Of a stretch of DNA of 64,000 nt, positions 1-64,000 are shown one piece after another. Position 1 is the stretch's first letter, and every line of letters begins with the position of its first letter. The notes under the pieces are model-generated. The model worked only from the letters and a program-made list of their open reading frames with translations. It did not search any database and was not told where the DNA came from. The position numbers and the translations under genes are program-made. This DNA comes from Octopus sinensis (taxonomy: Eukaryota): assembly GCF_006345805.1 (NCBI RefSeq), contig NC_042999.1, positions 35,030,001 to 35,094,000 on the forward strand, read 5' to 3'.

Positions 1-760
1 GGAAGAGGACTGATTGGATGCGAACACAGCATTAGAGCAGAAGAAAACAACATAGTATGGTATGTAAAAAATGCCACAGAACCATTATTATTGGAACTAA
101 AATCAGGCTTGTGTAGGATGGATGATTGCAACGATAAAGCACTGTACATAGGTGGATAAAGAAAAGAATGCATGCACAATTTCATAGGGATGTTGCAGAT
201 GAGATAGACAAAGAAAAATTATTCCTATGGATGACTAAGAAACAGAGGCTCTAATCTGTGCTGTCCAAGAGCAAGCACTAAGAACGAATAAAATACAGTT
301 TAGATAACACATCAGAAAGTGTTAAGTGTAGAATCTGTGGACAAATTGGTGAAGCCGTATGGTATATTACCAGCCAATGTACGCCACTAGCCCAGCAAGC
401 ATATACGAGACGTCATGACAGTATAGCAACGATTGTCCATTGGACACTTTACAACAAGGATGGACTTGACAGAGCAAAAACGTGGTACGGACATAAACCC
501 GAAGGTATCATAGAAAATAAAAATGCAAAGATCTTATGGGATTTTATGCTTCAGGAAACCATACATTGTGTTAATTGAGAAAGAAAACAATTGATGCTGG
601 TTCATAGATATAGCATACCCAACTGACAACAAGATATGCGATAAGGAAGAAATAGATATCGACAGATATGACAGGTTAGCTTGGGAAGTTAAGCAGTTGT
701 GGTTGATGAAAAAAGTAGTAGTGCCAATACTACTCAGTAGCCCTGAGAATAGTGAATAAA
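1..760 (+). mobile_element. Degraded 3' part of an R4/Dong-clade non-LTR retrotransposon (post-RT region, CCHC knuckle, RLE)
   Basis: Hand translation gives GRGLIGCEHSIRAEEN, LICAVQEQALRTN, KCRICGQIGEAVWYITSQC, RRHDSIATIVHW and FIDIAYPTD, with frameshifts. The motif order matches the element at 2843-6548. Confidence 0.85.
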
Positions 761-764
761 AGGC

Positions 765-2790
<2,026 letters not shown>

Positions 2791-2794
2791 TAAC

Positions 2795-2842
<48 letters not shown>
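2791..2842. repeat. (TAA)n microsatellite (target between two Dong elements)
   Basis: Direct reading. Confidence 0.98.
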
Positions 2843-2843
<1 letters not shown>

Positions 2844-5800
2844 GTCACTTGAACGGGAAATCCCCCAACTCGAGCCCTCCAAGTTCACCACCACAATCAC
2901 CACAGAAAGAAAAATGTAAGCGGAACAAATGGACCCGAGAAGAGTATAAAGAAGTAATATACGCTTATTACTATGCATTAGGTAGGCCATCTCAAGAGAG
3001 ACACACCGCAAACTCTTACAGTATATGGAGAACACGGAATCAAGACAGTAGGCCCTATTTGGACGAGAACAAATTAGCAAATGTGAGGAGGGATATCTTT
3101 AGAAATAACAGACTCACAGACAGTGAAATAAGCGCGATCAAGCACGCAACGGAAAATGACATAAATATAAGACACAAAGGAAATGAAGAATCAGATGAAC
3201 AGTATAGCCCGCCACGAGGCTTAATTGAAAGACTGCCATCTGACCAAAGTACGCAAAGTCCTGAAGAAATTCTATTGTACCTGTTAAAGATAGCCAGGAA
3301 AACGAAAGAACAACAGTAACTGAAGATCTCGCATTTGCTGAAGAACACAGAGAGTCTATAGCAGAAATGAGGCAGAAAATCCTGAATACGCTTGAAGTTG
3401 TAAGACATACAAGTATGAATGATAGAGAACCGCTTCATAAACTCTCAAATACAAACCAAAATAAAAAAACAAATCCAATTGGCAACTATGTAACAAATGA
3501 AATAATACGAGAATTAAACCTGATTTTACTGAGTTAAATGAAATTATTTACGCTTCTGCTAGGGCAATTGAAACCAGCTGTATGCCCCCGAAAAAACAAA
3601 GAAAACAAAACCTGGGAAGAAATCAAACCTGGAGAAGTAAAATTGAAAAAGAGATTGAATTTATGAGAGGGGAAATATCATATTAAATGAACTAATATGT
3701 GGAAATGATGTAAGATCCAGAACAGGAAGAAAGATGAAGAGAAAATTTGGATCCTCACCAAGAGAAGAACTGATATCAATAAAAGAAACGCTGAAACAAA
3801 AAGTCCAAGCAAAAGCCCAAAGAATACGAAGATTTGAGAAGAGAAACAAGTTTTACAAGCAAAATAAGCTGTTCACATCCAATGCCAAAAAATTCTACAG
3901 AGAAATAGGGAAGGAGAAAGTAACCGTTAAAGACCCCCCTCTCATGGAAGAAGTTCAAAACTTTTGGAAAAGGATTTGGAGTGACAAGAAGACGTACAAC
4001 ATAAATGCAGACTGGATTATACAAACTGAAGGATCCTACCAAATACAACAACAAGCATGGGAAGACATCACAATAGCAGACCTAAGAAAGGCACTCACGA
4101 AGGCCCATAACTGGAAATCCCCCGGTAAAGATAGGGTGCCGAATTTCTGGCTCGCATCGCTCCCGTGCGCACACGGTAAGCTAGTTCAGCTGCTCAATGG
4201 AATTATGAGAGACCCAAAGAAAACACCTGAATGGTTAGCAAGTGGCATTACTTACCTACTCCCAAAGAATAACGAAACCAACCTTCCAAAAAACTATCGG
4301 CCTATAACCTGTCTATCCACCACGTATAAAGTCCTAACATCTATCCTGGCGGAGAAAACATATGCATTCATGGAGAAGAACGATATTTTCCCCATTGAAC
4401 AAAAAGGGTGCCGCCGAGGCTCTTACGGATGCAAAGATCAACTGCTAATCAATCGTATGATCCTTGAGAACTGTCACAACAAGCGCAGAAATCTCAGCAC
4501 CGCATGGATTGACTATAAAAAGGCCTTCGACAGTATACCGCATCCATGGATCTTGAGATCACTGGACATCTTCAAAATTTCCCCTGTGATTTCAAACTTC
4601 CTGAAGCACAATAAGTCGTTGTGGAATACGAATCTCCAATTATACCACTCTAATGGAGTACTTGCCTCAGAAAATATAAACATCAACTGTGGAATTTTTC
4701 AAGGTGACTCACTTTCACCTTTAATATTCTGCATAGCCCTAATACCCCTTACAAGTGAATTAAACAGAACAGGGTATGGGTATAAAATTGCCAATAAAAA
4801 AATAAGCCATCTATTTTATATGGATGACTTAAAACTTTATGGTAAAGACAATAATGAACTTGAAGGCCTATTGCGCACCGTGAAAGCATTCAGCGATGAC
4901 ATCGGGATGGAGTTTGGACTTGAGAAGTGTGCCAAGGCCACTTTCCAGAAAGGGAAAGTGAAGACCACAAATTCAGTCGTGTTAGATGTTGACACAGTCA
5001 TAAGAGAGCTTGAGCAAGAACAAACATACAAATATTTAGGGATAAATGAAGGCTCTGGTATTCAGCATGCAAGCATGAAAGAGAAAATCAGGAAGGAATG
5101 TTATAGGAGAGTTCGTGCAGTCCTGAAATCTGAACTAAATGCACGTAACAAGGTGTTAGCTATAAATTCCCTAGCAGTTCCAGTTGTTACTTATAGCTAC
5201 AATGTGTTGAACTGGAATATGAGTGAAGTAAAGAATATAGATAGAAAAATACGCAAGCTGCTGAGTTGTAATAGGATGCACCACCAAAGGCAGACGTAGA
5301 TCGCCTTTACCTTCCCAGAGCCCAAGGAGGTCGAGGCCTGATCCAATTTGAACTAGCTTACAAAACAACCACAATTGGACTGGCCAAATATCTCGAAATA
5401 TCGAATGACTGGATGCTAAGCTCGTGGAAAATCACGAGAGACGAAAGAAGCTTCATTCTATCATCAAGGAAAGCAGAAAATTTGCTATTGATCTCGTGCA
5501 GGATACCCAAACTGAACAACCCGAGGGAAGTACGGCAACTATTGCTGCAAAGAAGGTGAAAATGATGGCAATGAAAAAAGCGCACGAGCAATTGGCTGAT
5601 AGGTGGGAGGAGAAACCTCTGCACGGCAAATATGTGACCGCAGCAAACAAGCTGATGTTGACCAGAAGCAAACCCATCAGTGGCTGCGGAGCTCAGGGCT
5701 AAAAGCAGAGAGCGAAGGTTTCATCCTGGCTGCTCAAGACCAAAGCCTATCAACCCGGAACTACCAGGCCAATGTGATGAAAAATGGAGCAGACCCAAAA

Positions 5801-6547
5801 TGCCGATTCTGCAACGACATGATTGAAACAGTGGACCACCTAATCTCTGGATGTAAAGTCTTAGCACCAGTGGAGTATAAATTAAGACATGACAGAGTTG
5901 GCCAATATCTCCACTGGCTAATAAGTCGGCATTACAATATCAAAACTGCCGACAAGTGGTATAATCACCACCCTGAGGCTGTAACTGAAGGAGAAAATGT
6001 AACCATTCTGTGGGACTTTCCAGTACATACAGACCGAACCATCAAGGCCAATAAACCAGATATTGTTGTGAAAGACCAAAACAATAAAGTTTGCTTATTG
6101 ATCGACATGAGCATCCCCTGTGATCATAATATCTCAGCGAAAGAGTTTGACAAGCTCAGAAAATATAAAGACCTACTCATTGAAATTGAGAAAATGTGGC
6201 ATCTCAAGGCGGTTACAATACCAGTGATCGTAGGAGCACTAGGAATGATCAAGAAGGGAACCGAAAATTATATGAGAATGATCCCTGGCTTACCATCCCT
6301 GCAAGAAGTGCAAAAGATTGTCTTAACTGGTACATCACACGTATTGAGAAGAGCATTGTCGATGTGAGAACTGTTGCTGCTCATGCATTTTAATTTAACT
6401 TTAAAAAAAAAAAAAATTTTTTTAAATGAACGAACTACTGAGTTTGGTTTAATGGCCTACCAATATACACTATGAGTTTCTTTGCCCTAGGAGTCGGGAA
6501 GACACTCGGCAAGAAATGGAAGAAAATTTGAAAGAAGAAAAAAAAAA

Positions 6548-6548
<1 letters not shown>
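2843..6548 (+). mobile_element. Near full-length R4/Dong-clade RLE non-LTR retrotransposon inserted in (TAA)n
   Basis: Single RT-RLE coding region and a ~180 bp 3' UTR, with (TAA)n on both sides. TAA-repeat targeting is the known Dong specificity. Confidence 0.95.
2849..6367 (+). CDS. R4/Dong polyprotein (N-terminal domain, reverse transcriptase, CCHC zinc knuckle, restriction-like endonuclease), split by about six frameshifts as assembled
   Basis: KRNKWTREE N-terminus. RT motifs KSPGKD, NYRPITCL, WIDYKKAFDSIPH, GIFQGDSLSP, FYMDDLKLY and YKYLG. Then CRFC-x7-H-x4-C, RHD, KPDIV, LIDMSIPCD and KYKDL. Confidence 0.92.
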
Positions 6549-6608
<60 letters not shown>

Positions 6609-6643
6609 TAATAATAATAATAATGATAATAATAATAATAATA
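6549..6643. repeat. (TAA)n microsatellite
   Basis: Direct reading. Confidence 0.98.
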
Positions 6644-6959
6644 CCAATGATTACGAAGGTACTTACAGTGCTACCAAGAAAATGAAATGATACTTACGAG
6701 AGAGATATTGGAAGTCAAAAGCGATAATATAGTATAAATATAATTTTTTTTAAATATGATGATAAAATTATAGTTTTAAAGAGAAGTATAAAATGAACTA
6801 AGAAAGATGCGAGTGATAAAGGTTTGAATTTGAAATCATTTAAGCCAGGGCAGAAATTGGGGAAATTGTGTAGCTAGCTGGGGATGGCTTGATAGTAGTT
6901 TATGGGAGGGGAAATTTTAAAATAAAGAGGTAAAAAAAAAAGAAGAGAAGAATGGGAGA

Positions 6960-7168
6960 AGAGAGATAGAGGCAGAGGAGGAGGAAGAGGAAGAGGAAGA
7001 GGAAGAGGAAGAGGAAGAGGAAGAGGAGGAGGAGGAGGAGGAAGAGGAAGAGGAAGAGGAGGAGGCGGAGAAGAAGAAGAAGAAGAAGAAGAAGAAGAAG
7101 AGAAGAAGAAGGAAGAAGAAGAAGAAGAGAAGAAGAAGAAGAAGAAGAAGAAGAAGAAGAAGAAGAAA
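6960..7168. repeat. Compound purine tract (GGA/GAGGAA/GAA)n
   Basis: Direct reading. Confidence 0.97.
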
Positions 7169-8127
7169 TGGAAATTAAGAGCTAAGATGAGAAAGTAAGA
7201 TAAGTAAGGATAATTCAGGTAAAAAATATTCACTGAGTTGGATAGAAGAGTGAGAAAAGAGAGGGTAGTAGTAGAGAGATTTTATAATGTTAATACAAAA
7301 ATCTGTAAGAATATATGCATATATATTCATCCCACAGAATAATTTTTGAAATTGAGAGTGAATAAGTAGTGGGGAGAAGGAGGTGCTTGAGTGATCAAGA
7401 GTCACTATTTAAGTTTAAAGGCAAGATGATCGGGGAGGAATTTCAGATCAAGTACGTCGATAGTGTCTGACGGATAAGTGTGGATCGAGTAGTAGTGTTG
7501 TTTACGGAAATAAGAAAGAATAGAAGAGATAGATGGCAAACACTAAGGTGGAAGAAAAACGGGAGCAGAATGTAGAAGAAGAATGAAAGAATAAAAACGA
7601 CACAAAATAAGGGGATTAACTAGAAATGTGCAGTGATAAGGGAAATATTAAGATAAGGAAAATAAAATATAGAAGGAGATTAGGTTCAAGAAGATGTAGG
7701 GGATGTTTTAGGACTAAGGAGATATATAAGGACACGTAGAAAATAAAAAGAAGGAATGGAAAATAGGTAGAATGCATTAGTGGGGCTTAAATGTACAGAT
7801 AAGCTACAGGGAGTGTAACGTAGGAGGACTTCTGAAAAGTAAAAAAACATTCGATGATATATAGGCTTTTGAGAGTTAAAAAATTTGAATATAAGTAAAT
7901 AACATGCTGGCATCAAGTTGCATAGGTTGCGTGGTTAATATAACAAGAACAGAGTGGGAGTAAATATAGATGTTATGTAAAAATTATGCTGTGCGCTAAA
8001 GGTTAGTATTTTTGGATCGTATTTAAGAATTGTAACGAAAATAGAGGGACAGTAGTGTTGGATGGGGTGTAGGTGAGGCATAAGAAATAACGAGATTATA
8101 TGTATATATATGTGTGTGTGTGTGTAT

Positions 8128-8316
8128 GAGTCGCCATGATAGATCGTTAGGCACTACACACATTTTTTCTCTCCTTGTTTTTTCTGTGTCCCTTTCTGTA
8201 GAAGAGCGTAGGATCGAAACGTAAACGACTTTTTTCTTTTCCTGACCGTTATACTAATACATCTGTTTCTTTTGTATACCATCTGCCTTCGTCTTTTTTT
8301 TTTTTTTTGTAACTCT

Positions 8317-8320
<4 letters not shown>
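8128..8320 (+). mobile_element. Short PLE pLTR-like repeat with a minimal hammerhead-like motif (8193-8226), ending at (TA)n
   Basis: Second copy at 14510-14677 (-). Consensus TTT CTGTAGA A GAGC-GTAG-GCTC GAAA CG TA AAAG. Confidence 0.6.
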
Positions 8321-8362
<42 letters not shown>

Positions 8363-8384
8363 TATATATATACATACATAAAAG

Positions 8385-8555
8385 TCAATCACCATTCTCC
8401 ATGTTACTACTAGTTTAACCTCAGGCAGAATCTCCGCCAGTTGGTTATCGGTGCGACTCTGCACCAATTATATACAATATATTGTGAGCAAATGGAGCGG
8501 ACCCCTACCACCCTCTAGCAGGTAACAGGATCTCGAGACTGACTCAGTTTTGAGC
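8385..8555 (-). mobile_element. 5'-truncated copy of the hammerhead-bearing element at 39786-40180
   Basis: The reverse complement aligns with 39930-40090 (shared CTGGCGGA..TCTGCCTG(A/G)GGTTAAACTAGTAGTAACAT and AATATATTGTATATAA-like blocks). Confidence 0.75.
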
Positions 8556-10202
8556 TATTTGGCCGATCCTCATTTCGATTATCTTTGGTTCTGTACGATT
8601 AGATGTGAGGCAGATGCAATTCTGAATATTCTTTTATTATATAGGTATAATTCATGGGAAAATGAAATAGATTAGTACTAGTCGTTGCTTTTCATCGATG
8701 GAGTGTTTGAAGTGTTGAGTTTAGAGATATGTGAATACGCTATAAACTTTTGAAGGTTTAAGAACGGGGAAGTATATTTTTACAATTCTCTTATTGAATA
8801 CCTTATGCGTTGGAGTGAGAAATATTCTTTGTGCAGGTAGAAGAACAATTTTGTTATTAGTAGGCCTATTTCTCAGTTTAATGGTAGGTTATACGGCTTA
8901 TACCACAATTTAATTTGTATGTTACTCTTTGTGTTTCTGATGTTGCATATTTGGAGTGGATTTTGTAATCCTCGATTTTACTCATTGGATCTACATTAAT
9001 GCGTCGTTAGAGTAGATGTAATGTTCCTTAAAGATCTCGCTCAATGAAAAGTTAGAGACTCTATGGCATATAGTCTAAACAAAGTTATCTAAAATGTTGC
9101 TGGGGTGATTAGAATTCCTTAGTATGTAGAACATATTTTCACTGGAAATATCTTAGAAGTTACTTTGGGACGTCAGATTACCATTTCTTATACGATAATC
9201 CGATAAATGTAATCTATGAACCCCGTGGCGGCCTATGTGTATGCATATGCGTTTGAACCTGAAAGATTAGGGGTTGCATAGTACACGTTAATTACATACA
9301 CATACATATGCGTACAGAAATACATACATACACATATACATACATCCCACCAAGGGATATATACATGGAACTTCTACTACAGAAGTCTAATGATTTCATC
9401 ACTCAGAACTCCTGATATCATTTATATTCTGTAAATCGGACTATTTTATATCTATATACATGAACATTTTTTTCTATTAAATGTATTTAATACTCTGTGT
9501 AAATCGACTTGCCTAACTTGTTTGTCATTACATTTACTCCCCTACCGGCTCAAGTTCAAATCTCTTGAGTACTTCGAAGTGTATTCTATATAGAGAACAC
9601 CTGTCTCTAACTTATAAACTATATGTGTGGTTGGGTGTATACGGTGTTACCTATGGTTTACTGATATTCTTTTATGCCCGTTATAAATGGTGCATTTGGT
9701 TATTTCAGTCAATCTAGCTACAAGCAGAAATCTGAAACTGATACATCTCATTATTATTAAAACTGAGCAAAATCTAGTTTATAAATCTAAAGATTTCCCT
9801 TCTTTATAAGAGGATTACTAATTCGATCCCGTTTCAAGCAATAACCAGATCACCATGCAAAATATATGGAATCCATAATGAATAAGTAATTGAATTATTT
9901 CGAACTAAACTATTATACTTATAAAGTTGGTATATTTCCAATATCAGCACGTCTGTATTCTATTCAATATGGATGTATTTCTAACTTTATATTATATAAA
10001 GCGAATACTATATCAAACGATGAAATTGAAAGCTTTCTCTGCAAGACTTCTAGCAATATTTAATTATTTATATAAATATGTTCCAAAATATATATTCAAA
10101 ATGTATTAAAGCAGATTTCGCAATTTCACCTTCCAACAATCACAACAATCATGGAACGAGGATGTTATTTAACTTCTGTCTTGAATTCAAATTTCACTAT
10201 TT

Positions 10203-10321
<119 letters not shown>

Positions 10322-10358
10322 TATACTTTATTTAAAAGCAGCAGAAATATAACAAAAG

Positions 10359-10396
10359 CTGTTACTCAGAGTTTCACATTCCCGTTCGTCGGACAG
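10359..10396 (-). ncRNA. Minimal type I hammerhead ribozyme motif, U4C core variant
   Basis: The minus strand reads CTGT CCGACGA ACG-GGAA-TGT GAAA CTC-T-GAG TA ACAG. Stems I, II and III all pair and the predicted site is GUA. Confidence 0.8.
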
Positions 10397-10509
10397 TATT
10401 GTTAAATAAATCATGTTGCTCTACCTCTGGTATTTCAGTATTCTTTTTCCACCTTGTTTCACATTTATGTGCTCACTCCGAAATATATATATATATGTAT
10501 GTGTGTGTG

Positions 10510-10730
10510 TGTTTGTGTGTCTGTATTTGTCCCCCTAGCATTGCTTGACAACCGATGCTGGTGTGTTTACGTCCCCGTCACTTAGCGGTTCGGCAAAAGA
10601 GACCGATAGAATAAGTACTGGGCTTACAAAAGAATAAGTCCCGGGGTTGAGTTGCTCGATTAAAGGCGGTGCTCCAGCATGGCCGCAGTCAAATGACTGA
10701 AACAAGTAAAAGAGTAAAGAGTAAAAGAGA
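10510..10730 (+). mobile_element. SINE family B, 3' half
   Basis: Matches the 3' half of the full copy at 56278-56725 and ends GACTGAAACAAGTAAAAGAG. Confidence 0.85.
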
Positions 10731-10795
10731 GTATGTATGTATGTATGTATGTATGTATGTATGTATGTATGTATGTATGTATGTATGTATGTACG

Positions 10796-11035
10796 TACAG
10801 TTTAGGGCAATCAGTAAGTTGTCATTATAGTACTCAGAGGTTCAAATGCCGGAGCGAAGAGCTACGATGCATTCTCGTCGGTTATTAATAGCAACAGACG
10901 CTATGAAATGCTGTTGCATAAAAAGGAAGTTACTCTAATACAATCCGCATTTTTACTATGTTCCTGCACAAGCTTTCAATATGTCTTAACATTTTTTTTA
11001 TTTTTATCTATATACTTTTTCATTTTTTTTACTTT
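10796..11035 (-). mobile_element. Hammerhead-bearing short element (motif at 10825-10887), left arm of an inverted pair
   Basis: The minus strand reads TAATAA CCGACGA GAATGC..GCATTT GAAC CTCTGAG TA CTATAA. Homologous to 11575-11661 and 11810-11990. Confidence 0.8.
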
Positions 11036-11039
11036 TTAA

Positions 11040-11397
11040 TTGTGTGATGTGTACGTGTGTGAGTATATGTATATGTATGTACATATTAAATTATATGTGT
11101 GCGTATGTATGTATATATGTATGTATATGAATGTAGGACTGTTTCCGGTGCATAAGTGGGACTTTCGTGCGCACGTCCTCTTCATTGATATGCATATGCT
11201 TGTATATGTACGGATGTAGGTGTGTGATAGGAGGATGTGTATGTATATATATATATATAATATATATATATATAATATATATATATACATATATGTGTGT
11301 GTACATGTGTACATATATGTATATACGTATATGCTGGAGTGTGAATGCATGCCCGTATGTGCATATATATATGTATATATATATGTGCATATATATA

Positions 11398-11462
<65 letters not shown>

Positions 11463-11570
11463 TATATATAATATATACATATATACGTATATTTACATGT
11501 ATAACTGTCTAAATATATATGTATGCAAGCAGACATCTATGTGTATATGAGGATGAAGTTGCGTGCACAT
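11040..11570. repeat. Degenerate (TA)/(TG) low-complexity tract
   Basis: Direct reading. Source of spurious YI/IY ORFs. Confidence 0.95.
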
Positions 11571-11574
11571 ATAC

Positions 11575-11660
11575 GTAGACGATGAGAATGCATTGTAGCT
11601 CTTAGTTCCAACATTTGAAACTCTGAGTACTATTATGACAACTTACTGATTATTCTAAAC

Positions 11661-11661
<1 letters not shown>
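11575..11661 (+). mobile_element. Truncated copy of the same hammerhead element (motif at 11575-11635)
   Basis: GTAG ACGATGA GAATGC..ACATTT GAAA CTCTGAG TA CTATTA. Confidence 0.75.
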
Positions 11662-11734
<73 letters not shown>

Positions 11735-11809
11735 GAATGAGTACGTGCATGTACATATACATGTTTGTGTGAGTGTGTACGTATGTAGCCGTTGTGAGAA
11801 AATGGTTGC

Positions 11810-11990
11810 GTGTATTTTTTTATATTTTATCGTTCTTTTATACCTATTACAGTAACTTCCCTTTTATTGAACGGTTTTTCATAGCGTCTATTCCCATTAA
11901 TAGCCGACAAGAATGCATCGTAGCTCCTCGCTCCGGCATTTGAAACTCTGAGTAAAATAATGTCAACTTACTGATTGTTCTAAACTATAC
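11810..11990 (+). mobile_element. Hammerhead element, right arm (motif at 11898-11960), ending at (TA)n
   Basis: TAATAG CCGACAA GAATGC..GCATTT GAAA CTCTGAG TA AAATAA. Inverted homolog of 10796-11035. Confidence 0.8.
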
Positions 11991-12097
11991 ATATATATAT
12001 ATAATCCTCTATTTAGCTAATATCGAGTTTTCATTCTTTCGTTGTCATATTTTATTATTATTATTATTATTATGATATATGAGTGTATATATGTGTG

Positions 12098-12512
12098 GGT
12101 GGCAAGCTGACAGAAGCGTTAGCACGCCGGGCGAAATGCTTAGCGGGTATTTTGTCTGGCTTTACGTTCTAAGTTCAAATTCCGCCGAGGTCGACTTGGC
12201 GTTTCATCCTTTCGGGGTCGATTAAATAAGTACCAGTTACGCACTGGGGTCGATATAATCGATTTAATCCGTTAGTCTGTCCTTGTTTCTCCTCTCTGTG
12301 TTTAGCCCCTTGTGGGTAGTAAAGAAATAGGTATGTCGTCTGACTTAACGTTCTGAGTTCAAATTCCGCCAAGGTCGACTTTACCTTTCATCCTTGCTGG
12401 GTCGATAAATTAAGTAGTAGTTACGCACTGGGGTCGATGTAATCGACTTGGTCCGTTTGTCTGTCCCTGTTTGTCCCCTCTGTGTTTAGCCCCTTGTGGG
12501 TAATAAAGAAAT
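12098..12512 (+). mobile_element. SINE family A, tandem dimer
   Basis: tRNA-like head followed by two consecutive body units. Confidence 0.9.
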
Positions 12513-12523
12513 ATATATGTGGG

Positions 12524-12560
<37 letters not shown>

Positions 12561-12849
12561 AAATATGATATAATATAAGATTTTCAGGATCCGAATGACT
12601 CAAGGTATTTAAAAACAAAAGACATCAAGGTAGAGTTGTGGATAATTCATGTGTGCACTAACATGTGTTCGGACTCACATGTACTTACTGAAGTAAATGC
12701 GAATTTGCCCCTCTTGTTATGCATGCATTCACAAGTATTGACCGAATACACAATGCATGCGCTAAGTCACACAGGAGAACACTCCGGCACGTATTCCAGA
12801 GTCAACTATAAGCTCAAGATCCAATGCAGCAAAGATTCCATATATATAA

Positions 12850-13562
12850 ACGTGTGTGTAGTATTAATTGATAATGGGAGATGGATTTCGTATTAGACTT
12901 TTATTAGGTACAATATATGTTTCGACTCATCAGTGTGGGTCTCGGATCTTTTCGGTTTGAACGGCAGTTTTTAACATAATTTCTAGGTAACTAAAAAAAT
13001 TTAAACTTCGTATACTGGTAGAATGTGTTTATAAAACATCTTTTTCTCTTGGCTTTATTGAGAAAATTCTATAGTTTGTAAGATATTGGTTGTTTTTTTC
13101 TTCAATTTCTGCAATTTTCAACCAATCGATGACGTCCATTGAGTTAAAAAGCATTCTGTGCCGTATCAATATGTCCCTCGTTTAAGAAACAGATTGGGTT
13201 TATTTATATTTGTGAAGAAAAAAAGATACCCTTCCCCCGCCCCTAACCCTAAAAGGGTCATAATTATGGGTGACAATTTCATATAACACCGCTAGAAAAA
13301 ACTACCGTTCAAACCGAAAAGATTCTAGGTCTCTTCAGGTACATTGATAAAGAAGTCTCACTAGATATCTTTTGTGACGGTTGACTTGTTGTTATATGCT
13401 CATCCAGTTCGATAAAGAATAAAAGTTAAAAAATATTGTAGAAAGGTAAAACATTCTAATATGAACTTGGAAAACATTCTTTCCAGTTAAGATAAAGTAA
13501 TGTAATCAGCTTTCGCTGTCGTAACTGCTTAGAGGGAGAAGAAAGTAGAAGGTGAAAGGAAA
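12850..13562 (-). mobile_element. Left arm of an inverted pair of pLTR-like elements, interrupted by a MITE
   Basis: The reverse complement matches 13916-14280 once 12944-13333 is removed. Confidence 0.85.
12944..13325. mobile_element. MITE with ~29-bp TIRs and an 8-bp TSD (Merlin-type)
   Basis: TIRs GGATCTTTTCGGTTTGAACGGCAGTTTTT and AAAAACTACCGTTCAAACCGAAAAGATTC. TSD TGGGTCTC / TAGGTCTC. The empty site is present once in the sister arm (GAGACCCA, 14191-14198). 5'-GG termini plus an 8-bp TSD fit Merlin. Confidence 0.85.
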
Positions 13563-13915
13563 ATTAACATTTACGTACGTATCTATATGCATATTTATAT
13601 ATGTTAGTGTATGTATGCGTATGTCTATATGCATACGTGTACATAAATATATGAGTTTTTGTTAGTGTATGTATGTGTATGTCTATATACATACGTGTAC
13701 ATAAATATTTGAGTTTTTGCATATATGTAAGTTCATATATGTATATGTATGTACGTATATGTATGTATATGTATACATATGTATGTATGAGTATGTGTGC
13801 ATGTAGACATATATATGTCTGTATGTATGTATATATGTAAGTGTATGTACGCACGTATGTAAATGTATGTGTGTGTGTATGCACGAACATGGTGATACTT
13901 GTTTACGCATTAATC

Positions 13916-14280
13916 TTCCTTTCACCTTCTGATTACGTCATTTTATATAAACTGGAACGAACATTCCAGTTTATTTGAATTTCTTCCTCTAAGCAGTTAC
14001 GACAGCGAAAGCTGATTACGTTATTTTATCTAAACTGGAACAAATGTTTTCCAAGTTCATATTTGTATGTTTTACGTGTTTACAATATTTTCTTTTACTT
14101 TTATCCATTCTCAAACTGGATGGTTATATAACAACAAGCCAGCCGACACAAAAAAATATCTAGTGATACTTCTTTATCAATGTACCTGAAGAGACCCAGA
14201 CTGATAAGTCGAAACATATATTGTACCTAATAACAGTCTAATACGAAATCCATTTCCTACTATCAATTAATACTAATGTC
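13916..14280 (+). mobile_element. Right arm of the inverted pair of pLTR-like elements
   Basis: Inverted homolog of 12850-13562, separated from it by a TA/TG-rich tract. Confidence 0.85.
14182..14226 (+). ncRNA. Type I hammerhead-like motif
   Basis: GTAC CTGAAGA GAC-12nt-GTC GAAA CATAT ATT GTAC. The core is canonical but stem III is weak (C.A mismatch). Confidence 0.6.
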
Positions 14281-14433
14281 TTAACTGCCACAGCGAATTT
14301 TCTGTAGTAAGTCCAACGGAAGTGTACTACAGCTACGGATGACAACATGTAGCCTAAACCGGTGTTCCACTCAACATTTAAACACACTAATCTAATTATA
14401 TGTATTTGTCTAAATTTTCTAATATATACTGTA

Positions 14434-14509
<76 letters not shown>

Positions 14510-14511
<2 letters not shown>

Positions 14512-14677
14512 AAGAGTTTACGAAAAAAGCAAAAGACGAAGACAGGTGGTGTACAAAACAAACAGATGTATTAGTATAATACTCAGGAATAGAAAAAGTC
14601 TTTTACGTTTCGAGCCTATGCTCTTCTACAAAAATGGACACAGAAAAAACAAGGAGAGAAAAAAATGTGTGTAGTGG
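14510..14677 (-). mobile_element. Second copy of the 8128-8320 pLTR-like repeat (hammerhead-like motif at 14600-14634), 3' end at (TA)n
   Basis: Reverse-complement similarity to 8153-8320. Confidence 0.7.
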
Positions 14678-14917
14678 GTAGAGTGAGTGAAGAAACGAAA
14701 CAAAGAGGCACTCAACACATTTAGTAGGTGTTGTATATTCTATTATTTAAAACAGTTTTCGGTTTTCTGAGCCTGGATGAGCTAGCCTTCTGTAAGAAGC
14801 CTATGAAAATCTAAGTCGTGTCAGATATAATAATAATAATGATTTGAAATTTCGGCACAAGACCAGCAAGATCGAGGTGGGGGTCTTGTTGATTACATCC
14901 ACCCCAGTATTCAACTA

Positions 14918-15820
14918 CAGGGTGGGTGAAAAGTAAGTAGGCATTAAAAATTGGTAATGATATCCATATTCCTTTTACAAATTTATTGAAACAAATGATA
15001 CCTGTTCTTTATTACATGGGAAAATTAAAGTAAATCTCCATATTTCAACGTAAGCATCGGTGGTGTCAACTAAACGTCCAAGGATGGAATGAACAGCCTT
15101 CTGAAGGATGTCGTCTGGGAAATCATTGAAAACGTCATGAATCCATGTCTCTAAGTCCTCCAGTGTGCGAGGTTTTGTCTTGTACACCTCCTCTTTTGTG
15201 TAGCCCCACTGGTAAAATCACATAGAGTGAGATCTGGACTTCTTGTTGTAGGTCTGGACTTCTGGACTTCTACGGTCACAATCATCAGGTTTTAGCTCTT
15301 GTACGTAATAGGGTTTCCACGGACGAAAATTCCATTCTTTATGCAACACCGTACGTATTCGCGTCTTGTTAGTCTACTTTCACGAGCTGCTTGCCGTGTG
15401 GGATTTTTGTGGGTTGTGATTAAACATTTCCCGCATTATTGCCACGTCCTCCGCTGCACGGGATGTGGTTGGACGGCCACTTTTTCTTGTACCGTTCACA
15501 GAACCTGTGATCATCAGCTTTACATGACAACTTTTTAATGTCTCTTGACGTAGTATTGCACGTTTACCTTTCCATGTACGCCACCATCTCTGAACCAAAA
15601 CAATGGAATTCCACACTTCATAGCGTGCTGCTATCTTAGCTCGCTCCTGGACAGAAGAGCGACCGGCCATCTGGAAAATAAGAAATAAGAAATAAGACAA
15701 TAAGAAAATAAGAAATCCCCATTAGTGTTGTCTGTTTAAAAAATGTTTTCGTCATGACCTCAGTGATACTAAAAATTCTATAAGCAATTTCTAATGCCTG
15801 GTTACATTCCATCCACCCTG
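14918..15820 (-). mobile_element. Internally deleted IS630/Tc1/mariner transposon (DUF4817-type N-terminus, rosa-like) nested in a family A SINE
   Basis: TA|CAGGGTGG..CCACCCTG|TA termini. N-terminus MAGRSSVQERAKIAARY..SGRPTTSR and C-terminus SPDLTLCDFYQWGYTKEEVYKTKPRTLEDL. SINE halves lie at 14845-14917 and 15821-15945. Confidence 0.88.
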
Positions 15821-15964
15821 TAGTACATATTATATTGATCTCGAAAGGAAGAAAGGCAAGGTCGAGAATTCAGCGGAATTTGAACTCATAACGTAAAGAC
15901 GGGCCAAATCCTGTGTGCTAGCGATTCCACCAGCTCACTGCTTTTATAATAATAATAATGATGG

Positions 15965-16452
15965 TCACTCCCATCGATAGTGACGCATGAGTGTTTGAAT
16001 GAGAGAATTTTTAAAAAGTGAGAAAAGAAAAAAAAAACAATTTTACAAATAAAAGAATAAAACAACTTGCATCTATTTGCGATGGATATGTGAATATAAT
16101 TTGAGTCCAGGTATGGTATTTACTATGAAGTCACACTGCGGACACTGATGATTTTGATTTTGCTTGGGATTGGTCAAATGTGTCTGGTGATATAATTATT
16201 TTATTGCTCTGTTTGTTCAACTCAAATTGTTTTGATGCAGCATGACACATTTTACGTCATGCAGATCGATCTAAGCAATGACTTTTCCACGATGTCAAAT
16301 TAAGCTGTAGAAACTTTAGTGATTGTTTCAGCTTATCTTTGTGCATAAGGATAGGTTTTCCCTTACCGCGATGGCCCTCTGCTTGTTGGTCAGACAAAAG
16401 AATGTTCGGAACACTATCATCTTTCATTCGAACTACATGCTCTACCCATCTG
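15965..16452 (-). mobile_element. 3' fragment of an RTE-clade LINE
   Basis: RWVEHVVRMKDDSVPNILL..GHRGKGKPILMHKDKLKQSLK..SW..DRSA resembles the RTE C-terminal RWxGHxxRM..GRP..W..DR motif. Confidence 0.75.
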
Positions 16453-16544
16453 CACGAAGAAGAAGAAGACAAAGCAATGTATATGATAACACTTCCAATC
16501 AGTTAAGATAAGCAGCCATGAGAGCCACTGCCTGGTACTGCATC

Positions 16545-16894
<350 letters not shown>

Positions 16895-17527
16895 TATAAG
16901 AATTTAGGAACTTCGAGAACTTTAAAAAATTCTTGTTTTCAGAACGGTGAATCTCGAAGCAGACAAATCTTGAGGCTTGCTAATCAATTCCTCCACTCGC
17001 TAACGATTCGTATCAGTGACCGTAGTTGGTGTACTCCCACTGTGCGGTGTGTCTTCAATGTTCGTTTCCCTTTTAAATTTTCTTAACCATTTGTGATCAT
17101 TATTTTTGCCAACAGTGTCATCTCCGTCAACAAACTTTGTTTTTCAGTGAATGTCGGAGAGTCGACACCCTGTTTGGAATCCTTAATTTGCTGGCAACCG
17201 AGAAGAACAGGAAGAGTAAATACAAAGTGAGTATTACTCTAGCAACTTGTGCAATTTGAATAACTTTCATAAAAATGTTATACCACTTTTGCATTATTTT
17301 GGCACTACTCTTGTATATAATCGTAATGTTAGAACAACATAGAATATTAAAATATATATTTACCGAGTGCAAACATTTAGGTACAGTATATAGATATATT
17401 TAATTGTTATATCAAGAGTTAGAAGCATTCTCCGAGTTTCGTTATTACCCGTTCTGCTCATGATCATTGTCAACAGCCAAGAACGAAACTCAGAGTACAT
17501 TATCTACTTTTGACATTATAGTGGCAG

Positions 17528-17804
<277 letters not shown>

Positions 17805-18479
17805 TGTAGTTTAGTTCTATCATTACTACTTCTGTTAACACTGGGAAAGTGAATTGGATTCAGAACTTAAATAGCTTTCTTTTCAATGTATGAAACTTAT
17901 TGCATTTTATTCCTTTATTAAGTGTATCATTTATCACCAAATACTATGCCGGGTTAAATAACTTTATTATATGCAACAATGGAATATCAATCTTGTTAAA
18001 ACTGATTTTATGTATCATGGGTTATCTGAAATTGGTCAAATAATTTCTGGATTTCTAGCCTTTCATGTGCAGAAGCATTTCTAAATCCTGTTTATATCAT
18101 CGGCTTAAGTTTTATTATCCTAAGTGACGGGAATTTCGATTTTATCCCGTGGAGGTCGTTAAAATGAATTTTATCCTTCCTCCCAAACGAAAATGCGTGG
18201 TCTTTTACCGGTGTCAGCAGTTAATATAATTAAGAATCTCTCGTATCTTAGTTAATTTACATATTATGTAAAGATTAGAGCATGGGATTTCTTGCAATTA
18301 TTTTACTTTCTAGATCTAGAGAACTCGATAGTTCCCATAGTTTTCGCAGGCCCTCCGAAGCTGTTGAGATTGATACCGTTACTGCTCCGTTTATGCGGTT
18401 GCAATTTAAAATTTACAGATAGGAAACAAATTAGTAGGAAGAAAATTACAGAAAGTCCTGGGAGTAGCAATAATCACAA

Positions 18480-19650
18480 GATCTAGAGGATTAGATACAG
18501 AATTGCACAGGCGTTGAGTGAAAAGGATTGTGCCTGGTTGAAGTTATGACGGGACCAGATAGTTTCACGAAACAGAGGTCATTATAGTTGCAGCTGAAAA
18601 AAACAGAGAGAGAGAGAGAAAGAGAGAGTAGGCAGCATATCTACAGGATAGATGACTAAAGCATGTCTGTGAGTGATTTTATTCCAATCAGTCGAGTTGT
18701 TTTTTTTTTTGGGTGTAGCCTAAGCTATCGGTGTGTAAAGAAGCAGCATTGTTTCAGATGTTGAGAGGAATCCTTCATTTTGACCCTCATTAGTGCGTCA
18801 ATGGTTGTCAATCAAGTTGCGACGCACACCACAATTGATAGAATGACAAAAAGAGCTCTGATAACATACACCGTAATAAAACAATTTGTTAGGTACCTAC
18901 CGATCCTGAATATGAGATACAGATGGAGCTCAGGCAACTTCCATATGTCCGACACAGTCGAGAACTTTACTGATACCTTCGGCGACAACATTACTTTCTT
19001 TGAAATGAGAGAATACTGACATAATAGCTGAAATCACCTCTCGTCATATTCTACGGAAATCTTATGAGTGGTTAGAGAGAGCAATTTAAGATGCAGGGGA
19101 AGGTCATCAATAACAGCAGACCCAAGTATCTTTGAGGTACTGAGAGTGTAACAGGGAAATATTTGGTAGAATCAGAGTTTGCTGTTCTTAGGGAGAAAAC
19201 CTACTGTTGCAATTTTTCAAAGATCTGTGAAGATCTCAGTAGAGAGGGGTATATTAAAGACTATGTGAGCATAGGGTAAAGTCTGGAGTGTAATGTTGGA
19301 GAACAATAGAATGAATAATGTCAGTGTTGGTGAATTTGTTGATTTCAAGTCACTGTTTACATACACACTTTGTGCGTATGCAAGTTCTGGAATGTAGTAG
19401 AGTGGAAGAGAACAAATTTAAAATAGAATTGCCAAGTGTATGTAGTGAGGAGTTTGAAGTAAAGTGGACAGCAAAGTTAGAGGCTTTCTCTGCGGATGAC
19501 TATCGAATGATTCATTGTTTCTGATAAGAAAGATTCAAATATGACTCAGATTCTGTTTGTAAGGGACCAGAGTTAGAAGAGCTACCCGCAGTTTGGGAGG
19601 CGGTCCTTCGACGGCAATTTGATGTCTGAACGATGCACAAATGCACCTTT
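18480..19650 (-). mobile_element. Highly degraded LINE RT remnant (CR1/Jockey group)
   Basis: Minus-strand pieces FPVTLSVPQRYLGSAVIDDLP (compare GVPQGSVLGP..INDLP) and TRLIGIKSLTDML, with many stops. Confidence 0.5.
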
Positions 19651-22414
19651 AACAATTCGGTTAGCGGTCTTGCAAGTGTTGCATTGTTAGGTAAATGCCA
19701 CCGAATTTTTAGGAATAGTTAAATTTCTCTGTGTCGTAGGCCTTGTTTTGTGTTAAGGGCTGCGGCGGAGCTGGGTGACTCACTTAATTTTTTATGCATT
19801 TGGAGGGACATACTTGAAATGATAAATTCAGTCACCTTACTAACTGTTTTAATGAGTGAGGAATTAAACACGTACACTCTTTGTGATTATTGGAATAAAA
19901 TTGGTTGCGATCCGGCGAGTCGTCTGCTGAGAAATGCTATAAGATCCGGAGTCATGATGCATTTTGCAGAACGTGCATATATGTTAGGCAGTTCCGCTAA
20001 ATAAGTGGTTGGGTCAACAAATAGATGCAGGGGCAATTACGGTTTGGTAGAGATTACGTTTCGGGGTGAGAAAGAAATTGGGGATGTCTGGAAGGGATTA
20101 TACAAATGATTGTATATAAATAGTAAACTGTATAAAAAATGTATATAAATAATAAACACTTTTATAGTCATAAAAATATCGGGTATATTCTATTTATTCG
20201 AACCTAGTATATAAACCTCTCATACCTTTCTATTCAATTACTCACGGAAGTAAGAAGATTTCAAATATAAATCTACTGCGATTTGAAAGGAAAATTATAC
20301 TGGGACAAATATCATCGGATCATATGTCATCACTTTCAATCACTCTAATGCACGACATTATTAGGTTTAGAAGTATAAAATTATATTTTATTCAATATAA
20401 TGAACATCAGCGTGATTATAATCATTATTGTCATCATCAGGTTTGTCGTCTGCGTTATTTTCGACTTTACCTTCTTCCGTCTTCATTATTGTATAATTGA
20501 AACTTTCTCTGCATTACTCTTTCATACAAAATGTGAAAACCTTTCAATTTTCAATAGAAATAATTTGAATCCTTTCCTCAAGAGAAAATGTGAAAGATAT
20601 CCACTTGGAATCAGTAATTCTTCTGAAAGTATTTACTCTTATTTCCCTCCAGCTTTACCCTGAAGCATGTTTACGGTGAAATTACAGTAAAATTAACCGT
20701 ATTACGCCTGCATAAGAATATTGACAACAATCTAAAACTTTCATTTACATCATTTCCTTCTCAATTGTTACTTGTTATTGTTTTCACAGAATCTTGGGAT
20801 CTCAGCGGTTGATTTTTCTATTCAAAGTTTGTAAAAGGCTATAGAAAGTGTTTCAAAGCCAATGATTTCTCTACATGCTCACCACTACATCTATAGCCAA
20901 TAATGGAAGTGAAACATTGTTAGAAGTTATTGTCTATCAATATTATTATCTGTTCTGCTGGCAGTTCAAATCCGGCCGATGTCGTGTTTGCCTTTCATCC
21001 CTCTAGATTAGACAGAATATGTACCAATAAAACAGGAGGCAAATTCAGCTATAACCCTCTTCTAAATTTCGAGGCTATGAGCATACATAAGCAAAAAATA
21101 TTTATTACTATGTGAATAACATCTTTTGTATCTCGTAATGAAAAATTTAAACTCTGGTATAAGAACAAAATTTTATCTACTCTGACAAGCGTAAATACTG
21201 TTTGTGTAAAGTATTTGGATTAATAGATGCTACTACAGAATATTTGATTTAATCGAATTCAGCAATTGGATTCGGTAACGCGATATTTCTATTTAATTAT
21301 AATAATAACCAGAACAACAATAATAATATCAATAGTTGCTCTACCTTTGGTGAAAAGCCAACAATTTTAAGAGGAGAAAGTTAGTCGATACCGTTGACCC
21401 GGCTACTTGACTGGTACTTTGTGTTATCGATTCAGGAGAGATAAGAGGGAGGGGCATCGGATTTTGAACTCAGAATGTAAGGATTCGAAAAAAAATACAG
21501 CAAGGCATTTTGCTGACGCTCGAACGATTCTGCTAATTCACCCCCCCCCCCTCTACCGTCCTCATAAAGAAAAACAAGCGAAAAAAACAACAACAACTAT
21601 ACCAGCAACAACAGCATCAACAAGGGTTTCTTTATTAATCATCAAGGCTCGGACGAAAACTTCAATATTACAAAGTTACAAAAGCATAGGAAATTTTTTG
21701 CGATTAAACAAAATACACATCTTAAGGAACTTCCACTTCCATCATTCTCACCCAACAGTTTCCCACATTTTCGTTGAAGACTGTCGCCCTACCCTCTCAT
21801 TTGAAAATCCTTACAACAATTAGAAAATTGAGTGGAAGAGACAATATCCGGCGTATTTTAAGTTCAATTTAAATCTTACAGTCTTTGATACTATCGTTTT
21901 TATATTCCCAGAGTCAATAAACTAAACAACTTAGATTATACTTGAAGTATTTTCCATCGGAAATGTAAAGATTTATTCATCAAATTGTTCGTTTGTTATA
22001 AGTCGCTTCACATAAACGATTTCTTGATTATGCAACCCATTTTGTGCTTCTGTCTGGAACTATTTCCATAACGTCTGTCAACTCCTTAGAGATTAAATTT
22101 CTATTGACAAATCGCTATAAATCTAATTATCCTTTCCTACATATGAAACTACTACAGACAGTAAATATAGTGTTGATGTTTGCGAGAAAATATTAAGCAG
22201 ACGGGCCGTAGTATATACTTCTCTGCTAAAAATTATATCTTCGATTTTACTCTATAATGGCAATAGCTCACACGTTTGCGAACAAGGACAACACAGACGC
22301 AATATTTGTCATTGTAGGGTGTATGCAACAAGTAGTTATTACATGATATATCCATTCATCCATAAACACACACATACAAATACATATATGTGTGTTACAC
22401 TTAGAACTTCCCTA

Positions 22415-22888
22415 GATGGTCAGGGTTTAAACGCTCAACTTCATGCTGACAAACTGTTGTGAGTATATGGTAATTTGAAAGCCCGCTACCCGACATTGGT
22501 CAATCGAAAACGTGTATTCCTAAGCATGAAAATGCCACAGCACACCCCGCCAATGTGATCACGCGCAAACGTGAGGAAAACAAGGGGCTAAAAGTGCTGC
22601 CTCAGCCTGCCTTTAGTCCAAACCTTGCACCACCAGATTACCACCTTTTCCAAATCGTGGCTGATTTCCAGCGCGAATAGAAGTTCAACAACGTGGATGA
22701 GATTGACAGCGGTGGCCTCTAAACCAGCCAAATAGTATAAGCGTGCAATTGAACTTCTGGGAAGACAATGGCAATAAACAATAAAATATTGGGGCATATT
22801 TTGATGAATAAACGTTTTACGTGTGTAATTTCGGGGAAAATATATACTAAAGCTTGAAGTACGAGAACACTTTTGAATGAACCTGGTA
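22415..22888 (+). mobile_element. Degraded mariner 3' remnant
   Basis: ARYPTLVNRKRVFL..VLPQPAFSPNLAPPDYHLF (compare HPPYSPDLAPSDYHLF), ending in a TIR-like sequence plus TA. Confidence 0.75.
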
Positions 22889-22891
22889 TGA

Positions 22892-23095
22892 TCTTTTACT
22901 TGTTTCAGTCATTGGACTGCAACCATGCTGGAACACCGCTTTGAATAGTTTAGTCGAAAAAGTCGATGGCAGTACTTATTTTTGAAGCCTGATTCTTATT
23001 CTATCGTTATCTATTGCCAAACCGCTAATTAAGAGGGACATAGACAAACCATTACCGGTTGTCAAGCAGTGGTAGGAAAACAACCATAGGCACAT
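22892..23095 (-). mobile_element. SINE family B, diverged 3' half
   Basis: TTTTACTTGTTTCAGTCA.. tail and similarity to 54318-54707. Confidence 0.75.
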
Positions 23096-23551
23096 ACATA
23101 GACATACACATAGCAGTATTTCGTCTGTCTTTATGTTCTAAGTTCAAATCCCGCCGAGGTCAATAAATTAAGTACCAGTTGTGTACTGAGGTCGATCTAA
23201 TCGACTGTCACCTCCCCCAAAATTTCGGGCCTTGTGCCTTGAGTAGAAAAGATTATCATGACTATTTTAAACGGCCTTTAATTTGAAGGCATAATTTGGT
23301 CGGTTGTACCTTCAAATCATGACAAAGGAAGCCAGATAAAGAAAGAAAAAAGATTGATACACCAGCATTGATTAACTATTTTCCAATCCCTAGTGCGAAC
23401 ACTGTTTCTTTGATGGTTACTAAAATTCCTTACGTTATATCCCTTATATAAAATTTCCATCTAAATTACGTTTGGCCTGCTGCTGTTCTACTGTGTCTCG
23501 CCCATTGCGTAATTTATACTGTCTTTCTTCGAACGTTATTGTTCTCGAATT

Positions 23552-23950
23552 AAGGTGGTGAGCTGGTAGAAACGTTAACACGCCGGGCGAAATGCGTAGC
23601 AGTATTTCGTCTGCCGCTACGTTCTGAGTTCAAATTCCGCCGAGGTCGACTTTGCCTTTCATCCTTTCGAGGTCGATTAAATAAGTACCAGTTACGCACT
23701 AGGGTCGATATAATCGACTTAATCCGTTTGTTTGTCCTTGTTTGTCCCCTCTGTGTTTAGGCTCTTGTGGGTAGTAAAGAAATACGTATTTCGTCTGCTG
23801 TTACGTTCTGAGTTCAAATTCTGCCGAGGTCGTCTTTGCCTTTCATCCTTTCGGGGTCGATAAATTAAGTACCAGTGACTCACTGGGGTCGATGTAATCG
23901 ACTAGCTCCCTCCCCAAAATTTCAGGCCTTGTACCTAGTGTAGAAAAGAT
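23552..23950 (+). mobile_element. SINE family A, head plus duplicated body, with TSD
   Basis: Flanked by TTATTGTTCTCGAATT / TTATTCTTCTCAAATT. Confidence 0.9.
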
Positions 23951-26900
23951 TATTCTTCTCAAATTCGATCTCATAGAAAGTCTTTACCGAATGTAAAATT
24001 TACAGATGATAATATGAGTAAGTACGAGACTTAAATGCTAGTAATGGTATACATTGCAATGAAAGGGAATTCCAACAGGGATACGATGTTAATGTCTTGC
24101 GAGATAAAGAAGGAATATGCTTTTTAAGGGAAGTTTTGGGGTCAGAAAAAATGTAAATCCATTTAAATAATATATAAAAGTTCTATGGAAACATTAGTTT
24201 CTTACTTTGAGAAATCTTATATTACTCTTACTGCATTCTTCTAGTCACTAGAATGATTACAGAATTCCCTTTGAAAGTTTTGTATTATTGGCTGATTTGC
24301 CTGACGACTATCTCTAGAGGTTATTCTGAAACGGTTTTCAGAAATATCATGTCTAAAATCCAACATACGATTAAAATATGTTTGTTTACTATTATAACAG
24401 AGTAGTTTCCTCTCACTGTCACTTCCACTAAAAGAAAAATAGAAGGTAACCTTTTGTTAAAAAAATATATATATCCCATCATCTAAGAAGTGTTCACATT
24501 GTGGGGACATTAGAGGAGTAAATAAATATATCTTCTACATAGTATGAGGTTTCTTTTCAAACGTTGATCCATATTTACACATACGTAAACTGTTCTACTA
24601 AACTGTCAGAATATGTAAAGCTAAGGTGAAGACACAATGGGAAGGAAATTAGTCTACCACCATTGAAAGAAGTAGAATATAAAATATCTGAAGTGACAAA
24701 ATTGTTATTATAATCGACAGCAGGTTCGTTTAAAAGTATGTTTTTTTCAGACAACAAATGTGAAAAAAGAGCAATAAGAAGCAGTCAACAATGTCAGATC
24801 AGCCAAGGGGATGACAGCTATTTGATTAGAAATATAAATCGAATCGACGAAAGTCATTACAGGACATTACAAGTAAATTTAATGAAAGTAGATGCCCTGC
24901 AGAGAAAGATAGAGAACATACTGAAATAGCGCTACATTCACTTAGCTAAAAGTGACTGTTGGAAACAAGTGCAGAAATATATATTAGTTCCAAAGGTAAA
25001 CAGGTAAAAGTTCGCTGTCTGTCAATGGCTATCGGAAAACTGTAATGTTTTCTGATGCAAGTCAGAATGGAAATGAAGATAATCTCTCTATGTATAGAGA
25101 GTGATGGTATGTGGCGAAGAAAGCATGCATATAATAGTTTAAATGTATATTTCCTTCTCAGATAAGACAAATGCCGGTTATGATAAATGACTGAATGCAT
25201 CATTTATTAGAATTTCTGGAATTTTACATGTTTAAAAACAATACTCACGCCTAAGACTATTTTTCAAAAGTATTTTGGTTTGAGAATAACTTACGGCAAA
25301 GAAAAAGTTAAATCATGGTCGCTGGACCTGCTAGAAATAATGGCTAAATTTCCTTCTAGGTTGCAAACAAACAAAATTCTTTCCAGTATTACAAGCAAAC
25401 AAAATAGAATATTTGGTAATGATTTCCTAGAAACAGACTTCCGTGAGGAAAAATAAGATGCGATCGTCACAGATGAAATGCATTTAATACATGCATCTAA
25501 CATTCAATACGAGGTAAAACAACAACAGTCCAATATATTACAGTAAAAAGATCACAATGCTTTAATATGTCAGGTCTGTAAGATATGTGGTCATTAACAA
25601 GAAAATTACATTCATATAAATGTATGACTTGTCTAATTACTTCGTTTAAATTCAAATTCACCAGTCCACATGGTGCTCAGTCACCAATCTGGGTACTTTA
25701 TCCATCTTTTATGGTTAATGGTCCATTATACACAGTAACATGAATATCAGCCATATTAAGAGCAAACCACATGAATAAGTTTGATCTGCATATTGATATT
25801 GAGTATTTCCTTAGTAAAACATTACCGAGGGATGGTACTCGTATCGTTATAATGATCAGATGTCGATCTCGGACGATAAAACCGCGCCTAATCATTCAAG
25901 TTTTAAACAGACACCTGACTTTGAACAGATCAACTGCGATTTGCATGTATTTAATGTTATTAGTGTCTCAAATTACTTAATATCACTTAAAATCACTCCT
26001 ATAGAAATCAGACCAGATTACGATAGTTCTTGTAATGTGAACTGACATCTACCAAGAGAAAGCTCTCCAGTTGCTCAGAACTACGGGTTACAAACGCATG
26101 TTACATAAGTAAAATGCTTTACTTGAATAACACGACAAACAGGAAACAGTGATCTCGAATTATTACGCCACTAATCATACCTTCAACACCCATTCTCACT
26201 GCTACAAATCTTACGACCTACACACCACGTGGTTTTATAACAGATATCATTACTTAGAGTACACATACGCAACCTTCCATCGTCTCTGCTTCCAGCTGTT
26301 CCACATAGCATGTTTCTCTAATATCTTGATTCCAATGTGTGCATGTGTGTGGATGTAAATGGCAAGGTGCGCTTTAACTGATGTGGAGAAGGAAATGGTC
26401 TAATGCTTATTAAGATCAAGAATTTTTTGAATTGTTTCCGAATGTGGCATCAAGAAAAGAAAACAGAATAATTGGTTCCTACACCTATTATTGACGAATC
26501 ACTCTATATTTTCTAAATGTCTTTTGATACACTACCAGTGTTTCTTGAAGGTATAGGAAGACATTAGTACTTCAGTAGTGAAGAAAAATAGTACAGAAAG
26601 TACATCCCAAAATTGATGTCACTAGCATCTAACTTTCATGAAAATCCTCGCAGAAATAAGAAAGAGTTGTCAGTAGTTATAACTCGGTAATAACTACATC
26701 CTCTTCGGAGCGTATGCTACTATGATTATATTTGTGGTAGGCGCCAATATTTGATGCTATCAGAAAGTAGTTAATGACCAATTAGGTTTGATTTTTATGT
26801 TAAATTGTAATAAAACCTGGAAAATCGATTATAGTTATCTCATTACCAATAGCAAATATGAATTTTTAATTCCATGCCCGACCCCTTCCCTTGCCATATC

Positions 26901-27339
26901 TCGTTACCTCAAACAAGGCATTTTTCAAAGCAGACATGTTATCCAATGAATACAATCTGATTAAGGAAATCCAAATCATAGCAAATAATCGAGCAAAACA
27001 TCATTGAATACTTGAGATATTTTTGAAAACAGATAGAAATAAGATACTGAAATCATATACTAATTATTTGCATGAAATTTTAATTCTATGAAAATTGTTT
27101 TTAAGTTATCAAAACTACAGCTAAAGATGACTGAATTACGAGATTTGTTATTTTAAAATTAATAATAAATTATTTGTATCAAGCTACGTTAATGTCTGTT
27201 TTAGTTATTAAGACTAAGGGCAAAATATATTATACAAATTATATAAACTGATGAGTTTAATTTTAAGAATTTTAAATAACAATCATGAAAAACATGAACT
27301 TCGAATACACACACGCACACACATACAGATGCGCGTGCG

Positions 27340-27375
<36 letters not shown>

Positions 27376-27387
27376 CATATATATATA

Positions 27388-27449
<62 letters not shown>

Positions 27450-28061
27450 TATATATATATACATACATACATACATGCATACATACATACATATATATAT
27501 ATATGGAGAGAAAGAGAGCTAGGGTCGAGGAGAAATTATTTTAAATCCAAACGAATGAAGAAATAGAAGAAATGAAGTTGAAAATACACAGATAATATAT
27601 TAGAATTAAATAGAATTTAATTATATTTTAAAATGTAGGACCACACTTTGCCAGTTTCATAATAGATTTTCAGAAGTGTATAGCATATGGAGCTTTGTCG
27701 CGAATCGTGGTTATTCTGGCCATTGTTATAAAAATAGTTAGTTTTCAAAGTATAAATGTAGTTCAGCGTGCTACCTTTTAACTTAAAAATTGATTGGTCA
27801 GCTATCTTGTGATAAGGTCATCTGGTAGTTGCTCGGAAAGGTCGCATAAAAGCTTTTCTCCATTGAATATGTTATATGACAGTTAGAAAGGAGCAGTATG
27901 AATAAGAAATATAATAACTGTTTGCATAAAATGTTATAGATAATTATTGATTAGTCTGTCGAAGAAAATTTTTATCAGTTAGTGCTAGTTCACTCCCATT
28001 GAACAGGTTAAAAGATACCCCTTCTTTCTTAATGGCGTGTCAGTTAAGTAAGATAACAAGA

Positions 28062-28448
28062 GTAGAGGCGCAATGGCCCAGTGGTTATGGCAGCGGACTC
28101 GCGGTCATAGGATCGCGGTTTCGATTCCCAGACCGGGCGTTGTGAGTGTTTATTGAGCGAAAACACCTTGAAGCTCCACGAGGCTCCGGCAGGGAATGGT
28201 GGTGATCCCTGCTGTACTCTTTCACCACAACTTTCTCTCACTCTTACTTCCTGCTTCTGTTGTACCTGTATTTCAAGGGGCCGGCCTTGTCACTCTCTGT
28301 GTCACGCTGAATATCCCCGAGAACTACGTTAAGGGTGCACGTGTCTGTGGAGTGCTCAGCCACTTACACGTTAATTTCACGAGCAGGCTGTTCCGTTGAT
28401 TCGGATCAACCGGAACCCTCATCGTCGTAACCGGCGGAGTGCTTCCTC
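28062..28448 (+). mobile_element. tRNA-derived SINE family C, full length
   Basis: A box TGGCCCAGTGG, B box GTTTCGATTCC and TSD AAGATAACAAGA. Other copies at 37188-37464 and 62190-62567. Confidence 0.92.
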
Positions 28449-28599
28449 AAGATAACAAGAAATGGGGTACATAAGTTGAATGATGGCTGGTATGTGAATT
28501 TGAGTTTTCTTAAAAACGAGCCAAAGAAGACATTCTGCAATAACTAAATCAGGGAGAAAGGAGAATCGTATATTATATTTTTACAACCTGTTCAACAGT

Positions 28600-28935
28600 G
28601 ACTTGTATTTTTTAATAAATGAACTTTCCTGATTAATTCTTATTTGGTCAGTGGTATCGTCAGTTCATTGAGAGAGTGGGAAAACCAGAAATTTGGGAAA
28701 TTTGGATTTTGCGCATGTGTCTAGTTGTTCACTGAGCGGATTTTGGTTAGTTTTAGGATCAGGTATTCGTTCACGATGAATAATATTTATTCTCGATTTT
28801 AAAGCGAGTTTAGTTTGACCATTGCATTTGATAACATATATTAAATTTTTCGAACCACCAGTAACATGCTTTTTCACAGTAAAAGCTTGGCCTGATTTAA
28901 ATTTATAAGTTGTCCTCAATAAGATTCCATAACTG
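28600..28935 (-). mobile_element. PLE 3' fragment (GIY-YIG endonuclease remnant)
   Basis: SKNLIYVIKC..GQTKLALKSRINI.HRERI..PLSEQLDTCAKSKFPKFLVFP, homologous to 31845-32140. Confidence 0.8.
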
Positions 28936-29034
28936 AATCGGCTACACTCCGATGGAATAGCCACGCTTGTAGACCGCTGAAAGAAGTGCGTTGAAAAGCA
29001 GGAAGACGATGGCAAAAATGATGTACCTGTTCAA

Positions 29035-29363
29035 CCCGAGCTAAAGTTTTAATAAATTCCTCATCCAACTTATTCGCCCGACCTTGCTCCTTCAGACAAC
29101 CATTTGTTTTGTAGTTTTCAGAATCATTTGGGGGTCATAAGTTTCGCAAGCCAGAAGGAGGTCGAAACTGACATTTCAGAGTTGTTCGCTTCGAAACCAA
29201 AGGAGTTTTACATTGATGGTATTAAAAAGCTTGTAAATAGATGGAAGGAAGTCATAGATAATCAAGGAAAGTACATTGATGATTAAATTTCAATTAGATA
29301 TAATATTTGATCACTTGTTTTCTTTATTCAAAATTCGAGCAGGATTTATGGGATGACCTGATA
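29035..29363 (+). mobile_element. Mariner 3' end with right TIR
   Basis: PHPTYSPDLAPSDNHLFCSFQNHL..FYIDGIKKLVNRWKEVIDNQGKYIDD*, ending ..GGATGACCTGATA. Confidence 0.88.
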
Positions 29364-29372
29364 TAAAACGGA

Positions 29373-30298
29373 AAGCAGCGCACCCTGGCTTTTGTTAACA
29401 GTATATTATTTATATATACATGCTACTCTATTTCTAGCCTTTCCTCTTTATTCTCTCTTTGTGTCTTTCCTTTCTTTCTCTCTTTTTCTTTCTCTCTAAC
29501 CCTCTTACTTCTATTACTAGCCTTTCTTCTTTCTCATTTTTTCCGCTTCATCCATTTCCCTTTTTCTCTCTGTCTCGCCCTCTTTTTCATTTGCCTGCTG
29601 TTGACACGTGACCCGGGTTCACCCTTTCTTTGTCTCTCTTTTTATACTGGTCTCGTAGCTGACCGGTCCTAAATTTTTTGTGTCCCACTGGTATACGTCT
29701 TATTTTTTGTCGCTTTTATCTTTTAGGATTGTCCTCTAAAGGTTATGCACCATTCGTATTCTTTTGTTCCTGATGCTGTATTAAGTTCGTTTCTTATTTC
29801 TTCCGTCTTTGTCCTTCGTCTGTCGTCCCAAATTATATTTATTCCCTTTCGTATGTCCACTTTTGTATCGCTGGTGATCCATGTATTCTTTCCTCTCGGC
29901 CCTATATTCTCCACAACTTTCGCGGGAACCGCCAGCATGGGAGGCTTTTCAGCCTTATCATTAATGGTGTGAAACTGAGTAATACCATCTGCTTGACAAC
30001 TGATAAAGAATTAGGGACCTTCTGAGTCTGTCTTCCGTCTGCTTGTGCACTCAATATATGTTATACGTTATGACAGACGAAATACTGCTAGGCATTTCGC
30101 TCGGCGTGCTAACGTTTCTGACAGCTCGCTGCCTTTATATATAACTTACTGTTAATAAGAGCCAGGGTGCGTTGCTTATATGAGAAAAATGTATAAACGA
30201 AAAGTAAAATATATGTTATACGTTATTTTACTTTTCGTTTATACATTTTTCTCATATAAGCAACGCACCCTGGCTCTTATTAACAGTAAGTTATATAG
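29373..30298 (+). mobile_element. Terminally redundant non-coding element (pLTR-like) containing an inverted duplication
   Basis: AAGCARCGCACCCTGGCTYTTRTTAACAGTA at 29373 and 30258, with an inverted copy at ~30148-30178. Confidence 0.6.
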
Positions 30299-30363
30299 AA
30301 AGGCAGCGAACTGTCAGAAACGTTAGCACGCCGATCGAAATGCCTAGCGGTATTTTGTCTGTC
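30053..30363. repeat. Palindrome with ~136-bp arms; the inserted arm is flanked by a 19-bp direct repeat
   Basis: 30072-30207 is the reverse complement of ~30227-30363. AATATATGTTATACGTTAT occurs at 30053 and 30208. Confidence 0.9.
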
Positions 30364-30534
30364 ATTACGTTCTGAGTTCAAATTCCGCCGGTCTTTCATC
30401 CTTTCGAGGTCGATTAAATAAGTACGAGTTACCACTTTGTCAGTCCTTGTTTGTCTCCTCTATGTTTAGCACTTTGTGGACAATAAAGACATATATATAC
30501 ATATATATATATATATTATATATATATATATTAT

Positions 30535-30571
<37 letters not shown>

Positions 30572-30574
30572 GCT

Positions 30575-30858
30575 CTTTTACTCTTTTAGGTTGCTCTTTT
30601 ACTTGTTTCAGTCATTTGACTGTGGCCGTGCTGGAGCACCGCCTTTAGTCGAGCAAATCGACCCCAGGACTTATTCTTTGTAAGCCTAGTATATATACGG
30701 CAGGCTTCTTTCAGTTTCCGTCTACCAAATCCACTCACAAGGCTTTGGTTGGCCCGAGGCTATAGTAGAAGACACTTGCCCAAGGTGCCTCACAGTGGGA
30801 TTGAACCCGGTACCATGTGGTTCGTAAGCAAGCTACTTACCACAGTGCCACTCCTACG

Positions 30859-30861
<3 letters not shown>
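30575..30861 (-). mobile_element. SINE family B with internal deletion
   Basis: Head and tail match 56278-56725. Confidence 0.88.
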
Positions 30862-30891
<30 letters not shown>

Positions 30892-30934
30892 ATATATATA
30901 TATATATATATAATATATATATATATATATAGGA

Positions 30935-31474
30935 AAGAGGGTTTAAAGATGTTTATTAACTTGACTGGTTTCACTTTTTAAAAAAAATTATCAAAAGTAA
31001 ATTGCAAAGCTTTGTATAAACTTTGTTGTGTTACAAAATGGTTATCATAATTGTATTAAAATACAGTTATACAGTCTTTGATAATGATAAGAAAATGTTA
31101 AGAGTAGCTTTTTGTTTAAACTGTTTACATGAAAGTGTTCAAAATAGGTAGTAAAATAAATTCATAATTATTTTAAGTTCATCAAAAATCAGGGTTGTGT
31201 AGAAGCACATATACAGAAGGGATCATATTTAAGTATTTATACAGAATTTTAGGGGAATAACCAACCTTTCCATCCATCATCCCCTGTCTTGTAGTGTGTA
31301 TATGAGAAATGTTTGGTATTTTTTAAATAGTGTGAGAGGTTGATTGGTGGGGGAGAGCATTGTGGAATCAAAAAGATTTTTTGTTTCTGGGCTACTCTGT
31401 CATGGTTCAGTGATTTTTGGAACTGGTCTTAGAGTTCGAAATGTTGTGAGTATGTGTGTCTCTGTGCACGTTTC

Positions 31475-31532
<58 letters not shown>

Positions 31533-33420
31533 CTTGTGTTTGTGTGTGGGCTTTTTTATTGATCTTAGAGCTCAGTGTGGTATGTGTATGTGTCTGTGTA
31601 TGTCTGTGTTTTATATTTAGCAGGATGGTGCGTATATATGAGTAAATTTTTGTGTTTGTGTGTATATGTGTGATTTATATTTGTCAGAGTGCTATGTGTA
31701 CGCATGTGTGTGTATGTGTTTGCTCGTGTGTGTACGTGAGCGTCTGTGTGTGCACGTGTTTATGTTTTTGTGTGTTGTGTTGGTGGGGATGCTATGTGCG
31801 TCTACGCAAGTATGTGTGTGTGTCTCTGAGTATGTTTGTGTAGGAAAACTAGGAATTTGGGGGACTTGTTCTGTGCACAGAGTTCTACGTGGCCACTAAG
31901 TGGTATCTGTCTTGTGGTGAGGTCCCTTAATTGTTGGCGGTGGACTGTCATCCTATCTCTGAGAGTAAGACTAGTCTGCCCTATGTAGTCTTTGTGGCAC
32001 ATTTCCCAACTAACAGCATAAAATAAATTTTTTGATGCGCAGGTGAAGTTATTTTTTTCCGACAAAAGTGTGTCCCAACTGGAATTTTTATATTCTTCCT
32101 TCAATGAGGTGGATGCAAGTCCTGCAGTTGGAACGACCACATTTTTAACGGTGGGTGTTGGGCTTGTGTTGGATAATTTTGCATTGGTGAGTAAGTTTTT
32201 AAGGGATTTGGGTTGTCTCTTGCTTTTTATTATTTTATTGGTTTCGAGTGCTTTCTTTAGACGTGGGTCTTGACTCAGTAGTAGGATGTTCTTGTATATA
32301 ATCGTGTAAGCTTCTGTATTTCTTGGATTATGTGTTGAATGATATGGAAGACCATTTAATGTACCTTGAGTGTCTTTCGGTTTTCGTAAGTCTTGGATAT
32401 CAATTGTCTTAGCTCATTCTATTCCATTTTCAACTAATGCTGCTTTTAGTTCTTGGAGTCTTTTATTTCGTGTTCTATAATTTGAGACAATTATACAGAT
32501 TCTTCTCGCTAGATTGAAGGGGATGTTTGTCGTCGTGTGCTTTGGTGATTGGATGTGAACACGAGGTATTCTTTGGAATCAGTTGGTTTATAGTGGATAT
32601 CAGATTCAATTTTGGTGCCTTTTTTATAATAAGGATGTCTAGAAATGGAAGTTGGTCTTGACTATATTCCATTGTAAATTTGATATGGTTTTTGTCACTG
32701 TTTTTGAATTCAATGAGTTGGTTGAGTGTGTGAGACCATAGGATGAGGCAATCATCCAAGTAGCATTTTCAATTCTCCAACAGGTATTTGTGGAAAGGCA
32801 GGTCGTATTTTGATTTGGATTGTTCATCGATTTGTAATTCTAGGTAGGCCATCACCAGATTAGCATAAGGTGGGGTAACTTTAGTACCCATTGCAGTCCC
32901 TGATACTTGTCTGTGGTATTATTATTAAAAGATAAGAAGTTGTTTTGAAGGATACACTTATAGCCCTGAATGATGAATTCTTTTCTTATTCTTTCCGGAA
33001 CTTCACTGCAGTATTTTTCTAGCCATAATTTAATGGCTTCCAATCCATATTGATGTGGGATCGTAGTATAAAGATTTTTCACATCAAAAGAGACGATGAA
33101 AATGTCTTTATTGGTATGTTTGGGAAGGGGTTCAGAAGGTCCATGTCATTTCTTACAATACTTGGTATGTGTTTAAGTATCGCTTTTAAGAGTATATCAC
33201 TGAAGTTGCTTAATTTGTGTGTTTTTGTTTGGGCCTGCCACAATTGGTCTCACTTTGAGATCAGTGGAATGTTGTACAGTGATGCAGGTTGAGGTGGACT
33301 ATAGGCAAGCCTTGGTAATTATTTTTTTATTTTAAATTTTCGGAAGCCCGAATAGGTAGTTGCTTTTGCAATCAAATTTTGTCAGGTAGTCGCATTTCTT
33401 TGCCGTTAAGCTATTTTGAT
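30935..33420 (-). mobile_element. Degraded PLE (RT + GIY-YIG + 3' region) interrupted by simple repeats
   Basis: SFDVKNLYTTIPH, (Y)LDDCLILW, IKFTMEYSQDQLPFLDILI, NFTCASKNLFYAVS..CHKDYIGQT..LRDRMTVHRQQ. A decayed hammerhead-like motif lies near 30958-30998. The 3' boundary is tentative. Confidence 0.88.
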
Positions 33421-33494
33421 GTTGGAAATGAGTGTTTTTAATTTAAAAATTGTTTTTGATTGTATATATATACATAAATATACATATACATACA

Positions 33495-33529
<35 letters not shown>

Positions 33530-33685
33530 CTCTACTCTAGGCACAAGATCCGAAATTTTTGGGGAAGGACCAGTCGATTAGATCGACCCCAATATGCAAC
33601 TGGTACTTAATTTATCGACTCCGCAAGGATGAAAGGCAAAGACGACCTCGGTGGAGTTTGAGCTCAGAACGTAAAGACGGACGAT
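33530..33685 (-). mobile_element. SINE family A fragment
   Basis: Family core sequence. Confidence 0.8.
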
Positions 33686-34029
33686 ATATATATACATATA
33701 CATATATATATTCTATGTGGTAATTTATGAACAGGTAGAGAAATACTCGATCAGCTAAGAGAGTATATATACACACTTTACTTCACACAAGGATACATAT
33801 GGAGGCACACGTCTACACATATTGAGATGCACATCCATGCATACAAACACGGTGCATAGTTTCAAAACATACACACACACACTCAGACATGCGCACACAA
33901 GGAGACAGAGGCACACACACACAAAATCAAACACACACGCACGCGCACACATAAAAACACACAAGAAGGACACGCAAACACCTGAATATACAGAATACGT
34001 ACATACAAATGTGGACACATACATATATA

Positions 34030-35270
34030 CGAGGGGCGTTCAATAAGTAATGCCCCTGACCCACTTCCCATAGCAGTAGAGCAACGAAACTTGGCACAGG
34101 TATTAGTCTTTTTCTACATAGGAACAACCCAGAGGTACGCATTTTTCCCATCGTTTGATGCAGTTCTGGAGACCGTTTTCGTAGAAGACCCCAGCTTGGT
34201 CCTCCAACCACGACGTGACTTCAGAAATCAAGACTACATCATCTGGGAAACGCTTTCCCTTCAAAAACAACTTCATGGCTGGGAAGAGGTGAAAATCAGA
34301 GGGTGCAAGGTCAGGAGAGTAGGGGGATGGGGGAAGAGTTCATAGCCGCACGCCTGTGCTTCTGATCTGGCGACACGCGAGTTGTGGACCGGAGCGTTGT
34401 CCTGCAGGAGGAGGATGCCTTTGCTTATCTTGCCCCGCCTCTTGGTTTCGATAGCTTCTCGTAATTTCCTCAAAAGTGAAACATGATAGGCTCCTGTAAT
34501 TGTGGTACCCTTTGCCAGGAAATCTGTCATCACTACTCCGTCCTGGTCCCAGAAGACTGTGAGCATGACCTTGCCAGCAGAGGGCTGCACCCTTGCCTTC
34601 TTTGGAGGGGGTGAGTCACGGTGCTTCCACCGCATTGACTGGGCTTTGGTCTCTGGATCATAGTGATGGACCTAGGTTTCATCCTGTGTAATCAGTCTTT
34701 TGAAAAAGTTTGACTCATCTTCTGGAAAAGTGTGAGCAACCTGGAAATCCATCTGGCAGACACCTTTTGCATATGCAAATGGTCATGAATGATAGTTTCC
34801 ACAGACCCGGTACTAATCTTGACCTCATGGGCTATTTGGCGAATAGTTATGCGTCGATCTTCCAAAATGGCAGCCTCAACTTGACGGACAGATGCCTCAT
34901 CAATGGCAGAAGGAGGCGACCAGATCTGGGAGCTGTTTCCACAGAGTTCCGACCATGTTTGAATTCACGATGCCAGCGTTTTACGAGGTCATATGATGGG
35001 GCATCATCACCATAAGTTACTTTCATTTCATTAAAAGTCTCCTGTGGTGTGCGTCATTTCAAATACAAAAACCGGATCACTGCTCGACACTCAACATGCT
35101 CCATTTCCCACTTGACTCATTTCAAACACCTGTAAATCAGAAACCACAATTAGTTCGGAGCTGTAATTTGCCACTTAATCTATAAAGATATCATAATTGC
35201 ACATGCAAAATTTCAGCTAGATCAAACAAAGGCAAGTGGGTCAGAGGCATTACTTATTGAACGCCCCTTG
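34030..35270 (-). mobile_element. Mariner (DD34D-type) transposon with both TIRs; transposase is a pseudogene
   Basis: TA|CGAGGGGCGTTCAATAAGTAATGCC..GGCATTACTTATTGAACGCCCCTTG|TA. Motifs TQDET*VHHYDPETKAQS, KVMLTVFWD, LLQDNAPVH and a frameshifted HPPYSPDLAPSD. Confidence 0.95.
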
Positions 35271-35364
35271 TACACATACATACATATACACACACACATA
35301 CATACATACATATACACACATGTATACATACATACATACATACATACATACATACATACATACA

Positions 35365-35397
<33 letters not shown>

Positions 35398-35879
35398 GCA
35401 TGTGTATGCATACACACGCACTAACCCACACACATGCGCACAAACAAACAAAAAGAACGCAGTGTGAATAACGAACAGAGTCAAAACTATTGAAAACGTT
35501 GAAAGACGCAACGAAAATTTTAGAAAAATAAAAGAAATAAGTAAAAATTTTACCGGTGAGTGTATTAAATGATAAAGCACTAAAAGATAATGACTCTCCC
35601 CAGACACAACAGAATATGCTTCAACACACGAAATCACATAAAGAATCTTGCAAATCAAATCCAAAAACGAAATAAAAGAGTAAAGATATTCTTATTATAT
35701 AAAGTCACAAATCTTTTAAATAAAGCTAGTCAGTATTTCCTGGTTGAAATGTTTATTTATTTCGACACCTATCGTGCTGAAAACAAGACAGTTTGTCAGC
35801 AGTCTTTTGAGCAGATAACGTTCAAACAAAAGACGCTGGTAAAAAAGAAAACAGGAAGAAAAATACAAGGGAAATAACC

Positions 35880-36262
35880 AATGTTACAATAATTCGATGT
35901 CAAGCAGACGTAAGCAACATGTTAATGGTTTGCTAAGTATCCGGTGGCTTACTTTTAAATTCTGACAAAATATGTCTCTCGAAATACGGACATACAGAAA
36001 AAATCTCGTTCCTCAAATCTGTTTATTCGTTAGAGGTTTTTTTTTTTTTTAGAGATACAGTTTTTCAAGAGAACATGCTGAACATTTTTGGACCCGCTAA
36101 TATAGGGTCTGGATTTGGAGAGGATTTTCCATTTGATGGTGAAACTGGACCCTTCGTTTTTAAATTCCCAGATAAAAGCCGAAAGGGCTGTTGAACATCT
36201 CTTATCACGGTACCTAAAATTCGAAAGATGGTTGTTATATATGGATTTAAAGTTTTCTTCCA
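35880..36262 (-). mobile_element. PLE 3' fragment (C-terminal half of GIY-YIG)
   Basis: FKSIYNNHLSNFR..STALSAFIWEFK..IKWKILSKSRPY. Confidence 0.8.
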
Positions 36263-36425
36263 TGTTAGGGGTAATGTGGTCGCAGAAATTGTATGACAGC
36301 CATGACTGGGTCCTCCTACATGTGTGGTATGGTGCAGAGGCCTGTTGCCAGACATAGGGTCTTCCAGTAGCCACCGTCTTGACCCAGGGCAGCACTACCT
36401 CCTCCAGGCACATGATGTAGGCCTC
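36263..36425 (-). mobile_element. Tc1/mariner-superfamily transposase fragment (maT-like)
   Basis: LEEVVLPWVK..GRPYVWQQASAPYHTCRRTQSWL (compare QQDSAPCH). Confidence 0.8.
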
Positions 36426-36429
36426 CGTT

Positions 36430-36516
36430 GGACCTACGCACGTTTCGGCTGCATCTACTGTATACTGCTATGTGTGCATCTTGGTGTTAATTGTCGATGC
36501 ATCTTCATTAGGGTCC
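36430..36516 (-). ncRNA. Decayed type I hammerhead with a long stem II insert, left arm of an inverted pair
   Basis: GGACC CTAATGA A GATGCATC..GATGCAGCC GAAA CGTGC GTA GGTCC. Confidence 0.6.
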
Positions 36517-36715
36517 GTTGTTTGCTGCCGTTCAAAGATCATCAGAAGAAGACTATGAGACTCGCCGAATAGGAATCTTTTAAGATGTGTTGGTATACAT
36601 AGTTATATTTCCTCATGACTTGAAAATTACCTCGGCCAGTTAGGTATTTATTGCAATAAATACCTAACTGGCCGGGGTAATCTTCAGGTCGCGAGGGAAT
36701 ATGACAATATATATA

Positions 36716-36932
36716 TTTCTTTACTACCCACAAGGGGCTAAACACAGAGAGGACAAACAAGGACAGACAAAGGGATTAAGTCGACTACATCGACCCCAGT
36801 GCGTAACTGGTACTTAATTTATCGACTCCGAAAGGATGAAAGGCAAAGTCGACCTCGGCGAAATTTGAACTCGGAACGTAACGACAGACGAATTTCGCCC
36901 GGCGTGCTAACGTTTCTACAAGCTCGCTGCCT
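36716..36932 (-). mobile_element. SINE family A, full monomer with TSD
   Basis: TSD AATATGACAATATATA on both sides. Confidence 0.92.
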
Positions 36933-37017
36933 AATATGACAATATATAGTAACACCAACACCTTCTAAAAGATTCCTATTCGCTCAGTCTCATCGTCTTC
37001 GAACAGCAGCAAAGAAA

Positions 37018-37104
37018 GGACCCTTAAGAAGCTGTATCGAAAATTAACACCAAAATGCACACATGACAGTCCGCAGCGGATGCAGCCAAAACGTGTCTAT
37101 GTCC
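37018..37104 (+). ncRNA. More decayed sister hammerhead, right arm of the inverted pair
   Basis: GGACC CTTAAGA A GCTGTATC..GATGCAGC C AAAA CGTGTCTA TGTCC. Region 36945-37110 is the inverted homolog of 36428-36600. Confidence 0.5.
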
Positions 37105-37187
37105 AAATGACAGTATAATAAAATAGGGATGTGTAAATCTCCGTCTCCTGATCTTTATTAATTTCATTACATGTATATATATATCGT

Positions 37188-37464
37188 TTCCACTCCATCG
37201 GTTACGACGACGAGGGTTCCAGTTGATCCGCTCAACAGAACAGACACGTGTACCCTTAACGTAGTTCTCGGGGAGATTCAGCGTGACACAGAGTGTGACA
37301 GGGTTGGCCCTTTGAAATACAGGTACAACAGAAACAGGAAGAAAGAGCGAGAGAAAGTTGTAGAGAAAGAGTACAGCAGGGTTCGCCACCACCCCCTCCC
37401 GGAGCCTCGTGTAGCTTTAGGTGTTTTCGCTCAATAACCTAATCACTGGGCCATTGCGCCTCCA
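37188..37464 (-). mobile_element. SINE family C with internal deletions
   Basis: Reverse-complement match to 28062-28448. Confidence 0.88.
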
Positions 37465-37519
37465 CATGCACACACACACACACACATTTACTCATACATA
37501 TATACACACACACGCAGAG

Positions 37520-37574
<55 letters not shown>

Positions 37575-37612
37575 TATATAAACATATATATATATATTTA
37601 TATATATATATA

Positions 37613-37658
<46 letters not shown>

Positions 37659-37791
37659 ACCACTATGTGGATAGCTCTCTAATAATTTATGTATAAATTT
37701 GTATTTTCTCCGTAGTTTTTTGTGCTAAGCCACTCGGTGTTAAATTAATGGTATTATTAAACTAATATCAATTTTTCTCCCTCATTTATGA

Positions 37792-37831
<40 letters not shown>

Positions 37832-39041
37832 TGAGTGTGTGCATGCGTGCGTGTAAATTTATATATGTGGGTATAATATTCTGAATATGAATAGGGACTA
37901 AAATAGGCTTACAATCCTTCGAGAGATCCACCTCATTATTACATTGGATTTAAACTGATAGTAACACGTACAACAGCACTAACATAAATATCAGCTACAG
38001 TAACCCCACCAAAATCATTGGAGTGAGACTATCTAGGAATAGATAACACATTTCTTATAGCAGCAGAAATGGTTTACTTTAGATCTTCTATATATGGTTT
38101 CGTGTTCAAAAATCTAGTGTTATGTAATGTCAACGTTGACATTCAGACTGAACGACTATAAAGTATGTTATAAAATCTTGCTGTATTTTTTTTTAGATAT
38201 AATCTACGCGTCACCAGAGCAAACTTCATAAAAATATTTAAGCTAAATGAACAACAATAAATATGGAATATGTTTTGACATAAGTGTCTGAATCTGCTTA
38301 AATTTAGACTAATGTTTTAGGTCAGACAATAGGTTATTTTTCTTAGACATATGAAACGAATAAAAGTTTTTAAAAATAATAAATGCAGTAAAGTTTTTTT
38401 TTTTGTTATCTATGAAATACATAGTAAAAATAAAATAATATTCGGATGCATTTGGAAACATCGAAGCTGAACATAAAGAAATGTTAAGCGTCAGTTGAAA
38501 TTGGAGATACTGACTGCAGGATCAAATATAGCTAAATTGAGGCAAATATTGATTTCTCAATTTTCTTTGGGACAGAAGAAGAAACGTATTCGGTGTGACT
38601 GATCATGGAAAGCATCCCTTCCAGGGGTAAGGTGGAACGGTTCAATTGCCAACGGGGAAGTTTGATCAGAGTATTTGGTTGTACAAAACTGTATATTATA
38701 CAATTATCTGCTATACTATTTCACCATTCCATCTCAGTCATTCTCTTAAAGCTAAACTACTCAACAGAAGGCATACAGTATAAGTATATGTTTGTAATTA
38801 GTAACAGCTTATTTTTAAACATTCAGTTTTTATTATTAAAAGCATCATATAAGAGAAGGGGTATGCTTTCCTTGATGGACAATAATTCGTGGAGCAACCT
38901 GTCAAGATTCCCCACTCCTTTCTCTAAACTGCAAAAGCATACAAAGAAGTTGCTTAATGCTTATATTTCTCACACAACTAGGTTCCCTAACATTTTAATT
39001 TATTTCAGTCAATCTGGTGACGCTGTACCAAGCATTATATC

Positions 39042-39152
<111 letters not shown>

Positions 39153-39267
39153 GACTAGAGATAGAGAGGGAGAGAAAGAGAGATATTTTTATTAAAACTA
39201 CATCCGCTACGTGTAATGAATATTTTTCTCATTTGTTCGACATTAATAATGTATGTATATATATATA

Positions 39268-39319
<52 letters not shown>

Positions 39320-39785
39320 GTATACATACAGGCATACATACATACAAAAGTACCCTGTCGTTGATGTTGGAATTCCAATGACGGAGGCTTGGACCTAGGT
39401 TAGGAACCGACTCTTTCTCTACTGGCAAGAAATCTTGAAATATAACTGGATAATGACATACAAACATATCCTCTCGTTCTGATCTAACGACCCTCCATGT
39501 TTGCTTTTGCTTGGTTTCCTTGTATGTCTCCACTGTCATGTTTTTGCTCCCAACTTTGACCCTCCATAAATCCTGAGTTTTATTTTAGAATTTATAGGAG
39601 CAACTGTCTTTGAAGACTCATATTATCGTTGAATGTTCGAAATGATGAGTAGATAGACAGCCGACAACTGATGAAGGGTCCTTTCTCTGTTTACTTGTCC
39701 TGTTTTCCTTTTTTCTCGCTGTTTACGTATTTAACTCGTTTCTTTACGTATTTCATGTAATTTGCATCTTGGTGACGTGCTGTGC

Positions 39786-40180
39786 TCTATCTCTTCATGG
39801 AATTTTATAACTAGGTACTTTGTTTGTTGCAAATAAGTGACCGATGGTCACTTTGTTTACAATATATCCCTGACAGGAGATCTTAGCCATCACTCCATTA
39901 CGTAGGTGGGCGCAGCTGACGAAAAGCAAACTAGTTCGAAACTGGGACAGTCCCGCGATCTTGTTAGTTGACTGAGGTTAGTAGGAGTTCGCTCCTTCTA
40001 GCGATATATTGTATATAAAAGATGCAGAATATTGCATCGAAAACCAGCTGGCGGACAATCTGCCTGGGGTTAAACTAGTAGTAACATTCACCTGCCATTT
40101 TGATGTGGTAACTCGCTCTACTGTTTACTATACGTAACCACTCTATCTCTTCTTGAGATTTTATTACTAGCTATTTTGCT
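39786..40180 (+). mobile_element. ~355-nt terminally redundant hammerhead element (retrozyme/pLTR-like), ending at (TA)n
   Basis: The direct repeat CTCTATCTCTTC..ATTTTAT.ACTAG occurs at 39786 and 40141 around one hammerhead. Second copy at 8385-8555. Confidence 0.75.
39911..39957 (+). ncRNA. Type I hammerhead ribozyme motif with canonical core and GUC site
   Basis: CGCAG CTGACGA A AAGC-AAACTA-GTTC GAAA CTG-GGA-CAG TC CCGCG, with one mismatch each in stems I and II. Confidence 0.78.
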
Positions 40181-40193
40181 TATATATACATAT

Positions 40194-40254
<61 letters not shown>

Positions 40255-40256
<2 letters not shown>

Positions 40257-40605
40257 CCAACCATATGGTTCCGGGTTCAGTCCCAGGGCAAGTGTCTTCT
40301 ACTATAGCCTCGGCCTAACAAAGGCCTTGTGAGTGGATTTAGTAGACAGAAACTGAAAGAAGCTCGTCGCATATGTATATATTTATGCGTGTGTGCCTAC
40401 GTGTCTGTGTTTGTACCCCTACCATAGCTTAACAACCCGATGCCGGTGTGTTTACGTCCCCATAACTTAGCGGTTCGGCAAAAGAGACTGATAGAATAAG
40501 GATTATGCTTCAAAAGAATAAGTCATGGGATCGATTTGTTCGACTAAAACCCTTTAAGGTGGTGCTGCAGTCAAGTGACTGAAACAAGTAAAACAAAAAT
40601 AAAAG
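40255..40605 (+). mobile_element. SINE family B, 5'-truncated
   Basis: Matches 56278-56725. Confidence 0.85.
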
Positions 40606-40621
40606 TATATATGTATATATA

Positions 40622-40751
40622 TATATATGAAAAAACAAGTCAAAATAGAAAATGCTAAAGTAATTTTATAAAGAACATGTTCTTTACAAAGAAATGTTCT
40701 TTATAAAATTATTTTAGCATTTTCTACTTTGACTTGTTTTTTCATATATAT
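40622..40751. repeat. Palindrome with ~57-bp arms
   Basis: ATGAAAAAACAAGTCAAAATAGAAAATGCTAAAGTAATTTTATAAAGAACAT and its near-perfect reverse complement. Confidence 0.9.
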
Positions 40752-40808
40752 CAACTCGCGTGTTCCTTTTCACCCTTACACATATATATATGTGTGTGTG
40801 TGTGTATG

Positions 40809-40843
<35 letters not shown>

Positions 40844-43800
40844 TGTATATGTATATGTATATGTATATATATATATAGGTAGGTGGTAGGCAGTGTATTG
40901 TCTGTCAGACAGAACTCAAGTTCTTGCTGCTGTCTATTAACTACGTCGAGTAAAACCTAAAACTTATCAAGGGATACAGAAGTATTTAAAGCTTTCAAAA
41001 GCCATTGTCAGTGTGTAAACGCGGTCACAGCAGAGAAATTAAACGGTGATAGATTCAAGACTCGTTAGCAGTTAAACATTTTCGTTTGAAAGCGTCGCCA
41101 TTTTATGATAGTAATATTTTCTCTCTTTTTGGTAACATTAGAAATGTTTCACTCGACACACAATAGGCATAAATATTGGTTCGTAAAATGATCAATGTTA
41201 ACACAATAGTGTGCTTATGGGATTAAAATAATGCATGGTGAATCTCATATTTGCTATCTATTTGAAAAAATATATAATTCCTGCTCAACGTCCCTCGACG
41301 ACTATAGGTTGGTAAAGTAATATTCATCAATTAATAGTGTGGTCAGCAAATAAACCAATTCCAATTTCTTGTGTTGTCCCTTAAGGATTAATTTCTTTTT
41401 CTGTTTTTGTTTGTTTCCTTTCTGGCAACTGCTTTTATGCGTTGGTCACAGAATAACTTTCTCGTGGATTTTTTTTAATTACCATACTAGTTGCTGAACA
41501 ACCAGATATTCGAACTTTCCTGTATAAAATTATATCTTCTCCAATTGAGAATTTACTATATTTGCATGTCATTGACATATTTTCGTTTTCAGTAAATCTC
41601 ATTGGAATCATCTCATTGAAATCAGCTCTGCTTTCTTACACGTTTTTTTTTTTCGTTAGACCAGTGTATAGTTTTGGTTCTATTATTGTCCTCCCATCAC
41701 CAACCCCACTCTCGCCTTTAACAATGAAACTGCTGACTAACAAGTTAATATGTTTGTATCTATGTATGCGAGTATGTGTATACGTGCTTGCTAGAAGGAC
41801 CTTCTCTATATTTTTCTCTTTCCGTACTTCTTTATTTCCTTATTTCTCTTTATTTCTTCCGTCTTTCTCAACTTTTGGTTGTGTATATGCGTGAACATAC
41901 ATGATAGCCAGTCTTACACCAAGTTACTATTCGTTTCGCGTGTCATTACGCAAGACAATATTGACGACTTCTGAGACATGCTGGCCACACAACCTTTTAA
42001 ATGCTAGAAATGGAGTTGGTTCGCTTCATGGTGATAAAAAGTGAAACGAAATGATATAGCATTTTTGAGAGGGAAAGAAGAGTCCCCCCCACCATTGCAC
42101 GATTTCAGTTGTAGTTCAAGGAGGCCAGCTATACCTGCGTACTTTTTTCCGTTTTCTAGTCCGAAAACAGAGAGTAAACCATGTTGCCAAAAGTAATTCC
42201 CCATCGTGAGGGTAACAACTAAACATTTCGCTTTGTAGTTGAGGGAGGCACTCGGATCGGGTGAATATTTTAGAATTATTCTCCTCTCCGCCAAGTAATT
42301 CTTGCATAGCCTACTTCCGTCCATGTATGACCCACGTTGTTCCAGTAGCCTCCACTTGATTTTTCACGGCGCTTCCACGGCGCTTCATTCTCATTTAATT
42401 GCTACTACTATTGTAACGTTGAGGTTGTTTGGGATTCTGAAAGAGATTCTTGACTATTTAATCTGGTTTTAAAGGAACCTCCGTTACCCCAACATATTTC
42501 TGTGAGTGTGTGTGTCCCTCCGCTGTTGTTGTTACTACTGTTGTTGCACAGTACTCCTTCTGCTTCGTAGACTATGGTCTCAGTGTTGCATTGATATTTC
42601 ACTGGGCCCCTGATGTTAGGGGCTCTCACTAATATATTTTTGACACTAGACGCACAACTAGACGCTTATTGAATAATATCCCATGACTATAGGATTGTGT
42701 AAATACTTATTCACTAATTTAAAGGTAGCCCTTCCTACGCAGGTTTTCACAATGAGGAAAAGAGTGGGTGTAACGAGAGAATTCTCTGGTGGCGCTTTCT
42801 CTTGTGGATGCTAGGACCATGCATATAGTTGATGTGGCCCTTAAACACGCTGGGTGCTAGAGTTTTGTTGTAATTGGTGGGGCGCTGCAACAAAATTGTC
42901 ATTGTTCAAGGATAGCTTCTACATCCTCTTATTGACACTTTGTACACGGTTTCTAAACACTATGGGTGGCAGGGAGAAGTCTGGATGTATGACACACTTT
43001 TATTGGGCTTGCGGTACCAGTGACTAAATCGAACGCTACGCCTAAGAAATGTACAATAATAATGCTAGTCTCTATGGTCATTTTATTTCCTGGGAAGTTA
43101 AAAGCTTGAATTAAGTTTTTCTTATGCCTCTAGAGATGGCTTAAGCATCATCCTTACATATAGGCTACAACAGTTTGACGGGGGTTTCTTATTGCGGTTA
43201 TCAAGACTAAATGATCTTTGATGATCGTTGTCGAATGACCCCATGGCCATATTGAAGCAGTCTTCTTGGTTTGGTCTGACCTTCTTGAAATCGCTCAGTG
43301 GGAAATATCTCTTCTTTCCTCTCCAGAAATTTTATATCATTTCGTTCCGCTTTTTTATCTCCACCAAGAGAACTTGTTCTGCATATTCACCGCTAGCATT
43401 AAAGAGATCATGTATGCTTTCGGTCAACATGTCTGAGGAGTCGTCATCGATATTGGCAAGTGCACACGAAAACAATTGTAACTTTCAGTTGTCACATTAA
43501 ATGTCATAACCAGGGATGTACTAATCTCAAATTCACTTTTAAAGTATGGAGAGTACTTTTTTCCTGACTTATGCACACTTAACCAATATGTGTGTGTATG
43601 TGTGTACGTGTGAGAGGGGGGAAGAGAGAGAGAGTGTGTGTGTGCGTGTGCATTTATATGCGTGCGAGCGAGCGTAAGTGTGTGCATGTACGCAATTTTC
43701 GATCTTATCCCTGCTGCTTGGATATAATTTCAACTAGCGATATCAGTGAATTACTACCAGAAAATTAAAATTCCTTTAATATGGTATTCAAGACTGAATT

Positions 43801-45595
43801 CGAAATGAGAAATACCCTTCTAGCGAAATAAGAGTTATTCTTCGCAGTTAAGTAAACACACGCACAAACACACAGAGTCAGATGAACACACACATACACA
43901 CACACAGAGTCAGATGAACACATAGACATACAATTTCCTTATTTACACACACACACACACATACTGTATAAACCCGGTGTAAGCAATGTTAGCCATTATT
44001 CTGTTCTCAGTTTTCGGTTGGTTGGCTTTTCTCTGTCCATGTTCTGGTTCATTGGTTACTGAAAGATATCCGATTTACATAGCTTTGTTGCATTTCCGCT
44101 TCACCGAGTAATTTTCGGTGCATTTCTTCGACGCCATTACTATTTCTCCGCATCTATTGTAACTACATCTCTCAGTTTATAATTATATAATTATATCTGA
44201 AATACACAACCTTATTATTAAACTGGTATAATACTGTTGCATCATGTTGCTTTCATTCGTTTCGTCCAACCAACGAAATACAGATGGCCAATATTACATC
44301 TAATAATTTTCTCTGGAAAACTGATTAAGTCTTTTTGAAGCATGAAAATCACTTATAATCCAAGTATTATTGGTGATGTTTACGTATTTTAGTATATGTT
44401 TACATCAATAATGACACACTGCAACCTCTATAAACAGAGGCCAAATAAAAGATACATTTAGCAATAATCTAATACTAACATTAACCTAAAAGTAAATGGT
44501 GAGAATATGCTTTGTTTTATTTTAGGTTTGGTAAGAGTTAATATAAGAAAGATAATTGGATATATATACAAATAAAGAAAATTAAATAAGGCCTCGGAAT
44601 AATCTATTATTAATACTCGAGAATTTCCATACACGTTCACTTGGTTATCATTGATAATCTTGCTATATGAAAGGGAAAATCAATCGATTTTGGCTCAGAT
44701 TCGAATAATCATTCTTAGAGAAAACAATGGAATTACAGAAAGTATAGTATCTCTTGCAGTACTTAGCTACACTCCGTTATATTCTGAGTTCAAATCCTGT
44801 TGGGGACAACTTGGCCTTTCGTATTTTGAGATCGCTGAAAGATATGCCAGCCATATTTTGGTGTGTATAATGAACTTTATCTCATACTGTTCTACGACTA
44901 GGGACGTACAAGGCTATTTTCTACATATGTTTAGTGACTGCGTATTTGACTTCTTGAAAATAGTGTAACCAGGATATATCCTGTTGAGAGAAAAGATTAA
45001 ACTGTTTGGGAAAGAGTATAACTTGCTTTGTAAGGCATTGTTTGGTGTTAATGGAAGAAATATCATAAGGGCCAGTGACCTTATTTGTTTGAAGAACTTA
45101 GTGGTATTGTTCCTGATGTCGCTGTACAACGACATGAGGCGTTCAAGATGTGACCTTTCTGTATTTCATACCAGATGTAATGTACCCAGGGACCTCTCTA
45201 TCTATTTGTCTTCTGGGTTGTTAAAGTTGCTGGTCAAATGCGATATATTTTGCTATTATACATGCTCCACGTTTGACTCAAATCTCTCGTTGTTTGAGAA
45301 CCTGTAAGTTTTGTACAGTTGTGAGAGAATATTCTATAGTAAGATTGATGAGATGAAGATAGAACGATTCGGAAGAATTTGTTTTTGAGGAATTGTTTGT
45401 GCTGAATGCAAAAACCATTTGGGACCGTTTTATATGGAAATACTACTTGGGAGTAATCAGAGGTGATGGCTATGAGTAGGCACATTCTACAAAATTGGTA
45501 CAGCTTATCTCGACGCGTCTTGATATGCGACAGAAAGAACTGCAATTTCCGAAGGCTTAAAAGGCTGCAAAATGTGGCACGAATGAAGTCATTCT

Positions 45596-45765
45596 ATGCA
45601 AGAATTTTGATGTTTGTTCTAAGTTACCCATGCAAGAATTTTGATGTTTGTTCTAAGTTACCCATGCAAGAATTTTGATGTTTGTTCTAAGTTACCCATG
45701 CAAGAATTTTGATGTTTGTTCTAAGTTACCCATGCAAGAATTTTGATGTTTGTTCTAAGTTACCC
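45596..45765. repeat. Minisatellite, 5 identical copies of a 34-bp unit
   Basis: ATGCAAGAATTTTGATGTTTGTTCTAAGTTACCC at 45596, 45630, 45664, 45698 and 45732, with no spacers. Confidence 0.98.
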
Positions 45766-46439
45766 AAGTAATAGAGGTTTATGAGTTTCTTCATGCTCTG
45801 TAAACTGTGTTCGTTTGTATTGTTGTAGTGTATAAATACAGTTGTGATAGTGATTGTAAGTTGTATAGGTGTTAAAGGTAGGTGGGTTTGTCGTGTATTG
45901 TAAACTGTGTAAAATGTTTCCTTAACATGCCCTACTGTACTGAAACAATATACACTAAGAATACGGAGGGGCAGTTAGTTTTAAGGTATTTAATTGTGTA
46001 AATGACGTAACCAAAATTCTCCGATAGTCTGGATGGGGTAACAGTGAACCACATCTACTACGAAGATCATTACGCATAAAACAGGTAAAAATCCAAACAT
46101 TTGTTTGACGTGATTTAACGAACGAAAAGTTTCGATGATGTGGAGGGGGTCTTTCGCGTATATTGAGGCATGAAGGGCAGCTTTGAATTATTAAAAGCCA
46201 CAGGAACCTTTTGGGCCGGTGTTTTTGAGGTTTGAGTATCTGTTAGTCGGTAGTGATTCTAAACGTTGCGCAGGGTAGAGAAAGGTAAGAAATTTAGTTT
46301 CTCTTCAGGGACCACGGTGTTGGAGGAAAACAAGATTAAAGAATTATTATTTGTAAACAGTGAAATTACTATTTTTTTAGTATAAAAAAGAAATATTGTG
46401 TTGAATGAAAAGTTTTGCGATATAGTTAGTAACTTAATA

Positions 46440-46915
46440 GAAGTGCTTAAGAAAGGCATAGCAACCGACGGGCTGGCAGCGAGAATGGCTTTGGACCAAA
46501 TCTTCAACACTAAACACAAATAATGCATTGTCAGAGTCAAGGTGCGTACTCTCAGACAAGAAGGAACGAAATCCACTCGATGGGCCCGAGTGGCAGAGGC
46601 ACAACGTGGCAACAAATCCACAATTTGGTTTTTAGTGAACCAAAATGGACGTACGGTACTCGAGTCCGAACAGATAGATGCGACTTTTCAGCAGCACTTT
46701 GCCCAGCTGTTTGTGACGAATGGCAATCCGGAACGCAGGATGTTCTTTAATGCCTACCTCAAAAACATGCCACGACTCTCGGCAAGGGGTGATGGGGCGA
46801 AGTGTTGCAAAATGCCGATAACTGCCGCAGAAATACGGAATGAGATGGTGGATTGCTCAGCGGTAGAGAAATTCGCCTGGTTTGGATGATCTGCCCTACG
46901 AGCTTTACTGTATGC
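46440..46915 (+). mobile_element. L1/Tx1-clade LINE ORF2 fragment (EN-RT linker)
   Basis: FQQHFAQLF..PITAAEI..K(S)PGLDDLPYELY (compare KSPGxDGLPxEFY). Confidence 0.75.
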
Positions 46916-49164
46916 TTTCGTTTAATCCATGTTGGCATAGGAAACGGATCTAGTTCTATGAGTCTTAGCTATGTGTATTCGTTAGTTGGTCTTGGTTTTT
47001 TTCTGTTGTGTTTAAAGTACTCAAAATGGATGTTCAGAAGTAAGTATTTTTCCTGCTCTCAATGAATATTTATTCGATCCAAGGAAACAGTTTCCTGGTA
47101 TAGGTCTCCTGTATCATTGCCTCTATCTGCGAATATATTAGTATTTTGTGAAGTCATTGAATTATCAAGTGTAACTTCAATAATGCTGTGGAAATTATTA
47201 TACTACTTTTCTTGAACAGAAGTGAGCTGATCTATACTACCTGTTCTTATAAACATTTCTGTATGTTTAAAACATTTTTTTTTTGTAATCGCGGGAGAAA
47301 TTAAGGTTGTATTAACACGCCAAGATTCTTTGAATAATTCTTAGTCATCTCTTTAATAAAAAGATTATCTGAATCTCCAACAAATTAAATCGAAGCTTAA
47401 GCTTACTTAAACTAAATTAAACTATTAAATTATTAATGAAACTAATGATTGAATTAATAATTAAATTTAATTATTTATGCCCAATTCTCTTTTGTTTATT
47501 CTAATACAATATTTGACAATCTGATTATATTTATCGAAGCCGTTTATTAACATATTATTCACAAAATTCAAGTTATTTATATGATGCATTCTGTTCAAGT
47601 TAATAGCCTTGTGCTGCTGCTGCTATGTTCTTTTTTTATTTGGACAAAACAACGAATATTTCTCTCAAACTGCCTGTTTCTTTTATTTTATCTTTCATAA
47701 GAAAAGGCTTTCCTCGAAGAAGCTCAAAAGTAACAAATATAATACTTTTTTTCTTTGGACGAGAATGCCGTTAGCTATATTGCTGCTCGGTTATTGCACT
47801 ACCTAATGCAAAATATTCCCAGGATCATTCAGATAATGTGGACGTTGATATGTGAATAACGATGCTACTTGGTTAAAGAGGTAATCAATAGAAACCACTG
47901 TTATTTATACAAATATTCTACCTTTAAGCATACATATAACTCTTATAACATGAGGACGTTGGTAAATCCTAAATTTAACACAAAGATTCTAATGCAATAT
48001 ATTCAGCTAATAAAGAAATATCTGGAGCATACAAAAAACAGGAGCGTAAAGAACCAAAAAGGAAAACGTTTTTGATATTGGGATTTACTGACTTTCAGTT
48101 ATAACTGACAAACTTACATTGCTGAAAACATTAATATGATTTATATGTCCCTTAATTTAGCGACGTGGAAAAGTTAATTTGATTTTGTTTTTGTTGTGAA
48201 GGTCGTCTCTCGAATGATGTATGATATTAGTAGTTGCAGAAATTTGTACTTCAATAGCTGCAGATCTATGTTTGATGTAATAATTCGTTGCATCCGACCA
48301 CGGTTGCATGCGGCATAGAAGCGTGTGTATATATTACACAATTATAGAGTGGAAAGAAAAAAATATATATACGATATCTTTAGTGGGGAAAGGTAAATTA
48401 TTAAAAGGCCTGGAATCCAGGTGGGTGATAAACGTTGGTATAGTAAAAACTTGTAAATTTTTTTTAGTGAACTCAGCTACAGTTGGAGGCAGTGTCCGAG
48501 TTGCCGGTAAAAGTCTACCTTATTTGGTTCCAAAGCTGCTATGGAAATACTTCAGAGATAGTTATCTGTCCATCGCTGCTTTACCTCTTGTGACTCACGC
48601 TGTCATGATGACTCACCGCACTATGACTCCATATTAATGTCAGATCTGTATCAACTGAGCCTGCTGACTAACATGTAAGCTCATCTATGAAACACGCTAC
48701 TTAAGAGTAATATTCTTTACTATACTGTGGGGATGACTTGCTGATTAGAGACAAGGGCACATTTGCTAAGTGATGACAAAGGCTCATTTGTTACGGTCGA
48801 CAATCTAGTTGATTTGTCGCACAGAAAATAATACAGGTATGTCTATTGGTACCAATGTGTCTGAGAGTGTGATCAGCTGTTGCATTATTCGTTTGGACCG
48901 AAAGTTGATAATGTGGGCAACTTTACTGATGTGAAACTATTCGTTAGGTGTCATACCGTTATTTAAATATACAAACTAAACATTTAAAGATCTACTCTCT
49001 AGTGACAAGCTGCTTCCAATATAACAGGATAATATTTTGGCCAAATGTTAAAAATAGGAATAGAACATACTCAATGAAATTTTATAAACATTTTGTTGAA
49101 ATCATAATGTTACAGAATGAATATAAAAGTATTCTTTTATCTTATGTACTAGGCGTACATTTAT

Positions 49165-49384
49165 TACTCTATTTCATAGATGAAATAGAAGGCTTCAGTG
49201 AAGGAGTTCTTCACCTCGAAGGACAAGAACTGGTATCAGAGTGAGATCAAAGAACTGGCGGAAAGATTTCTTCAGACGCTGCAACAGGAAGGCCTCTACT
49301 TTGAATACTAGGCTGCTTTTGTTGTAACTTCACGAATAAAGCAAATGAGTTAAAATATTGTTAAACGTTTGACTCAACACTATA
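49165..49384 (+). mobile_element. Mariner 3' end fragment
   Basis: FFTSKDKNWYQSEIKELAERFLQTLQQEGLYFEY*, followed by a TIR-like end plus TA. Confidence 0.7.
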
Positions 49385-49533
49385 TTTCAAATAATATATA
49401 TATATATATATAAAGTGTCTTACTCAAGGATACAACGCATCGCCGGGAATCGAACTCACGACCTTACAATCGTGAGCCGAATGCCCTAACCACTAAACCA
49501 AGCGCCTTCACACACACACACACACGTCCGCAT

Positions 49534-49599
<66 letters not shown>

Positions 49600-49645
49600 A
49601 TCGATTAAGGAAACAGAAGATGCAATTGGTATCAGTCTTTATTCA

Positions 49646-49749
49646 GCACGACGATCGTTTCGACCCATCCTGCGACTGTCCTTTATGGGTGGGATGTTGT
49701 GCATCATATTGTGCTGCATCAATTTTAGAGTCTGTGTCACGTCAGGTAC
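49646..49749 (-). ncRNA. Type I hammerhead motif (A9U variant, long stem II insert), left arm of an inverted pair
   Basis: GTAC CTGACGT GACACA..TGGGTC GAAA CGATCG TC GTGC, with palindromic stem III ACGATCGT. Confidence 0.7.
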
Positions 49750-50915
49750 ATGCATGCATAAAATGGGATCCCGCTAAAATATCGACCAGATGCATGCACG
49801 CAAATAAGCACACCTTCACACAATATGATTGAAATAACACCTAACAAATACAAAGTAAACACAAAAAAAACATATATAACCCCGACAACTTGAATTCACC
49901 GCTTCCCCACCCCTGAGCGACAGTTTCATGAACAACAATCCCTGGAACTTATACCACGGAAAAACCGGATGATAATACTACAACGTATACTATGTAAACT
50001 TAGACAGCATACTCTAGTTATAAATACTCAATATATCTCTTATAACAAGTCATTGATATTATTATTGATATTATTATCATTGATATTATTATTGAATATG
50101 ACATAAAAAAATGGATGTACAATCTTTGCTATTCTATATCTTAAACATGTTGTGAAGTGTGTCCAAACTTTTGATATGTTTGTATATGTTTGTATATGTT
50201 TATATATTTATATATGTTCATATATGACACTTTCAGAATGCGATCGTAGACTGAATAACTACAGAGCCAAAAATATGCTTAAATATGCTCGTGCATGTTT
50301 ACATATTTATACATATTCATTTATGATACTTTCTGAAAGCGACCGAATGTCACTAAAGTATATTAACAAAAACGTAATGAAATGAATAACTAAAGAGACA
50401 AAAAGAATACATATGTGTGTATATGTACACAATGACATTGATGGATATGTTTATGTATTGGTGTATATGTACGTGTACGTATGTGTGTGTATGTGTATAT
50501 ATATGTACATGCGTATGTATGTGTGGGTGTGTGGATGTAGGGCTTGGCAGGTGGATATGTGTACGTTTGGCAGGTGGATATGTATAGGAGTGGATATGTG
50601 TACGTTTGCATGTGTACAGATGCATGTAGGTATCCATTGATATGTATGTATATGTGTATTTATGTATGCGTGTATATACGTGTGCGTAGGTATTTGTGTA
50701 TACTTATGCATATGTATATGTGGATATACGTGTGTCAGTGCGCACACATGCACACACATATACGCACTGGCACGCGATGTGTATATGTATGTACGTATGT
50801 ATGTATGCTTTTATGTATGTATGTATGTATGTATGTATGTATGAGCAGATTTGTATGTTTTATGTATACATTCTCATCTATATAGTTGCATATCTAGATA
50901 TACTCATATATATTT

Positions 50916-51912
50916 AAATGATAAACTTCTGGAAAGTTTTACAGAATATTACAGTTCTAGTGATGGATTGGATCTGTAGTCTTCGAATTAGCTTTCTCCT
51001 TTCTGGATTTGAGAAGCCTAATTTCTCAAGATTCGTATTTAAACCTGAACTTGTAATCTGGATAGAGTAACTGCAGATTTCTCAATAGTTCAGCATAGGT
51101 GTTCTTTTCACTGATCTGCTTTATGTTAATTTCCACAACTTTGCACAGTTTCTCTTCTCTATCCGAAATCATTATATCAGGTCTGTTATGCTTACATTTT
51201 ATAGAGGTCTTCACTGTTACATTCCACCAGTATTCCTTTTTGTTATGAGTGGCTATGGCTTCAACCATATTGTAGGTTCTTATTTCTTTGTCCTCAAGAT
51301 TATCCTTCCGAAGGATTTCATTATAGTGTCCTAGCTACAACATGATGTATCATCGATAGATAATACCATGATGATATTTTCGGACAACTGCTTATGATGA
51401 GGGTGATATCTTCAGTGCACTTTAGAAAATCTGCATCGGTTGACACGTTTTACTGCTTTTCCTGCCTTTCTATATGTTTAGTGCATCAGGTACTTGGTTT
51501 ATATTTTCTATTCCTGGATTGCAAACGTATACCCTTCAAAGTGGGAGGTAGTAATTCGGCTGTGGGTCCATGATAAACTGCTTTGATGATTGATGTTACT
51601 ACCATCACGGAGCTCTCTGCTAACATATCCATGCATAGTCTTCTGCTCATACAGGCTCATCCTTTCATCTGATGATACGTTGCCGTAGAGTCGTCCGATT
51701 TCTTTAGGCATATATTCTAGGTTATTAGACAAAGACCGTTGCTCAAGGAGCTGCCTTCCAAGTCTTATGATATTATCAGCCCCATGTATGCAAACTTAGT
51801 CAAGGGATGCACTTTGACACTTGGTGGTTAAAAGATGTTCCCGAAGAGATATGATACGACATTCAACGGCATTTTCGATCGATGTTAAGCCTCTGTCGCC
51901 TTCTTTTCGTTA
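50916..51912 (-). mobile_element. Degraded 3' part of a divergent R4/Dong-like RLE element in TA/TG repeats
   Basis: KEGDRGLTSIEN, MHGYV..SLSW..SHFEGYTFAIQE and EYWWNVTVKTSIKCKHNRPDIMI..YAELLRNLQLLYPDYKF. Confidence 0.82.
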
Positions 51913-51993
51913 TGTATGTATTGATATATATGTGCATGTGTGTGTATAGATAGTTTGTGTGTATATGTATATGGGTACGTATGTATATATATA

Positions 51994-52042
<49 letters not shown>

Positions 52043-52673
52043 GTGTGTAAGTATGTGGGTGTATAAATATACAATGGTATACGTATAGAGTTAAATATGC
52101 CACTATGAGTGTATACACGTGTATACATATACTTCTATACATACGAGTGTGTCAGGTCATCTGTGACTGATGGATGAAACTACAACGAAGCGTACCATAG
52201 ATAAAGCACACACGACACCTACCAAGACCCCGCCTTGATCTTAAAGTAACTGTGACGACAGATCTTTACAGTCGTTATCTGATGGTTATAAATCGTAGGA
52301 CAGTAAGAGTTTACGGCGTACGTGGGTCAGAGTAACCGTGGGTACCCACATCTCTGTATGGATGTGTGTGTATGTGTCTATACACATTCCCCGTGTTAGC
52401 AAGTGTAGTACCTCATCTCTCATTAAACTTAATGCATCTAATCCTTCTTTAATAGGCCTCACTTTATATTTCTTTCTCATATACTTTCTCTTGTATATTT
52501 TGTTTTCTACAGTTTATATGTTTATATTTACAATTTATTTACAATTTATTTGTTGTGAATATTTAGCATAAAGGCAATTGTAGCAAAGCTACATTCTCTA
52601 ATAAGGTGAGCAAAAAGCAACATGACTGCCTGAACTCAATATTTTTTAGCGAAACACCACTTTATGTATGCGT

Positions 52674-52777
52674 GTACCTGACGTGGCCCAGACGGCAAAA
52701 TTGGTGCGATACAATATAATGCACAGCATCCCAACCACAAAGGACACTCGCAGGATGGGTCGAGACGATCGTCGTAC
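52674..52777 (+). ncRNA. Sister hammerhead (A9U variant), right arm of the inverted pair
   Basis: GTAC CTGACGT GGCCCA..TGGGTC GAGA CGATCG TC GTAC. Region 52660-52820 is the inverted homolog of 49600-49765. Confidence 0.68.
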
Positions 52778-53059
52778 GGAACGAAGATTAATTCCAGATC
52801 CATCTTCTGTTTCTTGAATCAATTATTACCTGAACTAACCCTTTGGAATTCCTGAGGTAAATCCAACGAAAATATAACCCAATTGCGGATGACACCAGAT
52901 AGCTCAAACCGTGCTAGTGCTTTACTCAACATGTCAACACACGAATTGATATATAGCCATTAGTCCAAAAGTTATATATATATATATGTATATACATTTA
53001 TACATAGTATATATATACTATATGCATTTATATATAGTATATATAAAAATTGAATAAAT

Positions 53060-53279
53060 GCACCCTTTTAAAGCCTAGTTTCAATGGAGTATGTGTTCCC
53101 CAGCTGGATGGGACGCCAGTCCATTGCAGCGTTACTCATTTTTGCCAGCGGAGTGGACTGGAGCAACGTGAAATGAAGTGTTTTGCTCAAGCACACAACG
53201 CGTTGCCCGGTTCAGGAATCGAAACCACATCTTACGATCATGATGCTGACACCCTAACCACTAAACCACGCGCCTCCAC
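53060..53279 (-). mobile_element. tRNA-derived SINE family D (partial copy also at ~49415-49510)
   Basis: Head GTGGAGGCGCGTGGTTTAGTGGTTAGGG..GTTTCGATTCC and body CTGCAATGGACTGGCGTCCCATCCAG. Confidence 0.8.
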
Positions 53280-53326
53280 ATACACACACACACACACACA
53301 TATATTATATATATAATATATATATA

Positions 53327-53370
<44 letters not shown>

Positions 53371-53694
53371 CTATATATATATACACATACATATATATAT
53401 ATATATATAATATATATTATATATATATATATGTGTGTGTGTATATATATATACATATATACATAATATATATATATATGTGTGTGTGCGTGTGTGTGTG
53501 TATACATGCGGCTGTGTGCGTTTGGGCGTGTATTATGTATATACATTGGTATGCGTCTGTATCTTTCTTATGTATGTGTGTGTGAGTGCGTGTGTGTGTG
53601 AAAGTGCGTGTGTGTGTGTGCATATATTTTTCTGCTGAAGTACGATTTTGGCAAGTATTTTGAAGTTTAGTGTAAACTGTAAACTGCCTTTCTC

Positions 53695-54068
53695 TTTATC
53701 TTTTATCTTTAACTTGTTTCGGTCATTAGACTAGGGCCATACTGGGGCACCACCTTGAAGCCTGGTAGTTATTCTATCAGACATTGTTTGTCGAACTGCT
53801 AAGGTTGCGGGGACATAAACATACCTATATGGGTTGGCTAGCGGTCATGAGGTACAAACACAGAGACAAAGATACACACACACATAGATACGACAGGCTT
53901 CTTTTAGTTTCCGTCTAAAAAATCCACACATCGCAGCCTTTTTTGTTTTTGTTTTTTGCCCGAGGCTGCTGTAGAAAACACTTTTCCAAGCTACAAGACA
54001 CTGGGATTGAACCCGAAACCATTTGGTTGAGAAGCAAACTTCTTAACACGCAGCCAGGCCTGCGCCCA
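53695..54068 (-). mobile_element. SINE family B, old copy
   Basis: Diverged match to 54318-54707. Confidence 0.75.
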
Positions 54069-54317
54069 TATTCCCGAAGTATATTTCACAGACATTTAGA
54101 ATAATCAAATGATGATGAGCGTCTGACTTGAATGTTTCCAAAATATTGAATTCAGGTAATTGCACTTCAATACAGGAAATTACAACATGCGTTAAAATTA
54201 CTCACAAGGTACAAATGTATGTATGTGTATACGTGTACATATATGCGTATACATTTATGTATGGCTGAATCTGTGCACATATGTACGTACGTATGTGTAT
54301 ATTCTTTTATTCTTTTG

Positions 54318-54705
54318 TTCTTTTACTTGTTTCAGTCATTTGACTGCGGCCATGCTGGAGCACTGCCTTTAGTCGAGCAAATCGACCCCAAGACTTATAC
54401 TTTGTAAGCCTAGTACTTATTCTATCGGTCTCTTTAGCCAAACCGCTAAGTTACGGGGACGTAAACACACCAGCATCGGTTGTCAAGCGATGTTGGGGGG
54501 GGGACAAACGCAGACACACAAACATATACACACACATACATATATATACGACGGGCTTCTTTTCAATTTCCGTCTACCAAATCCACTCACAGGGCTTTGG
54601 TCGGCCCGAGGCTATAGTAGAAGACACTTGCCCAAGGTGCCACGCAGTGGGACTGAACCCAGAACCATGTGGATGGTAAGCAAGCTACTTGCCACACAGC
54701 CACTC

Positions 54706-54707
<2 letters not shown>
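54318..54707 (-). mobile_element. SINE family B, near full length
   Basis: tRNA-like head, ACCTTGGGCAAGT block, internal TA/TG microsatellite and family tail. Confidence 0.92.
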
Positions 54708-54775
<68 letters not shown>

Positions 54776-55336
54776 TGTGTGTGTTTGTTTGCGTGTAATT
54801 ACTGACATATGGACTCAACCACTTACACGTCCGTTCAGCAAATGCATGTAGTATATTTGATCGAACAACTGAAAGCTCATCGTCGCAACTGGCGGAGGAA
54901 CTACAAAATGTACGTATGCTTATTTTCTTGGTTTATCTCCATATTTCCCTTTTGCAGCAAAGATTATATTTCAATAGGAAAACGAAGAGAAAGGAAGAAA
55001 CATATGGGAAAGAGCAACAAAAATGAAGACAACGGAATTCAAAAGAAGAAAAAAATAAATAAATTGAAAAGAAAATATAAGACTGAGAAAGAAGATAATA
55101 GGTCTTTTATTCCGTAGCAAAGTGTCCTGCATAAGGCCTTGTGGCCACACAATGAAAGTGAATTATGGAATATTGAAAGCAACGCATTTATAGATTTTAG
55201 TAAATGGCATATAGTCTGGAAGGTTATTTAACGAGTAGGAAAGAAGAAAAACATTAAACAGAATATGTTGTTACCATTTTGTTTCTGTCAATGATACTCT
55301 TGAGAAACACGTGAACCTTAGGACGTATGATTTTTC

Positions 55337-55352
55337 TTCTCTCTTACACTCT

Positions 55353-55396
<44 letters not shown>

Positions 55397-55441
55397 TCCC
55401 TTGTTCTTTTTATTTCTTTTTGTCACAATCCATCAATATTT

Positions 55442-55490
<49 letters not shown>

Positions 55491-55644
55491 ACCTCTCTCT
55501 TTCTCTCAAATTCTTAGTTGCCCTCTCAGTATCGATAATATTGAGGAAAATCATGAATCCAAACACAAAAGCGTCACACCCTTTACATTTTTCTTTCTTT
55601 CTGTTACCTTTCGCTCTCTCACTCTCTCTCCCTCTCTTCCCTCC

Positions 55645-55680
<36 letters not shown>

Positions 55681-55700
55681 CTCTCTCTCTCTCTCTCTCT
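55337..55700. repeat. Interrupted (CT)n tracts
   Basis: Direct reading. Confidence 0.9.
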
Positions 55701-55730
55701 TTCGCTCAATCTAGATAAATCTCTTCAGAA

Positions 55731-55830
55731 NNNNNNNNNNNNNNNNNNNNNNNNNNNNNNNNNNNNNNNNNNNNNNNNNNNNNNNNNNNNNNNNNNNNNN
55801 NNNNNNNNNNNNNNNNNNNNNNNNNNNNNN
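55731..55830. other. Assembly gap (100 N)
   Basis: Run of N. Confidence 1.
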
Positions 55831-56277
55831 CACCGATGTTTCAGTATTTTGTGTCTCGTCAACCAGAAGTTGAAATCTAAGCAGCTGGATTTATTTATGC
55901 TTTCAGCGAGAAAAAACTTTGTTGATCGGTGCTTATGTCTGCCAAACATAAAAAATCGTTGTTTGCACCATTTTCAGTGATATTAGGAATGAATATTTAC
56001 ATATTTATTCGTAACACGTCTAGGCAGATTCAGACGTACAATATGCTGAACGCTGTAGTGTATGTCTTAGGAGACTAACTCCGTTTTGGCGCACAGCATT
56101 CAGTGACATCGGACGTGCTAAGAAAAAAACATATAAATATTCTTTTCTTCACAAACGATTTTCTTAGAAATTATATAATTTCTAAATATCAAGTAATTTG
56201 AAGGTACTCCGTTAGGTTCTACTTTTCTATGTGTAAATTAAGTTATACGATCGATATTTTTTATTAGATTTCCCGCA

Positions 56278-56455
56278 TAGGCGCAGGAGTGGCTGTGTGG
56301 TAGGTAGCTTGTTTACCAACACATGGTTCCGGGTTCAGTCTCACTGCGTGGCACCTTGGGCAAGTGTCTTCTACTATAGCCTCGGCCGACCAAAGCCTTT
56401 GTGAGTGGATTTGTAGACGGAAACTGAAAGATGCCCGTCGTATATATGTATATAT

Positions 56456-56486
<31 letters not shown>

Positions 56487-56725
56487 TATATATTATATAT
56501 ATATATGCGTGTGTGTGTTTGTGTCTGTTTGTCCTCCTAGCATTGCTTGACAACCGATGCTGGTGTTGTTTATGTCCCCGTTACTTAGCGGTTCGGCAAA
56601 AGAGACCGATAGAACAAGTACTGGGCTTACAAAAGAATAAGTCCCGGGGTCGAGTTGCTCGATTAAAGGCGGTGCTCCGGCATGGCTGCAGTCAAATGAC
56701 TGAAACAAGTAAAAGAATAAAAGAA
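56278..56725 (+). mobile_element. SINE family B, full length
   Basis: AGGCGCAGGAGTGGCTGTGTGGTA head, GGTTCAGTC B box, internal (TA)n and the family tail. Confidence 0.92.
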
Positions 56726-56739
56726 AGAAAAATAAAGAA

Positions 56740-57170
56740 TAGTGACGAGCTGGCGGAATCGTTAGCACGTCATACAATGCTTACCGACATTTCTTCTGGC
56801 TTTAGATTCAGAGTTCGAATTCTGCCATGGTCAACTTTACCTTTTCATTATTTCGGGGTCGATGGAATAATGCCAATTGAGCACTGGGGTCGATATAATC
56901 GCCTTTCTCCGCCCACAAAATATCAGGCTTGTGCATATAGTAGAAATAATTATTACATCTCCATAAAAGGAGATAAACTTGGAGTATCTTTAGCTCGGCG
57001 GCATTTCTTCTGACTCATTACGTTCTGAATCCAAATACCGCCGAGGTCAACTTTGCCTTTCATCCTTTAGGCGTCGATAAATTAAGTACCATTCAAGTAG
57101 TACTAAAGTCGGTGTATTAGACTCCCCATTTATTTCAAAATTGATGGCATCGTGCCAAAATTAGAAAAAA
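56740..57170 (+). mobile_element. Two diverged family A SINE copies
   Basis: Repeated GGTCAACTTT.CCTTT.CAT core. Confidence 0.75.
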
Positions 57171-57889
57171 TATTTATTTCCTAGTATAATGAATTCTACG
57201 CTTTTTCCGATGTTATCGCTCTTCATTCATATCTTAAATGATGATAAATTAGATTTCTATCTTTATCGGCTGAGTTTGGAGGAAGAAGCAGTGCCTATGA
57301 CTATTACAGGCCCTCAAGATCGGTAAGCTTGTTGATGTCATTTAAACTATTGCCAGTCAACACCTGAAAGGGAAAATCTGAGCAAGAAGAAGTATCAAGG
57401 GGCCGATATTCTGGTGGGTTAAATACCGAAAACAATGGTTAGTGCAGAGCGAGATGTTCAATGCAACGGGGACGACGTGATGTGGAAAGAGAAATCGTTT
57501 GGGAAGCCTGAGTGGTATGTACGATGTAAATCTAAATATTACAAAGGCTGGCCGTGGATGAATTAAGAATGTTAATACATTCTTTCTATGCTACTCGTAT
57601 CTGTAAAAAGAAACTGAAGGACCGTACGCGGTTTCTTGACCGCTTTTCAGAGAAGACGTATTTAACTTCCTTCCCTAATTAATAGCATAAATCTTTCAGC
57701 ATGTATGTATGAGTGTGTGTGTGTGCGTGTGAATGTATGAATATATGTATTATGTCATTTGACTAGCACTGAGTTGAATAGCTAAACTTGCTTGTTTATG
57801 CTTTTGACGGTTCGCCATTAATTAAAGAATATCTCTTTTGCTCACAACGCAGAGTAAATCAGAAACACTAAAATACATATAAATATTGG

Positions 57890-58408
57890 TTTCAAATTTT
57901 AGCAAAAGACTAAGAATTTCTGGTATTTATTTTATCGACTCCGAAAAGATAAAAGGCAAAGTTGACCTCGGCAGAATTTGCACTTAGAACATAAAGACAG
58001 ACGAAATGCCGCTAAGCATTTTACCTGTCGTACTAAAGATCCTGTCGGCTCACTGCCCTAAAATTCATACGAATTGCTGTGTGTATATGTTCGTGTGTGC
58101 TTGTACACATACACACACGCAAACACAAACATGCACACACTGACACACCCACACACGCTGACACACATATATGTATATTTCTTTACTGCCAACAAGGGGC
58201 TAAACATAGAGGGAACAAACAAGGACAGACAAACGGATTAAGTCGATTACATCGACCCCAGTGCGAAACTGGTACTTTATTTATCGACCCCGAAAGGATG
58301 AAAGGCAAAGTCGACCTCGGCAGAATTTGAACTCAGAACGTAACGACAGACGAAATACCACTAAGCATTTCGTCCGGCGCGCTAACGTTGCTGCCAGCTC
58401 GCCGCCTA
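57890..58408 (-). mobile_element. Two family A SINE copies (57890-58060 and 58178-58408)
   Basis: Family core and head on the minus strand. Confidence 0.85.
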
Positions 58409-58446
58409 ATTAATAACACACACTCTCACACACATATATATATATA

Positions 58447-59294
58447 TTTAACAATTAAAGATAACTTCTTAATAAGGAATCTTAACAAGAAATTATCAGG
58501 TAGATAGCGTGAAAAACCTCATAAGAGAAAAAAATTCGAAAATAATTTTTTCTTTTGAACATATTAATTTATATTATATAGAGGGCATTATTACACATAA
58601 ATGCCTCACACTAAGAGGGACATAAGTCATTTCTACCAAAAATTTCACTAATCATACCCAATGCAGTTTTTCAAAGCAAGACATTTAAAAAATTAATTTA
58701 GTCCTATATCACCTGTGATTTCGCACTCACCGCATAAAAATTTTGGGTAGAAATGACTTATGTCCCTCTTAGTGTGAGGCATTTATGTGTAATAATGCCC
58801 TCTATATAATATAAATTAATATGTTCAAAAGAAAAACATTATTTTCGAATTTTTCTTATGAGGTTTTTCACGCTATCTACCTGATAATTTCTTGTTAAGA
58901 TTCCTTATTAAGAAGTTATCCTTAATTGTTAAATTTATTCCGAAAAAACTTTTCCGTCCGAAATGCAGTTCGAAAAAGCCCGCCATTTTACCGAATATAT
59001 GATTTATAAACATCTCCATGTGCTTCGTTGGAGAGAGCAGTTGGCTGTTCGACTTCGACGGTGTTGGTCGTTTATTTATGATGTGTTCAGAATCAGTTCT
59101 ACCGATGAGCATGGACGCAAATTTTTATGCGGTGAGTGCGAAATCACAGGTTATATAGGACTAAATTCATTTTTTAAATGTCTTGCTTTGAAAAACTGCA
59201 TTGGGTATGATTAGTGAAATTTTTGGTAGAAATGACTTATGTCCCTCTTAGTGTGAGGCATTTATGTGTAATAATGCCCTCTATATAATATAAA

Positions 59295-59297
<3 letters not shown>
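58447..59297 (+). mobile_element. Young hammerhead element: ~480-nt unit with terminal redundancy plus an inverted 5' copy, in (TA)n
   Basis: 58747-58820 repeats at 59226-59297. Region 58447-58740 is the reverse complement of 59119-59297 joined to 58820-58935. Confidence 0.9.
59095..59162 (+). ncRNA. Type I hammerhead ribozyme motif, U4C variant, AUA site
   Basis: AGTTCTA CCGATGA GCAT..GTGC GAAA TCAC-AG-GT(T/G)A TA TAGGACT. Stem I is 7 bp, and the inverted copy has the fully paired stem III (GTGA). Confidence 0.82.
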
Positions 59298-59345
<48 letters not shown>

Positions 59346-59529
59346 TATACTATATATAAATGTATATATATATAAGCGTATATATATATATATATATATA
59401 CATATATGGGCCTGCTCGCTTAGCCAGCGGGGTGGCGTCAATCGAAGGCTAAAACAATGCGAACGTATTGTGACCAGCGATGTGCACCAAAATCTGATGG
59501 TCTGGTCGGTCACGTGATCACGTGATATA

Positions 59530-59574
59530 TTCCTGATGATTTCTTTTGAATGAAACAGTTCTAGTCCTGTAGAA
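59530..59574 (+). ncRNA. Type I hammerhead motif with canonical core in a short element ending at (TA)n (~59662)
   Basis: TTC CTGATGA T TTC-TTTT-GAA T GAAA CAG-TTCTAGTC-CTG TA GAA, with a GUA site. Stem I is only 3 bp. Confidence 0.65.
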
Positions 59575-59687
59575 GCTCCTTCTATAAAATAAATTAATTT
59601 ACTCTTCTATGTATTGAGTACCTTATTTACTGTGGTTAACCCCGACTCAACCCGGGACCTACATATATATATATATATAATATATAT

Positions 59688-59735
<48 letters not shown>

Positions 59736-59914
59736 GTACATATGGGCGTTTGTGTGGGTGTGTCTTCACTTGTGTTCATATTCTGAGTTCAATTCACCAG
59801 ACTGTTACTTAAAATAATGTATTAAGTCCTATTGGTGTAGAAAGTGATAGCAACGCAGATAGAGTATTAAATATGAAGAAATAGCGTTAACAAAAACATT
59901 GAAATGCCACTTAA

Positions 59915-60126
59915 CACTTTGACATTTAAACCGGCTATATCCGGCCAAATTATTCTTGTTTTAGGTTCAAACTGGTCAGGTTCGGCATCTCACACCTACC
60001 CTAAAATGTCATTCTAAAAATATGCAATCACATCATGGAAATCTCAAAGCTACAAGACAATAATTAATTCAAAGCAATGTGAATAAATATTATTACATTT
60101 GACAGAGTAAGCTCAATGCTAAAGGG
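59915..60126. mobile_element. piggyBac-type MITE
   Basis: TTAA|CACTTTGACATT..AATGCTAAAGGG|TTAA. Confidence 0.8.
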
Positions 60127-60619
60127 TTAAGTAATATTGAATTAGTCCTGACATTTAATTAATCTTTTAGAAACATTTTACAGAACGAAAGGGAGAGTGG
60201 GAAACAAAGAGAAAACTTACCTTTTCATTCTACCGGTCTGTCGAATATTTTAGTATTATGCTCGAAATTCCATGCCTTTGGAGATACAGAGTTAGCAGAT
60301 GTGTTTTGTATTCCAAGAGTTGGAAATGTCAAAATTTGGTAAGACCTATACAATGAAAAATTGGATAGTATTGCTTTGTAATTCAAGCTGATCATTTATT
60401 GTAGGCTTGTGTTTTGTTTTGTTTTGTTTTGTTTTTATAAAATTAACACTTTTTATCTATTTGTCTATATTGCAGTCTATTCCTGTAATTGTAACCGAAT
60501 TGTAACTACTTTGTCCTTAATCATGTCCCTGTTATCTTTCAAGATGTTCTTTGAAAAATGATGCTTATGTGTTTATATTCTTTTTGTATTTTGATATATA
60601 ATGACCGAAACGGACTGTC

Positions 60620-60900
60620 AATGTCATATTCGTCGCATTTGGTGGCCAGTGCACCTCAATTTCAAACGTGGGAGAACCGTTTCTTCAGTAAATATCTCCT
60701 TTGTAACTGTCCTGCATGGCCAGTTGTATATCTAATTCTTCCCGACAGATAGCATTAAAGGCAATAGAAGCTGAGGTGGAAGAGTTTTTCCCTTTCTGGT
60801 ACTTAGAGTCTTGAAGGGGAATGGTAATATGTCCCGGGTATCCGTTAATTTCCAGTAATTTTTCGATTTGGGTCATACAGAAAACTCGATTCTGTTTTAC
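60620..60900 (-). mobile_element. PLE post-RT remnant
   Basis: MTQIEKLLEINGYP (compare PLE L..NGYP). Confidence 0.5.
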
Positions 60901-60941
60901 TGCATTTGTGTTGGATACAGGGTAGTAGCAGGCTGGCTATG

Positions 60942-61003
60942 TCTCTTTCTCTCTCTTTCTTCCTTTCTCTCTCTCTCTCCCTCTCTTTCTCTCTCTCTCT
61001 TTC

Positions 61004-61086
<83 letters not shown>

Positions 61087-61092
61087 CTCTCT
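60942..61092. repeat. (CT)n microsatellite
   Basis: Direct reading. Confidence 0.97.
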
Positions 61093-61611
61093 TCCAAATG
61101 GAGATTTTACCACTGATATTTTCATGCGTATAAACTTCGCCTGTCTCTATGTAAGTATATCTTATCTAGTTTTCGCTTTGGAGAAAATGGACGGAAAATA
61201 TCAATTATTTTTCTTTTGGTCTATAGCATTTATATTTTTTTCCCTAGGAAAATACTAACTAGACCCGCATAGTAACTTCTATTAACAACGGCTGTTCTCA
61301 AAGAAGCACACACTGACCTCACTTTAACTTAAGAGTAGACTGTGAATATCCAGAAACGGTGTTGGTACTTCACTCTTTAAAAGCAGTAAGTTGTGTTTAG
61401 AGACAGATTTGATAGCCAATTCCAACTGAACGGAATAGCCACGTAGGGACTACTTATTTTGACGAGACGGTTTGATATAGATTTCATGGTTTCTTCAACA
61501 GTCGTATGTTGGAAAAAGAACTGGAAATGCATATAAAATACCACTGATTAAGTCATACTTAGCAGGTTTCAAGAGTTGGTTCTTGCCTCAAGGCCGTGTT
61601 TTATATATATA

Positions 61612-61659
<48 letters not shown>

Positions 61660-61710
61660 TTGTTTCACATGTCTATATATATGTATATATATGTGTGTGT
61701 ATATATATAC

Positions 61711-61793
<83 letters not shown>

Positions 61794-62189
61794 AAGTGTA
61801 CATGTGTGTGTGTTTCTGTGTGAATTTCTCTGCCCTGTCGCTGGTATCATGCTATCTTACAGGCAAAAAAGATACAAGTTCTCAATGGCTATATTAACCT
61901 TCAACATTTTATAAGTTGTAATATTACAGGTGCTATTCTATATATGATATTATAGTTTCTAAGTCGTATATAATTTAGTCGACTTACTTACATAAAGTCA
62001 CTACAAATATACATATGATCAGTAGGGTAGAACATCACAGAAAGGAAAATAGTGTAATCACCAAAATAGGATGAAGTCAGACTAACTAGGCAGGAGTTAT
62101 CATGGGATAATATTACATATAGCACACCATATACCATAACATATAGCATATAACATAGGCAATGCAATTTAATTTACCATATAATATAA

Positions 62190-62567
62190 TGTGGAGACGC
62201 AATGGCTCAGTGGTTAGGGCAGCGGACTCGCGGTCGTAGAATCGCGGTTTCGATTCCCAGACCGGGCGTTGTGAGTGTTTATTGAGCGAAAACACCTAAA
62301 AGCTCCACGAGGCTCCGGCAGGGAGTGGTGGTGATCCCTGCTGTACTATTTCACCACAACTTTCTCTCACTCTTACTTCCTGTTTCTGTTGTACCTGTAT
62401 TTCAAAGAGCCGGCCTTGTCACTCTCTGTGTCACGCTGAATATCCCCGAGAACTGCGTTAAGGGTACACGTGTCTGTGGAGTGCTCAGTTAATTTCACGA
62501 GCAGGCTGTTCCGTTGATCGGATCAACCGGAACCCTCGTCGTCGTAACCGACGGAGTGCTTCCATCC
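62190..62567 (+). mobile_element. SINE family C, full length
   Basis: High similarity to 28062-28448. Confidence 0.92.
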
Positions 62568-63031
62568 ATAACATAATATCCCATGATTTTATTATATTTA
62601 ATACTGGAGGGTAAGTTTATAACGGATACGACACCATAATTAATTTCCACCATCAAAGTTCATGTATGGCACCTATAATCGTTAATTTCGAAAATACTTA
62701 AATGTACGAGTGACGCTATGCACGCATGACACCCTTAGGTTTAATCTATTATTAATCGGTTGTTCTTGTTCCTAGACTTAAAAGTCTCATAAGTTTTCAT
62801 AGAGCACAGCTCACACCCGTATTAACTATCTCTATAAAGTTGCGCTCTCGGTGTTATATCCCGCTTTCCTTCAGTTCCCAAATCTTGCTAGATAAGAACG
62901 CACAAATGGCTTTATGTTTGAGTCTAAAAGATGAAAATTGTTTTTTTCATATTTATCAAACATCCTATATATATAAAGTTAGCAGCCTCAGTTACGATTG
63001 TACTTTTATAAATTACGTTTTGGATTAGACA

Positions 63032-63116
63032 TCAACCTAATAACGGACAGTGGGATTTAACTCTACAGTTGCAACCAGGAGCATTACTACTATTAATATT
63101 ATTGATATTCCTATCA

Positions 63117-63150
<34 letters not shown>

Positions 63151-63560
63151 CATTATTATTATTATTATTATTATTCCTACTATTGTCATCCGTGTTATTT
63201 TTATTTATGTTGTTATTTATACTTCCTTCAACTGTAGTATCATTTAAATTCATCTCAGCATCAACCGGCATTGTGTCAGTAATGCCTGCGCTAGGATAAC
63301 CTTCGCAGTCACAGTCTATATTGTACATATTAAATGTGCTAGTACTGTTGTTTCTAATTCCTACATCACCATTAATATTATTCTCAATGTAGTTTACATT
63401 AGTGTTGGCAATAATATTATTATTATTAACTCCTCTTGCCGGTTTTGTATTCTTCCTGTTTAACCTGGCTATGATGGTACCTATATTGGGGACGGTAGAA
63501 TACGACGTTCTGTCTTACGGGAAAATATTTATGGGAAGCAGGGAAGTCTTTTTTTAAAAT
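63032..63560 (-). mobile_element. PLE fragment (RT-endonuclease linker) with an Asn-rich expansion
   Basis: SYSTVPNIGTIIARLNRK..(N-rich)..CNCRVKSHCPLLG matches the PLE SYSxxPNxxxII..CNCRxxxxCPLxG motifs. Confidence 0.8.
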
Positions 63561-63608
63561 TGCCTATATACACACACACACATACACACACACACGCGCG
63601 CGCGCGCA

Positions 63609-63643
<35 letters not shown>

Positions 63644-64000
63644 GGAATAAAATTTATATATAAAGAAACAAGAACGTGAAATACACAAAGGGATGAACAC
63701 AGAAAACAGACGGGTCATTCGAAGCCTTTAATCTTCAGTCAGAAACCGGATCATCATAGAAAATTTCGGCTGATTAATTCTGATATTTGCTCCAACGCGG
63801 CCAGCCCCAAGGAAAAACTAAGCTGTGAGCATTAGATTTCTTGGAAAAAGGAGCGAATGTAAACTCAACAGGGACGAATATAAATATGAAAAACGAAAAC
63901 AAAAATAAAAAAACAAGAATGGTTAATAACAGGATAACAGCAGGTGTCTTACGACTTTAGACCAAATGAGGCAAATATAACTTATCTAGCAGGCGTGTTT

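What the first reader, a model, noticed from the sequence alone, without database searches (positions are those of the whole stretch)
58447..59297. Young ~480-nt hammerhead element with terminal redundancy and a circularly permuted inverted copy
Seen: the plus strand carries about 1.15 units (58747-58820 recurs at 59226) with one well-formed hammerhead. The adjacent inverted copy (58447-58740) starts inside the ribozyme, reads through the unit junction and is nearly identical, joined at an AAATTTT microhomology. Both outer ends abut (TA)n. Inference: reverse transcription from a tandem or circular RNA template with a strand switch. This is the best retrozyme/circRNA candidate in the window.
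Basis: partly seen in the sequence, partly recalled or inferred. Interest (0 to 1): 0.75.

Follow-up and report, generated by a model that had tools for sequence, protein, structure and literature searches.

The report
Retrozyme family caught with Penelope partner
This is one copy of a protein-free jumping repeat that carries a hammerhead self-cutting RNA motif and lands in TA microsatellites as two back-to-back arms ending at two fixed sites; one sister copy is fused to a coding Penelope-type retrotransposon, which likely names the enzyme that copies it, probably from a small RNA circle.

Summary
The structure is real. A 564-nt plus arm (479-nt unit + 85) is joined 5'-to-5' over AAATTT to a 302-nt minus arm, and both arms end in (TA)n. 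It belongs to a dispersed, ORF-less family (758 exact ribozyme-word hits) with a 455-498-nt period, multimers and a type I hammerhead whose stem I covaries across subfamilies. This copy's ribozyme is damaged (U4C core, private stem III mismatch).

The inversion is standard Penelope-like-element (PLE) geometry. Arms end at two fixed sites 116 nt apart; 49 of 56 head-to-head pairs use one of each, none use the same site twice, 7 are unclassified. Coding PLEs of this genome do the same. One locus joins a family arm to a Neptune-like coding arm under the same rule, a footprint of trans-mobilisation from two RNAs. Successive passes share diagnostic letters (137 of 140), so a monomer is reiterated. 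A circle is likely but unshown; no read or RNA evidence was obtained.

Verdict: new member of the metazoan non-LTR retrozymes. The scan noted the same two-armed pattern before in other families of this genome; the chimera was not found noted.

The parts
58434..58449 (.). Left (TA)n stub, target microsatellite
   Evidence: sequence
58447..58743 (-). Minus arm, unit positions 382-479 then 1-201; 5' end inside ribozyme stem II, 3' end at the family's long end
58447..58560 (-). 116-nt tail (unit 86-201), present at this end only
58700..58743 (-). 3' half of a hammerhead (GAAA, intact stem III, 3' strand of stem I); core and 5' strand missing
58738..58743 (.). 5'-to-5' junction, 6-nt self-complementary overlap AAATTT shared by both arms
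58738..59301 (+). Plus arm, 564 nt, ends at the family's short end (unit position 85 of the second pass)
58738..59216 (+). One 479-nt unit, no long ORF; predicted self-paired (circular fold z -3.8 against 25 shuffles)
58883..58920 (+). Predicted hairpin in the tail, about 15 nt upstream of the long end
   Evidence: prediction
59095..59162 (+). Type I hammerhead motif: stem I AGUUCUA/UAGGACU, core CCGAUGA (U4C), bulged stem II, GAAA, stem III with private mismatch at 59152; predicted cut after 59155
59217..59301 (+). Second pass, unit 1-85 (terminal redundancy)
59298..59400 (.). Right (TA)n tract, target microsatellite
   Evidence: sequence

Best explanation
The locus is one two-armed insertion of a non-coding, hammerhead-bearing repeat family (a non-LTR retrozyme, that is a non-autonomous Penelope-like element) that is likely copied in trans by a coding PLE enzyme, most likely a Neptune-like one, from a reiterated monomer that is probably a circular RNA of about 480 nt. 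Shown: the unit, the conserved ribozyme fold, (TA)n targeting, two fixed 3' ends 116 nt apart used one per arm, random 5' ends, short junction overlaps, homogeneous passes, and one family/coding-PLE chimera. Inferred steps: (1) a copy with two ribozymes is transcribed, self-cleaves and is ligated to a circle; (2) the PLE GIY-YIG domain nicks both strands of a (TA)n tract; (3) each nick primes reverse transcription inside the RNA, one at the short site and one at the long site, possibly by an asymmetric dimer; (4) each cDNA stops at random, often after passing the ribozyme and the unit junction; (5) the two cDNA ends anneal over a few bases (here the palindrome AAATTT) and each serves as second-strand template for the other. 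This copy is probably a dead end: it has one complete ribozyme, and that one is damaged.
For: Ends: 98 of 109 arms in 71 loci and 65 of 69 arms in 46 further loci end at the short or long site followed by TA. Head-to-head pairs: 31 of 35 and 18 of 21 are short+long, 0 short+short, 0 long+long, 7 have an unclassified end; p=4.7e-10 for the first 31 against 50%. Coding PLEs of G000 behave alike: 15 Hydra-type pairs with a 160-nt tail (counted by eye), 3 and 3 pairs in two Neptune-like families with 40-45-nt tails. In vitro a PLE extends both strands and starts RT at two internal sites that bound the tail (PMC11167929). Chimera L221 (G000:C2:153154900-153158100): family arm with long end joined 5'-to-5' to a coding PLE arm with short end; no coding sequence on the far side. 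Ribozyme: 8 stem I variants with 3-35 copies each all pair 6 of 6; core CUGANGA/GAAA in 116 of 143 motifs, CCGANGA in 19; 8 of 14 pairs change on both sides, 0 of 500 shuffles reach this. Reiterated monomer: passes agree at 6 dimorphic sites in 137 of 140 comparisons; 7 of 261 pass-to-pass differences recur, 4 at the TA junction and 2 at CpG; same-pass and cross-pass divergence equal, 2.3% and 2.4%, 12 loci. No pile-up of 5' ends at the cut site: 3 of 109 within 5 nt. The 28 exact U4C words include no same-strand tandem pair, so no assembled two-ribozyme master of that subfamily.
Against: No RNA, cleavage or circle was observed. The partner rests on one chimera among 198 arm flanks (duplicates included), in an older subfamily, and a search aimed at further chimeras found none among 40 scored candidates. 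The family profile has no significant match to termini of any sampled coding PLE. The 116-nt tail and the long stem II resemble the Hydra-type elements more than the Neptune-like ones. Homogeneous passes also follow from a homogenised or collapsed master array, or from template jumping between linear monomers. In the one PLE tested in vitro, ribozyme cleavage was dispensable and start sites did not differ between strands (PMC11167929). Arms of one locus usually come from one lineage (median 97.5% against 79% between loci), which does not tell one RNA from two. Samples were chosen by similarity or by a ribozyme word, not at random.
Confidence: 0.6

Rival explanations
1. Same family and same two-site PLE insertion, but the template is a linear, uncleaved read-through transcript of a multimeric donor, or linear monomers joined by template jumps; no circle is needed.
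For: Internal initiation on unprocessed RNA is shown for a PLE and needs no ribozyme cleavage (PMC11167929). Dimers and a 7-unit array exist. A subfamily with a U4C core, which lowers activity in vitro (PMC3088659), still spread to about 25 loci.
Against: Passes are homogeneous in every subfamily. Stem I is kept by compensatory change. No assembled U4C copy is long enough to be the donor of all its siblings. The 143 complete motifs show no scar at the cut site (the motif search would miss scarred joints).
Confidence: 0.25
2. The enzyme is borrowed from the Hydra-type PLEs, or from several PLE clades, rather than from the Neptune-like family.
For: Hydra-type copies are abundant (17,565 candidates), have arms 97-99% alike, target (TA)n, and have a long tail (160 nt) and a long stem II.
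Against: No sequence match of termini and no family/Hydra chimera in 198 flanks; the only chimera is with a Neptune-like element.
Confidence: 0.25
3. The inverted arm arises by fold-back self-priming or a strand switch of one RT on one template (first reader; also the self-priming idea in PMC3846280).
For: The junction word here is palindromic; several joints fall in the tail hairpin with long overlaps (L018 54 nt, L028 28 nt); arms usually share private variants.
Against: It does not explain why the second arm always ends at the other fixed site, nor a chimera of two unrelated RNAs that obeys the same rule.
Confidence: 0.08
4. The copies are truncated 3' ends of a coding PLE with a fixed structure.
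For: Geometry is identical to that of coding PLEs.
Against: Arms longer than one unit return to the same unit with no ORF (49 of 109 arms exceed 479 nt; arrays of up to 7 units). No sense-attached PLE ORF in 117 loci.
Confidence: 0.03
5. The inversion at this locus is a mis-assembly.
For: PLE inverted structures trouble assemblies (PMC8557442); no reads could be laid, so the junction is unchecked; some family loci are duplicated in the assembly.
Against: The arms differ at 6 places, end at different canonical sites, and the same form with different joints recurs at 56 pairs. The element has no N.
Confidence: 0.02

Closest known systems
Metazoan non-LTR retrozymes (Cervera and de la Pena 2020, PMC7229834; Li, Clavereau and Pollet 2026, bioRxiv 10.64898/2026.07.22.740005)
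   Same: Non-coding units of a few hundred bases with a type I hammerhead, head-to-tail repeats, low GC, predicted self-paired RNA, coexistence with coding PLEs.
   Different: Mostly dispersed insertions of under two units rather than long arrays; two-armed PLE geometry with two fixed ends; a chimera with a coding PLE. The parts read of both papers propose PLE mobilisation from co-occurrence and pLTR similarity and do not describe insertion ends or chimeras. Here no pLTR similarity to a sampled coding PLE was found, and circles are not shown.
EN+ Penelope-like elements, Neptune/Nematis and Hydra clades (Craig et al. 2021, PMC8557442; Arkhipova et al. 2013, PMC3846280)
   Same: Partial tandems, inverted 5'-truncated copy, tail at one end only, (TA)n targets, hammerhead upstream of the 3' ends.
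   Different: No RT/GIY-YIG ORF; the tail is 116 nt instead of the published 30-40 bp (Hydra-type elements of this genome have 160 nt).
Poseidon PAc of Anolis in vitro (Frangieh et al. 2024, PMC11167929)
   Same: Two internal RT start sites bound the tail; both target strands are cut and extended; AT-rich targets; predicted dimer.
   Different: There the start sites are not homologous to the target and no strand difference was seen. Here both sites are TA-like, and each insertion uses one of each.
LINE-1 twin priming (recalled, not read)
   Same: 5'-to-5' inversion with both 3' ends pointing into the target, joined by microhomology.
   Different: Arms overlap freely in template position, both ends are fixed sites, and the 5' end of one arm bears no relation to the start of the other.

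Membership tests
Metazoan non-LTR retrozyme | Type I hammerhead motif | tested here: met
   Core and three stems; compensatory changes in stems I and II. No Rfam hit. This copy has U4C and a stem III mismatch.
Metazoan non-LTR retrozyme | Short head-to-tail units, dimers to multimers | tested here: met
   Period 453-498 in 56 arms; 13 exact same-strand pairs at period 468-491; 7-unit array. Slightly above the 150-450 bp of PMC7229834, inside the 51-972 bp of Li et al.
Metazoan non-LTR retrozyme | No protein coding, no LTRs, GC under 50% | tested here: met
   No ORF of 100 aa in the element; GC 0.34 for 58001-60000. PBS and PPT were not searched.
Metazoan non-LTR retrozyme | Two consecutive complete ribozymes ('active' criterion of Li et al.), this locus | tested here: not met
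   One complete, damaged motif and one half motif; met by other family loci such as L033, L034, L037.
Metazoan non-LTR retrozyme | Highly self-paired monomer | tested here: met
   Circular folds z -1.8 to -6.2 for 5 units, sense strand more stable than antisense; prediction only.
Metazoan non-LTR retrozyme | Self-cleavage and circular RNA in vivo | not testable with these tools
   No RNA data were laid; the RNA-like runs listed are contigs only.
Metazoan non-LTR retrozyme | Target-site duplication | tested here: inconclusive
   Both ends lie in (TA)n.
Autonomous EN+ Penelope-like element | RT + GIY-YIG ORF | tested here: not met
   None in the unit or sense-attached in 117 loci.
Penelope-like insertion signature | Inverted 5'-truncated copy, tail at one end only, microsatellite target | tested here: met
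   49 of 56 pairs short+long, 0 like pairs; tail 116 nt.
Derivative of a given coding PLE family | Sequence similarity to the pLTR of a coding PLE | tested here: not met
   No significant profile match in 71 loci, 30 loci and 30 loci beyond co-inserted family copies; only four PLE groups were sampled out of thousands of candidates.
Neptune/Nematis-type PLE (partner arm of L221) | C-terminal GIY-YIG with CX2-5CxxC linker and CCHH | tested here: met
   CNRPNCGIC linker, RYLDD, C..C in the GIY-YIG core and downstream His. No tree was built, so Neptune versus Nematis is open.

The most novel reading that the evidence does not exclude
The family is a genomic record of an animal retrozyme circle being read round by a borrowed Neptune-like PLE dimer whose two subunits each prime one target strand at a different, fixed RNA site and can carry different RNAs. 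The chimera would be a first direct footprint of which enzyme moves a metazoan retrozyme, and the 7-unit array with alternating dead and intact cores would be a read-round of a dimeric circle.
Probability: 0.3. Interest if true: 0.75.

Novelty: new member of a known kind. Interest (0 to 1): 0.52.

Why it matters
Which enzyme moves animal retrozymes, whether their circles are the template, and how PLEs build inverted ends are stated as open in the papers read (PMC7229834, the 2026 preprint, PMC8557442, PMC11167929). This family supplies a short defined RNA, two mapped start sites, a strict pairing rule and a named candidate enzyme, so the published in vitro PLE assay can test all three. The kind of element and the geometry are known, the pattern recurs in other families of this genome, and the partner rests on one event, which caps the score.

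Tried and rejected
Rfam: no hammerhead; the MIR2606 match (E 1.8e-11, 73.8 bits against a gathering score of 139.7) reflects the inverted-repeat hairpin and was rejected. First dimer pattern gave 0 because the word was subfamily-specific; a conserved word gave 13. A pattern for 900-960-nt periods was not accepted by the tool, so dimeric periods were not censused. Parent search: four coding PLE groups sampled, no terminal homology; a by-eye likeness between the family tail and a Neptune-like 3' end was not significant. L062 and L064 are chance hits of the 16-nt word. The 7-unit array was rejected as proof of rolling circle because units 4-5 and 6-7 share 12 private changes, a later duplication. 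L086 (604-bp period, normal last unit) does not fit one fixed circle. No read support for the junction was obtained. Literature searches for an octopus retrozyme, for Penelope with twin priming and for retrozyme chimeras listed no paper describing this family or such a chimera; the library lacks most subscription journals, and the supplements of the papers were not opened (those of PMC7229834 and PMC8557442 may list cephalopod elements; those of the bioRxiv preprint are closed).

Full report
Observation. Unit coordinates u1-479 are window 58738-59216. The plus arm runs u1-479 and again u1-85 (58738-59301, repeat 99% alike). The minus arm runs from 58743 down to about 58447 and reads u382-479, then u1-201. 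The two arms meet 5' to 5' over six shared, self-complementary bases, AAATTT, and both 3' ends point outward into (TA)n. The arms differ by six events in about 300 nt, and the nearest other copy is 95% identical, so the insertion is fairly recent but not new.

The ribozyme. 59095-59162 has the layout of a type I hammerhead with the cut predicted after 59155. Rfam does not call it and the isolated fold is unremarkable (z -1.5), so I tested it on the family. Among 143 complete motifs the core is CUGANGA/GAAA in 116 and CCGANGA/GAAA in 19; 8 have other changes. The eight stem I variants seen three or more times all pair six of six. On 18 chosen motifs, picked to span the variants, 8 of 14 pairs change on both sides and 95.6% of cells pair; no shuffle reached this and slid controls pair 20-44%. 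Related rows inflate such counts, but subfamilies are up to 30% apart. The window's subfamily carries U4C, which lowers activity in vitro but sufficed in a viroid (PMC3088659, one passage). The window copy also has a private G>T in stem III (37 of 37 others G), so it is probably weak or dead.

The family. A DNA search gave 2112 first-look candidates, 40 scored; a 16-nt ribozyme word gave 758 exact hits and 0 control hits. I examined 71 loci after dropping 12 duplicates or arrays and 46 more taken from the first 100 word hits. The period is 453-498 nt. Thirteen same-strand word pairs lie 468-491 apart and one array has seven units. No copy has a PLE ORF attached in sense, and arms longer than a unit return to the unit. 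The family is therefore non-coding.

Two fixed ends. 98 of 109 arms and 65 of 69 arms end at u85 (short) or u201 (long) followed by TA; the long class was widened for a subfamily with a shorter tail. Of 56 head-to-head pairs 49 are short+long, none is short+short or long+long, and 7 have an end of neither class; one locus is counted twice because it is locally duplicated. 5' ends are spread over the unit, 3 of 109 near the cut site, and most joints overlap by 1-9 nt. This is the PLE tail 'present only at one end' (PMC8557442, passages and section 11; PMC3846280, passages), here 116 nt long. Coding PLEs of G000 follow the same rule: Hydra-type elements (DKT, CxxC and CxH motifs; no Pfam hit) with a 160-nt tail in 15 pairs counted by eye, one further locus unclear; two Neptune-like families with tails of about 45 and 40 nt in 3 and 3 pairs. 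Frangieh et al. (PMC11167929, main text parts 1-2 of 4) showed in vitro that a PLE cuts and extends both strands and starts at two internal RNA sites that bound the tail, with ribozyme cleavage dispensable.

The partner. The family profile matches no terminus of the coding PLEs sampled. But one of 198 arm flanks tested (duplicates included) continues directly into a coding PLE read the other way. In L221 a family arm with the long end is joined 5' to 5', with one shared base, to a 5'-truncated element that ends at its own short end in TA; nothing of that element lies on the far side. Its relatives encode RT, a CX4CxxC linker and a GIY-YIG domain, Neptune-like by motif (1183 candidates). The simplest reading is one insertion made from two RNAs by one enzyme complex, which argues against fold-back by a single RT. 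Against: it is a single event, in an older subfamily; a directed search found no second one among 40 scored candidates; and tail length and stem II are closer to the Hydra-type elements. In 42 pairs with overlapping arms the median identity is 97.5% against 79% between loci, so arms normally come from one donor lineage.

The template. If a linear donor with two independently ageing passes were copied, daughters should share pass-specific differences. They do not: 273 differences in 9814 nt from 56 arms, 7 of 261 recurring, mostly at the TA joint or CpG (five array or duplicated loci left out). Same-pass and cross-pass divergence are 2.3% and 2.4% (12 loci, p=0.88). At six dimorphic sites successive passes agree in 137 of 140 cases. 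The complete list of 28 U4C words has no tandem pair and no arm long enough to be donor of all siblings. A monomer is therefore reiterated somewhere in each lineage. A ligated circle, as shown for coral, mussel and axolotl retrozymes (PMC7229834, parts 2-4 of 6), explains this together with the conserved ribozyme and the self-paired fold. A collapsed homogeneous master array or template jumping would too, and no RNA was seen. The seven-unit array alternates 459-nt units with a G8C core and 486-nt units with an intact CUGAAGA, as expected from a dimeric circle, but part of it is a later duplication and two of the long units carry GAAC for GAAA.

Comparison and novelty. It works like, and meets the sequence-level features of, a metazoan non-LTR retrozyme; Li et al. 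2026 (parts 1-3 of 5) class these as non-autonomous PLE derivatives. Cleavage and circles are untested, and this locus alone fails the two-ribozyme criterion. The scan had noted the same two-armed pattern in at least eight other findings in this genome, 218 notes fitting the look-up; none matched this sequence, lay near it or held the chimera words. I had reached the reading before the look-up. New here are the family, the counts, the long tail and the chimera. Verdict: new member of a known kind, interest 0.52; 0.75 if the circle and the named partner hold.

Noticed in passing
G000:C3:82266130-82269512 (L084, L085): Seven-unit array of the family with a 943-bp higher-order period: 459-nt units with a G8C core alternate with 486-nt units with a 27-nt duplication and intact CUGAAGA; units 4-5 and 6-7 are a later duplication.
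   Followed up: partly
L086:2163-3890 (G000:C1 near 112.63 Mb): 604-bp period holding one broken and one whole ribozyme, repeated 2.6 times, then a normal last unit.
   Followed up: partly
L294:1253-1361 (G000:C4 near 27.84 Mb): Tail-only insertion: just the stretch between the short and long sites, with TA on both sides.
   Followed up: no
L150-L157, L158-L187: Abundant Hydra-type PLEs with ORFs up to about 900 aa, a long Ser/Asn-rich linker, no Pfam match, a hammerhead with about 55-nt stem II and a 160-nt tail; longer than the published Hydra elements.
   Followed up: partly
L147 and L264-L293, 3' ends: Neptune-like elements carry minimal hammerheads with a U3-A8 core; the L221-type family has GCAA in place of GAAA (motif reading is mine).
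   Followed up: no
window 12933(-), 13338(-), 14186(+): Hammerhead-core motifs of another family, resembling the paired minimal ribozymes of PLE ends (label recalled).
   Followed up: no
window 3659-6367(+): Two long ORFs (546 and 254 aa) of a non-LTR retrotransposon with RT and a restriction-like endonuclease look (label recalled).
   Followed up: no
window 31802-32413(-) and 63032-63514(-): Fragments of a Neptune-like and a Hydra-like PLE protein (labels by recalled motifs; the second used as query).
   Followed up: partly
window 58529-58854: The inverted arms would give a hairpin RNA with a stem of over 100 bp if the locus is transcribed; this causes the sub-threshold MIR2606 match.
   Followed up: no
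L014, L018, L023, L028, L029, L037: Head-to-head joints cluster at unit 124-160, at the tail hairpin, some with long overlaps.
   Followed up: no
L124:2533-2610(+) and L150:5874-5940(+): Hammerhead motifs with long stem II that the family profile does not match; probably other retrozyme families.
   Followed up: no
L329, L330, L332 and L319, L331: Same insertion breakpoints on different contigs, likely duplicated segments or haplotigs in the assembly.
   Followed up: no
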